Of a DNA stretch of 64,000 nucleotides, positions 1-64,000 are shown piece by piece (positions within the stretch are counted from its first letter, which is position 1; each line of letters opens with the position of its first letter). The stretch covers positions 1-64,000 of the forward strand of contig OZ025744.1 of assembly GCA_964019335.1 (NCBI GenBank). Direction: 5' to 3'. The position numbers were made by a program, and so were the translations under genes. The DNA is from Diplonema japonicum (taxonomy: Eukaryota; Protista; Euglenozoa: Diplonemea). Under the pieces are notes generated by a model. The model was not told where the DNA came from, ran no database searches, and was given only the letters and a program-made list of their open reading frames with translations.

Positions 1-231
1 TTTGCGGGTTTGCGGTTTGCGGGTTTGCGGGTTTGCGGGTTTGCGGGTTTGCGGGTTTGCGGTTTGCGGGTTTGCGGTTTGCGGGTTTGCGGGTTGCGGG
101 TTTGCGGGTTTGCGGGTTTGCGGGTTTGCGGGTTTGCGGGTTTGCGGGTTTGCGGGTTTGCGGGTTTGCGGGTTTGCGGGTTTGCGGGTTTGCGGGTTTG
201 CGGGTTTGCGGGTTTGCGGGTTTGCGGGTTT
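1..231 (+). repeat. (GGGTTTGC)n 8-mer tandem satellite, ~29 units, truncated by the window edge
   Basis: Read directly, with a few 7-nt variant units. The G-rich strand points away from the left end, opposite to a telomere. The + ORFs 2..328, 10..429 and 33..635 are artefacts of the repeat. Confidence 0.95.
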
Positions 232-2094
232 CGTTGGTTGCCCACCTGCACGTATGCGCCTGTTTGTTTTGCGCACATCTTGGACGCCCATCCTTTCGTT
301 CGCAGATCCCCTGCGAGAGTGGCACTGATGTTACACGCGGCCATCTGTGGCAGCATCCTGTCGTACTCTTCGCCAAAGTCGCGCAGAAGCGTTCCGAAGC
401 CGTTGTCGCTGCCCTTCACTCCCAGGTAGGGGGCGTCCACGGGGAGCTCCTTCTGAACAATCATCTTTGCATCTTTACCCAGCTTCTGCAGGCTTCCTGC
501 TGCAAGCGAGCGCTCCATGAAGAAACGCATCAGGCGGCCGCTGACCATGATCCGGTGATCCTGCCAAGCCTTCGTGGCGTACGTGTTGGCGCGCAAGCAC
601 TTCATGGCACCACCTGGGACACTGCAGCTGAGTGACACCTCACATCTGCCGTTCGCCCCAGGGTCCTCCACCACCATCTTCACACCAAACCGCTCCGAAG
701 CCGCTGCTGCGATTTTGCGCGCCACGTTCAGCGGCTGGCGTATCTCCTTCATCCACGCCAGCTTCGCCACCGAGTACATTTCCACACTCCCTTTGTAGGT
801 GGAGAGCGTGTCGGCTGCAACAGGGTCGTCAAAGCAGACCTCAATCTTGGAGCGCGGAGTCTGGTTTTCGGTGAACAGCTGCATAATCGCCGCTGCTTGG
901 GCTGCGGTTGCGACGAGACCCTCTAGACACATGTCGTCATTCCCCTTCACTAGTGTGACGGGAGGTGCCATCCGCTTGGCCCAATTCAGCACAGCCCTCT
1001 TCTCTACAGAAGACAAGTCACACAGCTTCACATAGCACGGCTGGCCCTGCCATCCAACAGCTCCGTTGCGGAGGGTCACGCTGAAGCGCGTCTTCGGTGC
1101 CTTCGGTCCCCACTTCGTCATCACCGCACGTGCCTTTGCTGCGCCCTCCAGTGTGTCCGTATTGAAGGCGTAAAGGAACCGATCAGTAACATCCACGACA
1201 GAAGGAGCGATGCCGTTCTCCTCCAGCTTGACCAGAGCGTCCCACTTGTCGCGGCACGGCATGCCCTTTTGCAGTACAATCTGCCGCAGCGTCGCGCAGC
1301 CGGACGTCTTGCCGATCTTTACGAGTTTCAAACCGTCGCCGAACACTGCCTCGATTGTGCCCGTCTGTAGCACCAACGTCTCTGTCTTTCTATCGAGGCT
1401 GTCTTTCAAACCCTGCAGCAGCATGCCACACATCTTCTGCACCTCCGCCGCGTCTTCTCGAGCTGCATACACGCAGAGGCGGCGCAGGTTGGGGTCGTAT
1501 ACTGGCTCCCACATACTGCCCTTCCATGGCCCCTGGTTGGGCGTGAACATATCCAGCACTAGCGGCCCCACGTTGTTCTCCGTGAAGGCCACATTCCAGC
1601 TGTGCGCGTCAGACAGATTCGCGACAGGGGCCTCGTTCGCACCCTTGTTTGTGTGCTTGCATTTGTCGTTCTTTCTGGGTCTCTGACTTCCCGCGGCACT
1701 TCTGGTATCAGCGGGTGCAGGATGGGGGTGGCACGTGTCCGCCACTCCCAAATTTGCACGGACCCATTGCATTACTTCTTGCTGCACTCTCGTTCGCAGT
1801 GTGCTTGCCCTTGTCGTTCTTTCTGGGTCTCTGACTACTTCCTGCGGCACTTATGGTGTCAGCGGGTGCAGGATGGGGGTGTGAGTACTTGCACGTGTCC
1901 TTTTTGTTACAGCCATTCCCAAATTTGCACGGACCCATTGCCATACTTCCTGCGGCACCTTTGCACTTGTCGTTCTTTCCGGTTCTCTGACTGCTTCCAG
2001 CGGCACTTCTGGCGGGTGCAGGATGGGGGTGTGAGTACTTGCACGTGTCCTTTTTGTTACAACCGCTCCCAAATTTGCATGGAACCATTGCCAT
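232..2094 (-). CDS. CCCH zinc-finger repeat protein with a ~500 aa uncharacterised body; 3' end not seen; frameshift in the third repeat
   Basis: ORF 1708..2094 has two PCKFGxGCNKKDTCKYSHP CCCH fingers and a degenerate third. Manual translation shows a second frame open from ~1850 to the window edge (…WNVAFTENNVGPLVLDMF…AYVQVG). It is missing from the ORF track because it has no stop. Confidence 0.6.
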
Positions 2095-2504
2095 GTTGTC
2101 GTTTTTTTATGTTTTTTGACGTTTTTGTCTGTTGAGAAATGCTTGGTGAGCACAAGAACAAAAGAAAATACGAACATGCGTTGCTCTCTCCTCCCACAGT
2201 CCCGAGTTCGCCGAATTGATCATACCAAACCCAGTACCGTGTTTAGTAAAGAAGGCAGCAGCGAAGCCATACTCACCCAAATTCTTTGCGAAGCAGCTCA
2301 TCATTAAATAAATGTACTATTGAATAAAATCAGAGCATGATTTCACTTGTGGGGTCCCCTTTGGTCGAAGCCCTAGTTCTCAGAATGTAAAAAAAAACTA
2401 CCGTGGGGAGGTTAGGCTGATCTTGAAGTAAAAGAAAATTCCTTTTCCTATTCCGTATACTTACCCCAGCTGGTATCCGAGCCTTTAAGAGCCTGTTAAA
2501 ACTG

Positions 2505-2711
2505 TCAGTACTTCCTCAAAACGATGGTTTCCAGTTTTTTGCACCCACACAAGAACCAAGCACCAATTGAATAAAGATTGGTCATCGAACTCAAGTCGAT
2601 GGTTTCTAGAATTCTGCACTCTGACAAGAATGAATAAGCGATGGAAGAAATACTGGTCATCGCATTCAAGTTGATGGTTTCTGTCACAGTCTCATTCCCA
2701 GACATTGCCAC
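2505..2711 (-). pseudogene. Short BspA-type leucine-rich-repeat fragment
   Basis: ETINLNAMTSISSIAYSFLSEC / LETIDLSSMTNLYSIGAWFLCGC repeats; only 68 aa. Confidence 0.55.
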
Positions 2712-3062
2712 CTTCTGTCTTCAGAAGCACTGTGATGCTCATCTTTTTATACACGTTTTTGTTCGCTTTGTAAAGTTTTAAAAGGGGACAAAAAAAATAA
2801 AAATATCGTGTTGAAGAAGAATTTCAGTACGATGCACACTCGCGTAGCATGCAACCAACAAAGGCAATGGTGAAAATGGGGAGGGGGGGGGGGGGGGGGG
2901 TTTCTTTTTTAGGCACTTTCTTTGGTTTCAAGAATTCCTCAAAGTAAAGATAATCCATGAGGATAAATCGACTAAATAGACTTAAATTGATCAAGAAGAT
3001 GACAAAGAGAAGACCAGTCAGTGAGTTCTTGTCCGAACCCGCCCGTGTTTTCTTCTCTTCAT

Positions 3063-4127
3063 CTACAAGGTTTTCTCGGCCTCCTTAATGATGCTTCGAG
3101 CCACGTCGGCGACCTTACCCCCTCTGCTGCTTGGAGCGCCCTGTCCGATTAGGTACATTGCCAGTGATGTTTCATTGAAAGGCGCCTTGGCTCTGAGACC
3201 TTTGGTCAGTGCGTGCTGGATGGGGAAGGGGGCCTTGGGAAGTGTGGACATAGCCTCAGTGTACTTGTTGCAGATAGCACGTGCAGGGCGGCCGCTGTAG
3301 GCAGCAGTAATGCAGGTCTTAAGTGCTCTTCCGTCGGTGAGTGCAACCTTGTAGTCAGGGACCGCGGAGGATTCATCACATGATACGAACGCTGTACCCA
3401 AGCAGGCACCAGAAGCGCCTAATGAAAGTGCGGCAGCGACGCCCCTGCCATCCATGATGCCCCCTGCGGCCAAGACTGGAACCTGTACTGCATCGACAAC
3501 CTGAGGCAGCAGCGTCATGGTCCCGATCATAGCATCATTGAAGTCGCATGCAAAAGTCCCCCTGTGCCCACCCGCCTCTGAGCCCTGCACCACAATGACG
3601 TCGACACCTGTTTTCTCCAAAAACACCGCCTCCTCAACACACGTGGCAGTCCCTATCACAACACTTCCGTTTTCGTGCAGCACCCGAACTTCACTCTCAG
3701 AAAGAGCGCCGAATGTGGTCGAGACAACGGGGACCTTGTGCTCTAAAAGCACCTTCATATGTTCTTTGTAGTCCTGCCACGTAGGCACCACACTGCTGCC
3801 TCTCTCCTCCCCCACAGCATCGTTGAACTGCTGCAGCGCGTCGCGTACCTCCTTTAGCTCTTTTTCCTCAGGGACCACCTCCGGCGGATCTTTCACGAAG
3901 ATGTTTATCGCAAAGGGCTTACCATCCGTCAGCTTGAAGAGCTCCTTCACCTCGTTAGAAAGCTGCTCGACTGACCTATAACCCACTCCGTGGGATCCCA
4001 AAATTCCGACATTGCTCGCTTCAGCAGTAAAGACGGGGTTGCTGATCCCCGCCATGGGCGCCTGGATGATCGGTGTTTGAATCTTCAGGATACTGCACAG
4101 CTTGTTGCATCTGCTGGGCCAAGTCAT
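3063..4127 (-). CDS. Nitronate monooxygenase (2-nitropropane dioxygenase family, FMN TIM barrel)
   Basis: PIIQAPMAG, VVQGSEAGGHRG, VLAAGGIMDGRG, LGTAF and YSGRPARA motifs; likely ATG at 4127; intronless. Confidence 0.92.
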   Translation of the reverse strand: MTWPSRCNKLCSILKIQTPIIQAPMAGISNPVFTAEASNVGILGSHGVGYRSVEQLSNEVKELFKLTDGKPFAINIFVKDPPEVVPEEKELKEVRDALQQFNDAVGEERGSSVVPTWQDYKEHMKVLLEHKVPVVSTTFGALSESEVRVLHENGSVVIGTATCVEEAVFLEKTGVDVIVVQGSEAGGHRGTFACDFNDAMIGTMTLLPQVVDAVQVPVLAAGGIMDGRGVAAALSLGASGACLGTAFVSCDESSAVPDYKVALTDGRALKTCITAAYSGRPARAICNKYTEAMSTLPKAPFPIQHALTKGLRAKAPFNETSLAMYLIGQGAPSSRGGKVADVARSIIKEAEKTL

Positions 4128-4209
4128 TTCTTTTTTTTTTTTTAGTGTAGTCTGAGTGAATGACATATGCTTATGTCAAGGATAGAAAGACAACTAAGGT
4201 GACTAGGTC

Positions 4210-5325
4210 CTATGATCCATGTGTGAAGTCTGCTGTAATGCAAACATTTTTGATTGTGACCTCCTCCTTGACGAACTGGAACACGTCCACCACGGCACCC
4301 TGCCTTCGGAGATAATCCACCCTCCCAAGATGCCAGGCTGTTTCGAAGATCTTCGCTAGGTCGTATAGGTGACGGTAGCGCGTCTTGCAGTCACGGTGGC
4401 TGAGGGACTTCCAGCCTGTTTTGTTGCGGATCACCTCGAAGTGTTCCTGTGTGAATCCCATCTCAAGCATGTATGGCCTGCCACAGTAGTGACCCCACGT
4501 GGACATCTGTTGGCAGCATGGTGCAATGACGACCTGCCCCACTGGGAAGAAGGTCCTCCATGTGTCCACAACGCATGTCACTGCAGAGCACATTCCATCG
4601 CCACATAGGTGCTTCGCCACTACAATGTTAATCTTCCTCCTAACTGGGGTTAAGTCCTCTTCAGTGACCTCCTCTACTTTTTTCCATATCCTCTTGAAGT
4701 TTTCAGGATCGTCCTCATACAGCTTGTCCACCATGCGCACCGGTTCGTAGAACTCAACCAACGCTATCGTGGTTCTGAAGAAGGCTTGGAACAGATGCAA
4801 CAGCTCGCCGGCAGCTGCCCCTGCGTCTATGATGCATATATCAGCACGGGCATCGCCGGTGGACACGGCAGATTCCCAGACCTCAGGATACCTTTCTTTT
4901 ATCATTCGCGCGATGGAGCTGCAGATGGAGACCTCTTGGTCAAAGTGTTTCGCTTTGCGGTCGACGGTTCTAGCACCGCCCTGGGCGGCTAAATCTTCCA
5001 TTCGCCCGAGGATCTCCGGCCCCACGGGCTCGGGCTCCTTCATGGGTATCTCCTCGATGATGCCATCGGTGCCGTGGTCGAAGACAGTGTCGACAGTCAT
5101 CGGCCGCCCTGCTATGTTGCTCAGAGCCTGCATGCAATCCTTGCTGCTCAGCATCCAACCTATTTTCCCCAACTTGCGTTTCTTCTTACAATGAGACTGG
5201 TGCGCATCCAACACCCGTGCAGGCACCTGTGTGTCGCAGTACTCGCACAGCACTGTTTCACTCTCACTTGGTGCTGTCTCTTCCTCTTCTTCTGTGTGCT
5301 CATAAGTAAAGTCGTCGAAATCCAT
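4210..5325 (-). CDS. TRM13: tRNA:m4X methyltransferase TRM13-like with an N-terminal Zn finger
   Basis: CEYC…H…HC finger, DAGAAAGEL SAM motif, VAKHLCG, IAPCCQ, GRVDYL…TIKNVCI; ATG at 5325. Confidence 0.75.
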   Translation of the reverse strand: MDFDDFTYEHTEEEEETAPSESETVLCEYCDTQVPARVLDAHQSHCKKKRKLGKIGWMLSSKDCMQALSNIAGRPMTVDTVFDHGTDGIIEEIPMKEPEPVGPEILGRMEDLAAQGGARTVDRKAKHFDQEVSICSSIARMIKERYPEVWESAVSTGDARADICIIDAGAAAGELLHLFQAFFRTTIALVEFYEPVRMVDKLYEDDPENFKRIWKKVEEVTEEDLTPVRRKINIVVAKHLCGDGMCSAVTCVVDTWRTFFPVGQVVIAPCCQQMSTWGHYCGRPYMLEMGFTQEHFEVIRNKTGWKSLSHRDCKTRYRHLYDLAKIFETAWHLGRVDYLRRQGAVVDVFQFVKEEVTIKNVCITADFTHGS

Positions 5326-6016
5326 TCTCTGTAGATGAAACTGCAGGTACCGGGGGGACCGGGGAACAAGAATAGAGAGGGAAAATAGAGTTAAAGAGAT
5401 ACGGGGGACATTTCTTTTCTGCATTTTCTGTTCTTTTTTCCTCATCAATGAAACTCTCTCATAGATAAATATAAAAAAAAAATGGAATGCTGGTGGGCGT
5501 TCCATTTTGTTTTCAATTCATACATGCAAACGTTTACTCAAGAAAAAAGATGAGGGAGCAGCGGTGCGGGGTAGGGTTGCCCAAACATCGCGCACGGAGA
5601 TTATCTTCATCCGGTGCTCCCACCCTTGTTGGTCGTTCCCGACTAGGGATTGCTCAACGAAGGTGAGGTGTTTGGCACAGTAGAGTACGCCACTTGTTGG
5701 CAGCGATAGGTGGAAGTCCTTTAATCCATTAACGTTGGGCAGAAGTATTATCAAAGACCCATCAAACAAACAATTGACCATTATTACAGGAAGCCCTCCT
5801 CGGTAAGAAAACAGCAGTTTCGTCAGTGCCTTTTATTTCAACAGTTTTAACAAACGTCGAGATAAAACTCAAAAACACGAGAGAAAAAGAAAAAGGAAAT
5901 AAAAAAAAAACATTGAGATCTCAGTGAATAGTGCATAAAAAAGAAGAAAAAGAAACCCCTTCTCCGCAAAAATTCTTCCAAATCGCGTGTCAGGATGTTC
6001 GAAAAGGAAGAGCCAA

Positions 6017-7516
6017 TTACAAAGGCACTGCCTCGACCTCAAGGCCGTCGCTGTTCAGTTGCCAAGTGACGGAGGTTATCAGCTTGGGAGTGAAGCCCGA
6101 GACGGGGAAGAACCTGTAGTGTGCGAAAAGTGTCAACAGTGCGATCTTCCCCTCAAGGACTGCCATGTTCTTCCCGAGGCACAGACGTGGGCCAGCGTTG
6201 AAGGTAGAGTACATGTAGTCGTTGTAGGTAGCAGCCTTCTCACCCATCCACCTTGTGGGGTTGAACTCATCGGCGTCCTCACCCCATGCCTTCTTGTACC
6301 TGTTCGTGGCGAGCGGCACCCACGTGACGTGCGTGCCTGCGGGCAGCTTCACGCCCGACGGGAAAGTCGTGTCCTTCACACTGATCTTCTCGTTCCCAGG
6401 AACCGATGGGTGCAGCCTGAGGGCCTCCATAAAGACCGCCTCTGCAACAGGCGACTTGCCTTCAATGTCATCGAATGTGAGCGGTTCCTGCAAGTTACCA
6501 GCAAAGACAAGCTTTGCCTCTTCGATAAGCTTATCCTGCCACTCGGGGTGCTGTGTCAGCAGCTCGACGCACGACGTGAGCGCCGAGCCGGTCGTGTCCC
6601 TCCCTGCGATGACGAAGTTCAGGATCATGTCCCTGATAAACTTCTTGGAGTACTTTTTGTTCTCCGACTTGGCGTGGTCGAGGAACAGCCCCGTCATGGT
6701 CTGGTCCCCAGCAAGAGCCTCCTCCTTGATCTCGTCGCCGTCGTAGTAGCTCTCGACGACCTCTGCGACGTACCTGTCAATGATGTCCATGTTGTCCTTG
6801 ATGACGCGCTCCTCCTCGGACGACTGGAAGTATCTGTGTAGCTTCCACCACGGAACAAAGAATCTGGTTATCACATTACTCTGCACCAGATCGAAGGCGT
6901 TCTGGAACTCACAGTCCCTCTCGTTCCCCTTCATGGAGCTGACGGACTTGTTGAAGGCGATGCTGTTGATGGCGTCGAAGGTGTAGTGGTAGAAGAGCGT
7001 CTGGACGTTGAGGTTGCCCTTCTTCACTATCTGGACCATCTCTTGGGCGTGGGTCCCAAAGACATGTGACATCCTATCGCGGAGCTGTCTTCTGTTGAAC
7101 ATGTGTGCCGCCACAACACGCTGCTCCTTCCACTGGTCGCCGTTGGAATTGAAAATGCCGCCGCCCAGCAAGCCTTCCATGCACTCTAAGAAGTCGTCGG
7201 CCTTCAAGAAGTTGTTGAAGTTGTCTTTCAAGATGAACTTCACGTCTTCGGGTTCCACTACTGTGAGTCCCATCTTTCCGCCCAGGTGGCCCCACACGAA
7301 CGCTTTCCATCCGTTCTTCTGCAGTTCCACAAGGTTGAACTCAGGCGGTGTAATCGTCTTCTCTCTCAAAATCTGCTTCTTCATCACAAATGTCGATCCC
7401 ACAAATGTGTGGAACGTCGACGACCGCAGAATCCCATCAGGTACCCTGGCCCTTATCTTGTACGCTACCAGCCCTACCGCTACAAACAGCAGAAGGAGCC
7501 TCGCGTAGAAGTCCAT
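6017..7516 (-). CDS. Cytochrome P450 (CYP86/94/704-like fatty-acid hydroxylase type)
   Basis: N-terminal TM anchor, AGRDTT I-helix, EALR, FNPTRW, heme motif FNAGPRLCLG. Confidence 0.95.
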   Translation of the reverse strand: MDFYARLLLLFVAVGLVAYKIRARVPDGILRSSTFHTFVGSTFVMKKQILREKTITPPEFNLVELQKNGWKAFVWGHLGGKMGLTVVEPEDVKFILKDNFNNFLKADDFLECMEGLLGGGIFNSNGDQWKEQRVVAAHMFNRRQLRDRMSHVFGTHAQEMVQIVKKGNLNVQTLFYHYTFDAINSIAFNKSVSSMKGNERDCEFQNAFDLVQSNVITRFFVPWWKLHRYFQSSEEERVIKDNMDIIDRYVAEVVESYYDGDEIKEEALAGDQTMTGLFLDHAKSENKKYSKKFIRDMILNFVIAGRDTTGSALTSCVELLTQHPEWQDKLIEEAKLVFAGNLQEPLTFDDIEGKSPVAEAVFMEALRLHPSVPGNEKISVKDTTFPSGVKLPAGTHVTWVPLATNRYKKAWGEDADEFNPTRWMGEKAATYNDYMYSTFNAGPRLCLGKNMAVLEGKIALLTLFAHYRFFPVSGFTPKLITSVTWQLNSDGLEVEAVPL

Positions 7517-7786
7517 GTTATACCTGAGAAAAGAGAATGGGAGGATGTCGATAGGATTCGTATTATAAAAGAGCTACACAGAAAACTCTAAACCAGACTT
7601 TTTTTTCTTTCTTTTTTTTTTTCTCAAAAACTAAGGGCACCTACCTAATTGGCACTCTTTGCAACGACCTCAAAAATAAAATCATTTTTGATAACAAGCG
7701 AAAGATAAACGAGGAACGAAAAAAAAGAAAAACAAAAAGATGGGATAAAAAAAAAATAGACCTTTATGCTTTCTTTTTTTTTTTCT

Positions 7787-9148
7787 TCACCACTCAGTGT
7801 ATTTGGGAAAGTAATACTCCAGGATCTCAATGAGCAGCGAGCACGATGAGGCGCCTGTCCCCGAGTTCTCGATGGCTTGCAGAGAAGTGTAGAGCTTTTC
7901 AGGTGTGAGCGTGTCTTTCAATGTGATTTGGTGGGTTGCCAAGTCCACCTCGCGCTTTTGTTTCTTTTTTGCGTTGCCGGTCGATGTGAGTTCCATGAAG
8001 CCGTGTGTGGCAGTGATTTGGTTCAGCACAGACAGAATGGCAGCAGGATCTGTACCGTAGGAGCTGTCGCAGGTCAAGAATCTATTCAGCACACCATGGA
8101 AAGCCGCCGATAGGTCAGGCACTCTGTAGGGAGGCTTCACCTTCGATGCCATCACCACAGCACAGACTAGGAGAAGCCTCTCGCCGCTTCCAAGTGACTT
8201 GAGCCACAGGAGCATTTCGTTTCTGAATGGCAGACTTTTCTGTACATCAGCAATGCTCACGGTTTCCTCGCCGTCTCTGTTCGAGAGCGTCCGCCTCAAG
8301 TTCTCAAGCAACGCCCTGCAGTCACCGCCGCTGTTGTTCGCCGTCTTCATTGACATGAACAGCACGCTTTTCTCGTCGAAAACCTCACCTGAGTCGCACT
8401 CGGCCTCGCCCAGTCGCCCGTTGATGATCCCCACCAATTGCTGCGATGTGTACGGTTTGAAAGCGAATCGGTGCTCCGCAGGGATCCTCTCGATAGCACG
8501 GCATGTAGCAGCCTTCTCGTTACTGATGGTGACGATGTGTAAGTTGCCCGCGTTGTTCGTCTCCATGGCCATGGCCATCAGAGTGTCCAAGATCTGCTCG
8601 CACGTGCTGCTTTTTGTTATAGCACTCGATGCCTTTACCTTTTTAGACTTTGTTGTTCCAAGCAGATAGTCCACTTCATCCAGCACCAGATACCATTTCT
8701 TAGCTTGCTTTTCCTTGCGGAAGAACTCCTCCACCATGTTGCGCCACACCACCTCAACAGAGTTCTCCTCTTTGCTCCGTACCCATGTTGAGAAGTGCGA
8801 CATGAGTGCTGCGGTACTCCTTATGCTCGTGCACGTCAAGTGCAGCAATCTCGTATTCCTAGCATTGCTCGCTGTTCTCTCAGCAAGGAGAGTCTTAGTA
8901 AGTGCCGTTTTCCCAGTCCCAGGTGGACCGTATAGGAACATACAAGTTCCATCTCCTTCAAGCAGTTCCCTCATGCCTTCCTCTTGTTCCTCCCTGCCGT
9001 ATAATTTGTGAGGCACATAGCTCGCCTTAAACAACTCTCTGATTATTTTATTTTTTTTTTCCTCTTAACATATGACAAAGGGGGCATACACTTTCTCTTC
9101 CCACCAGTCCCTGTCCTTCGCAGGCGACTTCCTCTTTCTTTTTACCAT
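7787..9148 (-). CDS. Orc1/Cdc6-family AAA+ replication initiator
   Basis: YVPHKLYGREEQ, Walker A GPPGTGKT, Walker B LVLDEVD, FKPYT…L, GDCR. A short first exon (ATG 9148) joins in frame after removing intron 9039..9089. Confidence 0.85.
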
Positions 9149-9262
9149 CTTCTCCTGTTGATGAGGTCTTTATTATTTACTTCTGTAATATGAAAATCGA
9201 TCAAAAAAGGAACAACTAAACAAGTGAAAGAATGTACACAACCAAAACAAACAGAAAATCAC

Positions 9263-12200
9263 TCAGCGCGGAGGGCTGCCATGACTGGCGTTGCCGCTTA
9301 GTGCTGAGTACCAAAGATGGCGTTCTGCAGGGTTTGCAAAGGCGAAAAGAAAGGTGCGTTGGCTCCTGCAGACCACCTTAAGTAAACACGGCACCCTAGT
9401 GTTGCCAGGAGGGCAAGAGGCTCCAGGTGGCAGCACAGCGTGCATATCTAGGCTCACTATGTCCGTGTTTTTAAAGAGAACGGACAGTTTTTTCGTCTGC
9501 CCAGAGTGGTAGCAAAGCATGTTCCTGCGGTAAGCCAAAAGCCGCTGATGCCATGTAGCGCACACACCCCAAGCCACACTTACCTTTCCGTAGCACTCGC
9601 ACTCACTTAAGCCGAGAGAACCGGGGCTCCCAACAGACACAGGACTCTGCGCGGGACTCCCCAAAACTGGACTCTCCATGGTCACAGGGCTTCCAAGAAG
9701 GCTAGGGTTAGTTACCTGCGCGTCGCTTAAGGATTCACAAGGTTCTCTATTGTCGATGCTCTCGGTGGCAGCTTCGTTCTCACATTCCTCGTACTGGCAC
9801 CATTGGTCACGTAGTGCGGGCTTCTCTTCGGCGACTGTCTGTGAGGAGTTGTCTACGTACTCAGTTTCAGGCATGACCTCCTCGGGGGGTGGCTCACTGG
9901 GGGCCACTGAAGATTCATTCTCTGGTATGTCATCCATAATATTTGCAACAGGCATAAGACTCGGTAGATCCACTGCCCTTCGTGGTGTCACCTTGGGGGT
10001 GGCCCTTGGTGTCAGTCTTGTCATGGCGTTGATGCGTCCGCCTAAATCATAAAGCTCTTGCTGGCTGCTAAGTCCACTGAGCTCCACGAGCCTACTGCCG
10101 AGGCTGACATTGCACTCGACAGGTGTCCGTTGCACGAGGGGCTGCTCGATTGGACCGCTCCGTGTGCCCTCCGTGGGTGGGCAGCTGTCGGGAGTTTCAT
10201 ACTCACCCGGCTCGTCATCGGGTGGCACATCAGACGCAAGGTCGCTCGCCTGCCGCCCCCCAAGCTGGTTTTCTTCTTCGTCCTGCATGCTTTCGCGTTC
10301 GCTCCCCATTTCGCTTTCGCAGTATGGTATGTGTATATGTGCCATCGAAGCCTCGAAGTTGCTGCACGCCTTCTGTAACTCCCTAAGGCTTCTGTTCTTG
10401 AATACATTGCAGTACTCCTTGGCGATGATTTGAACTTTGTCCATCGTCATGTCCTGCCTTGACGCCAGCACTGCGATGTACTCCAAAACCTCCGATGCAG
10501 CCTTGCGGACATCTGCTGCTGTTTCATCAGGTGCTTTTGGTGTGGGCGGTGTTATGTGTAGAGCGGCTTCAGGCAACCGTACCGAAGGTGAAACGCTTGG
10601 TGAGCGGTCTTCCGACGCAGTGGGGCTGACTGAGGACATCGCGCTGAAGTCGGTCATTCTACTGCCGCGGGCTGCGGCTTCCAAAACAGCAGGGGATGTA
10701 GGGCACTGTGTTTCTATTTTATACACGGCGGGCTTCACAAGGGACAGCACCTCTCCGTCAGCCCGAAGCTGTCCCCTGTGTGCGTATGCATATTTGAAGG
10801 AACAGCATACATAGAAACGCTCTTCTTCCTCAGCACATCCATTTCCCAGGAATCCACGGGCAGTGTGAAATGAAACGTTTCCCTCGCGATAGTCTGTGTT
10901 CCGTGTGCTTCCTAGATAAAGCCATACCTGCAGCGTGTTGCAAATCGTATTGTGATCGTTGGAGTGGAACACGCTGTCGTAGTTCTCGTCTTTCACCTTA
11001 AGCGCCATGAACCCGCCAGGCTTATTCTTGCTGGCCAGAATAAGGGAAATCTTGGTTACGTGTATACACCGCGTAACCCCTTTGCTACCACGTGACTTGT
11101 CGCACAGGTACACGCATTGGTCCGTGATAACAAGAAGCCTTTCGAGCTCCTTACCCTTGTGTGAGACCTTCCTCACCTTTTCCCAATAGTGGATGACCCC
11201 TTTGTCCAAATCGGGATACAAACCTTCAACGTCAGCAGGCATGGGCAGGATCATAAGCCCTGTACGAGGGTCAAGAGGGAACTCGTGAAAGATTCCCTTC
11301 TCGAAACTGGAGTTCTGAACTAAGCTGGTATTTACGACGTTGCGCTCGCTCCTTGGAGACATAAAGGCCTCGTCTAGCTTGTTCTCCGACTTGGTTGGGG
11401 AAAGGGGGATCATGTCCATTTGCATCTTGGGCATAACCTTTTCCATCTCGGACGTGTAAGAGTGCTTTGAGATCTCCCTCGAACCCCTTACATTTCCCAG
11501 CTTGAGGATAATATTGTCGTCCTTGAGGGACTTCCTCACGTCGAAGGGCAGATCGATAGGCAGGTTCGCCATCAACACTTCAGCCGCAAGCTGTATGTTG
11601 ACACACTGCATGAGGTACATCTTCTCTTTACCCCACGACTCATGCACCACGCCCACTATGGGCGGTGTTGCGTACCGTATCAGTTGCAAGAACTCTAAAT
11701 ACAATACATGGAGCAGCACACGCCCCTCAAGGTTCATCACCCACATGGACACGGGGGTTAATAGGATCACAACTTGAACCAACACACCCTCATTCTTGAA
11801 GCACCCTGCACCACGGGCACTAAACAGCACTTTTCCTTCTCCAACCTCCTCAAGCTTCCTCGTCACGCTCTTGTTCTCTGAAAGCTGCAACGAGTCGTAA
11901 TCTCCGGCCTGCATTGCACATTGTCCCTTCCTAATAATAAACATGTATAAAATGATGCAGGTTTCCCAGCCGAAAACAAATAAAGGAGAGAAAATATCTA
12001 TAGGGGTATCTAGGGGTACAGAACATCAATCAAGCAGACCTGCAAGCGGCTGGATAGGCCTCGGGCAGCGGGAGGGCGGAGTATCACAAGGAGACGCCAT
12101 GCACTGCACCAGCTCGTCGTCGGTGGCGTCAGACCTTCGATAGAATAGAAAGAGAAAAAGGGACTTCATACCTAACACTTATCGGAGTCGTAGCTGGGTA

Positions 12201-12329
12201 TGACTTCCCAGGGGTAAACGCAGCGGATCTCAGTGTACCTTTCCACTGTGGGTTCACAGGGGTGTTCGAAGGGGAAAGCCGCTTCTCCCTCAGAGGTGTG
12301 TTCAGGATGTTGGGGTCGACCTCTTGCAT
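9263..12329 (-). CDS. Multi-exon protein with PH-like domains and S/P/E-rich linkers
   Basis: 893 aa ORF with KVRKVSHKGKELERLLVITDQCVYL and a C-terminal FLFAFANPAERHLWYSAL. Introns 10894..10927 and 10776..10810. Probable upstream exon from ATG 12329 (intron 12135..12171); 5' structure uncertain. Confidence 0.6.
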
Positions 12330-12401
12330 ATTATTGGACCTGTGAGAACCGTTGTTTTATACGATTAGAAAAATCCAACAACTTAAAAAAAAAAAAACTC
12401 G

Positions 12402-13421
12402 TCATTTCCCCCAATCCTCTGCATTATGGACGGGAATGTATGCGGAACTGGAATAGTGATGCTGCCACTGGCCTTCTTGAAGGACGGTGCTGCTGTTGAT
12501 CATACATATAAGGAGGATGAAGAAACTGTTGACGATGCCCCTTGAGGGACGTGGAATGCCTAACACTTCCATGACCCACTCAAGGTCCTCGAACACGTGA
12601 TGGTCGAACCTTTGGAAGGAGGGTGGGTAGGTACGGATCACACTGCGGACGGGGTTTGATCGGCTGGTGGGGGAGATGCCCTTCCAGTGCAGGGCGAGGG
12701 GCACTACAACATCGCTGATGTAGTACCCGAGAATGTCATTTTCGAAGTATTCTTCAAGCCCAAAATGGATAGCTGACAGGAGAATGGTCTTGACCTGTGC
12801 CTTGCACGGTAGCTTGTTGTACATGTACAGCGACGGTTCCACTTTGGACCATGTTGCCCGGACACCTAATACAAACTGCGAGACTCTCGTGTACCTGCAG
12901 GCATGCCTCAGGGTGGAATCATCTATAGTTTTCTTCACATTAACGTCTTCCTCTTCCCAACAGAACTTCAAGCCCTTCACACCGTTCAGCGTGAAGACCA
13001 GACGAAGGTAGCTCTCAGGCTTGTCTCCCGTTTTTTGCTCGCACTGAATATCCTCTGTCTCGGTCTTTTCCCATTGCACCATGCGAACAGTCGCTGGCGA
13101 TAGCAGGTCGGCGCCTTCCGTGATGCCCTCCATAAGTAAGTTCTTTCCTTTGTCTTCCTTCCCTGGACTCATCAATTCCTTCACCAGGCTCAAGTCTTCC
13201 GGTGTCAGGCCGCTCTCTAAATGAAATTCTCTCATGTGCTCTTCCCCGAACTCCTTCGCCCAGTACTCACCCCCGTTCGCTGCGTAGTCTATTTGGATAA
13301 ACCCCGAATTCTCCACAAATTCTTGTCCCACCCTGCGCTTCTTCGGTTGGACGCCTCTGACCTCGTTCTCCAGCTGCTCCCAACATGAGCTGCTTACCTT
13401 CCTATGTCCTCCCCTTGTCAT
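12402..13421 (-). CDS. Hypothetical protein
   Basis: ~340 aa ORF with coding-like composition; no family recognised. Confidence 0.65.
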   Translation of the reverse strand: MTRGGHRKVSSSCWEQLENEVRGVQPKKRRVGQEFVENSGFIQIDYAANGGEYWAKEFGEEHMREFHLESGLTPEDLSLVKELMSPGKEDKGKNLLMEGITEGADLLSPATVRMVQWEKTETEDIQCEQKTGDKPESYLRLVFTLNGVKGLKFCWEEEDVNVKKTIDDSTLRHACRYTRVSQFVLGVRATWSKVEPSLYMYNKLPCKAQVKTILLSAIHFGLEEYFENDILGYYISDVVVPLALHWKGISPTSRSNPVRSVIRTYPPSFQRFDHHVFEDLEWVMEVLGIPRPSRGIVNSFFILLICMINSSTVLQEGQWQHHYSSSAYIPVHNAEDWGK

Positions 13422-13639
13422 TTTCTTTTTCTTTTTTTTTCTTTCCCTTCTGTCCTCCCTAATATCCCTTTTAATATCTCTCAACAAAAAAGAGGGGGAG
13501 GGGGATCAACTAAAAAACGAAAAAACAAGACAATGGAAGAAAAAAAAAAGGGGACAGAAAGAAAAAAAAAACCCCCCAAGGAACCTAAACTAATACAAAA
13601 AAGGCTCTTTTCACCCCCCCCCCCCCTTTTTTTTCTCTT

Positions 13640-16600
13640 TTACCGCTCGAAATGCACCTGAGCAATGTGTCCGGTGATGGTGAAGAAGTGATAAGCCGCC
13701 CTGCTCTCGTCGCTGTCGAGCATAACATGTTGAGTGATGTTGCAAGTCAGCAGTGCGTTGCCCTGCATGGAGTGCACAATCCTGCGGATCACGTGGTGTG
13801 CCTCAATGGTCTGGTAATGGAAGAAAGTGCCCAGTCCGCCTTGGTAAGTGTTGCTGCTATGTACTTTTTCCGTCTCTCGAAGGAAGTGGTGAGATAGATA
13901 ACCGAGGTACTTAACAATGCTCGCCCCTGCCACGTAGTCCATCGGTGTGATGGTGACGCTGTGCGTGTCGGGCTCGTTCATAATTCCCTGTGTGTGAGCT
14001 ATAGAAAGACGTAACAAAAACACACCTTAGAAAGTTCCTGTGTCATGACATAACTCTCTCCCCTCTCCAACACCCTCGCACACGGTGATACTGCAGCAGG
14101 TGTGATGGTGTCGTAGCTGAAGCAGAATGGTGACATCGCCTGTATTTTGTAATAAAAAAAAACCCCATGTGCACCATACCTGTAGATAAGGTGTCTCCCA
14201 CTTGTCTATTTTCGAGTATCTCGTTAACTTCTTGCTCTTTCTCTTTGTGACGGGTGACATTGGATCGAATTCTTCAAACTCGCCGAACACATCACTCGTG
14301 TTCGTGCCTTGTCGCTTCAAACCACCGTCATCAGCCTCGTCCGGTCGCGTCATGAGCCCTGTGAGGAGCTGCTTGGGTCGCTTCGGAGACGATTTCCTTG
14401 TCGGCGACGCTGGCGGTAGCCCTGAGTCACACCTATACATTGTTCTGAAGTCCTCAACAGCGCTTCCGGACAGTCTCTTCTTCCCTTCTCTGCCCCTGAG
14501 TGAGTTCCTGTCTTGAGGGAGATGCATTGGCGAGTGCCCGCCCTCCCTCAGCTTCCCCCTCGAAGTTCCTTTCCGTCTCAAAAAGACTCTTGTTTCTGCT
14601 GTCGCGGGAACAAGGCCGCTCCAGCTGTTCCGTTCCAGAGGCATCTCAGTCTCGCCGCTCTCTTCGACCAGTAGCCTGTACTTGCCCCGTTTTGTCATCG
14701 CACCGTAAATCGACCACATGTACGGGTCGCGTGCTGGCTCGTCATCGTTTGTTTGCAGCTGCACCTCCGTCACGTTGATGGGCTCCGGAAGCCGAAGAAA
14801 CTGCGGCTGGTCGAGCTTGAGCTCCAAACGCGCCGTCACGAAGTCAGTCGGCACGCCATCCTGCAGGTAGTGCACTTTTAAGGCTCCGATGAAACATTTT
14901 TCGTACCTGCCTTCCCTCATCTGCGTCACGGAAAGCCTCAGGAACATTACTTTCCCGTCGGCGTGCAGCTCTCTCTTGTAGTAATGATGCTGTTCCATTT
15001 CAGAAAGGAACGAGGACAGGCTGCCCTTGTACCACGCGCTGTTGTTGTGCGGTGTGAGCAGCACCCCCATGATGCGCAGGTTGATATCGTTGTCGCTGGC
15101 AAAACTGACTTCAGACTTGTACGATGCTAGCACGCAGTCGCTGGGAGAACAGAGCTGGCTAGCCACCTTGTGGCGCAACACGCTGTACATGTGCTTGAAG
15201 AGGTCATTGATCCTGTGCAGCGAATGGTGGGAGTGGAATTCGAACCTACGCTGTATTGTGATGGTGTGACTGGGAACGAGGTTCACGGGCGAGGCGCTGA
15301 AGGTGTCGAGATTGATGATGGTGCACTCGTCATCAGGAGCTGCGGCGTCTTTATCTATAGCCGGCTCCTCGATGTCCACCACGTAAGGCTTCACCCTGCT
15401 GTTGTGCGACCCCGACACCGCAAAGTGGTCCTCCGACCCCGACTGCGATGAGGACTCGCTGCTGTTGCTTGAGCTGCTGGACGAATCGCTGCTTTCGTCC
15501 TCACTTTCGCTTGGGGATGACGTGCCCGGTCCGGCTGTGGGGCTCCCCTTGTCGTCCTCTAACTCAACTGTCATCTCTGGCAGGTCAGACGTCCTGTCTT
15601 TCGGCGATATTCTGCATGACACGGCTGCGTTGAAATAGTCTAGGTTTAAGACGCTGGACTTTAAACTCACCTGTGTTGTTTCTTCCCCTTTCAGTGCTAT
15701 ATGCATACTTCAAGCACACGGTGTGTCTGGTTCTCCTCATGCACCAATGGGAGGCAAGGGATATGAACAGCTGTCGCTGTTGCCGTCGCGATAGCAAACA
15801 AGGCACCGACCCGGATATCAACACGCAGACCAAAGGCGGCGTTGTATCCATTCTTTTGCACCTTTTTTTTTTTAAACAAAGATTTTCAATACATTTTTTA
15901 ATTTTCATACTTTGTGGATGAGTTCTCTGTGCACATTGTACTCCAAGTGCGGAAGTGCTTTACTCACCTCAATTGCCAAGGACTCTCCGCTGCTGGAATC
16001 CTTCTTCTTCACATAGCGGGCTTCTACCAATCGGGGTGTACCCTCGACAGGCATGTCTGGGGGAATCTCCATGTTCGCGAGTAAGAAAGCAGGAACAGGC
16101 TTTTTCTTGCAGTTAAGACACTTGACGAGGACATTCTCACCGGCACCTGCGGCCATCTTAACGTCTGTGGTCGGGATGTGCGCTATGCGGCACCAGTCTC
16201 GCTTCTTCGAGTCGCCCTGTTGCTTACCATATTGCTTCTTCAGCACCTTTGGTATCGGCCACATGAAGGCGCCCCAGTCGGCGATGACGGCCGTTCCCGA
16301 TGCTGACAAGATGCAGATATCCTCGTGGAAGGCGGTGGCTTCCGTGTACCCTACAACCGCGTTGCAACAGAAATGCCTCGCGTTTGCTTTGATCTCCTCT
16401 CTGATCTCCTGCCACCAGGAGTCCCTCTCCTGCACCACGGCCTTCGTTTTGAGCTGCGTGATCAGCTTGATGGACCTGGCGGACACCACACCACCTACCC
16501 TCTTGACAACGTTGCACGGCAAGCTTTTTATTGTGAGAAGCTTTGTGTTTTCCTTCATTAGCTGGTGCAGGTTCCGCATGTGTCGTCTCCGCCGCGTGTC

Positions 16601-17500
16601 TTGGTACATGGCAGGGTGCTCCAGAAGGTCTTCCGGACCGGAGCCAGTAGGAGACTTGCTTGAGTCTTCCTTGACGACCTTGGAGATCTGGCAGCACGTG
16701 CCGTATGCGCGTATGATGATGTTGCCGCCGGACGGCTCAAGGTCGTATTGCTCTTTGAAACCGAGGATGCAGTTGCAGCCGTGCTCGATGGTCTTTTTGG
16801 CCAACATGCGTCGGACGTTGCCCGATGCCTTGAAGAACTGGAGGATACGTTGGTCGTTGGTGATCCTGCTGGAACGGAGGGACTGGAGACGCGCGTGTTC
16901 CGGATCATGTCGAAGGGCAAGCTCCTCCACCATACCGACAACCTTCACAACCCTGTAGATGGCGGGGTCTAACCTGCTGACAGCGAAGATCATCACGCTC
17001 TCTGTTTCCGCGGCAATGGAAGCGACCTTAGGCTCCTGACGTTCGTCCTTAACATCGCTGTCCTTGCACTCGGGGATCCATGGGATGAAGGGGTTGGCGT
17101 TCTGGGCTCCATACATGAACTTGATGTGGACAGAGAGGAAGAGCTCCCCACGTAGCCCGCGCATGCTGTCGAAGATAGGGAACCATGCCGCAAGCTGGGG
17201 CTGGTCGGTGCACAGCAGCACGTTGAGGTCAAGGAACACGGTTCCGATGACATCGTCTGCAGTCCACTTGTCATGGTCCCACACCTTCACTTCAAAGGGG
17301 TCCTCCTGCAGCTCTGCATAGTCGGCAATGTCGAAGGTCACCGACTCGTTCCACTGCGGGTTCAACGTCCTCTTTGCGATGCGTGTTTTCTTCGTCTGAT
17401 CGCAGTGCTTTACCTGCACATACGCATCTGTCAAGTGTGACTGGCTATCCATGATCGGCAGGTCTCTCGCCGCACTTATTTTAATCTTTACTGTTGCCAT
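13640..17500 (-). CDS. C2CD5: C2 domain-containing protein 5-like (C2 + YbjQ-like domains), 5 exons
   Basis: N-terminal C2 (ARDLPIMD…TDAYV…TLNPQWN…VWDHD), ERDSWWQEIREEIKANA, CNAVVGYTE. Introns 15862..15910, 15671..15708, 14140..14179 and 13988..14025 join the ORF pieces in frame. Confidence 0.8.
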
Positions 17501-18375
17501 GCTTGCGTTCCGCCCCTTTCTTCTTTTTTTTTCTTTTTAAATCCCCAACCTTATGTGTGTTGCTATCTTTTAAAAATTGGTTGGTGGGGGGGGGGGGGGG
17601 GGGGGGAAGGAGGAAATAATGGGAAAAAGTCAATGTGTACTCCCCCCCTTCCCCCTACTAGTCATAAAATGGTCAAATTCGCACGCCCCTACTTTTTTCT
17701 TTTGGATGGTTTTCTTTTTTTTTTTTTTTTTTGAAATCTTTGCTGAACCGGAACACAGAATAACATTCTGTTTAAGGATTTTCTTTAGCTAAGAGAGGTC
17801 AAATTTTCTTGAGCATTATTATGAAAGGTGGGGTCAAACTACCGAGGGTTTCCTTTTTTTTCCACAGAAGTACACTTGAGCATTTATGGAAAGTAGGGGT
17901 TCGTGGTGACAGTTTCCTACAACAAAAAATAGAAGAGAGAAGAGAAAAGTCCTCAAAGGAGGGGTGGGTGGGTTTGAAAGGTGTCGGGGAAGGGGGGTGA
18001 ACCACTTTAAAGTAAGAAAGTTAAAAAAAGAAGTATGTGTCAAATAAAAAATGTTTAAAAAGTAGGGGGGGGGGGGGGGGGGGGGGGTAAGGAGTGAAAA
18101 AGCCAAGTTATGTCAAATTTGTTAGAATTCATATTGTTTCTTTCTGAGATTTTGGTTTCTGTTGATAAAGCCATATGTACATGTATTTTTAATTGTTTTT
18201 TTTTTTCTTTCCCTTTTTTCTTTTTTTCCAAGTCGCCAGAAAACTAAAAACCTAAGATCTCTCGAAAAGAAAAAAAATATGAAAGAAAGCAACTTGTTTT
18301 CCTGTGGTTTTCTTTTTCTTTTTCTTCTTTCCTTTCCTATCGCAAATAAGTAAAAGTGAGTTATGAAAAACAAGT

Positions 18376-18575
18376 NNNNNNNNNNNNNNNNNNNNNNNNN
18401 NNNNNNNNNNNNNNNNNNNNNNNNNNNNNNNNNNNNNNNNNNNNNNNNNNNNNNNNNNNNNNNNNNNNNNNNNNNNNNNNNNNNNNNNNNNNNNNNNNNN
18501 NNNNNNNNNNNNNNNNNNNNNNNNNNNNNNNNNNNNNNNNNNNNNNNNNNNNNNNNNNNNNNNNNNNNNNNNNNN
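18376..18575. other. Assembly gap (200 N)
   Basis: Run of N that truncates the NB-ARC/WD40 gene. Confidence 1.
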
Positions 18576-21500
18576 CCACAGCACCACCACACCGTTCTCA
18601 TACCCGCTCACAATGTAGTCCTTGTAGAACCCCACACACGTGCAAGGGATCCCCTCGAACGCCACCTTGCTGGTGATCTGCCTCAGCCACAGGAAATGCT
18701 TGTCGTGCGGGGTCGCTGGTCTAGACTGTTCCTGCAGACCGGAGCAGAAGTCCTTCAGTTCCTGCGACGAGCTGCAGGACAGACGGTTCACCAGCTGCGG
18801 CACAAGCTCCCAAGGGTGCCTCCTCAACGCGGCAACGGCTCCCTTCAGAGCTGACTTAATGTCCTGTGCGCCCTTCGAGGTGCCGCCGTACTTGCCGTAG
18901 TCAGCGAGAAGCTTGTCGATCTTGCACGAATCGTGCACAGCTACAACCCACTGAGGAGATTCGAAGAGCTTGGCAGTGAGCTCGGGGGCGATGGCATGCA
19001 GATGCCCTGCGCCATGAGCATGGAAGTAGCCATCCCAGCCTATCTGCAGCCACCTCTCAGGTTCCATGTTGTCCTCAGGGATCCCGTTGTGCTGCCTGTA
19101 CAGCTCGATGACTTCGGCGTCAGAGTTAGTAGAGAGCTTCTTCAGGTACTTAGCGATCAAAGGATGCAGCAGCAGAGAGTAGTCCTCCTCTAGGACAAGC
19201 CTCCCCATCCCGCAATCCAGTATCTGCGCCAGTACAGCATACAGCTTGTTCCAATCGATCCCACCGATCTCGCTGTGCCACAAAGTGAGGAGCGCAGGGA
19301 TTGACACAGCACGCTTCGGGGGGATGCATGCAAGCTTCTTCAAGCACGTCGCAGTGAGCTCGGGTGTAGCATCCAGCAGGATTTCCATCAGCTTGTCCAT
19401 GTCACCATCAGTTTCCGACACGTCTTTGCTGAGCTTTTCCCACTTCGCGCTGTCGGCGCCACGCATGGCAGACCCCAGCATCACGGCGTGGAGGGGGAGA
19501 GACTGGTATACCTTGCAGATAGATGTGGCCACCTCGGGGAGGTCAGCAGGCCCCAGTAGGCCTGCGGACGAAGAAAGGAGCTTGTTGCATTCTTCTTCAG
19601 TCAGTCTCGGAACATTGACAGTGTGCATGCAGGCATCTGCCACCTCCTTCGACGTGGTTGTGAGCAATACTGCCGTCATGGGCTTTTCGTTCTCGTTGGA
19701 TCCGATGGCGTCTACAATCCTGTGCACGTCGGAAGCGCAAGCGACATCGTCGACAAGGATGAGGCACTTGAGCCCAGCGAAGTGCTTTCCCAAGTAGTAG
19801 GTTCCATTCTCGTACGTCTGGAGCATGCCTTCAAAACCGCAGGCATGCCTTGCAAGTGTCTGCTGCATGTTGCTGATGAAACGCGTCCCCCCCGCCTCAA
19901 GGTTCTCCAGCGTGTCCCTCAAGCAGAAGTAATGAATGCCGTCCGAGAAGCTATCGAGGCTCTCCTTCGTCCACGCCACGCTTAGCATCATCGACGCCTT
20001 CCCGACGCCCTTGTCGCCGTAGAGTGCTACGGTGACGTGCTTGCGCTCCGCAGGCTTCACGAAGCCAACGATTTCATTCTTCAGGCCCTCCCTCTTGCAC
20101 TCATGCATGTACGCGGGGGTCTCGGGCGTGTCGCGTGGTCGGACAGCTTTCTGTACGGCCATAGCCATCTTGACACACCCTTGGTGGTAGGCAGGGTCGT
20201 TCAGCGGGTCCTTTAGTAGCAGCCTGACCTTCTTCGATAGGAAGCGGTAGATGGAGTCGACTGTCATGTCGCCGCAGTGGAACGGGCAGATTTCCAAGTC
20301 ACCCGACGTGACAGGCGCCACCGTGGGCATCATCCCGAAGCCGCCACCCATTCCTCCCTGTAGTGTGGTGGATCCGTGCATCACAAGCATACCAAGCCCT
20401 TGTTCGACAGACTCTTCCACAGTTCTGCGTTAGGGTCACGCTTCTCGACCTCTTTCAGCCCCGCAAGGAGGAAGTGCACGAAAGGCCCGTTGCGGATCTT
20501 GGAGGGCTTCTCAGTCTTGTCCAGCTGCAGCTCTGCTGACATCTCCCTCGGCATAGAGTCGGGTCTCGTCATACCCACGACAGAGCACTGTGTTTATGCT
20601 GTACGAAGAAAACGATTTGCATACCCTCTGGCTGTTTACGATCCCTGACATAACACCTGTTCTTCGCAGGAGCTCCGACATGGGGACGGGCTTCCCGGGG
20701 TTGGGCAGGTCTTCACCGTCGTCGAACTTGATGTCATCCTCACCAGTGTGCACAACGTCTGTGAGCAATAAAGACAATAGGGTGAGGCAGCCATACCAAG
20801 GATCACAAAAAGCTGCCTGAAAGGGATATCAGAGACTTTGTTAATGAGCTCGACCATGTCGATCCACACGGCATCCATCTCCACTGCGGTGGTGGGTGGT
20901 GGGGTGCTATAATACATACTGTCTTGTCGCATGAGGAACTCAAGCGTTTCGCTCTTCTGGTTTGCGTAGGTAGTGACACGCACCTTGGTTGCTAAGTACA
21001 GCAGGCAGTTCTCCCAATTAGCTGGGTTGGGCTTCTTGCGGGTCGCGTCGTCATATCTGCCATCCTTCAAGCTGCGGAGGAGAGTCGCAAGGTTCAGCCT
21101 TGTGGGGAGCGTGGTGTTTTCGGTGACCGACTTATGCGATTTGTAGTCCTGCAGCGTGAAGGTGCGGTAGTCGAGCTTGGCCATCGCCTCCGACAAGTCT
21201 CTGGCGTCAATGCCGCACCTTGAGTTCTTCTTGTTCTCCTTTTGCGGCGTTGGGTCTTCGATGCCAAGGAAGATGCCCAAGTGGGGTTCCCTCGGGACCT
21301 CCTGGTGCTGTGCCAATATCTGCTCGGGTGTCAACAACTTCTGCTCTTCTTCAGAGTCGCTGTCGCTGTTTTCCTGCTTGTCAGCGTAGCGCTTCACAGC
21401 GGCAGCAACCTTCGACTTCCCTTGCATCTCAATAGGCAGGTCTTTCTTCTGAAGCGGCTCAAGATTCTGTTTTGTTTTTGTGTAGTAGTAACAGTTACAG

Positions 21501-21727
21501 TGCAGGCATACCCACTTGACGCGTCTCATCTTCCTCGGCTTCCTTCCCTGTGTTTCCGCCCCATCCTGTCCTGCCGTGGCCTTGTTCTTGGCGAACAGCA
21601 CTATGAGGAACGGAACAGTGACGATCAGGATAAAGACAAACGCGAACACCATCAACGCTGTGGGCAGCCAGGCCGACATGTCCCCGATGACGGACAGCAC
21701 CACCTTCGTGAACTCATCTGCGTCCAT
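18576..21727 (-). CDS. TM + inactive caspase-like (peptidase C14) + NB-ARC + Apaf-1 helical + WD40 STAND protein (3' end in gap)
   Basis: Exons 21727-21512, 21466-20797, 20758-20625, 20587-20393 and 20357-gap, joined by GTATG..CAG introns, give ~1000 aa in frame. Motifs: GDKGVGKAS, FSDGIHYF, CLILVDDV, LLTTT, QSLPL, LLLHPL, DGYFHAH…HL, IVSGYENGVVVLW. Confidence 0.8.
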
Positions 21728-21810
21728 TGGTTTGTCACCTCCACCTTTTCTTTTTGTGTCCTTTTTTCCCTCTTTCCTGTTCTTTTTTTTTTTTTTTTTT
21801 TTTTTTTAAA

Positions 21811-22887
21811 TGGAAGGAAGGCAGCGGTGTGTACCCTGGAGACATGCAGGAGGGAACAGTGTTGCACGTGCATCGGAAAGGTGCTGAACTGAAGACCAGA
21901 ACTTTTACAACAAGCGCCAAGGGAAGAAGGCGTTGGGACTGGTGGGAAACCTGAAGCAAAGGTGCGCCGACCAGTTCTTCATCCACCCACGGGGATGGCG
22001 GACGGACGCAGTGACATACATCCCACCGACGGAGGAGGAAGTGGACGAAGAAGATTCCCGAGACGACTCAGAAGACGAAAAAGAAAGAGAGGCGGGAGGA
22101 GAAGGGGAAGTCGCTGGAGCGCATGCTGCCGGCGGAGCAGGACGAACCCGCAACGGCACACTGCGACATATGCGGTCAGATACCCAACATCCTGGAGCAT
22201 GCACTGTGGGAGTGCGAACCTGGCGGAGGAGTACGACAACGGGAGGCACATGCAGGCACGACACGAACAGGCCTAGAACCGTGCATGAGGCTCCACGGCA
22301 TCCTCCCGAGGGAAGCGGCCAAGGAGGACAAGGACAGGCTAGAGACCAATGGCTGGAGATCACGGAGGGGGAGACACACCCAGCACCAACAGAGGAAGAG
22401 TTTGCAAAGCTGCAGACCGGCAACATCTGCTGAAGTGGCTCAAGCAGCTGCGCTGGTATGGAGGGAACAGAAACACGGCAGTGTCGACGGTGGAGCTGGC
22501 GCTGGACTTCGAAAACGTGAAGTCCCTTGGGGGGAAGCTAGGGGAGTTGGCTGATGTGCGACAGAAGGCCAGAGGACACGGTGATGAAGAAGGTGTGGAA
22601 CACTTGGGAGCTAGGGAGGGTGAAAAGAAAGAGGCGAAAGGAAGGAGGGCCTCCCTTCTGAACCACGCAAGAGAGTACATACGCTGCGATCAATCGGAGG
22701 GACGAAGGCGGTGATCGGGTGGAGTAGAAGAGCAATGTTTGCATCAACGAAGACCAAGTACGACCTGGAGGAGCTGGGGAAGCAATGGGCAAGGGAAAGA
22801 AGGGAAAAAGTGGCCAAGCTAGGAAGGAGGCCGGCACGACCACCGAAGGAGAAACCGCTGCTGAAACACATAAAAATCACGTTATAA
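21811..22887 (+). mobile_element. Degenerate 3' fragment of a non-LTR retrotransposon
   Basis: Frameshifted pieces (CDICG…HALWEC, CMRLHGILPR, WLKQLRW…VSTVELALDFE…QKAR) are colinear with the C-terminus of the RT ORF at 23840..26772. This is the only + strand coding-like sequence in the window. Confidence 0.8.
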
Positions 22888-22916
22888 GAAGAAGGGGTAA
22901 ATCATTAAAATCACGT

Positions 22917-23309
22917 TTATAAAAACTGATACTGCTCCTGCAGTTCTTGTATGACCAGCACAACATCGTTCTCTCTGTCAGACTGGGTGGGGTGCTTCAA
23001 GGTGCGGGCAAGGGTTGGGGACAAGCTGCGGATCAGATCGGGTCCTGCGGTCGGGATGAGATTCGTGAGCAGGAAGTACTTCCACATTCCATCGTCCGTC
23101 TCGAGTACACGCTGGACAGCTGCCTGGAGTTTGACCCCAAGCCGGCTCAGCCGACTGCACACCTCAGCCGCGACAGGCCAGTTCATGTCTTGCTGCCATT
23201 CAAGTAACTCATCGATTTTTTCCAGCACCTCCTCATCACCTGCACGCAGGAGGTTCGCACAAGCTACGTCATCATGCTTATTTTCCGGAACTATCTTCAT
23301 TTCACTCAT
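22917..23309 (-). CDS. DUF5071-like protein (bacterial type)
   Basis: IVPENKHD…LLEWQQDMNWPVA…VLETDDGMWKYFLL matches the DUF5071 pattern from memory; intronless, 130 aa. Confidence 0.8.
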   Translation of the reverse strand: MSEMKIVPENKHDDVACANLLRAGDEEVLEKIDELLEWQQDMNWPVAAEVCSRLSRLGVKLQAAVQRVLETDDGMWKYFLLTNLIPTAGPDLIRSLSPTLARTLKHPTQSDRENDVVLVIQELQEQYQFL

Positions 23310-23546
23310 CTCTGTGGAGTTTCAAGGTTTTGACAGAGAATATAAATAAAATGCGAAAATCTATGAACGGAGGCGGGGGGGGCTGGGTAGGAAAAATCAC
23401 AAAAAATATCGACAAAAAAAGGGGGGGGTTAAAAAAGGAAGAAAACAGGGGGAAAGGTAGGGGAGTTCATACACAAGAAAAGAGAATAAAAAGGGGGGGA
23501 GAAAGATGATCAGATTCTTGTTGTAAATTTACCAATAAAAAAAAAA

Positions 23547-26500
23547 TGGCATTACATAAGAAACACGCAGCCATCAAAGGCACATACGCCGATTGGCAGA
23601 AAAGAACGGGCCCGGCCTGCAGTTGCCTTTAGAGGTTATAGAATAGAATGAGCCATCAGGAAGAACACCATGGAAAATTCATCAAAAAACCCTCATCGTT
23701 GAGTAATCGCGGCTCTGCTCCCCGTCGGCCGGATGAACTCCTGGTGACTGCGGTGTATGATACATTGAAACAAGAATGAAAATATAACTCATAGTAAAAG
23801 ACAATCCCACTCGAGGACAGCCTCTTGTGGTGTGAGTTCCTATCTATTAATGCTCCCCTTCTGGAGCATAGCCTTCGTTCCTATTGTCGCCTTTAAAGCT
23901 TTTCGTAGTCTCGACACGCGTTCTTTCTTGTATGTCCCTTTCAACTCCTGTAGCTTTTGCGCTGTCTGTCTTGATGCGAAGATCGGTCTCCTGTTAAAGC
24001 CTATTGCAGCCTTGCCTCCAATCGCTGTGAGCGACTTGACCCTCTTTGCCCCGTCCGCAGGGAAGGGGCGTCTTGTTCTGCACACTGCGTTGGCTCTCTC
24101 CACCAACAGCTTGATTCTGCGTGCCTTCCTCTGCATGTTGTAGACTCCCAGTGACTTACCGGTTGTCTCCTCAAAGTCGAGTGCAAGTTCAGCTGCCGAA
24201 ACCTCCGAGTCGGTGTCGCCCTCCACCCATCGCAGCTTTCCCATCCATTCCAGTAGTGGTTCCCCGAATTGCTCCAGCAGTCCCACCACTGTCCCCAGCT
24301 GTGCTGTCGTCGGTACCGGGGTCACTTTGCCTGTCACTTCCCGCTCCCATGGTAGCTTCTTGTTGCCGCCTTCTGCCTGCATCAGCCCTTCGTCCCGCTT
24401 TTCCACCACCATTGCCAGGTATCGCTGCAGCTTCTCCAGGTGTTCGAACCCGTTCCCCCTTGGTAGGATGGCATGCAGCTCGAGGCAGAGCGGCCATCCC
24501 GTCCTGTCGCGCAGTGGTTCCATCTCCTCCCGTATCAGCTCCTCTCGTGCTGGCGGGCACTCGTACAGCTGGTGGCGTAGCAGTGTTACTGTGTCCGCAT
24601 GCTTGGTCGGGCAGAGGTCACATTCAAATCCCGACTCGTCTTGTCCTTCATGCGCCGCTGGCTCGTCTTGATCTTCCTCTTCTTCGCTCCGTCCCCCGGA
24701 CTCGTCGTCCTCATTCGTGGGGGGTACACACTTTGGTCCTGCTCTGGCATACGGACTTAGGTAGGGGATCCCTCCCGCAATTACCCTCTTGATACAGAAA
24801 GCTAGATGGCGATCTTTAGCTGTCCTCCAGAGGTCATTCGTTTTGGGATCTGCTCCTTCCCCGAGTCCGCTGACCGTCTTCCGTTCCGTTGCTAGTGTCG
24901 CACTCCTGGCTGCCCTTACAGCCGCCCTGAAGGCGCTTCCTCGCTTGGGCCACTCAAGTTCTGTGGCTATTTCCATCTTCTCCCAGTCCCATCCGATTCT
25001 CGGCATCCACCTGCATATCAGATTCCCCACCGGTCCCAAGGGGGTCCTCTGTGAGCCGTACCTCTGCACTATTTGTCGCACTCTCTGTCCAAGACCTGTC
25101 CTTTCCAGCGCGCTCGATATCACTTTTAGCGAGTGACAGATGACGTAGGACAACGGGTCATTGATGTGTCCTTTCAGCAAAACCGTATTCACCGCCGCAG
25201 GCGATCGTCCTCGGAAGTGAGGCCCCCATAGGTTGCAGGTCACTCTCGTTGTTAGCTTCTTCAGCGCCTCATCACTCGGAGGGGAGAACGGGCTGCTGTA
25301 GAGGCACGACGGCAAGACCGATGTTCCAATCAGGTATCCTTTTGTTTCGAAGGACAGGCTTGTCCCTCCCAGCCGGTCTAGCTTGTTGGCCGCTTCCGTC
25401 GCTGGCTCGTTCCACGTCGTTCCTGTCCTGTTCGTGAACACCATCACGCCCAGTGCCTTGAACGACGTCACTGTTCTATAGGGGACTGCGACCTCTCTCC
25501 CTTTCTGTGTTACTGTCCTATCACCCAGCACTTTTGACCGGAAGCCCTTCTTCGTGCCAAACGCTACCGTTTTCTCCGGGTTAAGCTTCATCCCAGTGAG
25601 TCCGCAGAACTCCAAAGTTCCGTTTACCGCAGCCTGCAAGGTCTTCTCCAACTCTGCCAGAAGGTACGTGTCATCTGCATAGGACAGAACCTCCGTTCCA
25701 GGTGCTTCCTTCTCGATTGTCCTGATCATCACCGCCAGTAAGGCGTTTATAATGATCACCGACAGCGGGCACCCCTGGAGTATCCCATTCGTTGCTTTAA
25801 AGGTGGCCCCTATTCCTATGGGGAACTTGAATCTCCTCGAGATTTGCCCGTACATTCCTTGGAGTGCTCGTGCGATTGCTGGGTCTAGTCCCAGGGCCAG
25901 CATCAGTTCGTGCGACAATTGTTGCGGGACCAGGTCGAAGCACTTCCTGAAGTCCAATGCAAGTCCTTCTAGCGGCTCGTCCTCCACCAGTGCCAGTTCT
26001 AGCTTCGTGCATAAGTCAATCAGCGCCGAGGTCGTGCTGTGTTTAGGCCTGAAACCATGTTGTCGTGGTGTGATCCACCTCTCCTGCCATTTCAGTACCT
26101 GCACCAGTCGTGCACTTGCCCACAGCCGGTAAATGGTACTGGTCACTGTGATCGGTCGGTGATCCAGAGGTGCCGTTCCTTCCCCCTTTGGGATGAGGGA
26201 TACGAGTGCCGTCGTGACCTGCATCGGCCATTCGCCCGTCTCCTCTATCAAGTTGAAGAGGTCCGCAAACGCTTGTAGGATCGGAGCCGGCAGGCGCTTC
26301 AACTCACCAATCCGCCAGCCGTCCACGCCGCATGCCCCCTTGTCCGCTTTCTTACTGATCACCTCTTTCAGCAGCTTGGCGTCGATGGGGGCGTGTGCCA
26401 TCGGGTTGCTCTTGATGTGCTCACCGTACCGTCTCTGGAACTCGTCGAACTGCGGCTCGTCTTCTGGTGTTCGTGCGCAGAAGATGTCCGACCACGCCGT

Positions 26501-26772
26501 CCGCATCACTTTGTCCATCTTCTTCAGGTTGGCCGTCACTCCCCCGTCTGCTGCATCCACTGTTTGTGTCCCTTGCTTGGTGCTGTTATTCATCCAGGCC
26601 GTCACGTGCCTTCTCTCCTTCGCGAAGTTTGTGCGGATCGAACGTTCGTAGGCACGCGTTTGTGCTCTTTTCCTGCTCGTTATCAGGTCAGCAAGCTCTC
26701 CCTCGGTGAAGCATTCAGCCACTTCTAGGTCCTCCTGGATCACGTCTACGCTCTCTGCGTCGTCCACACGGC
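23547..26772 (-). mobile_element. 5'-truncated non-LTR retrotransposon: uninterrupted RT ORF, CCHC finger, C-terminal domain, ~290 nt putative 3' UTR
   Basis: GVDG, LIPK, RPITV, QHGFR, LDFRKCFD, GILQGCPLS, YADD and LNPEKT motifs; CDLC…HQLYEC; stop at 23840. No N-terminal endonuclease. Boundaries approximate. Confidence 0.9.
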
Positions 26773-26917
26773 AATATAATATGAAAAAATAAAAAAAAAC
26801 AAAAAAAACAACAATACATTCGGCTCTCCCCCCCCCCCCCCCCAGAAAATTCATGCTCTAATGAAAGAGAAGAGTGAATAAAAAACAAGAAAGCCGCCCC
26901 CCCCCCCCCCCCCCCCG

Positions 26918-28460
26918 TCAACACTCGAAGCCGATGTTGCCCAGTTTGTTCTCCGTACCTGGCAGCCTGTGATGTGAAATCACAAAAAAAAAAAAAAAAA
27001 AAAAAAAACAGAGGGTGTCTACATACCAATATCGAATCCGCTGCTGTTTGTTGTCCTCGATTAGGGTGAGCAACCTCTCGCGTTGTTCTTCCGGTTCCTG
27101 TACAAAAATATTCCCTCCCTCTCAAAAATAATTCTTTATGACTATATGTCTTTGTTGTTCGCACGAGCAAAAAAAGGTTTTTTAAAAAGCTGCGAAAGTT
27201 TTTTGCTCGGCACAAGTTGCATATAGTTATAAAATCATTTTTTGAAAGATAAATATTTGTAACAAAAAAAAATTCACTATGATAGGAACGAAGTGGTTAG
27301 CAACGGCCCGCCGCGGTGGCGTGCCTACCTTATGATGCTCCCCTTTTGGGGTCGTTCCCTGCTACCCACCGTAGTGCCTAGCTGTCGTTTATATCTTCCA
27401 ATCCTTTCTTTCCGGTAATCTTCTCTCAGTCCTTTCAGCTTGGTCGCCCAAAAAAAAAAAAACACACCTCATCCCCAGTAAGCTGCGGGATCTGTTCCTC
27501 CACCTGAATAGGAGTGGGCGACGGCGCGTACACAGGAGCAGGAACAGGTGCCACCGTTCCAAGGTACTGCTGTTCCGTAACCCGTTCGGGGCTGGGCGAC
27601 CCCGGCGGCGGTGGTGGCGACGGCGACCGAACGTCATTCACAGATTGTATAGGGGCGGTCGTGAGCAACCTTGAATCGCCCCTGGCCCACACCCTACGCC
27701 TCGCAGGCGATGCCGACGCCTTGTCTCTCGGTGTGTTCTGCAAAGAAGAGTACGCACTGGCAATGTCTTGATACAACGACGATGAGGCCACCGTCACAGG
27801 AGGACGCTTCCCAACAGTTGGAGACGGAGACCTTCTCACTGGCGGCCATTTTGATGGTTTGTATGACTGGGCTTGTTTTTCCCTGTCGATTCGTTTCGAT
27901 GCGTGGTATCTGTTCATGCTGGCAGAGAGAGACCGTCGAGAGGCCTCCTCACGCTTCTCCATCTCGTGCCGCTTCTTCATGACCGCCTCGTCGACGCCCA
28001 TCTTCGGGTGCTGCACGGTTCGTTTTAAGAGTTCCAACCACCGTTCCCGCTCTTCTCGTATGGAGTGATCTCTTTTCATTTTTCGATCCTCTTCCTTCTT
28101 CTTTCTATCGGTGACATACTTCACGTTTAACGTGTTGTCAAGAGGAGCCATGGCCACGAACGCTGCCCGTGGTGTCTTTGGAGCTGCTGTTGGTGTCACG
28201 CTCCGCTTTGAGACCTTGGATGAAGATCTAATTGAGGCCGATGGTCTCACTGGCGGCGTGGCCTCGCCCTTTAGTGAGGCAAGGTTCTTCAGCAGTTTGT
28301 TCCGAAGCCCTATCTGCGGCACCATTTCCTTCACGTCACCTGTCGACAGGTCCACCAGGTCCTGCTTCTCTGTGATTGCGTTCTCCTGCAGCACCTCGCT
28401 CAGCACGTCCAGCTTCACGTCCCGCAGCCATTCGCCCACGTTAAAGACCGCCCCACTCAT
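26918..28460 (-). CDS. SAM-domain protein, multi-exon
   Basis: VGEWLRDVKL…ENAI…LVDLSTGDVKEM…IGLRNKLL. Short downstream exons near 27330-27440, 27025-27097 and 26918-26966 are bounded by GT/AG; the 3' exon structure is tentative. Confidence 0.7.
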
Positions 28461-28569
28461 TTCATGTAATGCCCTCGCAGCCCTGACCATGCATGGTTGG
28501 AAAGTCGACAGAGGGAGAGTCAAGAACAACAAAAAAAAATAATAATAAAATAAAAATAAAAAAACTCCA

Positions 28570-28606
<37 letters not shown>

Positions 28607-28817
28607 TAAGCTCTTAAAAAAAGAAGAAAAAAAAAGAAAGAAGAAGAAAATGGGCGCATGTAAATGCGGGTAGTTAAGGGGGGAAGGAAAAAGAGGTCAG
28701 AAAATAGTTATTAAGAAAAGGAACGAGGGGGGGGGAGGGGAGAAGAAAGAAAAAAAGAAGGGGGGAAAAAAAAACTGTTTTGACACGCACTAAAGAATAC
28801 TTTTTTTTTTTCCTTTG

Positions 28818-29468
28818 TCACTTTGTCGTCCACACCTTCTTTTGGTGAGAGACGGAGGATGTTCTGCGTGCAAAGCTAGTGGGGGTCCTATGCGGGGTGC
28901 GTTGGGAGACCACCGGAGTGCGATGTGGGCGGACCCGATCTGTTGTGTAAGCGTGGGTAGTGTGAGTAAGTGAGTAGGCGGCTGTACGGGTGAGGTCGCA
29001 CTGCGTGGCTGCTGAGATATGCGAGGGCTTGGGAGGCCGAGCATGAAGGGCGTGCTTGAGGTCTGCGATTTGCTGCTGCGCCAGAGTGCAGTCATCCTCC
29101 AGCTGCTGGATCACACCAAGTGAGTCGATAGAGCTGCTGTCCTCGACATCCTCTGACACAGAACGGAAGCCGTGGTGCCCCATTGGCACCTGGTGCTCCA
29201 TGGGCATCTGCACAACCTGCTTCTTCTCTTTCTTCAACTCCTGCACCTCTGCCACCAGCTGCTGTATCACCGACTTCTTCTTCGCATTCGCCTCTAGCAA
29301 CGCCTCCACCGCCGTCGTGTCCTCTCCTTTGCATCTCATCATCTTCAGCTTCTTGCCCAGCATTCGACACAGGTCGTCCTCGTCCTTCTTCCTGCTCTTC
29401 TTCCCTGATTTTTCATCCTTTCCGTTTATCGCCACCTTTTTCCTGTACACGTCTTGCGTCTCGTGCAT
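28818..29468 (-). CDS. Hypothetical coiled-coil protein
   Basis: 216 aa ORF with heptad-rich segments. Confidence 0.55.
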   Translation of the reverse strand: MHETQDVYRKKVAINGKDEKSGKKSRKKDEDDLCRMLGKKLKMMRCKGEDTTAVEALLEANAKKKSVIQQLVAEVQELKKEKKQVVQMPMEHQVPMGHHGFRSVSEDVEDSSSIDSLGVIQQLEDDCTLAQQQIADLKHALHARPPKPSHISAATQCDLTRTAAYSLTHTTHAYTTDRVRPHRTPVVSQRTPHRTPTSFARRTSSVSHQKKVWTTK

Positions 29469-29638
29469 ATATATATATGCCTCCTTTTTGCATACGTTGA
29501 AATTAATTACGGGAATAAAATAAAAAAAAGCTTTCTTTAAAAAAAAAAAAAAAAGAACAATCGATACTTTAAAAAGGCTTTTTTAAAAAAAGGAGAAGGG
29601 GAAGGGAAGGGAAGGGGGAAGAAAGGGCGACGGAGCCC

Positions 29639-30628
29639 CTACCCCGTGGACAGATCGATGGCGGTATGCGTGTATTTCCTGTACAGATGCTTCCGGATAA
29701 CTTCGGAGGTGACAGCTTGCTTGTCTTCTCCCCGTGCGAGGTGCTGCGCCAGCTCGGGCAACACAGCTTCCTGCTCCAAGACAGAAAGGGCGGATTGGAT
29801 CTCATTAGCAAGGTGATGCACATCAGGAAGAGAGGCTGCGACTGCCTCTGACAGGATCTGTAGGAGGGTCTTGTTGAGGTAGGTGGTATCGAGGTCGTCT
29901 ATAGTACACGGGTGGCCTTTAAACCGCAGGCACGCACTGCACAAACTGACCAAAGCAGGGTTTTCCCCAGCAAGCATAACTTCGGGAGATGGGGGGAAGT
30001 GCTCCCGTACGAGAAGTGCGGCAATGGCAGGGTCGTAACGCAGAACAGGGTAGCTGCCGTCGCCTTTCAGAAGCTCGTAAATGCATAGCCCCAGCCCCCA
30101 CACATCGCCCTTTGTGGTGGGGAGAGTACATCCCTCTGGAGGGAGGTAGTAGGGGCATAGAGCTTCACGGTCTTGCTTGCGATCTCGCCACCCGCTGTGG
30201 TGTTCAAGAATAGGTAGTCCGAAGTCGGATATTACTAGTGTGCCGTTGGTGGACGGGATTATGTTTGAAGCTTTGAGGTGGCCGTGGCATGTCCCGGCCT
30301 TATGGAGTGTTCTTATGTGGTCCACTAGCAGTCTGATGATGTCGGCGGGGTCGGCTTCTTCGTGTGGTACCTCGCGGTATGTTAGCCACAGGATGTCCCC
30401 TTCTAGGGTTATTTCAGTTGGTGTCAGTAAGAAGTCGAGTTCTTCTACCTTGTCCATCTCTTCTTTGAATTTCTGGACGGCTGCCTCCGTCACGCCTTCG
30501 ATCCTGCGCACCACGTTGTGGCTGTTCTCAGTGTTGGCTATTTTCTTTATGCACCCATACACACTGGCTCGCTTCTTATTGGGCTTCGCTAAATTTTCCC
30601 CTTCGTCGTACCCATGTGTGTCATCCAT
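29639..30628 (-). CDS. Protein kinase-like, probable pseudokinase
   Basis: CHGHLKASN (no catalytic Asp), DFG, YYLPPE, DVWGLG. Confidence 0.75.
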   Translation of the reverse strand: MDDTHGYDEGENLAKPNKKRASVYGCIKKIANTENSHNVVRRIEGVTEAAVQKFKEEMDKVEELDFLLTPTEITLEGDILWLTYREVPHEEADPADIIRLLVDHIRTLHKAGTCHGHLKASNIIPSTNGTLVISDFGLPILEHHSGWRDRKQDREALCPYYLPPEGCTLPTTKGDVWGLGLCIYELLKGDGSYPVLRYDPAIAALLVREHFPPSPEVMLAGENPALVSLCSACLRFKGHPCTIDDLDTTYLNKTLLQILSEAVAASLPDVHHLANEIQSALSVLEQEAVLPELAQHLARGEDKQAVTSEVIRKHLYRKYTHTAIDLSTG

Positions 30629-31121
30629 CCTAGCGAGAGGGGTTGAAATGTCAGTGAAGAGATTTTTAAAAAGATTTTTTTTTTGTTAGTATACCGATAA
30701 TATTGAGACCAAAGCAGGAGTAAAAAATAAAAATAAAAAAGAAAACCACAATCGGAATTAGCTTCTTTTTTTTTTAAAAAAAAATACAAAAAGCCATACA
30801 CAACGAGAAAAAAGAAGAAAAAAAAAAAAAAACAAACGGAGGAAAGCAAGGAAGAACGAAAGAAAAAGAAGAATAAAAGAAAAAAAGTTGGAGTTTCCAT
30901 GGTTGGTGTGTCTTGGTTCTAAGTCATCAACACACAAACTATAACTGGAAGAGAGAGAGAAAAAAAAGAAGAAAAAAAGGAGCCTACTATCGGACCCCTT
31001 ATGTACTGTGGAAAGATCTTATCACCTCGCGGCTCGCCTTTTTTTTTCTCTTTAAAGAAAACCGGATTTGGGATTATTATGTACCGTGTCTAATCTTCTG
31101 TTTTCTGGTCCCCCCCCCACC

Positions 31122-31178
31122 CTAGTTCACAGCCCCTTCTACTTCTTCTTGGGCGTTTTTTTCCTTGTCGGTCTATTT

Positions 31179-31223
<45 letters not shown>

Positions 31224-31725
31224 AGTTTCTTCCAACAAAAAAAAAGGGGGGTAGCTTTTGTATACCTTACACATTGTTATTATATTAAGCGCTCCCGCAG
31301 CGCATAGCAGGATACCAAAAAGAATTTGCCAGCCGCTGTTGAAGAGGAGGCATCCAACACTTGTTTTTTTTATTTTTAAAATAGAAGTTAGGTGGTGGTG
31401 GGAACATACAAAATATAAAGGCACGCCCTTCCCGACGCGGTGTTGAGGAGATGCACATATTTATCTATTTTGTCGCCTTTTGTCCAGCCTGTGAGGGTGG
31501 TGAAGAATGATGAGAACTACCACGTTCCATTCAAAGCATACCAAGCTCTGCCATCACTCCAGCCAAGCACAAGATAGGCAGATACACGTACAGCACCGTC
31601 CACTGCACCTTTGGATCTGGTATACTGCTGGTCGCGAGGCTCACAATACAATAAGCGGCACACCCGAGAGCAGCTGCTATGCTGTACATCTTCACTACTT
31701 TTTTCATATTCTCTAATTTAGTCAT
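31122..31725 (-). CDS. Small Golgi membrane protein, TVP15/COPI-associated-like, 4 exons
   Basis: Spliced product has hydrophobic helices and …MAEL…HLLNTASGRACLYIFVGCL…, resembling the FL…GRG.FYIF.G motif. Confidence 0.6.
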
Positions 31726-32012
31726 TTTTTTTTTCTTTTTTTTTTCTTTCTTCCTCCTTCCCCCCCCACTCGTTCTGTTGTGTGGAAATGAAAAGGAATT
31801 TTTCGGTAATGTCGGTCGATTCAAAGTCACGAGTGAGTGCCAACCACTACACCAAAGGAGATACAGAGACATATGTGCGAGATACAGAAGAAGAATTCAT
31901 GGGAAAAAGAGGGACAAAGTGAGCAACCCTCTTCATCGACAAAGCCGCCGGAATAGCGTGAGTGGAAAACATGCGTGTTGGGGGGGGGGGGCGAAAAAAT
32001 GTGTTCCCAACC

Positions 32013-32282
32013 CTATTTCCCAATAGCTGTTCTCATGTCACATATTTTCAACCCAGGTAAATTACCCCTTCCCGTGGCAGCTGCAGGGGCAGGAACGGGT
32101 GCACCATGTGCAGGCACGGCTTTCTTTTGAAAGATCCTTCCCACCTTCGCATCATTCCCCACACCCATCTTCACACCTTGCAGCGGGTCCCCTGAAAAAT
32201 CTCCGACCATCTGGTTTCTAGTCCACATGGTGTCGATGCCCGGCACCGGAGCCACAGGAGGGCCTTGCTGGTGGTGCGCCAT
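32013..32282 (-). CDS. Small hypothetical protein
   Basis: 89 aa ATG ORF with coding-like composition, same strand as neighbours. Confidence 0.5.
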   Translation of the reverse strand: MAHHQQGPPVAPVPGIDTMWTRNQMVGDFSGDPLQGVKMGVGNDAKVGRIFQKKAVPAHGAPVPAPAAATGRGNLPGLKICDMRTAIGK

Positions 32283-32396
32283 GTTATTGTTGTGTAAACT
32301 GGATTAGCGGTGCGGAGAACGAAAGCTTCGTAGATTTGAATGAAAACGTAGGAGCTAAACTAAACTATTCTCTTCTTCCCGTTGTTGATGACGTGT

Positions 32397-34526
32397 CTAA
32401 GACTGCCTGTTGATCGAACGCTTCTCGGCGCGCAGCCTCTTAAGCAGTGCGCCTGGGTCTTCGCTGTCGGGTAATCTAAAGATGCTATTAAGGAGGGGGA
32501 CAGGCGAGGGGGTAGGGGCAGAAGGAGTAGGTGCAGAAGGTGACCTGCTGTGCGATGAGTGCTCTGTCTTGTCCGTCTTGGGAGTGGCTGTGTACACCTT
32601 GTTGCTGTAGTACGAGGTGCTGGGAGTAGCGAAGAGCCTACCTGTGGACGTGCACCTCACACTGCTCTTCTTGGGAGTGCTCTGCGGGCTTCTCACCGGC
32701 GTCAGGCTCACAAGCCCACAATGCTTTCTGTCGTCCGATGACACAGAAGCTGTTCGCCTTTTCGTAGACCGCCTCCCCTCGCTGTTACGCTGCGCCATGC
32801 TCTCCAGAGTCGCCATGGTCTGTTCCAGACTGCCTTTGATGGACCGCTGCTGCCAGGGCTTCACCACCTGTCCCTCTTCGTTCACCCTACACTGGTGCAG
32901 CATAGGCTTCTCAGGTGTATTATACTTCTCAGGCGACCTTTGTAAATGCCACGCGATCATCTCCTCATGCGTCTTCGGTGTCTGGATCTTTGGGGTCCCG
33001 TTCTGCGGTGAAGCCCGTGGCGTACACACCTCAGGGAGCAGCTGCTGGGGGCTCATCATGAATTCTTCCGGGATATCCTCCATGACTGTGCTCTTCATAG
33101 GAGTGTGTACCTCGATTGGAGTGGCTGCAGGTGGCGTCACACTCCGTGCGGGTGTCGGCGACGCCAAACCGAATGTAGTGCTTCTGCTTGGGGGTGTGGT
33201 CCACGCTTGCGTGTAGCTCTGCGTTGTCTCTGTGGGCGCGTAGGTCTCTTCCGTGTGCACTGTGTACCGCAGCACGCTTCCCTCAGTCGGTTGTGTGTAG
33301 CTGGTCATCGAAGTACTCGTGGCCTTACTGGCATCTAGGGCAGCATACTCTGCTTTGTCGACTGTTGCCCGTGTTATCGCAGCAACGGGCAAAGGAGAAC
33401 TCGGTGCTGCGGATGGCGTACTGCCCGTGTCCGATTTTACCTGGCTATACTCGTCGGTGAGCTGGATGCTGCTGTGAGTCATCAAGCCTACAATGGGGCC
33501 TTTCGCAGTACTCTGGTGCAAGGAAACAGCGGAATCGCAGCTTGTTTTGTGGCTATACCCCGCCTGTGTCTCGGCCACGCTGCTGCGCAGTTGGTCAGAG
33601 TGGAAGGACAACTCACGCGAGCAGCTCTCCCTTCTTGCCCATGTGGGCTGTGGTGCCACCTGAGATTCCTGGTCGTCAGCAGGCGTCAGGATGCTGCTGA
33701 ACACAGAGCCTGGCTCAGAACGAATGTCAGACGGCATCGGGCACCCTTCGATTCCGTAGTAGTCAGAGAAGAGCTTTTTATGCTCTTCCGTAGTAGGGAT
33801 CGTGTGCAGCTGCTGTGCGGTGAGGTGGTACAGTTCTAAGAAGGCTTCTATTTTTGCCTCACGGAGCTCAAGCAGCGCTTCCCTTTTGTCTAAGGCCTCC
33901 TCACGCACCTTTAAGGCGGCTTCTTTCTCTGCTGCGGACGAAATCACCACAGTAGTCGGCACCTTGCGCGCGTCTTTAGGAAGGTGCTGCTTCACGGCAT
34001 GGTAATTGAGAACTTGTGCGATGGTGGGCCGCGTGTCTTCCGTGGGCTCGGTAAGCTTTTTGATGAGGAAGCAGAGTTCGACCGGGTAGCTGGGCGGGTT
34101 TAGCGACGGGCCTAATGCCCGTTTAAAAACCTCCCCAAGGTCGTGCAAATCGGTCTTCTCATTGACGGTGGGAGGTGGTTCTAAGAGAGGAAGCTGAAAG
34201 TGAAGCCCGCTTGCGTCTACCATAACGTCATGTATGTCCCCATGGTTCAGTCCTATCTTCTTCAAGTCGTGCAACATGGTCACGCCCTGGACGATGAACT
34301 CCCACAGAGTGTTCTCCGGGATGTCCTTGCCCAAAGGGTTCCCCGCCACCTCTCGGCTCACTACCTTGCCATCGATCACGTCTAGCACTGTGGGGATGTG
34401 CTGGACACATGCGCTCTTTAGTTTTAGCGCGGCAGCAACACCTTCAACTCCCGTTTGTGTAACGCGCACACGGTCTCCGGACGCCGAGACAGTAGTGCCT
34501 TGCGTAGGGTTGAGGTATTTGTGCAT
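32397..34526 (-). CDS. Degenerate NEK/NIMA-like pseudokinase with coiled coil and long S/T/P-rich tail
   Basis: LNHGDIH, EKTDLHDLG, YPVELCFLIKKL…RPTIAQVL, then EAALKVREEALDKREALL; no DFG or Gly-loop. Confidence 0.6.
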   Translation of the reverse strand: MHKYLNPTQGTTVSASGDRVRVTQTGVEGVAAALKLKSACVQHIPTVLDVIDGKVVSREVAGNPLGKDIPENTLWEFIVQGVTMLHDLKKIGLNHGDIHDVMVDASGLHFQLPLLEPPPTVNEKTDLHDLGEVFKRALGPSLNPPSYPVELCFLIKKLTEPTEDTRPTIAQVLNYHAVKQHLPKDARKVPTTVVISSAAEKEAALKVREEALDKREALLELREAKIEAFLELYHLTAQQLHTIPTTEEHKKLFSDYYGIEGCPMPSDIRSEPGSVFSSILTPADDQESQVAPQPTWARRESCSRELSFHSDQLRSSVAETQAGYSHKTSCDSAVSLHQSTAKGPIVGLMTHSSIQLTDEYSQVKSDTGSTPSAAPSSPLPVAAITRATVDKAEYAALDASKATSTSMTSYTQPTEGSVLRYTVHTEETYAPTETTQSYTQAWTTPPSRSTTFGLASPTPARSVTPPAATPIEVHTPMKSTVMEDIPEEFMMSPQQLLPEVCTPRASPQNGTPKIQTPKTHEEMIAWHLQRSPEKYNTPEKPMLHQCRVNEEGQVVKPWQQRSIKGSLEQTMATLESMAQRNSEGRRSTKRRTASVSSDDRKHCGLVSLTPVRSPQSTPKKSSVRCTSTGRLFATPSTSYYSNKVYTATPKTDKTEHSSHSRSPSAPTPSAPTPSPVPLLNSIFRLPDSEDPGALLKRLRAEKRSINRQS

Positions 34527-34592
34527 GGTGACCCAACACCTGGTTATGCGTGTCGATAATGCAAGGATAAAAAAATTGAGGGAAAAAAAAAA

Positions 34593-35135
34593 CTATTTGT
34601 TTCCGCCCGCTGCGAGCCTTTTGATGCCTTCCTCGAGCGACGGAGACTCCTCACCGAGGATGTCGGTCACCAGATTGCGCACGCCTGCTGTCTCCATCTT
34701 GTAGGCGACGTTGCTCTCTCTCATCGATTCGATCTCCGCCTCCATACCCTCTAGCTGGTCCTCAAGGACCCTGTTTAGCTCTTTCTGCATATCGAGCTCC
34801 GACTTGTGTTGGTTGGGGCTGCTGGCTGCAACGTGAGCCTTCAGTAGCGAGGTGAGAAGCGTTGTCTTCTCCGATGCGGTAGGGCAACTCTTGATCCCCA
34901 CCTTCTCAAACAAGTTGTTCAGGAAGGCCTGTCGCCCTTCATCCAAAAGCTCCTGTCGGTTCACGCTGCTCGTGACCCCACAGCTCCCCTGCTTCGCTTG
35001 TTCTAGCTCCGCATTCCTCAGCACCAACCTCCTGTTGTCTTCGTTCGCCTCCTCCAGCTTCTCTCCCAGCCGCTCTACTTCGTCTTCTAGTTCACCTGCA
35101 AGCTGCTTCAAAACCTCCTCGGTGCTCCTCGCCAT
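34593..35135 (-). CDS. Hypothetical coiled-coil protein
   Basis: 180 aa E/L-rich ORF. Confidence 0.6.
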   Translation of the reverse strand: MARSTEEVLKQLAGELEDEVERLGEKLEEANEDNRRLVLRNAELEQAKQGSCGVTSSVNRQELLDEGRQAFLNNLFEKVGIKSCPTASEKTTLLTSLLKAHVAASSPNQHKSELDMQKELNRVLEDQLEGMEAEIESMRESNVAYKMETAGVRNLVTDILGEESPSLEEGIKRLAAGGNK

Positions 35136-35619
35136 ACTTTTTTCTTTTTTCCTCTTCTTCTTGTGTTCGCTGTCAAACTCTTTAAGAAATTGTTATCCTC
35201 AGGAAGCCCGTTCATGTGGATGAGCAGCCATGCTAGGTAGCATGAGCAGCATGGAGTCAGCAACACACGACTCTCGGGACATGCGCAGCAAGGTAGTGTT
35301 TGTAAAAATAAAACTTCATAATAAGGAAGGTACAACTGGTGGGTGGTCACTTGGGTGGGGGTTACATACTACGGGAGCAAAAGAAAGGAGTGGGGGCGTG
35401 GGATGGGGGGTTTTTTTTTTCACGTTTGCTACGAGTGACTGAAGAATGGGAAAAGGGGAGAACCGAAGAGCTGGCGAAACAGTTGAAAGGAAGAAAAAAA
35501 CAAGAGGGGAAAAAAAACCGAGCGGGTGGCATGTGTCGACCATCTCCACTTTTCTTTTTTTCCTCTTTTTTTTCTTTTTTTTTTCTCACCTTTTCTTTTT
35601 CTCGAACTTTTTCTTAAAA

Positions 35620-35666
<47 letters not shown>

Positions 35667-35762
35667 ACTCAATTATGTCAATAAAAAAAAAAAAAAAAAA
35701 AAAACTTTACCCTAATGAAAGGCAAGAATTCGGGCGGACAAAATCGGAAGAGAAGCAAGGCC

Positions 35763-36567
35763 TCACGCACTACTCTTCTCTTTCGAAGGCTGAGGGGGTG
35801 CAGGAGGGGCATTGGGGGCAAGCTCCACATCCCAGTAAGTAACACCGCCCTTGTCCTGGCCCCATCTGTAGTTGTTCTTCTTGCCCTTCTTGTTATCAAC
35901 AGGGTCCCATCTTACGGTGACCCAGCCCATGGTGGTATCCACGCCGAGGACGGTACCGAAGTTCTTCTCTCCTCCGTCCTGTGTTTCTGCTTTAAAACAT
36001 ATGTTTGTGCCATACCTGGTCGCCCCACTGCCAAGATTCGTCGTTCCTGCGCACACGCGAGCCAACAGACACGCTTGCCACCTTCTTCTCCAACTCAGCG
36101 TAGGCTGCTTTGTTCTCATCGATGGTGTCACTGATTGCCTGTTTTGATTGAAGTGGTGTATGGTGGTATACCTGCAAGAAACCACCCTTCTTCTCTTCTG
36201 CATTCTCGTCTTCTACTTTCTCTTTTTCCTTTTCTTTTTCCTTCTCCTTGACCTCCTCTTTCTCCTTCACTCTCTCGTCGTTGGTGCCATTTCGCGACTC
36301 AGGCTTCGTTTGCCTCCTCTGTGTCGGAGCCGGCGACTCGCTGTCCCTCCTTTCCTGCATCCATCCGTGCCCATTCTGCTGCCACTGCGGCGACGCATAG
36401 GCCCTCTCCCTCTTCTGCGACTCTTCCCTCTCCCTCCTTGTGCTGCGCCTTGGCGACCCCGAAATAAAGTCCCCTATGTCCTCCTGCACCCTTTGCCGGT
36501 GGTTGTCCATGTCCAGATCATCCAGCTCCTCCTGGAAATCCCTCTCTTCTTGCAGCAACGATGCCAT
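35763..36567 (-). CDS. Charged low-complexity protein with a C-terminal Mib/HERC2 domain
   Basis: After removing introns 36139..36171 and 35979..36015: VGSRVRRNDESWQWGDQDGGEKNFGTV…VTVRWD…NNYRWG…WDV. Confidence 0.8.
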
Positions 36568-36634
36568 GTTGTGTCAAACTGCAGCGGTCTTTTCGTAGTT
36601 TTCTTCTTTTCTTTTTGTTAAAAAAGTGAGAAAG

Positions 36635-36665
<31 letters not shown>

Positions 36666-36689
36666 TAGCGAGTTCCACAGAAGTGGAAG

Positions 36690-37544
36690 TCAAGCCCAAG
36701 GGTAAAGGGATGCACGGGGATCGGGGGAGGGGTTTTTAGTAGGGGGTGGTTTTCTGGGTTTAGGCCGCGGTGCCAAAGGGGGCGTGCGGTCCATGGCAGG
36801 GGTTGGTTTTATGTCGTAATGCGAGGTCTCTGGGGGGACGGGGATGGGCTCGGGCAGCAGCTCGTGGACTTGCAGTATGGCGGCCTGCTGGCGCAAGAGC
36901 TGCTGTTGCAGTCGGAGCTTGCCTTCTGTCATGCCGAAGGACCACCCTGCCGTGAGGGGTGCGTTCAGTCGGCGGTTCTGCTGGTGGTTGAGGAGAACGT
37001 CGTTGGCAGGCTGCTGGGCGACGGTGTTCTTCTTCTCATTGATCAAAGAAGGGCGTGTCGTGTTCACAGGCCTCCACCTTTCTTTGAGAGCAACGGCTGC
37101 CTTTTCCTGCGGAGCTTTCTTCGCCTTCTCGTTCGTGTGGTGGTGCTCTTTCTTCCGGGGTTTCTCCTTCCTCACCTCAAGAGACTTCTCAAGAGACCGC
37201 ATCAGAGTCGTGATGAGGCCCCACTGGGCTGTCATCTGGTCACGGCACACAGGCAGCAGTAGCAGAACGTCGTGGGTTGCTCCAAAGCACACATATTCAA
37301 GGGAGAAACGGAGGTCGCTTCCTTCTGCTTCGATAAGCACTGTGTCTCCTTCTTGAAAGGCCAGGCACAAAGAAGCGAAGAGGGATGGGTACGAAAAGGA
37401 AGGCCTGTCCTTCAGCAGGTGGTGGTGCCTGAAGGACCCGCACCAAACCGATGCTGCAGACGCCACTGTCAAACAGAAAACCCCCATCGTCTTGCTCTCT
37501 AAGCAGCACACCAAGCCATCCTTACGAAGGTACGAGATTTGCAT
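36690..37544 (-). CDS. Hypothetical protein (globular head, helix, Pro-rich tail)
   Basis: Coding-like ORF from probable ATG 37544; start uncertain. Confidence 0.5.
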   Translation of the reverse strand: MQISYLRKDGLVCCLESKTMGVFCLTVASAASVWCGSFRHHHLLKDRPSFSYPSLFASLCLAFQEGDTVLIEAEGSDLRFSLEYVCFGATHDVLLLLPVCRDQMTAQWGLITTLMRSLEKSLEVRKEKPRKKEHHHTNEKAKKAPQEKAAVALKERWRPVNTTRPSLINEKKNTVAQQPANDVLLNHQQNRRLNAPLTAGWSFGMTEGKLRLQQQLLRQQAAILQVHELLPEPIPVPPETSHYDIKPTPAMDRTPPLAPRPKPRKPPPTKNPSPDPRASLYPWA

Positions 37545-38181
37545 TTGTAGATTTACATACCTGGGGGGAAGGGGTACTTTACTTTTGTACGCTGTGTTTG
37601 AAAAAACAAAATAGAAAAGAAAGAAATTCAACGGAAACAGGGAGGGAAGGGGAACGGAAAGAAAAAGTGCCATTTTTTTTAAATCTTTTTTTGAGTTCTC
37701 TGCCAAAAAAAAAAAAAAAGAGAGAGGCAAAAAAGAAAAGAAAAAGAAGAAGAAAAAAAAATAGAATAAAACAAAGAAGTGCTTCGCAACAAAGATTCAA
37801 AAAGAATTTTCTACTTTTCTTGGTTCGAGTTGTCAGACCCTTTCTGGTGGACTCAATGATCAATCCAGGGACCAGACACCGGAAAAAAAAAGAAAAAGAG
37901 AAACACAACGGACCACGTTTTTCTCTATTATTTTTTTTATTCGCCCCTCCCTCCCCCCTTTGGAAAAAAAAGAGGAAAAAAAAGGAAAGGCGGCATCCGC
38001 GGAAGCGGGTTCCTTCTCATTTCAAAAGTCGTTTTTTTTTTTTTCTTTCTTTTTTTTTGTATGGTGTGTGTTTTTGTTTTCCCCCTCCCATTATTTCCTT
38101 CTTTTTTTTTCTCCTTCCCTACATAGGGTTCGGCTTCTTTAAAGGCATTTCCATGTTCTATATCTTTTTTTTTCTCTCTTG

Positions 38182-38324
38182 TTAAGTGACCCGGCCTTAG
38201 TCTAGTGGTTTCTTCCAGAGGGGCCCCCAGGGGCCGCAAAGGGAAAATCAAAAAAAGGTTCCCTGAAGAACTTTTTCCAGAATATCTTAGCCCGTCATTT
38301 TGCGATTTCTGATGGGTCACTTAA
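38182..38324. repeat. TTAA-bounded inverted repeat, candidate MITE
   Basis: GTTAAGTGACCC (38181-38192) is the exact reverse complement of GGGTCACTTAAC (38314-38325). Confidence 0.45.
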
Positions 38325-38617
38325 CGGATCCGGAGCGTAAATCTTTTCTTTGAGCTACAACACGATCAACGGTTCCAAAAAAAAAAAAAAAAAAAAGATC
38401 ACGGCGCACAAGGGAGAGGAAGGGGGAGGGGGGGATTTTTTTGATTATAGCACTGATTAGGATAACTTCTTCTTTTTTTTTTTTTTTCTTCCTCTTCTTC
38501 CTTGCTAAGAGTTGTCTGTAAAAACAACCTCTTTTTTTTTTTTTTCTTCTTTTTTTTTTTTCTAACTCTAAAAAAAAAAAAAAAAAAAATAATAATAATA
38601 ATAATAATAATAAATAA

Positions 38618-41600
38618 CTACCACAAGAACGGGTGGAGAAGGAGATCCTCCGCCACAGGTCGGACTTCAGGATCCCGCAAGAAGCACTTACTACAGAAGT
38701 CTGACGCATGCTGGGACAGTGTAGGGGGTATCTCCGGTATCACCTCATCTCGCGACAAAGTCTTAAGGAAGGCGCGAGCTTGGAAAGGTGTTGGCAGCGT
38801 GTAAGGGAGCTTCCCTGCCAGCAACTGAACAACGGAAACACCCGTTGCCCAGATGTCAGAAGCCGCCACTGTAAAGCCTCTCGCTGCCTCAGGGGACATA
38901 TACACTGGTGTCCCCACGATGGGACCTTGCGTGTTAGTGTTTTGCAGGTCTAGTGCAGACGACGCTCCAAAATCTGCCAGTTTGCACTGTCCATCCACAA
39001 GAAGCAGCACGTTATGCGGCTTCATATCTCTGTGCACGATGCCCTGCTTGTGGAGGAACTTAAGACCCTTCAAAATATCCTTCAGGTACCTTTGTGTACT
39101 GGGGACCGGGAGCGGGCCGAACTCCTTCAAAAGTGAGTACAGCGACCCTCCGGGTAGGTACTCCATCGCCATAACGATGTACCCCTCGCTCAGACCGGAG
39201 CCGATGAACGTCACGATGCAGTCGTGTCTAAGCTGTGCCAGCATGCGGAGCTCGCCCAAGAGATTGCTCAGTCTCGATTGCATCTTCGCGACGTCGTTGC
39301 CCGTCGGTACTGCGATGGTCTTCAGTGCGACCAGACCTCCGTCCTCGCCCATTCCCGCCCATACGCTTCCGTAGGCTCCCTTGCCGAGCAGTTTGTCCGA
39401 CCGCTGCCATTTCGCCCCCGCCTGGTCCACGAACGACCTCGGCACAATGCCCCCTGGTACGATGTTCGTGGCATCTTTCAACTGTTGCTCGATCGCCGCC
39501 GCACCTCCGTCGCCGCCTCTCGGCGACATCGCACCGTCGGCCACCTCGATCGAATTATCATTCAGCTCTTCCTTCAGCACCTGCTCCCACGATCCATTCC
39601 CCTCCATCGCCTCCCATCCGATCATCTTCCTAGAATACTCACCATGCGACACCATGTCGTGCATGCTATTGGCCAGCTGCAGAAGACGGCTCCCCTGGTT
39701 GTCAGCAGGATTCTCCGCCAAGTAAGTAGACAATGTTGATATGGCGTCCCCGTAGCGCCCCTGCTTGATGGCGAAGAAGGACTCTGTGATCTGCTGGTGT
39801 TCCCCGGAGTTGGTTGAGTTCGCACCCAGCAGCTCGTAGATGAGACTCGTAGTGCAGAGGAGAGTCACGTTGTCGATGGGGCGTGCGTTGATCTGCGCCT
39901 TCGCCCGTGCAAAGGTTTCTTCAGTGATGGCTGCCTTGAGGCCAAGCCTCCTCACAAGGGAGGGTAGGGACTTACTCAGATGGAAGGCAGGACCGGAGAC
40001 AGACACAGTACGCGTGGTGCTATCGCCTATACTGCCGACGAGGAGCTTACCAGTGTCTATACCCACATTGGCGTGGGGGGCTAGGGACGAGCCGGTGTAG
40101 CAAGAGTGAATGGCGTGTCGTGGGTCGGCTCTGTGTGTGTTCCACGCTGCAACACATGAGTCTGCTGCGAGTTGTATTACAGTTCCTTCGAAGCTCCTGA
40201 TGGTCTCCAGCACGTTCTTCACGAAGATCGTGTGTGAGCCGTCCGTGTCGACGAGCACTGTGTCGTTGTTGTTCTCGACAACCATAATGCTGGCCGTTCG
40301 TATGCGCAGCCCAAGCTGCAGGCGCTTCACTGCACTCGACGGGGAGCTGAGGACCTCCTTGGTCGAGGAGCTCCTCTTCGAGGGTGGGTTCAGCACATTC
40401 GCACTTTCATCGATCGAGTCGATCAGTGCTGTGCTTTCCTCCGACTGCAGCACTGCCTGCGGCACGAAAGCGCGGTGCTCCTTCAACAGCTTCACCATCA
40501 GCTTGAACGAACTCTGCATGTCTGTGATTTCATAGAACTTGGACTCCTTCATAGCGCCGATGTCCTCCAGCTGCATCAGCCCCGCAAGGGCCATCTCTCC
40601 TTGCAGGACTTTCAAGGGCTCCGTGATGCTCTTTGCGAACAGAATTGCGCAGAGGCCCATCAGCAGACAGATGCCCAGCACGATAACGACAAGGATGATC
40701 ACCCTGTCATCGCGTCCCGACTGCACGCTGTCAGAGGTTTCCGCTACCACGTTGAGGAGGCGCTGGTTCATGAGGAGAAGTGGCTCGAGCAAGGACTCTC
40801 GTTGCATAGCTTGCACGATCCACCACCTGATCCCTACCCCTGCAGAGCTGCCAGTCTGCGGGTTGAGCGAGTCGTACAGCCTCACACGGGCGATATACGT
40901 TGATCCGTTGACTGTAACGAGCTCCTCTGCCTGCTTGCTCATCCCAGAGTAGCCTATCCCATTCTCGAAGGTCTCGGCTAGACCGCTGATCACAGCGTTC
41001 GGGGATTCTGTGGCCTTGATAGGAATGGGTATCAGGGTGTTAAGGGATGTTAAGGGGTCGTACCGCAACTCCTCTTTCACACCGGGGCCGTGCGAGGTGC
41101 CAGCCATAAGCCCCACGGTGCTCCCATCCCCTAGGTCGCTTGCCACCACTGCGAAGATGTGCAAAGAGTGCGCGTCGTAGCACCCGTGTTTCGTGTCCCA
41201 TTTGCAGGTCGGGTTTGAAGTGAGGCAGGTCATCTCTGTGGTGTATGGGTCACATGACACGAATTTCTTCAGGAAATCTGTCACAAGACGCATGTCGACG
41301 GCACTGGTGATAACGCCTGCCTTCTCTGTGGTGCCCGACACTGCGAAGGGGCGAAGCACGACGAAGGCGGAGTAGATTGAAACCTGGACAACAGGAGTCC
41401 AGATTGAGACCCCGAGGGTGCCTGTCATGCCGATGTCGTACGTGGCACCAAGTACAGCGGTCCAGTCGATGTCGCACCTGCCATTGACTTTGCACTGAGC
41501 GCTGGTGTTCGACAGGAAGATGTCATAGCAGGAACAGTTCTGGAGATTGAACCGAGAAGGGTCACTAGCAGACACAAAATAACTCAGCGAGGCACCTTGG

Positions 41601-42079
41601 GGGTTGTTGAAGATTCTAATCAACTCGTTGCTTGTCACGGTGCGCAGCACGATGTGCCCGTATGTCTTCGTGTTGAAAATCCCTGTCAGCACCAACCCAT
41701 GCGGGGAGAACTGAGCCATGTCCGCCTGGAGATCGTGACCCAGTTTTTGCATGAAGCCTTCTGACTCGTACTCCCGATTTACAAAGCTTTCTAGATAGTT
41801 GGCTGTTCTTCCTATTTGATGAGAGAATCTCAGAAGAAACGCATGGAGATTGCTCTCCACGTGAGTTGTAGTTACAGCTAAGAGCTGCCCCGCCCACGAC
41901 ACCACCGCCTGCTCGATGTCGATGAGGCTTTCGTTGATCCCAGCTTTGTACGCGTCTTCGGTTTCGGCAATCCCCTCGTCACCTGACTGCACCCCAAGAA
42001 CCACGCTCACTGCAGCAGAGACCACGACGCATATGATGCATAGAAGCGCAACAGCGTTCGTCACCGATAACGCGTGCAT
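38618..42079 (-). CDS. Receptor-type protein: TM, extracellular sensor region, TM, HAMP-like, degenerate class III cyclase, MAP3K-like Ser/Thr kinase
   Basis: Two hydrophobic helices; ITEPLKVL…EITDMQSSF; DSCVAAWN…VGIDTG…VGSIG; kinase motifs GKGAYG, VALK, HRDMKPHN, DFG, GTPVYMSPE. Confidence 0.85.
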   Translation of the reverse strand: MHALSVTNAVALLCIICVVVSAAVSVVLGVQSGDEGIAETEDAYKAGINESLIDIEQAVVSWAGQLLAVTTTHVESNLHAFLLRFSHQIGRTANYLESFVNREYESEGFMQKLGHDLQADMAQFSPHGLVLTGIFNTKTYGHIVLRTVTSNELIRIFNNPQGASLSYFVSASDPSRFNLQNCSCYDIFLSNTSAQCKVNGRCDIDWTAVLGATYDIGMTGTLGVSIWTPVVQVSIYSAFVVLRPFAVSGTTEKAGVITSAVDMRLVTDFLKKFVSCDPYTTEMTCLTSNPTCKWDTKHGCYDAHSLHIFAVVASDLGDGSTVGLMAGTSHGPGVKEELRYDPLTSLNTLIPIPIKATESPNAVISGLAETFENGIGYSGMSKQAEELVTVNGSTYIARVRLYDSLNPQTGSSAGVGIRWWIVQAMQRESLLEPLLLMNQRLLNVVAETSDSVQSGRDDRVIILVVIVLGICLLMGLCAILFAKSITEPLKVLQGEMALAGLMQLEDIGAMKESKFYEITDMQSSFKLMVKLLKEHRAFVPQAVLQSEESTALIDSIDESANVLNPPSKRSSSTKEVLSSPSSAVKRLQLGLRIRTASIMVVENNNDTVLVDTDGSHTIFVKNVLETIRSFEGTVIQLAADSCVAAWNTHRADPRHAIHSCYTGSSLAPHANVGIDTGKLLVGSIGDSTTRTVSVSGPAFHLSKSLPSLVRRLGLKAAITEETFARAKAQINARPIDNVTLLCTTSLIYELLGANSTNSGEHQQITESFFAIKQGRYGDAISTLSTYLAENPADNQGSRLLQLANSMHDMVSHGEYSRKMIGWEAMEGNGSWEQVLKEELNDNSIEVADGAMSPRGGDGGAAAIEQQLKDATNIVPGGIVPRSFVDQAGAKWQRSDKLLGKGAYGSVWAGMGEDGGLVALKTIAVPTGNDVAKMQSRLSNLLGELRMLAQLRHDCIVTFIGSGLSEGYIVMAMEYLPGGSLYSLLKEFGPLPVPSTQRYLKDILKGLKFLHKQGIVHRDMKPHNVLLLVDGQCKLADFGASSALDLQNTNTQGPIVGTPVYMSPEAARGFTVAASDIWATGVSVVQLLAGKLPYTLPTPFQARAFLKTLSRDEVIPEIPPTLSQHASDFCSKCFLRDPEVRPVAEDLLLHPFLW

Positions 42080-42482
42080 TCTTTCTTTCTCTTTTATGCA
42101 AAAAAAAGAGAAGAAAAAAAAACTGCGTGTGTTGAGTTTGCCGCAAAAAGAAGAAAAAAAAGACCTCCCCCCCGAACCTGAACGCACTGGAAACGAATCT
42201 TAGCGAATCCGAATTTCCTCATCCGGATGACCGCGCTGGAGAACGAGAACGGTCCATAGCAGAATACATAGGCTGTTCACAGGAAGCAATGAAAATCGTT
42301 CGACAAGTAGAAGATCACGACCGACCTTTCTTTCTTTTCCGCCCGAGCTCTGCTCGGTCCTGCACCGCTTGGAGGTGCGCCGGGTTTTCTTGCGGATGCC
42401 CCCCGGGAAGAAAAAAACAAATACATATTTACTAACTAAAAAAAAAAACAACAACAACAAAAAAAAGAATTAAACTGCTAAC

Positions 42483-42674
42483 TTGACCCTTGTAAAAGCT
42501 TACCTTCAGTCCCCTTAGTTTCATAAACGTTTCATAAGTCGCCCCCCCCCCCCCCCCCCTTTGATTTTCAAAATATTCTAGCTTTTGAAAACCAAGGGAG
42601 TGACTGCTGACTTTGAGCACATTGGTAACTAAGGGGCTGATTTTGAGCGTTTCAAGAAAAACCTGGGGGGTCAA
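42483..42674. repeat. Nested imperfect fold-back (~190 bp)
   Basis: Pairs TTGACCC/GGGTCAA, CCCCTTAGTT/AACTAAGGGG and TTTTCAAAA/TTTTGAAAA are all centred near 42574-42578. Confidence 0.5.
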
Positions 42675-42705
42675 CACAAAAAAGAAATAATAATATTCTA
42701 GCACC

Positions 42706-44604
42706 TTATGTACCGGTGTCATGCCGTACTGAACCACGAAGGGTCGACCTTCTCCTTGGTTTTGCAGCGGGTGCGGTGGGCGTCTCCGTCGCCTTCGGCA
42801 CTACAGCATTGAGGAGAACGGTAACGAAGGTGGCGAGCCGCTTGGCGCAAGGGAGGAAGGGGAGCGGATCGTAGACCTGCGATAGCGCGACGAGCACCAT
42901 GAAAATATCTACGGGGTGAAGGGAATGGGTAGTCAGCCGGAGAGCATCACAGATGGACACGAGCACCTGTGGAGTAATACGTGGCATCTGCAAGCTCTCG
43001 ATGTATGCTATAGGGTCAGCCTTTCCAGAAAAATAGTTCCTGATCGGCTTGCCGTATTTCAACACAGCCCTGATTACACTCTCGTCACGCATTATCTGTG
43101 AGAAGGCCGAGGGTTCCGAAAAATTCTTAACGTTCGGGATGATGTCTGCGATCATGAAATCGTGGAGCGCGGAGAGACCCCTGTGCTTGCCCTTTGTTGC
43201 GAGGCCGATGTTGAGAAAAAGCACCTGAAGGTCCTTTGGGAAGATGAACACCCCAGTGTGCTCGCCCTTCGCAACAGACAGCTCCACGAAGGCATCTAAT
43301 ATAACATTCTTGTAAAACAGAAGTTTGCAATCGTACGCGACACGCGCCATATCGAAGACGGTTAGCACCCATCGTCCATCAAGCTTCACAGCATAGTGCG
43401 AGAACAGTGAATCAAACACCTGATCGTACATAGGAATGCTGGTATCACGGAACTGCGCGAGCACAGCTTGAGGAAGACGAGGTACTTTGGAGGGCTTCGT
43501 GGATTGCTCGATGTCTGCCTTGATACCGAGGTACACCATCGGGGAGAGTTCTTCAAAGGCTTTAACATGGCTGTCAGGGGTGGGTTCTTCTTCATCGGCG
43601 GCTTCTCCTTCTGTTTGTGGGTCTGTTTCGTCTTCTCGTTCGTTTATGATGCTGCTGGCCCACTGCGCCCATTGCTTCAGACACCATTTGTAGGTTTGCA
43701 TAGCGTGTTTGGCTTCTTCAGCTTTGATAAACAAATCGGCGGATTTTCCCTCGAGCTCTTGCCGGACCCTGCTGCTTGTCGTTGTCTTTGTGTTGAGGAC
43801 GCTTTGCTTCAACGCGAGGAAACACCTTGTTAAAATCTGTTTCTGCCGCAGCCTTGTCACGCTGCGCGTGAAGTTCTTCGTCACGTTCTTGTTCCTCAGG
43901 CTGATCACGCGTATCTGCCGGGCGAAGACACAGAACAGCCTCCACCACTTGAACACCCTTCTCTGCAACTGTGTCTCTTCTCTATCTAATATCCTGGCAA
44001 ACACCAGTTTGGCTTCTAAACGCTTTACGTGTTGCTTCTGTGTGTCAAGCCGGCACTGTTCCGCCGTTCGCCGTAGCTTCCGTGCCTCATCGTAGTAAAG
44101 AGGCTTCTTGAGGAATCGTTCGACTTCGAACTGCGCACGCTTCTTGAAGAAATCGTGGTCGGAGGACGCAAGGGAGTCCCACAAGGAGGACGCGTCGTCT
44201 TCCGTTGTCACGTAGACGGACATCACGATGTCGCGAAGGAGGCACCTCAGCAGCGCGCCGTACCTGCCAAAGATGTGCGCAATGTGGTAGAGAAGCAAGC
44301 ATGCAACAGCAGTTCGCTTTGCGGTCGGGCCTCCCACCTGCCCGTCCTCATTCCCCCCGCCCGTGTTTGTGTAAATTTGTTTCAATATCACCTCTGATGC
44401 CAGTGCCGTCGATGAAAACTCTTCCATCTCCTTCGACACGCTCTTCAACCACCCTGTCTCACTACCTGCATTCACCCCCACCCACGGTGACCATGGCTTC
44501 ACCCCTCTTGCCGTGTGGCTGATCCTTACCCTGTCTGCCGCTCTTGCTTGCGCGCTCCGTGGTCGGGCCTTTTTCCCCGGTGGTGCTGGTCGGAAGTCTT
44601 CCAT
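42706..44604 (-). CDS. Hypothetical protein (helical/coiled-coil)
   Basis: 632 aa ORF; the RTAVACLLL…FGRYGALL segment weakly recalls the TSNAXIP1 N-terminus. Confidence 0.65.
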   Translation of the reverse strand: MEDFRPAPPGKKARPRSAQARAADRVRISHTARGVKPWSPWVGVNAGSETGWLKSVSKEMEEFSSTALASEVILKQIYTNTGGGNEDGQVGGPTAKRTAVACLLLYHIAHIFGRYGALLRCLLRDIVMSVYVTTEDDASSLWDSLASSDHDFFKKRAQFEVERFLKKPLYYDEARKLRRTAEQCRLDTQKQHVKRLEAKLVFARILDREETQLQRRVFKWWRLFCVFARQIRVISLRNKNVTKNFTRSVTRLRQKQILTRCFLALKQSVLNTKTTTSSRVRQELEGKSADLFIKAEEAKHAMQTYKWCLKQWAQWASSIINEREDETDPQTEGEAADEEEPTPDSHVKAFEELSPMVYLGIKADIEQSTKPSKVPRLPQAVLAQFRDTSIPMYDQVFDSLFSHYAVKLDGRWVLTVFDMARVAYDCKLLFYKNVILDAFVELSVAKGEHTGVFIFPKDLQVLFLNIGLATKGKHRGLSALHDFMIADIIPNVKNFSEPSAFSQIMRDESVIRAVLKYGKPIRNYFSGKADPIAYIESLQMPRITPQVLVSICDALRLTTHSLHPVDIFMVLVALSQVYDPLPFLPCAKRLATFVTVLLNAVVPKATETPTAPAAKPRRRSTLRGSVRHDTGT

Positions 44605-44704
44605 TGTGTGTGTGTGTGCCCTTCTTTAATTTGAAAACTACCGCATATGCCTGTAAAACGCAAAAAAAAAAAAAAAAAAAAAAAACAATACTATTCTATA
44701 TGTG

Positions 44705-46876
44705 TCATAAGCTTTTCCGAGGTGCTTTCCACACGGGGTACCCCGCTGAGTCGTTCGTCACCACACCAGAGACGGTTGGCTTTGCCGAGATGAACGGGTC
44801 CGTCGATTGTGCAACGCAGTTCCAGCGGACTTCCACCTGCCCCGTTGTGGTGCTGTGGAAACCGAACTTGTTGAGGAAGCTGTCCTCGGCTGCACTGGAG
44901 GATACTGCTGTGAAGGTGTTGTCGGCTAGGACCGAAGACATGGAGAGGAAGAACTCCCGGAGGCTATCGCGAACTGTAGGTGTGGGCTTCCAGCAGTCCA
45001 CGATCTGTCTGTGGGAACCAGGGGCCACACTGAGATCCACGAACCCGTACCCTTCCAACTGATGAGACCCAAGCGACCGCTGTGAATGTACCTCGAGCAG
45101 CAGTCGAGGATGGTCGGTACCAACAGGCGCTATGCAGTGCAGCTCAAAGGGCATTGAAAACGCAAAGAATGTCGTCCACGTCCCGTCGTCAGTCCGCCGC
45201 CGCACCATTTCGGAGGTCTGAGTGAAACAGACGGTTTTCTGCTCCGCCTGCACACCCGACATAGGGTCCAGCTTACATTTCTTGGGTAACATGAATTCAA
45301 ATCTTACAAATAAGTTAGGCGCCTCGAACCCCGTAGCCCGCATGATGTCGCCAAAGTAGTGGACCCTCGACTCTTCTAAAGGTACGGCAGCGAACAGACC
45401 GACCTCCGTGTCTAGATTGTCCCTTTTGGCAGCCTGCATCTGCCTGTGGTGCGCGGCGATCAGCTTATGCAGCATCTCACGCTTCTCCTCCTCCTCGTTC
45501 TTGTCCTGTGCCTTTGCGGTCGACTCTGACGCGTCGCTCGACACATCGTCATCGAGATCCTCCAACTCCTTGATGCCGACTCCGTACTTATACCGCACGG
45601 ATCCGTGTTGATCAGGCACCTTGATCTTGTAAGGTAAGGCCTCGCCGACATCTTGGTACTCCACACCGGGGAGATGCCGCTGCTCGATCACAGGCCCCAA
45701 GTCGCTGAGCGGTGGCGTCATCACGAAGCTGTTCTTGTCAATCGCTTTCAAGTGCGCCAACACCACGTCACGGTTCCTCTGCCACGCCAGTTTGCCTTGC
45801 TTGCGAACCGCAGTACCGAACACCGCCACGATCCACATCTCCTCCTGCACGACGGGTTCCAAGCCTGCTGGCTCGTCGGGTGCCGTGATGACCTTGTCCC
45901 AACGTACAACCGGCCCTCCTGAGGAGTCAGCAGGGGGGTCGGTCAGGTAGTGGTTGAGCGGAGAATGGAATGTGTGCTTCTCGCCGGTGATGAAGGTGCA
46001 GATCGTGGTGTTGGACAACAGATGCTCCAACTTGCTTTCCAAAGATAACAGTACCGACTCCCTCGGCTGCATCATTGAACCACGTTCAAGGACCTCCGTC
46101 ACCAAGGGGTTCAGGTCCGCCCACGTCGTGTAAACATCTGGAGACGCGCTCAACAAAGCAGCAAGTTCTTGAAAGGCCCTATGGTCTACGGTGCTGAATA
46201 ACACGGCGATATCCCGGTGGAACGCACCCCCTGTACCGTTCTCACACTGTGAAAACAGGTTGAAGATGTGCTGCCGCGGTTCCTGATGGTATCCGTGGTC
46301 GGTCCCTACGGTCCCAGGGACGTAGTCTTGTAAGTACAATAGAAGCTTCTGCTTCTGCGGGTCGTCTTGGTCACGCGACATTATCTCGATGAGCTGCTCC
46401 GGGTGATAGATCTTCGCACCCCACCGGGTGGTCACCTGTATCTCGGAGGGGTTTGCATCCTTCACTAGCGTGGCTCTGTGCTTGCTGAAACGTATGTTGA
46501 GATGCTCTGCCTCTGCGGTGAGCTGATGAACCTCTTCGTTGGTCCGCACGGGCTGATTGTTCACATGGGTGATAGTGTATTCCACGAACCTCTGCAACGT
46601 GTGGTGGGCAGCGACGCTCCCTTCGTGCACTGCGGTGAGCATCACACCGCCGTTGTGGACTTCTGTGGTTAAGCCGAGTGGTTCTCCCATGGTTTTCGGT
46701 ATCACCAACTCTGCTGCTGATTCGCCCTGTTGGCCTGAACCTGCAATAGTGCCTTCTTTGTTCAGTGATACGGTGAGCACCAAGTTGCTCAACTTGTCCC
46801 GCATTACATAGGACATGGCAGGCCACATCACGTCACTGTCGTCATCGACAAGCTGTATCGTAGGTAGCTCGTCCAT
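44705..46876 (-). CDS. MKS1: MKS1 transition-zone protein (B9-C2) with an inserted PDZ-like domain
   Basis: N-terminal YVMRDKLSNLVLTV; C-terminal GDIMRATGFEAPNLFVRF, FSMPFEL, PRLLLEV, EGYGFVDL…PGSH…CWKP, LNKFGFHSTTTG. Confidence 0.8.
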   Translation of the reverse strand: MDELPTIQLVDDDSDVMWPAMSYVMRDKLSNLVLTVSLNKEGTIAGSGQQGESAAELVIPKTMGEPLGLTTEVHNGGVMLTAVHEGSVAAHHTLQRFVEYTITHVNNQPVRTNEEVHQLTAEAEHLNIRFSKHRATLVKDANPSEIQVTTRWGAKIYHPEQLIEIMSRDQDDPQKQKLLLYLQDYVPGTVGTDHGYHQEPRQHIFNLFSQCENGTGGAFHRDIAVLFSTVDHRAFQELAALLSASPDVYTTWADLNPLVTEVLERGSMMQPRESVLLSLESKLEHLLSNTTICTFITGEKHTFHSPLNHYLTDPPADSSGGPVVRWDKVITAPDEPAGLEPVVQEEMWIVAVFGTAVRKQGKLAWQRNRDVVLAHLKAIDKNSFVMTPPLSDLGPVIEQRHLPGVEYQDVGEALPYKIKVPDQHGSVRYKYGVGIKELEDLDDDVSSDASESTAKAQDKNEEEEKREMLHKLIAAHHRQMQAAKRDNLDTEVGLFAAVPLEESRVHYFGDIMRATGFEAPNLFVRFEFMLPKKCKLDPMSGVQAEQKTVCFTQTSEMVRRRTDDGTWTTFFAFSMPFELHCIAPVGTDHPRLLLEVHSQRSLGSHQLEGYGFVDLSVAPGSHRQIVDCWKPTPTVRDSLREFFLSMSSVLADNTFTAVSSSAAEDSFLNKFGFHSTTTGQVEVRWNCVAQSTDPFISAKPTVSGVVTNDSAGYPVWKAPRKSL

Positions 46877-46992
46877 TCCTCCTGTTCAGAGATGCCGGCT
46901 GTATGACGGAAAAAAAAGAAAAAGAAGAAAGAAATTGTAAGCCATGGCAACTAAAAAGAGAGAGAAGAAAAAAAATTCCTAGAAAGGAAGTT

Positions 46993-48684
46993 TTAATACT
47001 GCAGCAACGTCGGGACCCTCACCTGCTTCGAGACATATTTCTTGTTCTCGAGAAATGCAACCGACGGCGGTACCCTGGATGCCGCGTGTTCAGTGCTGTT
47101 GGGGATCCGATCCTCCGTCTCTTCGATGGCGGCTGAGACCAACTGTTTCAATCGCTCTTGTGGGATGAGGTACCGCATCGCAGGGCGGGGCGGCGGGTTC
47201 TGTAGAGCCTCCGCCGAAGGAGAGAAACTGCAAGTCCCAGGCAGCGTCGCCATGATCTGACTGTGTATCGCAGTGATTTGCTTATGCTGCCTGTACGCCA
47301 CAAGGGCATTCTGGTATTCCGTTGTGTCCTGGTGGAACTTTGCTCTGTGATCTTTCAATTCTTCCTCAATAACAAGCAAGTATGTCTTGGGGGCAACATA
47401 AGGCGGATCTCTTTTGAGTTTCATGAGTGCAATGTAGTCCTGTTGGTCAGGTTTTGGAACGTGTGGCTTTCCAGGTGCAAGGAGCACATTGCAGTCGGAA
47501 ATCCCGTATTTTGAAGCGATCTTGTCGCCCTGAGCCTTCCGTGCAGCCTGCATTTCCATGCGGAGCCTTTCTTCGCATGCCTTCCACTGCCTCACAAGCA
47601 GAGCCGTTTTGTAGTACTTGCAGCAAAGATAATTCCTCATAACAACCTGCGAACGGCACACGCATTGCACGTATGACGCGATGTACTTTGACATTTGTGA
47701 TATCTTCTTGTAATCCGTAATGAACCTGCGGATGATTGCCACATGGCGTGCCTTGCGTTGCGGCTCGCGCTGCCTCCACCACACCATTATCTTGAAGCAT
47801 ATGGTGTCAGCTGCCCGGCGTTCCTTCTCCGTGAGATCGGTTCGAAAGGCGACCTTCGCCTGACGCTTGGCGGCAGTTCTCTCGGCTTTGAGGTGGTTCA
47901 CACCATTTGTACGGTCAGTGAATATGTTATCTTGCTCGCTGGCGGGTTTTCTGAAGGTCTTGGCCCTGCGGACGGGGGCGGGGTGCTCAGTGTAGATGGC
48001 TTCCCTGTGCTTGAGGTAGGTGGTGAGCAGCTGGATGATCGGAAGCGAAGCGGCAATGTGCGCGGACCACAACCGCACGCGAACCCACTGATGGTTGTGC
48101 AGTGTGTCTTGCTTTGTGTTGTAGACATCGGTGATGGACTGTAGCTTAAGAGCTTCTAGGTGTTCATGCCGTGCACGGACGTTGTGGGCTCGTTGGTGTC
48201 TCTCTGTTGGGCTTGTCGTGCGGTGGGGTAGGCGGCGGGACCTGAGCTGGTGGGCTGCCAGTCTTCGGGAAGCAAGGACTTCCTTGCAGTGGATGTCGTG
48301 CTCTCTCATTATGCTGCTGTCCTGCTGGCACGATTCGATCTTGTGCTTGATGACTTTTTTTATTGTTTTTGTCACCACGCTGCGAGGGACAGTGTCGAGG
48401 GAGGGCAGTACCAACCCTGCCTGCTGTGCGGGTGCCTCTGTCTCTACATTGACGCCTTGCTTCAAAGATGTTGGGTTGACTTGTTTTTTCTTTTTTTTCT
48501 CTTCGGCGTGGGTGTGGGTGTGGCAGGCTTGGTTGTGTGCTCCGCTGGTGACCCATGGTACCTTTCCCCCGTCACCCTTTGTCTTCAAAACCCTTACCCA
48601 GGTCTCCGTCAGCCTTCTGTGCCACCCGTGCAGCTCTGCACTATTTTGCAGCAATGTTGTCAATTGTTTGTTTCTCTCTTCCAT
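46993..48684 (-). CDS. Hypothetical basic helical protein (possible IQ-like motifs)
   Basis: 563 aa ORF; probably contains an in-frame intron near 48460-48560. Confidence 0.6.
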   Translation of the reverse strand: MEERNKQLTTLLQNSAELHGWHRRLTETWVRVLKTKGDGGKVPWVTSGAHNQACHTHTHAEEKKKKKQVNPTSLKQGVNVETEAPAQQAGLVLPSLDTVPRSVVTKTIKKVIKHKIESCQQDSSIMREHDIHCKEVLASRRLAAHQLRSRRLPHRTTSPTERHQRAHNVRARHEHLEALKLQSITDVYNTKQDTLHNHQWVRVRLWSAHIAASLPIIQLLTTYLKHREAIYTEHPAPVRRAKTFRKPASEQDNIFTDRTNGVNHLKAERTAAKRQAKVAFRTDLTEKERRAADTICFKIMVWWRQREPQRKARHVAIIRRFITDYKKISQMSKYIASYVQCVCRSQVVMRNYLCCKYYKTALLVRQWKACEERLRMEMQAARKAQGDKIASKYGISDCNVLLAPGKPHVPKPDQQDYIALMKLKRDPPYVAPKTYLLVIEEELKDHRAKFHQDTTEYQNALVAYRQHKQITAIHSQIMATLPGTCSFSPSAEALQNPPPRPAMRYLIPQERLKQLVSAAIEETEDRIPNSTEHAASRVPPSVAFLENKKYVSKQVRVPTLLQY

Positions 48685-49776
48685 TTCTTTTTTTTCTCTT
48701 TCTTTACATGTTTCTACTGTTTTTGACAGGGGGGGGGGGGGGGGGAATCGGCAAGTTGTTATAAAAAAAAAAAGAAAGAAAGGAGTTGGGAGGGTTTGGG
48801 GTGGGAGAATATTTTAAAAAAGAAAAAAATGAAAGGAAAAAAAAAGTTGTGTGTGTGTGTGTTTTTTTTTTATTTCTTCTTTCTTTAGTTTTTTTTTTAA
48901 TCCCTCTGTTTTCCCATTTTTTTTGTTCATGTTTCAAATTTAAAAAAATAAAAACCTTCTGTTCTGTTAAAAAAAAGGTGTCTTTGAAGGCAACCTGCAG
49001 TATGTGACAGGATCGCCTAAAAAAAAGGGGGGGGTGTAAAAATGGGTGCAAAAAAGGGAGTTTCTTTTTGTTGGTTTTCGTCTTTTTTCGTCTTTTTTAC
49101 TCTTCATGTTCTCCCCAATTACCCAAGCAGGTGTAAAAAAAAAAAAAAAAAAAAAAAAAAGTAAGTGGCAACAAGAAGTAAAGAAGTAATGTTACAAGTG
49201 TAGGTTGCTCCCACGTGACACTCCTTGTAGTCACCCCTCCCCTGGGCTCTTACGAAATAAAGTAAAGTTTTCGCTCCCCTTCTTATGTTTATGGTTTTCT
49301 TTTTTTTAATGTTTTTTTTTTTTTTTTTATGTCACACTGTTTTTATTCTTTAAAAGACTTTTACTCTTAAATCCTCTCTACTAGGTACTTCTCCTTCTTG
49401 TTTCTTTTTTTTTACCACACCCCAGTCCCTCCCCCTTTTTTTTTAAAGTTCTTTGTATACTACCATTATGTTACACTTTCACCCCGAACAAGAAGGAAAA
49501 AAAAAAAGAAAAGAAAAGTACTATAAACCTCTCAATTAGTTCCATCCCAAAAAAGAGACTTTTGACAAGCACAATTTTCTTTTTTTTCTTTTGCCTCGTA
49601 TTTCGGGAATTTCGGGAAAATTAAGAGGTTTTCAGCACGCGTATGTATTTCTTCTTCTCTCCTTTTTTTTTTCTTTCTTTTCTCTCTCTCTCTCTCTCTC
49701 TTCTGTGTGTGTGTTCATGTCAAAAACCCTTCTCCGAAGCTTCCCCCCCCCCCCTTTCTTTTTCTTTTTCTTTTTT

Positions 49777-51796
49777 TTAGTTATTGTACAAGCTCAGCGG
49801 ATACGGGTGCAAGCTAGCACCAGGCTCGAGAGGCTCGATGTCGGGCTGCTGGTCCATCTGGTTTTTTTTATTATTTCCCCACCCCCATGGATTCTTCCAC
49901 ACCACAGGAGCAGTAAGACTGAACGGGTAAGCATTCATATCGTCATCAGGCTCCTCAGCATCGTAAAGCTCCAGGACAGGATCGCGAGACTGTATGGTTT
50001 TTTTTTTTTTTTTTTTTCCTTTTTTTTTTTTTTTTTTTCCCAACACACCACTTGCTCCTCGGAGTAGTAAATAGCCTGCGGGTAAGGAAGGCTGCTGCCT
50101 TCCAAGGACACCAGAATACTCCCACCAGAGCAGATCTCCCATATCTTGACCCCAGGGATGCCCCTGATGACGCTTCTTAGGATGTTCATCCCCCCAAGCT
50201 TCCAAGGGTCAAGGTGCCTCCCGCCATGAATGCGGCGGTAGTACTGATCGAGCTTTCCTGGCAACAAGCCCTGTGAACCTTCTTTAGAAGAGAGGATGTT
50301 GACCACTGTTTGGGTGTGCGGACCGGGGTCCGTGTCGGCTCTGTTCGCCTTGCGGTCCTTCTTCTTGCCCTTGGCGTCCTTCTTCTTGTCCTGTCGCTTG
50401 TTGGGGTCAATGCTGATGATGATGCGGGTGGAGTACCCCTTGGGAAGCGTGCCTGTCAGCGATTTCTGTGCAGCCATGGCATCCACGCTAGTCATGGTAG
50501 CGTAGCCAAACCTTGAGCCGCCTTCGGTGTTGATGTGGACCTCCGATGCCTCTCCGAACTCAGACAGCATGTGCTTGACATCCCTCCAAGACCAGCTCAT
50601 GGGTGCGGAGACACGTATCCTGACAGGGTCGTTGCCGTGCGACCCCTTCCCGCCCCTGACGTAGTCCCCTTTCCTGCCCTTGCCTCCACCGCCGCCGGGC
50701 GCGCCGATCCAGGTTCCGCCCTTCGCCCCGCCGCGACCCCCGAAAGGCTGCGGCTGCCATTGCACAGCACCCTTCTTCCCGCCCTTTGAGTCCCCCTTCC
50801 CTTTTCCGAATCCCTTCTTACCGTAACCCTTACCCGAGTCGAACCCCTGTCCCTTGAACCCCTTCCCGTACTGCGAATGCCCCTTGAAGCCGCCCTTGTC
50901 GTACCCACCCTTCTGCCCCTTCGATCCCTTCCCCCACTTCCTGTCCTCGTACCCGGTGTTCGGGCCGCCGCCGTGCTGCTGCCAGCCTTTCTTCTCCTCC
51001 CATTTCCCCTCCTTGGCGTTCTTGTCCTCCGTCCACCTGTCGTACATCCCGTTCCTCACCTCACCGCCCTGTGCGCCCTGCTGCTGTGGGGGCTTCGCGC
51101 TGTGGAACTTCTGTGCAACTGGCTGCTGGGTTTGCTGGGGCAACCGTTGCTGCTGCTGCACCTCACCGCCCTCGTATCTCTTCGTCTGTCTGTTGGCGGG
51201 CTGCACTTGGCCGGACTGGTTTTGTCTGAAGAACTGTCCTTGGGGGTTGGCGTACTGGCTGGGGGGGGGCTGCGCGCTGTCGCCAGTGTAGTGCGAAGCA
51301 GCAGCTTGCGAGTGGTTGTGGCTGTGGCTGTGGCTGTGTTGGTGCTGACTGGCGGGCGCAGGGGTTATGTCGGATCTGTAGCCCTGAGCACTGTCGGGCC
51401 TTCTGAACTGACCTTTGCCTCCTTGTGAGCCAGGCGCCCCAGTCACTTGGCTGGGCATGCTGGACATGGGTGGCTGTCTCATGCCATCGCTCTTGATGTT
51501 CCTCTGGTAGTCGGTCATGGGGGCTGTGTTGGGAGGGTTTGCTGGGTTCGATCGGTTGTACACGCGCCCTTGGCTCTGGTGGCTAGCTGGAATGATTGTC
51601 GCGCTGCTGGAGGAGGCGATGGGCTGTCTGTACCTGGCCGCTGCATAGTCGTCCTTGCTGACGGGGGTCTCGCCGTACCTGTGCCCACCCTGCGAGCCAT
51701 ATGAGGCCTGCATAGTGGTGTCGTACTGCTGTGGGTTCGGCTGTGCACTGTAGGCGCTGCTAGGGTAGCCGGGTGCAGGTTGCTGGTACGACGGCT

Positions 51797-51827
<31 letters not shown>

Positions 51828-52335
51828 GACGTTGGTGCTGCCTTGGTAGCTCCATGTGCTGCTGGGGAGGTTGCTGTGGGTGGTCTGCTGCTGTTGTGGC
51901 TGTTGCTGCTGCGAGTATTGGCTCGTGTGCCCGGCCCCTGCTTGCTCGTAACCCCATTGTGCTCCTGCCCGGACACCCTGTCCTTGTGCGGAGGGGTACT
52001 GAGGCCGTTGTTGTGGCTGCTGTTGGGTTGTCGGCTGAGTGTACCCACTGCTCGCAGTCCCGCCTCCAGGAGCTGCATCCCACCTGTCACCATAGCCAGC
52101 GTAGCTCCCCTGTCCTTGTGCCTGGTTAGGGTCCTGTGTGTTTTCTTTCCCTTTCCGAACTCATACCGTGTTCTTCCATCTGGAGTCCATCGGTGTCCAC
52201 GCACTTGCTCCTGTACCTGTTCCCGTGCTTGTCCCAGTGCCCCACCTGTGAGTGTTTAGAGATAAGACAAGGGAGGGAGGGGGGGGGGGGGGGGGGGGGA
52301 TCATACAGTTGATGCTGTTTCAGTTCGTCGCCCAT
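49777..52335 (-). CDS. Prion-like Q/G/S/Y-rich + KG/RG-rich + RRM + LOTUS(OST-HTH)-like RNA-binding protein, multi-exon
   Basis: Splicing from ATG 52335 joins ORF 49935..51713. RRM: WRDVKHMLSEFGEASEVHI…FGYATM. LOTUS-like: GLLPGKLDQYYRRIHGGRHLDPWKLG…VIRGIPG. Confidence 0.7.
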
Positions 52336-53105
52336 TTTCGGTTGTTCCTCTCCTTTTTCTTTTTTCTTTCTTCACTGCAGGAGAAGAAAGAAAAAAAAAA
52401 AGCAGTTCTTCTTTTTTCCCCCCCTCTTTCTTTTTTTTTTTTTTTTTCCTCTCTCCTTTTTTTTGTGCGCTTCCCTTCCCCCACCCCCTCCTGTGTTGGA
52501 ATTTATTTTCTTTGCGAGAGAGTACTTCTTTGCACTAATAACATCATGAACCAAATGAACAGAAAAAGAGAAGAAGCTGCGAACAAGAATGTTTGTGGAT
52601 GAAAAGAGAATAAACAATAAAGAAAGGGAGGGATTAAGCAAACTCTCACCGAATGGAAAAGGCATAGGGGGAGGAGAAGAAAAGAAAGCAGACTTTTACC
52701 CTTCCGATTGTGTATTTTTTTTTCTTTCGTTTTCTGATTTTTCTTCACTTCTTCTTTTTTTTTTTCTTTTCTATTATTACTCCGGACTCACCTGAGAGTC
52801 ATCAGAAGGGGGCCTCTTTTCTTTCCCCCTTTTCCCTCCTTGTTATTTCTTTTCTTTTTTTAATCTATTTCCCCCCCCCCCCCTTTTCTTTCTTCTAGAA
52901 TTGAATGTTTTAGCAAAACAACACGCCTTTTTCCGGTCCCCCCCCCCCCCCCCCGACATCTAAGAAAAAAAAATCAAAAAGAAGAATGAAAAAGCTTCCT
53001 TTTCTTTTTCTTTCTTTTGAGAAGAGCCGAACAATGGAAAAACAAAACAAAAAGGAAAAAGACAACGAAAAAAAAAAAAATATATAAAAATAAAGAAATT
53101 TCTTC

Positions 53106-55280
53106 TCACTCTGTTGCACTTGCTTCTACAGCTTCAGGCGGGGCACTGGCCCCCGAATCGAGCAGGCTTGTTGTTTCCTGTATCCATTTTACAAATAAAA
53201 AAAAAAAAAAACACACCTCCTCCCTGACAGAAACCAGCCCAAGTGACGTGTGCACCTCGCTCTGAACGCACTCGCGGTTCTTCTTCGAGAAGATGGGGCT
53301 CTCGGACCTTGAGGGGGTCACCGTGATGGTGGTGTCAATGCTAGCAGCCACATTCGTTCCTTCCGTCTTTAAAGTAAGACAGACCGGTGTGGGGGCTTCC
53401 TCTGCCTCCTCGGCGTTGCTCTCAAGCAGCGTGTTGTACACACAAGCAATCTTTTCCCGTAGACTGAGGGCACCCTTGACCATCTCAGGCGGGGTCCCTA
53501 TCCCCTCGATGGTGTAGGGACTCGTCTCGATACTGCTTTGTTCAGCGTACAGTTCTGACACCCACCGTGTGTACACCTCCCTAATATCCTCACCCGCCGA
53601 TCCCAGCCCTGTTCTTGTGAAGTACCCATCGCCCCATTCCTTGGCCGCGTGCAGGAAGAACTCGGCGCATCTATGTGTGGTTTCTTTTTCAAAAAAAAAA
53701 AAAAAAAAAAAAAAACATACTCATCAGTAGAGTCCTGTTGTGTGAGGAGCTTAACGCCAGCTTTCATGACTTCAAGTTGCTCCGCGTGCGGGGCGTCCTA
53801 ATTATTATTATTACTATTTCTTTTTTTTAATCCACACCCATGACATCAACCTCAACGCAGACAGTACAACACCAGTGGTGTGGTACGCTGCTGGCGAAGT
53901 GCTCTTCTGGAGGATCTGCGAGGCCAGCGTGCCGCCCTCTTCCTTGGCAAGGCGTTGCGAGACACGGTGTAGAATCGCCTCGTGCTTCCTGATTGGGGAC
54001 AAGTGCGTGTTGTCTTCTGTAGGCTGCGGGGAGACACACAATGAACGCGGCATGGACGATGTGCCCAATGGGGGAAGGATCCGGGAGGACCTAGAGGACG
54101 TGGGGGAGAGAAGCAGGGAAAGTGACGACGGGGGTGATGGGTTCAATAGAACAGACGGTTTAACCTGGCTAGCGACCGGGAGCGGAGGATGCGGCTCGAA
54201 GGTTGCCGTGAAACTGGAGTACAACGAGGGATCGACCTCAAGCACAGGGTGCTCAAACGACAGAAAGAAATCCAAAAGAAGCTCCAGCAACTGTGATGGT
54301 GCCGCCTTCGCCACTACCTCCCAACCTTTTGCGGAAAGCTCCTTTTTCAATGCACACGGCTGTCTCCCTGTATTGGCGGATACAAGCCTCACAAACATCT
54401 CGCATATTTCCCCGCCTTTCTCAGTTAGACCGCTTTCGCTGAACTCCTTGTCCACCTCGTCGAGGAGCTTTGTCGTGATCAGGTGGGCTATTTTCGGGAC
54501 GTACTTCAGCGCTCTTCCCTCTTGACCGTGCAGGGCCTTGGCTTGTCTTGAAAGGTAGGCTTTCAGATTCTCGCCTTCCTTGGGGAAAATTTGCGCCAGA
54601 CCTGAAAGATACGAGTAGAAATCCATCGTGAACTTCAACTGCCTGGCTGTTTGGATAGAACCAGGCCGTTGCTGGCGAACCCTTTTGATGGTCTCTTCTG
54701 CTGTTAGTTTGTATTCGTACATCACCCAGCAGGCTATCATTAGGCCTGTTCTTCCCAGCCCAGCGTGACAGTGCACGAGAAAACGCTCTTTTTTAGAAAC
54801 ATGGTCACACATTACTTGAACAGTCCTCAGGACTATGTCGTAGTCAGGCGTGCACATGTCGGGCCATGGGAAGTTGTAGTGTGAAATGCCATGTGGCATG
54901 AGGTCCTTTTCTGGGTTGTATGTGAAGCCTGATTCAGGGTGCAAGCCGCCTTGTGGCCCGCAGAAAGGATGTTCGCCTGTTTCTTGCAGATTAAACACCG
55001 CTTTTACATTGAACTCTTTGAACTGTTGGATTATTTCGTATTTGTCGATGAGTACGGTGGCGGGGCGCTGGCTGGCGATGGCCCAGTTTTCCACCCAGTT
55101 GGAATGGAGTCCTTTTATAGCCACGTGGGTGTTCCGCCGCTTTATGGCGTGGGACCAGTCTTCGTGCTTGCAGCTCTTTCCCCTGCAGAACCTGCAGTGA
55201 ACTTGTTGTCGTACTTTGTCTAGCAGCCGTCCGCCCACTATGCTTTCAACCTTCGCCAAGTCATTTGACACCCACGTCAT
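53106..55280 (-). CDS. PTPDC1: Protein tyrosine phosphatase domain-containing protein 1
   Basis: CKHEDW, GLHSNWV, ASQRP, NLQETGEHPFCG, FTYNPE, WPDM, VHCHAGLGRTG, RPGSIQT; introns 53798..53837 and 53671..53720. Confidence 0.88.
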
Positions 55281-55773
55281 CGCATCTTTGTTATGATTAG
55301 AGCGATTTCCTTTTTTCTTTTTTTATTATTTTGTTCTGTTTTTTTTTTTTAATTTTATGGACTGGTCGAGGGAAAAAGCAAGAGAAAAAAAAAATAAAAA
55401 AACGTTTTTTTTTTTTCTTTTCTTCTGCTTTTGGCTGATATTTTTTTTTCAAAAAAAAAAGGGGGGAAAGTGAAGGATGGAGGGGAGGATTTGGAAACAA
55501 AAATAGCTTTTTTTTAAAAAAAAAAAAGGAGATTAGATGGGGGGAGGGGAGGCTTCTATATTCGTAAAGGGGGAAATTAGCATAATTTCGTGGCCGGGGA
55601 AGAAGAAAAATATATGCGTTGCGAACCTTTTCCCCTCCCCCCCCCCCCCTTCTTCTTTTCAATTTCACACTCAACCACAAAGAGAAAGAAACAAAAATAA
55701 AACCTTTGTGCGTGCACGGGTAAAAAGAAAAATGTCTCAACAATGCCACACCCCTACTCTTTTTTTTTTTTAA

Positions 55774-57537
55774 CCATCTACCAACGGACCATTTTTGCCC
55801 ACCAGGGGGTAAATTTTCAAAACTTCAAAAAAAGCTATTCTAGCGCAACGCCGGGGCTATATGCCCCCGGAAATGCCTCCAGATGTCCCAATTCTAGAGA
55901 GAGGGTGCCCACAGCAGGGCCCACCCCCACAACATTGTCAAAAATATCGTTCCTGAAGTGCTCGAGAGGGGGTACAAAAAACAAGTCAAAAAAAATCGAC
56001 TGTAAAATTCTATAAAAAGCTATTTAAGGCCTTCTTGACGCGGTTCGTACGTGCCCCAGGGCTGGGGGACTTCTTTTTTGACCCCGAGAGGGGTTTCTGG
56101 GGGTATCCCCGGCAAGGTGGCAGTCTTTGAAGCACGGAGTCACGCAAAGTACTTGAAATGCTTGTACCGCACGTTGCACTACTTTTTCGGGGAAATGGTC
56201 CCAGAAGGTACTGTCACGGCGCATTGGGGTCTCAGAGCACTCGTTCTGTGTTTCGGGGCATGGTATTGGGGCAGCCTGCTCTGTAGTTGACTTTATCTGT
56301 TGTTTAGACTGCCTCCCTAGTAGCCCTTCGATGACTGCCTCTTTGAAAGGCGTCAATACACTGTCGTTCGTACTCAGGGTGTTGGGGGGCAAGGCTTCTT
56401 TCCAAACAAGCCAAGCATTCGCCAGAGATTTACCTAACAAGTACGAAAATACTTTTAGGGGCCACTTTTAAGTCATAAGGGTGCGTTTATGGCGTTTTGT
56501 CACAGCATCACCCAGGTCGGTTCCGCCCATTGCGGTGTTGTAAATATGCACTTGGTGGGGAACAAGATGTCCTTTCCGGCTTTCATTCTCTTTTGGCGGA
56601 CGGTCAAATTTGACTTCACTGGAACATCCAACGTCGATAGAAAGCACACAGGCTTGATGTCATGCCACGTTGTGGTGCAAAGGATGCTCGCGTGCTGGTG
56701 GAACTGTGTCCCCACGGGATGCGCGTCCTTGGGCTTGCGGCCTCGCTTCTTTGGGGCATCCATGATCTCCGGGAGGCCTTCGCGATAGGTAGAAGTCAGC
56801 ACGCTTGTTTGTTTCGCTGTGGAAACACAGATTTCCCAGAATAGTCAAAAAGCGGTCTCTTGACATGACGGTGGCGTACCCAGGGGTGTAGTTGAGAAAC
56901 GTGGAGCCAGTGCACCAGTAATCAGAATAATCTGGCTTGATATCCAAGTCCATCGACAAAAGGACACCTAGGAAGGTACGCAGAGAAGCAGCATCGAGAT
57001 CCAGGGAAGCACCTTTTTTAGCCGCATTTGCCACATTGTTCGAAGTTATGACCCGAATAAAGTTTGGGACGAGCATTTGGGAGAATATATGGAATGGCGT
57101 TGAGCCTCTGATGTCAAAACAGGGTCCACAAGGATTCCGATCTTCACGAAACCGGATGCCTTCCAACTGCTCCGGCTTTGCCGTCCAATCACCCTGCTGT
57201 GACTCGGAATCGGTCGAATTCGTGTCAGAATCACTGTTTGTATCAAAATTGCATAATAGGGATGAGCCATCAGTGCTACCATCACTCATGACGTCCTCTT
57301 CCGGCCTCTTTCCGGGCGCCTTTTTTTGAAGTGATTTTTAAGGGTAAATTTGGGCTGGCGTTTTTTTTTATTTTTTCATTTTCTTGTTAAGTTAGGGCAG
57401 CATTTAGTTTATATTTTTCATATTTTCCGCGCAGGACCCCGCCGGCAAGAAAGGGCCGGGCCGTATTGCATTGAAAGCCCTTTGCGTAAAAGATTTTTTT
57501 TCAAATCGTCTATATATAGACGCTCGTTGATAGATGG
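55774..57537 (-). mobile_element. Defective piggyBac DNA transposon (internally deleted, frameshifted transposase)
   Basis: TTAA at 55770-55773 and 57538-57541; TIRs CCATCTACCAACG / CCATCTATCAACG (12/13 match); transposase pieces LRTFLGVLL…DYW…MSRDRF, WHDIKPVCFLST, NAWLVW, LCVTPCF..CH. Confidence 0.9.
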
Positions 57538-58111
57538 TTAAATTGCAATTCACTGTGTCAATATATTGCTTTTTTTTTCTTTTTCTTTATTCAAACAAAA
57601 AAAAACAAAAGGGAAGCCCCCCCCCCCCCCATCTGACCTACAGTATGTATCTTCCTTTTTCTTTTCCCGTCAACCAAGGGCGCTGGACGAAGGGGAAAGG
57701 GAATACACACAAGTGACCCCCCCAGAGCTATGCCCAAAAAAAAAATCCCCCCCATCGTTTTTTTTTTTTTTTCCTTTTTTTTCTTTCTTCTCTTGCCTCT
57801 CTCAAGCATGCTTATGCACAAAACCATATTTTCTCAAAAAAAAAAAGAAAAACACGCGAGAGATCCGTAAAAAAGGAGGAGAAACAAGGGGGGGGGGGGG
57901 GGGGAACGGAAAATCTTTTAAAAAAAAAGGGGGGGTGGTTGGGGAAGGGAAACGAAAAAAAAAAGAAAGATGTCAGAGTGGGGGGAGGGGGGGGAGGAGA
58001 GGGAAAAGGAGGAAAAAAAAAAATTCCCCCCTACCCCCCTACCCCTCCTCCTCTCCGCGTTAATACGTTTTGTATTTTTATCAAAAAAAAAAATCAAAAA
58101 AAAAAAAATCA

Positions 58112-59338
58112 TCATTTGAAGGACTGGATATCAGTGATGGCACGGCCAAGGATAAGCCCATGCACGTCATAGGTGCCCTCATAAGTGATGACGGACTCCA
58201 GGTTGAGCGCGTGCCTGATCACATCATACTCGTCTACAATCCCGTTCCCACCGAGCATGTCCCTGGCCTCGCGGGCGATCTTGATGGACTTGCCGGTGGA
58301 GTACCGTTTGAGCATGGAGATAGCCTCAACAGAGAGCTTACCCTCGTCCTTCAACCGCCCGACCTGAAGGCAGGAGGCAAGCCCGACGGAAATGTCAGTT
58401 GTCATATCGGCAAGCTTTGTCTGGATAAGCTGGTTTGCCGCCAACGGCCTCCCGAACTGTTTCCTGTCCATGGTGTACTCCCTGGCCCTGTGGAAGCACG
58501 ACTCGGCAGCGCCAAGCGCACCCCACGCAATCCCGTACCTAGCAGACGACAAGCATCCGAAAGGCCCGGAAAGTCCTTTAGCATTGGGCAGGATGTTCTC
58601 CTTGGGGACCTTCACGTTGTCCATTTGGATCATGCCTGTGGGGCTTGCCCTCAACGACATTTTCCCTTCGATTTTAGGGGTTGTGAGGCCCTCCATTCCC
58701 CTCTCCAGGACAAACCCCCTTATGACGCCGTCAAGCTTGGCCCACACTACCATAACGTCGGCGATGGGGGCGGATGTGATCCACATCTTCTGCCCGTTGA
58801 GGATGAAGTGGTCACCGTCGTCTACAGCCTTGGTGGTCATGGAACCGGGGTCCGACCCGGAGTTGGGTTCAGTGAGGCCGAAGCAGCCAACAAGCTCTCC
58901 AGAGCACAGCCCGGGGAGGTACTTCTGTCTTTGTTCTTCAGTACCGTATGAGTAGATAGGGTGCATCACGAGGGAGGACTGAACCGACCAGGCAGACCTG
59001 AAGGACGAGTCGACGCTTTCGATTTCACGGGAGATCAGACCAGCAGCGACGGAGGTGGTTCCTGCGCAGCCGTAGCCCTCGATGGTGGGGCCCATGAGGC
59101 CAGCGTCACCGAGGCCCTCGAAGACGGTTTTCCTGTCGAACTTCTCGTTCCTCCACCAGTCCTGCACCACAGGGCGCAGCACTTGGTCGCAAAAGGCTTT
59201 GGCGGCTTCGGCAACCATCTTCTCCTCGTCCTTCAGCATCTCGTTGATCCTCAAAGGGTCGTTAAGGTCATACGGGGCATAACCCGAGGCAGCCCTGGCA
59301 CTTTGCTTCGCCACACATCCCCTCATTGTCTTCATCAT
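58112..59338 (-). CDS. GCDH: Glutaryl-CoA dehydrogenase, mitochondrial
   Basis: [68 protein letters not shown]; basic N-terminal presequence. Confidence 0.95.
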
Positions 59339-60315
59339 TTTCTCTTTTCTCTTTTCTTAAATCAGGCTGAGATGAAGTTTTGATTTTGATTTTCAAGAAT
59401 AAGGAGGAAAAAAAAAAAAGTGTTTTGAAGAAACGGATATGAACGTAAAGGGGAGGGGGAGCAGGAAAAAAAGAAAAGGAAAAGAGAAAAAAAAAAAAAA
59501 AAAAAAAACCACAACAGAAAGAAACACGTTTTTTTTCTTCTTTTTTTTTCTTTCTTTTTTTTTTAAAAGATGGGGGGGGGAAAGAGATGAAGAAAGACAT
59601 GAAAGATGTGAAGCAAACCCTCCCCCACTCTCACCTATGGCTTGAGGTAAAACAAAGAAAAAAAGGAAGAAGAGAGAGAGAAAAAAAAAGAGTATTGGAA
59701 GTCATGACATTAGCTACGGGTGTGACAACTGGAAAGAAGAGGAATAGAAAACGGAGTCGATATGTAACCCGCAGATGAAGAAATAAACCAACAATATTCC
59801 GCAACTCTCCCTATTTCTTTTTTAAAACGGTTTGGAATTCAACTTTGTTGTTAAAAAAAAGGGACACGAACATTACAAAGGAGGGCAAAAAAAAAAAAAG
59901 AAAATCGTAAATAAATGGGGAACACGAACCACCGAAAAAGAAAAAAAAATGAATAAAAACTCTTCCAGATCAAAGGAAGACCGGTTTTCCTGTTTGAACT
60001 TAAAAAAAAAAAAAAAAACACACACACATTTCGGGTGGGCGGGGGGGGGGGGTAAAATATCTTTCTTCACGATTCAGGGAGAAGCAACTGAAAAACAAGA
60101 AACAAATAACAATATATAAAAGAGTTAAAGGAGGCCGGTTGTTGGCGGTGCCCTGCACAAGAATTGTCTACTTGATTTAGTTTGCTGCCTGTTCGCTACC
60201 CTGAGCATCTGCGTTACGTTTTGGAGGTCAACAGCGAACAAACACATTTGATGTACTTCTTATTTTCCCACCACCAATAACAAAAAAAAAAAAAAAAAAA
60301 ACCCCCCGACAACAA

Positions 60316-62220
60316 TTAATCCTCCGAGACTTCACTGTTACTATCTCTGCGGGTGTGTGAAATACAGTATTTTCTTTTTTCCCCTTTTGCATACTGGTAT
60401 CGGTCTTCCACAAAAATAGGTTTTCTCGGCGCGGGCAGAGACTGCCTGATGCTGCGAATCCTCCTCCTACGCACAGCCCTGTCCCGCCTCTTGCGGTATC
60501 GCATGTAAACAGGCCCACCGACGATAATCCCAAGCTATTTTTTTTTTTTTTTTTTTTTTTCCCCACATACCGCGGCAACACCAAAGACAACAGCAAGGGC
60601 GATGGCCTCGCCGTTGCTCATGACGGAGTCGGGAGAAGGCGGTGGTGTAGCTGATATCCCAACGGCGTAGGCTTGCCCTGCCGACGCGAGGAGGACCGCC
60701 TTGCCCGCAACCTGTCCCAAGGGCTCCCCCTTGATCGACAGATTCGCCGCAAAGCCAGTCCCCCACGCGACTACTGAACCGTTCGCCTTGATGGCGGCAA
60801 AGGCGCTTCTGCTGCTGCAAACCTTGTCAACGCCTTCTTCAAGGTCCTCATAGACAGAGGGGTCCACATCGATGTTGCCCCATGTCACCACCTTGCCTGA
60901 GGTGAGGAGGGCTGCGTAGGCGAACTGTGCGGAATAGACGGTCTCCACGTTGCTGGCTAGCAGTTCTGAGACGGAGCTTGCGTTGCCCCCGCAGCAGCTG
61001 ACCAGCCCCCCCCAGGCTGCCGCTGCCCAGTTCGATTTGAACGATGTTTTCAACGCAACGAATGTGTCTAAGTTGGACGCTATGCCCTTGACGCCTACGA
61101 GCTGCCCTGCTACTGTGCTGCTGTTCGACCCTGAGCTCGTCCGCCCCCATGTCACCACGGTCCCGTCCTCCTTCCACGCCGCGAACGTGTATGAGTTCCC
61201 TGTCACGCCCACAACGCCTCCTGCTAGTTCTGCCTGTACTGTAGTGTCGTCGCCACCGCCGCTGCTGGCGCCCCATGCCACCACGTCGCCCCCCAGCATG
61301 CGTGCTGCGAACGCGGTTTTTGTGCTGCTGACCTCCATCACATACGAGATGTCAGGTGCCGCAACGCCACCTCCCCATGACACAACAGTCCCGTTGGTGG
61401 TCAGCACTGTGAAGGATGTGTCACTGGAGTAGACGGTGCTCACGTCCTGACGCAGGAGCTGTGCCACAGTCGACATGTCCCCGCCTGCTGTAGAGGAGCC
61501 CCATGTCACAACGCTGCGGTCCTGTTTCACTGCTGCGAAGGCCGACGCGCTGCCGTAAACAGCAACAACACCCGACGAGAGGAGGGAGGCGACAGTGCTG
61601 GAGTTGCCACCACAGTTGTCGCCTGTGCTGCATGACTTACCCCATGTGAAGACCTGTCCGTTGTGGGAGATGGCGGCGAAGGCTTGCGCGGTTGACACAA
61701 TGTCTGCCACTGTGTCAGTGATGACACCTGTCGCATCACCACCGTAGTCGGGGTCACCCCATGCCACTACAGTGCCATCGACTTTCAGAGCAGCAAAAGC
61801 CCATTCGTTGGTATAAACAGACATCACTCCGTCTAGCAAGCTCGCGCCAACTGTAGTGCTGTCGCCCCCGTTTGATGACAGCCCCCATGTCTGCAAACGT
61901 GCACCCCTTGCGCAGATGGCCTGAAAGGCTGTCGAGCCTCCTTGTAACTTACCAGCAGTGTTGAACCACATCAGCTGCTGTTCAGCGTTGTAGAAGCATC
62001 CTTTAGGGTGTGATACGTCATTCACGATAGTCATGCTGGTGTTCTGAAGCTTCAAAGCAAGGTCTTGCCCGGCCTCCACACACCTTGATTGGAAGATTAG
62101 ATGATCCAGCCCGTCATTACACCTGCTGTTGGACATTAGGTAGTACTCGCTATGCGTGTTTGGGCATTCTCCTTGCCACCATGCCGACACAGCCAAGCCT
62201 ACCAACAGGCCAATGTGCAT
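60316..62220 (-). CDS. Type I membrane protein with a Cys-rich module and extracellular RCC1-like repeats
   Basis: Signal peptide and repeated AFAA…DG.VV.WG…GGD units. Removing intron 60535..60570 completes the TM helix (AIALAVVFGVAALGIIVGGPVYM), followed by RYRKRR. Confidence 0.8.
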
Positions 62221-62350
62221 GGGTTATGGTTTGCACCCACCCACCCCTCTGCCCACCACGCCTGCAATGCTACGTATATTTTGTAAAAGAGAGATAAAAA
62301 AAAAGAAATAACTGTGAAAAAAGAAAATAGTACTGAGATGGGGTTTCTAG

Positions 62351-64000
62351 TTAACTAACCAGCCAGCTTTTAGAATACGGCTTCCCGTTCAGCTTCCGGA
62401 CTGCCATGCCGTCTCCTGAGGCATTCCACCCACTCCATGTGGGGCTGTACTCAGAGGCTTCGAATTTAGCACGTTTCGGATAGTTCGTCTTGCCTCTGAC
62501 CACTTTGATCTGCGGGAGAAGTACACCTTGCCGTTTGTTTGTGTGAAGAATTTTCATGGGGGAAGACTGCCGGATCCAACACTTGGTACGGGTTCGTATG
62601 TCAGGGCAAATACCGTGCGACATGATTTCGCCTGAGAGTGGTGTGCACTGGGTGAAGGTTTGCTGCGGCTTAGGCCGCCTGACGAGACGCTGCGAGACCA
62701 CTGCTTTGCGGCTAGTTTTCTGGATGTACTTCGACCACTTGAACCCGTCTGTTATGATCTCCTTCATGCTGCTAGGTAGAGCTTCCATAGAAGGTGATGT
62801 TGGCGGTAGTACGTTCTCACGTTGGTAGTCTTCTTCAGGTCGCTGTTGTTGTCGGGGACGAAAAGCCACCGCTGCAGGAGGCGCTTTTGCTAACAAGTGG
62901 GTTTGGAAAAACCTAAACTTCATGCGCTTTTTCACCTTCGCTGCAAGAGGCGTTGTCGAGGGTTCGCTGTCCTGCAGCTCTGTGTCACTGCAGGACTCCT
63001 CTTCATTTTCGACTTCTGCTTCTTCTTCTTCTGTCTCAGCCTCCTCTACTTCCTCCTTCTTGATCACGTTTTTTTCTTCCTTCTTCAGCAGCAACATGAT
63101 CTGCTTCCCTGTCTTGTAAAAGACTTCGTACTGCTGCACCATTTTCGAAAAGTTGTATCCTTTGTCTACAACTTCGCCTTCGTTGGGCTTTGCCGCACCT
63201 GATGTGTCTGGCGGCGCTTCTGCGTCCGTCTTCTTTTTCTCAGCAGCGTTGGTCTGCAGCACTTGGTACAGGCTCACCCCGTCCTCCTCCTCTTCTTCTT
63301 CGTCGGACGCCCCTTCTTTTGCAAGGATGGAGCTCTTGTTGATCATCTTGAATGATGAGAATCTTCGAGACATGCCCATCTCCCGCATCTGTGCTGCAGG
63401 GTTGATGGGCCATGGGACGTCGTTGTAAAGATTGTGCTTCGTCGTGTCCAGCTGGTAAAGCCCGGGGAGCTGTGACTTGGCTAGTGACGTGACGCGTTCG
63501 CCCCACATGGTCCACAGCACCACGTAACAATCCCTCCCTGCCGTCATCACGCACACAGGACTGTCCACTATCTGAAGCGCTGTCACCCCCTCTTCGTGCG
63601 CCTTCCATGTGTGCAGTAATTTTGCCGACGTGCAAGGCATGGACCCTGCCGACGGGCGGCGCAGCCCTCGCATTCCTACATCCGGCGTCATCGCCCCGTG
63701 CCGACCACCACTGCCCACATGTGTCTCGATCCCTTCCTTGATGCTGTACAGGTTGATGATACCCAAATCGTCCGCCGTGTACAGCAACGCAAGCTCGGAG
63801 TGAAATGCCATCAACACTACGCTAGGTGTGTACCTAGTGCTGGTGCTGTGGTTGTTCACCCACCGCGACATGCAGGTGTACGGGTGCGCCACGTTGGGTC
63901 CTGAGAGGGTCCATGTGTGGAGACCGCCACTGCAGTCGGAAACAGCAAAGCACGGATACGGCTTCAGAGGTATGACACATGTCACCTCCGATGTGAGCGG
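62351..64000 (-). CDS. WD40-repeat protein, 5' part outside the window
   Basis: WKAHEEGVTAL…MTAGRDCYVVLW and LYTADDLGIINLY; acidic then basic tail. Confidence 0.75.
   Translation of the reverse strand, partial: PLTSEVTCVIPLKPYPCFAVSDCSGGLHTWTLSGPNVAHPYTCMSRWVNNHSTSTRYTPSVVLMAFHSELALLYTADDLGIINLYSIKEGIETHVGSGGRHGAMTPDVGMRGLRRPSAGSMPCTSAKLLHTWKAHEEGVTALQIVDSPVCVMTAGRDCYVVLWTMWGERVTSLAKSQLPGLYQLDTTKHNLYNDVPWPINPAAQMREMGMSRRFSSFKMINKSSILAKEGASDEEEEEEDGVSLYQVLQTNAAEKKKTDAEAPPDTSGAAKPNEGEVVDKGYNFSKMVQQYEVFYKTGKQIMLLLKKEEKNVIKKEEVEEAETEEEEAEVENEEESCSDTELQDSEPSTTPLAAKVKKRMKFRFFQTHLLAKAPPAAVAFRPRQQQRPEEDYQRENVLPPTSPSMEALPSSMKEIITDGFKWSKYIQKTSRKAVVSQRLVRRPKPQQTFTQCTPLSGEIMSHGICPDIRTRTKCWIRQSSPMKILHTNKRQGVLLPQIKVVRGKTNYPKRAKFEASEYSPTWSGWNASGDGMAVRKLNGKPYSKSWLVS

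Follow-up and report, generated by a model that had tools for sequence, protein, structure and literature searches.

A membrane-anchored diplonemid protein joining a predicted non-catalytic caspase-like domain to an Apaf-1-type ATPase

Gene structure and transcript evidence

The window, i.e., the whole stretch of 64,000 nucleotides that was analysed (Diplonema japonicum, contig OZ025744.1), contained an expressed and spliced minus-strand gene at 18576-21727. The gene had six exons, whose pieces join into one reading frame. Its features, in the order of transcription, were:

21512-21727, minus strand: exon 1, 72 codons, ATG at 21725-21727; N-terminal tail, transmembrane (TM) helix and basic RKPRKMRRVKW; an X1 contig spans 21512-21745
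21590-21670, minus strand: TM helix WLPTALMVFAFVFILIVTVPFLIVLFA, from hydropathy and the orthologue alignment
21467-21511, minus strand: intron 1, 45 nt, GTATG..CAG, in frame, with the raw open reading frame (ORF) running through; skipped by the X1 contig
20920-21466, minus strand: exon 2a, acidic linker, then predicted caspase-like strand beta1 to beta-hairpin; X1 contig and AlphaFold model of exon 2
20884-20919, minus strand: additional in-frame intron, 36 nt, GTATGT..CAG; absent from the X1 contig, its 12 read-through residues missing from orthologues
20797-20883, minus strand: exon 2b, predicted caspase-like helix alpha3 and strand beta4 (RQLFVIL); X1 contig and AlphaFold model
20759-20796, minus strand: intron 2, 38 nt, GTATG..CAG, falling within the codon for Asp in LFVIL-D-VVHTG; spliced out in the X1 contig
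20625-20758, minus strand: exon 3, opening with (D)VVHTG where caspases have their catalytic Cys motif, D-x-C-H-S-G (hhalign register LDVVHTG = MDCCHSG)
20588-20624, minus strand: intron 3, 37 nt, GTATG..CAG; skipped by the X1 contig
20393-20587, minus strand: exon 4, 65 codons, CSVVGMTRP ... NGPFVHFLLAGL, candidate p10-like half; X1 contig from 20402
20358-20392, minus strand: putative intron 4, 35 nt, GTATG..CAG; from frame and eight orthologous proteins
18576-20357, minus strand: exon 5, 594 codons, open at the gap; conserved linker, NB-ARC, winged-helix and helical domains, first WD-type blade
18376-18575, no strand: assembly gap of 200 N, concealing the last ~185 codons and the 3' end

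A 1188-nt contig of RNA run X1 lacked exactly the segments 21467-21511, 20759-20796 and 20588-20624, all with GT..AG ends on the minus strand, and also lacked 20884-20919. All five introns began with GTATG, ended with CAG and were 35 to 45 nt long. The 15 residues read through in intron 1 were missing from all orthologues. We infer intron 4 (20358-20392) from its GTATG..CAG ends, from the TGA stop that exon 4 meets if left unspliced, and from eight of eight full-length orthologous proteins being continuous over the junction of exons 4 and 5 (the D. papillatum gene model and seven transcriptome-derived proteins representing six species). The X1 and X2 contigs of this region ended nearby, at 20402, 20335 and 20358, and none of them bridged 20358-20392. 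A D. ambulator transcript ORF, called complete by Trinity, began with MGAGGFGMM just past this junction. All exon junctions agreed with the full-length orthologous proteins. The earlier note had fused the frame by removing four GTATG..CAG introns, with their junctions left to RNA-seq; three were reproduced to the nucleotide and the fourth was backed by frame and orthologues but not by an RNA contig, and the fifth intron (20884-20919) had been overlooked.

The exonic coding length up to the gap was 2961 nt (987 codons), in keeping with the single frame of about 1000 aa that had been proposed. Most of exon 5 was covered by X1 and X2 contigs, and its product shared 73% identity with P0001, a protein from a D. 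ambulator transcript. The gap truncates the gene: orthologues extended the C-terminus by about 185 residues, and an X2 contig continued 692 nt beyond 18576. The hidden C-terminal part had no match elsewhere in the D. japonicum genome. The predicted full protein is ~1170 aa. For homology searches exons were taken singly, and full-length orthologues were used in place of the whole protein. The proposal of a single gene in a euglenozoan (diplonemid) is upheld; the motifs that had been quoted, the TM helix, the NB-ARC and the first WD blade were all located where claimed.

Membrane anchor

The 19-residue core of the TM helix had a mean Kyte-Doolittle hydropathy of 3.13, and a matching segment was present in all eight orthologues, as expected of the N-terminal anchor described before. 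Net charge of the flanks was +6 on the C-side and -1 on the N-side. By the positive-inside rule, most of the protein would therefore lie in the cytosol.

Caspase-like domain

Two features map to the domain that follows the TM helix and precedes the ATPase:

20742-21283, minus strand: predicted caspase-like (C14-like) p20 half, HLGIFLGI ... VVHTG, with two introns within; hhalign, atlas, Foldseek and VIA
20981-20992, minus strand: ATKV, end of strand beta3, site of the caspase catalytic His (SGHG); His in no orthologue

Pfam Peptidase_C14 (PF00656; cut-off 21.4 bits) matched none of the exons and none of the orthologues P0004, P0005, P0006 and P0002, even at E 10, and the gene was not among the matches of a PF00656 scan of the genome. 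Other named N-terminal domains in Pfam (CARD, TIR etc.) were likewise absent from exons and orthologues. A profile of the N-domain fragments retrieved no caspase from PDB sequences, its only match being a chance one (E 1.2). Profile-profile alignment with hhalign of the eight orthologues against 12 of this genome's own metacaspases gave P 0.0014 (score 32.6; best of 60 column shuffles 26.0; NB-ARC control P 0.11), with GIFxGVD aligned to ALLIGINY, PTR to PTK, YLaTRVR to HFSGHG and LDVVHTG to MDCCHSG. In the ESM atlas, a language-model resource, 28 of the 30 nearest clusters were Peptidase_C14 at a score of 0.92, to be read against scores of 0.9 or more in 4-10% of shuffled proteins and shared-feature counts of 139-154 where 170 is usual.

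The AlphaFold model of exon 2 (pLDDT 66.9; other four models 40-56) had the order b1-a1-b2-a2-b3-hairpin-a3-b4 and thus, at moderate confidence, the b1-a1-b2-a2-b3-a3-b4 succession of a p20 half; in the full-length model, pLDDT of the N-domain was below 50. Foldseek with the exon 2 model returned caspase-fold proteins throughout the matches listed (3bij 8.9e-4; AtMC9 1.3e-3; caspases 2, 3 and 9; MALT1; Dronc). The first 27 rows of the independent VIA search were also all caspase-fold (Yca1 Z 9.4, rmsd 3.5, 124 aligned; caspase-2 Z 9.0; caspase-3 Z 8.4; c-FLIP Z 6.0), and generic alpha/beta folds appeared from Z 5.5 down. The profile-profile, language-model and AlphaFold-model lines agree in assigning the p20-like first half to the caspase fold.

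The p10-like half, which in a caspase would complete the six-stranded sheet with b5-a4-a5-b6, gave no hhalign signal in local, greedy or global modes with shuffles. A second atlas search scored this region at noise level (0.80), and the full-length model had pLDDT below 50 there. Neither hhalign nor the atlas lent support to NGPFVHFLLAGL and GDMTVDSIYRFL, which had been proposed as caspase p10 motifs. By eye, motif spacing would let one guess that CSVVGMTRP, NGPFVHF and MMPTVAPVTSGDL are the metacaspase p10 motifs. Of the caspase-fold region claimed between the TM helix and the P-loop, then, the p20-like half is supported (a modest hhalign P value, atlas neighbours, a moderate AlphaFold model), but it lacks a Pfam C14 match and the p10 part is without signal.

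The dyad sites of D. japonicum read YLATKVR (His site) and DVVHTG (Cys site). In eight of eight orthologues they read YL[AS]T[RK]VR and D[VC]VH[TD]G, so that no species keeps the catalytic His or Cys and the loss of both, noticed before in D. japonicum as ATKV and DVV, extends to all eight orthologues. Going by these sequences, the catalytic residues were presumably already gone in the common ancestor of the sampled diplonemids.

Linker, ATPase and C-terminal beta domain

Exon 5 encoded the following features:

20256-20288, minus strand: CPFHCGDMTVD, core of the protein's best-conserved segment, lying after the caspase-like domain and ahead of the ATPase; C, H and C invariant (alignment A3)
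19410-20075, minus strand: NB-ARC, Pfam PF00931, 45.9 bits (cut-off 23.5)
19992-20018, minus strand: Walker A GDKGVGKAS, with Ala after Lys where Ser/Thr is usual
19743-19763, minus strand: Walker B LILVDDV, canonical
19158-19175, minus strand: LLLHPL, MHD site assigned by position rather than alignment; His retained, Asp replaced by Pro
18576-18617, minus strand: YIVSGYENGVVVLW, strands of the first WD-type blade, followed by the gap; Pfam WD and beta-propeller matches at the equivalent place in orthologue P0004

PF00931 matched residues 95-316 of exon 5 (E 5.6e-12; 48.1 bits in the genome scan). SLPLH was present as a GLPL-type motif, and the LLLHPL site was conserved in orthologues as L[LI]H[PE]. 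Winged-helix and helical domains followed the nucleotide-binding domain (NBD) and, with the GLPL- and MHD-type motifs, place the ATPase in the NB-ARC/AP-ATPase class. The atypical P-loop GKAS pointed out earlier was present, its Ala codon unchanged in X1 and X2 contigs, but it was peculiar to D. japonicum (orthologues GK[ST]S); it may weaken Mg/ATP handling.

An orthologue model had pLDDT 70-92 for residues 480-1166, and its best structure match was full-length Apaf-1 (3sfz, E 2.6e-23, 886 columns), with Dark, plant NLRs and CED-4 next. Against Apaf-1 1-591 (1z6t) it aligned over 521 columns (TM 0.57). An NB-ARC with an Apaf-1-like helical part, as first read from the motifs, was thereby borne out by Pfam and by structure, and the first WD40 at the C-terminal end by the blade strands before the gap and the WD Pfam matches in P0004. 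Past the helical domain, orthologues had ~210 aa with about 15 strands in the model. No CARD was matched by Pfam in exons or orthologues, and the CARD plus 7- and 8-blade propellers of an Apaf-1 orthologue were not found.

Orthologues and genome context

Full-length orthologues of 1175-1289 aa were present in eight other diplonemid species, and were 1:1 at 49-73% identity across the sampled diplonemids except in Namystynia, with two copies. The D. papillatum orthologue (KAJ9466669.1) was annotated only as a 'putative WD repeat-containing protein'. A search of 1.84 billion representative proteins with an N-domain profile retrieved diplonemid orthologues only; no active (His/Cys) version or bridging relative was among them. 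A pattern scan of bacterial and archaeal genomes and JGI metagenomes gave no relatives.

In the 62.5 Mb genome there were two NB-ARC matches, and this gene alone had this architecture; similarity of the second NB-ARC ORF to it was confined to the NBD. Peptidase_C14 had at least 21 matches in the genome, and 10 of 12 extracted metacaspase domains retained SGHG/AGHG and D-x-C-H-S-G. Of the active (His/Cys) paralogues that the earlier note had suggested looking for, none with a caspase-STAND fusion came up in this genome: six long ORFs with C14 matches carried C2, DUF3089 or nothing more, never NB-ARC. Neighbouring genes were ordinary.

The multi-copy, fast-diversifying family typical of NLR repertoires was not seen, with two NB-ARC matches in the genome and mostly 1:1 orthologues. 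Because the gene is one of only two genomic NB-ARC matches, is the sole one of such architecture and is well conserved across diplonemids, the pattern fits a conserved Apaf-1-type regulator or a housekeeping scaffold better than an NLR immune receptor undergoing diversification.

Comparison with known systems

The succession NB-ARC, winged-helix, helical and WD-type C-terminus is common to the diplonemid protein and to Apaf-1 (3sfz, 1z6t, 5juy), Dark and CED-4. Apaf-1, however, has a CARD where the diplonemid protein has a dead caspase fold, lacks the TM anchor, and carries two propellers (7 + 8 blades) instead of a C-terminal beta part of ~210 aa; the sequences have very little in common (phmmer E 0.2 to 1z6t). 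The diplonemid protein is not an Apaf-1 orthologue. The nearest solved NB-ARC by sequence belonged to NRC-type plant CC-NLRs (8rfh, 9fp6; phmmer 2e-4), which have LRR sensors, a CC N-terminus and large variable families, none of which applies to the diplonemid gene.

Among Type I metacaspases (Yca1 4f6p, and those of the same genome), Yca1 was the best VIA match of the p20-like half, and the motifs were in register. The diplonemid domain differs from them in falling below Pfam C14, in lacking the catalytic His and Cys, in an unrecognisable p10 and in a conserved insert, GxYDDxTRxKPN, ahead of strand 3. The long form of c-FLIP (3h13, Z 6.0) and Raptor (7pqh, Z 5.9) use a caspase fold without a working dyad for pairing or scaffolding; neither has sequence or context kinship with the diplonemid protein, and c-FLIP has DED domains and no ATPase fusion.

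Bacterial caspase-like (orthocaspase) domains are reported N-terminal to STAND NTPases with WD40/TPR (Leipe, Koonin and Aravind 2004, as related in PMC7539657). These fusions have the same order, from caspase-like effector through STAND ATPase to repeats; the diplonemid gene differs in being eukaryotic, with five spliceosomal introns, a TM anchor and the dyad lost in every species. Bacterial caspase-STAND effectors are by description peptidases, and inactive ones are not mentioned, in Kaur et al. 2020 (PMC7159879). A TM anchor combined with a non-catalytic caspase-like domain and an Apaf-1-type ATPase was not described for eukaryotes in the literature searched.

Proposed function and alternative explanations

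Diplonemids rank with the most abundant heterotrophic protists of the sea. Caspases cooperate with Apaf-1-type ATPases in animals as separate proteins linked via CARD domains, and in bacteria caspase and STAND folds are often found in one chain. Outside animals, no controller of metacaspases and no STAND partner for them is known to us.

The protein is probably (a probability of about 60%) a membrane-bound oligomerising scaffold with a dead caspase fold and an Apaf-1-type ATPase, serving metacaspase signalling. Its chain runs from a short N-terminal tail beyond the membrane through the TM helix, an acidic linker, the predicted dead caspase fold, the CPFHCGDMTVD linker and the NB-ARC with winged-helix and helical domains to a short WD-type beta domain. 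At rest, the C-terminal beta domain would keep the ATPase closed and ADP-bound, as in Apaf-1, CED-4 and plant NLRs. On a ligand or stress signal, nucleotide exchange would become possible and a ring-like oligomer would form on the membrane, clustering the dead caspase domains. Since such domains could not cut, they would most likely serve to bind other proteins, by way of the dimer interface or substrate groove of the caspase fold, and might recruit and activate, or restrain, an active metacaspase, in the way that the pseudo-caspase c-FLIP pairs with caspase-8. The gene would then be a concrete candidate for a metacaspase-regulating platform, testable in the model species D. papillatum: a conserved, expressed eukaryotic protein with caspase and STAND folds in one chain, its protease part seemingly deliberately inactivated and a membrane anchor added.

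Rather less likely is a housekeeping membrane scaffold outside death and immunity (in trafficking, or in flagellar or signalling-complex assembly), whose caspase fold would be structural or serve for binding, as in Raptor of TORC1. The lack of a same-architecture paralogue, the 49-73% identity and the ancestral dyad loss are not the pattern of an arms-race receptor, the caspase-like domain of Raptor was among the structure matches, and the neighbouring genes are ordinary; the ATPase half, however, fitted best, among solved structures, on Apaf-1, Dark, CED-4 and plant NLRs, all of them death or immunity switches, and the genome holds many active metacaspases as potential partners.

An apoptosome-like death or stress switch, with the fused caspase fold and Apaf-1-type ATPase tethered to the membrane and the assembled ring templating activation of free metacaspase, is an unlikely, speculative version of the scaffold for metacaspase signalling. 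If true, bacterial caspase-STAND conflict systems would have a counterpart in eukaryotes, and a STAND ATPase would for the first time in any eukaryote be tied mechanistically to metacaspases.

It is improbable that the region from the TM helix to the ATPase is another three-layer alpha/beta domain (Rossmann-like or flavodoxin-like) resembling caspases in its motifs by chance. The failure of Pfam and PDB sequence searches, the moderate model, the alpha/beta folds from Z 5.5 down, the atlas caveats (shuffles at 0.9 or more, low shared-feature counts) and the signal-free second half would fit such a domain, but three methods pointed to one family, the profile alignment put both catalytic motifs in register, and the first 27 VIA rows and the Foldseek matches listed contained no other fold.

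Two products from separate or alternatively processed transcripts, a membrane-anchored pseudo-caspase (exons 1-4) and a soluble NB-ARC-WD protein from a Met near the start of exon 5, would account for the X1 and X2 contigs all ending at 20358-20392 and for the D. ambulator ORF, but are very hard to reconcile with RNA contigs free of a spliced leader or other loose end at 20357, with the eight proteins continuous across the junction and with an intron 4 whose GTATG..CAG ends are like those of the four proven introns.

Gene Structure and Expression

The layout of the studied gene, which is cut off by a stretch of 200 N, was as follows:

21727 (ATG) down to the N block at 18376-18575, minus strand: studied gene, the single gene in the region
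21512-21727, minus strand: exon 1
20920-21466 (2a) and 20797-20883 (2b), minus strand: exon 2
20625-20758, minus strand: exon 3
20393-20587, minus strand: exon 4
18576-20357, minus strand: exon 5

Public contigs were aligned to 18576-21900 as a transcript test. A 1188-nt contig of the public run X1 (labelled only as probable RNA; 98-99% identity to the window) omitted exactly 21467-21511, 20884-20919, 20759-20796 and 20588-20624, each bounded by GT..AG when read on the minus strand. Spliced RNA is almost the only plausible source of a contig that lacks all four, and the gene is therefore expressed. Three of the four introns listed in the earlier note (21467-21511, 20759-20796 and 20588-20624) were thus proven. 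The 36-nt intron at 20884-20919 (minus strand) had been missed, hidden in the raw ORF because it is in frame. The fourth listed intron, 20358-20392, was bridged by no contig of X1 or of the second run, X2 (contig ends at 20402, 20335 and 20358), and is supported at the sequence level by its GTATG..CAG form, the same as in the other four introns, by a TGA reached after five codons if exon 4 is left unspliced, and by all full-length orthologues reading continuously across the exon 4/exon 5 junction (...KGL-GGMGGGFG...). Contigs of the two independent runs all stopped within 45 nt of this intron (20335-20402), and a Diplonema ambulator Trinity ORF began directly after the junction; both could stem from retention of the intron or from an alternative 5' end.

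Exons before the gap totalled 987 codons, and an X2 contig extended 692 nt beyond 18576. The C-terminal part was absent elsewhere in the 62.5-Mb assembly, which places the last ~185 codons within the gap. The intergenic stretches 17500-18250 and 21730-21800 contained long homopolymers of all four bases, which the ORF tracks translate as poly-P, poly-G, poly-K and poly-F. One of them adjoins the N gap, consistent with an assembly break there.

Caspase-like Domain

Even with the threshold relaxed to E 10, Pfam Peptidase_C14 matched none of the exons or orthologues, and a profile search of PDB sequences with the N-domain returned no caspase. The N-domain cut from eight orthologues was aligned by hhalign with twelve metacaspase domains of the same genome (P 0.0014, score 32.6, 174 columns); the best of 60 column shuffles scored 26.0, the reversed alignment 16.9, and the NB-ARC part, as negative control, gave P 0.11. 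The alignment paired GIFxGVD with ALLIGINY, RCxxDARD with GCxNDV, PTR with PTK, YLaTRVR with HFSGHG and LDVVHTG with MDCCHSG, the register that the earlier note had proposed. Of the 30 ESM atlas clusters nearest to Rhynchopus residues 125-470, 28 were bacterial Peptidase_C14 families (score 0.92, a level that 4-10% of shuffled proteins also reach).

AlphaFold, given exon 2 with the orthologue alignment, produced a moderate model (pLDDT 66.9, pTM 0.57) with the element order b1-a1-b2-a2-b3-hairpin-a3-b4. All Foldseek matches listed against the PDB had the caspase fold (GSU0716, 8.9e-4; Arabidopsis metacaspase 9, 1.3e-3; caspases 2, 3 and 9; MALT1; Dronc), as did rows 1-27 of an independent VIA all-against-all search (Z values among them: Yca1 9.4, caspase-2 9.0, caspase-3 8.4, caspase-1 8.4, MALT1 7.5, legumain 6.9, the pseudo-caspase c-FLIP 6.0, Raptor 5.9), in which generic alpha/beta folds started at Z 5.5 and below. 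The profile, language-model and structure-prediction lines, which are more sensitive than the library searches but not fully independent because all learn from sequence, concur, and a predicted C14-like p20 half is accepted. For the second half, from exon 3 into the first part of exon 5, hhalign and the atlas were both without signal, and the full-length prediction modelled it poorly. The caspase domain claimed in the earlier note stands for its p20-like half, on fold, profile and language-model comparison and not on Pfam or PDB-sequence matches.

Both catalytic motifs were altered, as had been noted for the window copy: the SGHG position at the end of strand b3 reads YLATKV, and the D-x-C-H-S-G position after strand b4 reads DVVHTG. 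All eight orthologues carried YL[AS]T[RK]VR and D[VC]VH[TD]G, the Lacrimia Cys lying one position ahead of the catalytic Cys, so that loss of the dyad dates to the diplonemid common ancestor and has been kept since. Of the 12 metacaspase domains taken from this genome for comparison, 10 retained both catalytic motifs. Two ordinary metacaspase homologues there had altered sites, L012 with SGHA and FDTAYG, without Cys, and L010 with DCAHSG.

ATPase, Linker and Membrane Anchor

Exon 5 matched Pfam NB-ARC with 45.9 bits (cut-off 23.5) and contained Walker B LILVDDV, SLPL, and LHP, by position the counterpart of MHD. Its Walker A, GDKGVGKAS, has an Ala after Lys in the window species only (GK[ST]S in orthologues); two RNA-type runs, of near-identical strains, carried the same codon at 19995-19997 (minus strand). 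The full-length Rhynchopus model was confident at residues 480-1166 (pLDDT 70-92), and its top Foldseek match was full-length Apaf-1 (3sfz; 2.6e-23 over 886 columns), ahead of Dark, plant NLRs and CED-4. The NB-ARC domain and the Apaf-1-like helical part proposed from the DNA were borne out. The ATPase sequence was remote from all of these proteins (phmmer: best NRC2, 2e-4; Apaf-1, 0.2). Apaf-1 has two propellers, whereas the C-terminal beta part of the diplonemid orthologues is far smaller (~210 aa), with weak WD-type Pfam matches.

No part of the protein is better conserved than the linker that connects the caspase-like domain to the NBD:

20256-20288 to ~20090, minus strand: conserved linker, CPFHCGDMTVD ... 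DPAY ... RPRDxPxTP ... HEC

Its CPFHCGDMTVD is invariant, the linker matched no family, and its conserved Cys and His residues could bind metal.

The predicted N-terminal anchor was recovered as a hydrophobic helix at residues 20-46 of exon 1 (core mean Kyte-Doolittle 3.13) with a C-side flank of net charge +6, and all orthologues had an equivalent helix and charged flank. The positive-inside rule predicts a cytosolic location for the large C-terminal part. Three hemistasiid proteins (P0011, P0012, P0013) had an additional hydrophobic N-terminus resembling a signal peptide, which fits an N-out, C-in topology; they also had a ~35-aa helical stretch ahead of the TM helix.

Orthologues and Novelty

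Window exons were searched one at a time, and full-length orthologues were used in place of the whole protein. Exon 5 was 73% identical to a D. ambulator transcript protein. Full-length orthologues (1175-1289 aa) came from Rhynchopus humris, D. papillatum, Lacrimia lanifica, Flectonema neradi, Sulcionema specki, Hemistasia phaeocysticola and Namystynia karyoxenos (two copies, diverged from each other); the host of this gene, rightly taken for a euglenozoan in the earlier note, is clearly a diplonemid and belongs to none of these species. Identity to D. papillatum was 39-82% per exon. The public D. papillatum protein (KAJ9466669.1) is named solely 'putative WD repeat-containing protein', without NB-ARC, Apaf-1 or caspase-STAND annotation. 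An N-domain profile matched only diplonemid orthologues among 1.84 billion representative proteins, and pattern scans of bacterial genomes and metagenomes found no relatives. Fusions of caspase-like domains with STAND ATPases have been described in bacterial conflict systems (PMC7159879). The literature search found no paper on NB-ARC proteins, Apaf-1 proteins or a caspase-STAND fusion in diplonemids.

Proposed Mechanism and Genome Context

On the demonstrated architecture, expression and dead dyad, a mechanism is proposed from Apaf-1, CED-4 and plant NLRs. The C-terminal domain would hold the ATPase closed; a signal would let nucleotide be exchanged and a ring assemble, in this case at a membrane, gathering the N-terminal domains. 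A caspase fold that lacks the dyad cannot cleave, so this one likely serves for pairing via the dimer interface or groove of the fold, much as c-FLIP pairs with caspase-8; the partner would be one of the genome's many metacaspases.

The genome had two NB-ARC matches, the studied gene and one other ORF, similar to it in the NBD only (119 residues; hhalign 3e-8):

L024:2541-5939 (locus on contig C59 of the species' assembly, G000), minus strand: 1133-aa ORF; NB-ARC 5.3e-6; 250-aa N-terminus without assigned domain; adjoins a tubulin-tyrosine-ligase gene

None of six long C14-matching ORFs of the genome contained NB-ARC, so the search for active caspase-STAND paralogues found none. This is no expanded, diversifying NLR repertoire, and the studied gene resembles a conserved regulator; a housekeeping scaffold is a serious rival to the proposed mechanism.

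Peptidase_C14 matches in the genome numbered at least 21, including these loci:

C34:364949-365701 and 368404-369156 (L005/L006): tandem C14 pair with identical domains, spacing 3.5 kb
C11:141500-151400 (L015): C14 locus
C55 (L016): C14 locus
C12 (L021): C14 locus

Among the C14 ORFs were one of 1485 aa containing as many as three C14 stretches, a C14-DUF3089 fusion (1385 aa) and a C2-C14 fusion (707 aa). Large ORFs from ~7800 to 30600 of the window were all on the minus strand, like a one-directional gene cluster, with these neighbours:

22920-23309, minus strand: DUF5071 protein, 130 aa (3.9e-24), immediate neighbour
15908-17500, minus strand: C2CD5-like, C2 and YbjQ_2 domains (6.1e-51), immediate neighbour
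23843-26854, minus strand: 1004-aa ORF with RVT_1 (3.3e-24), two genes upstream of the studied gene, probably a retroelement
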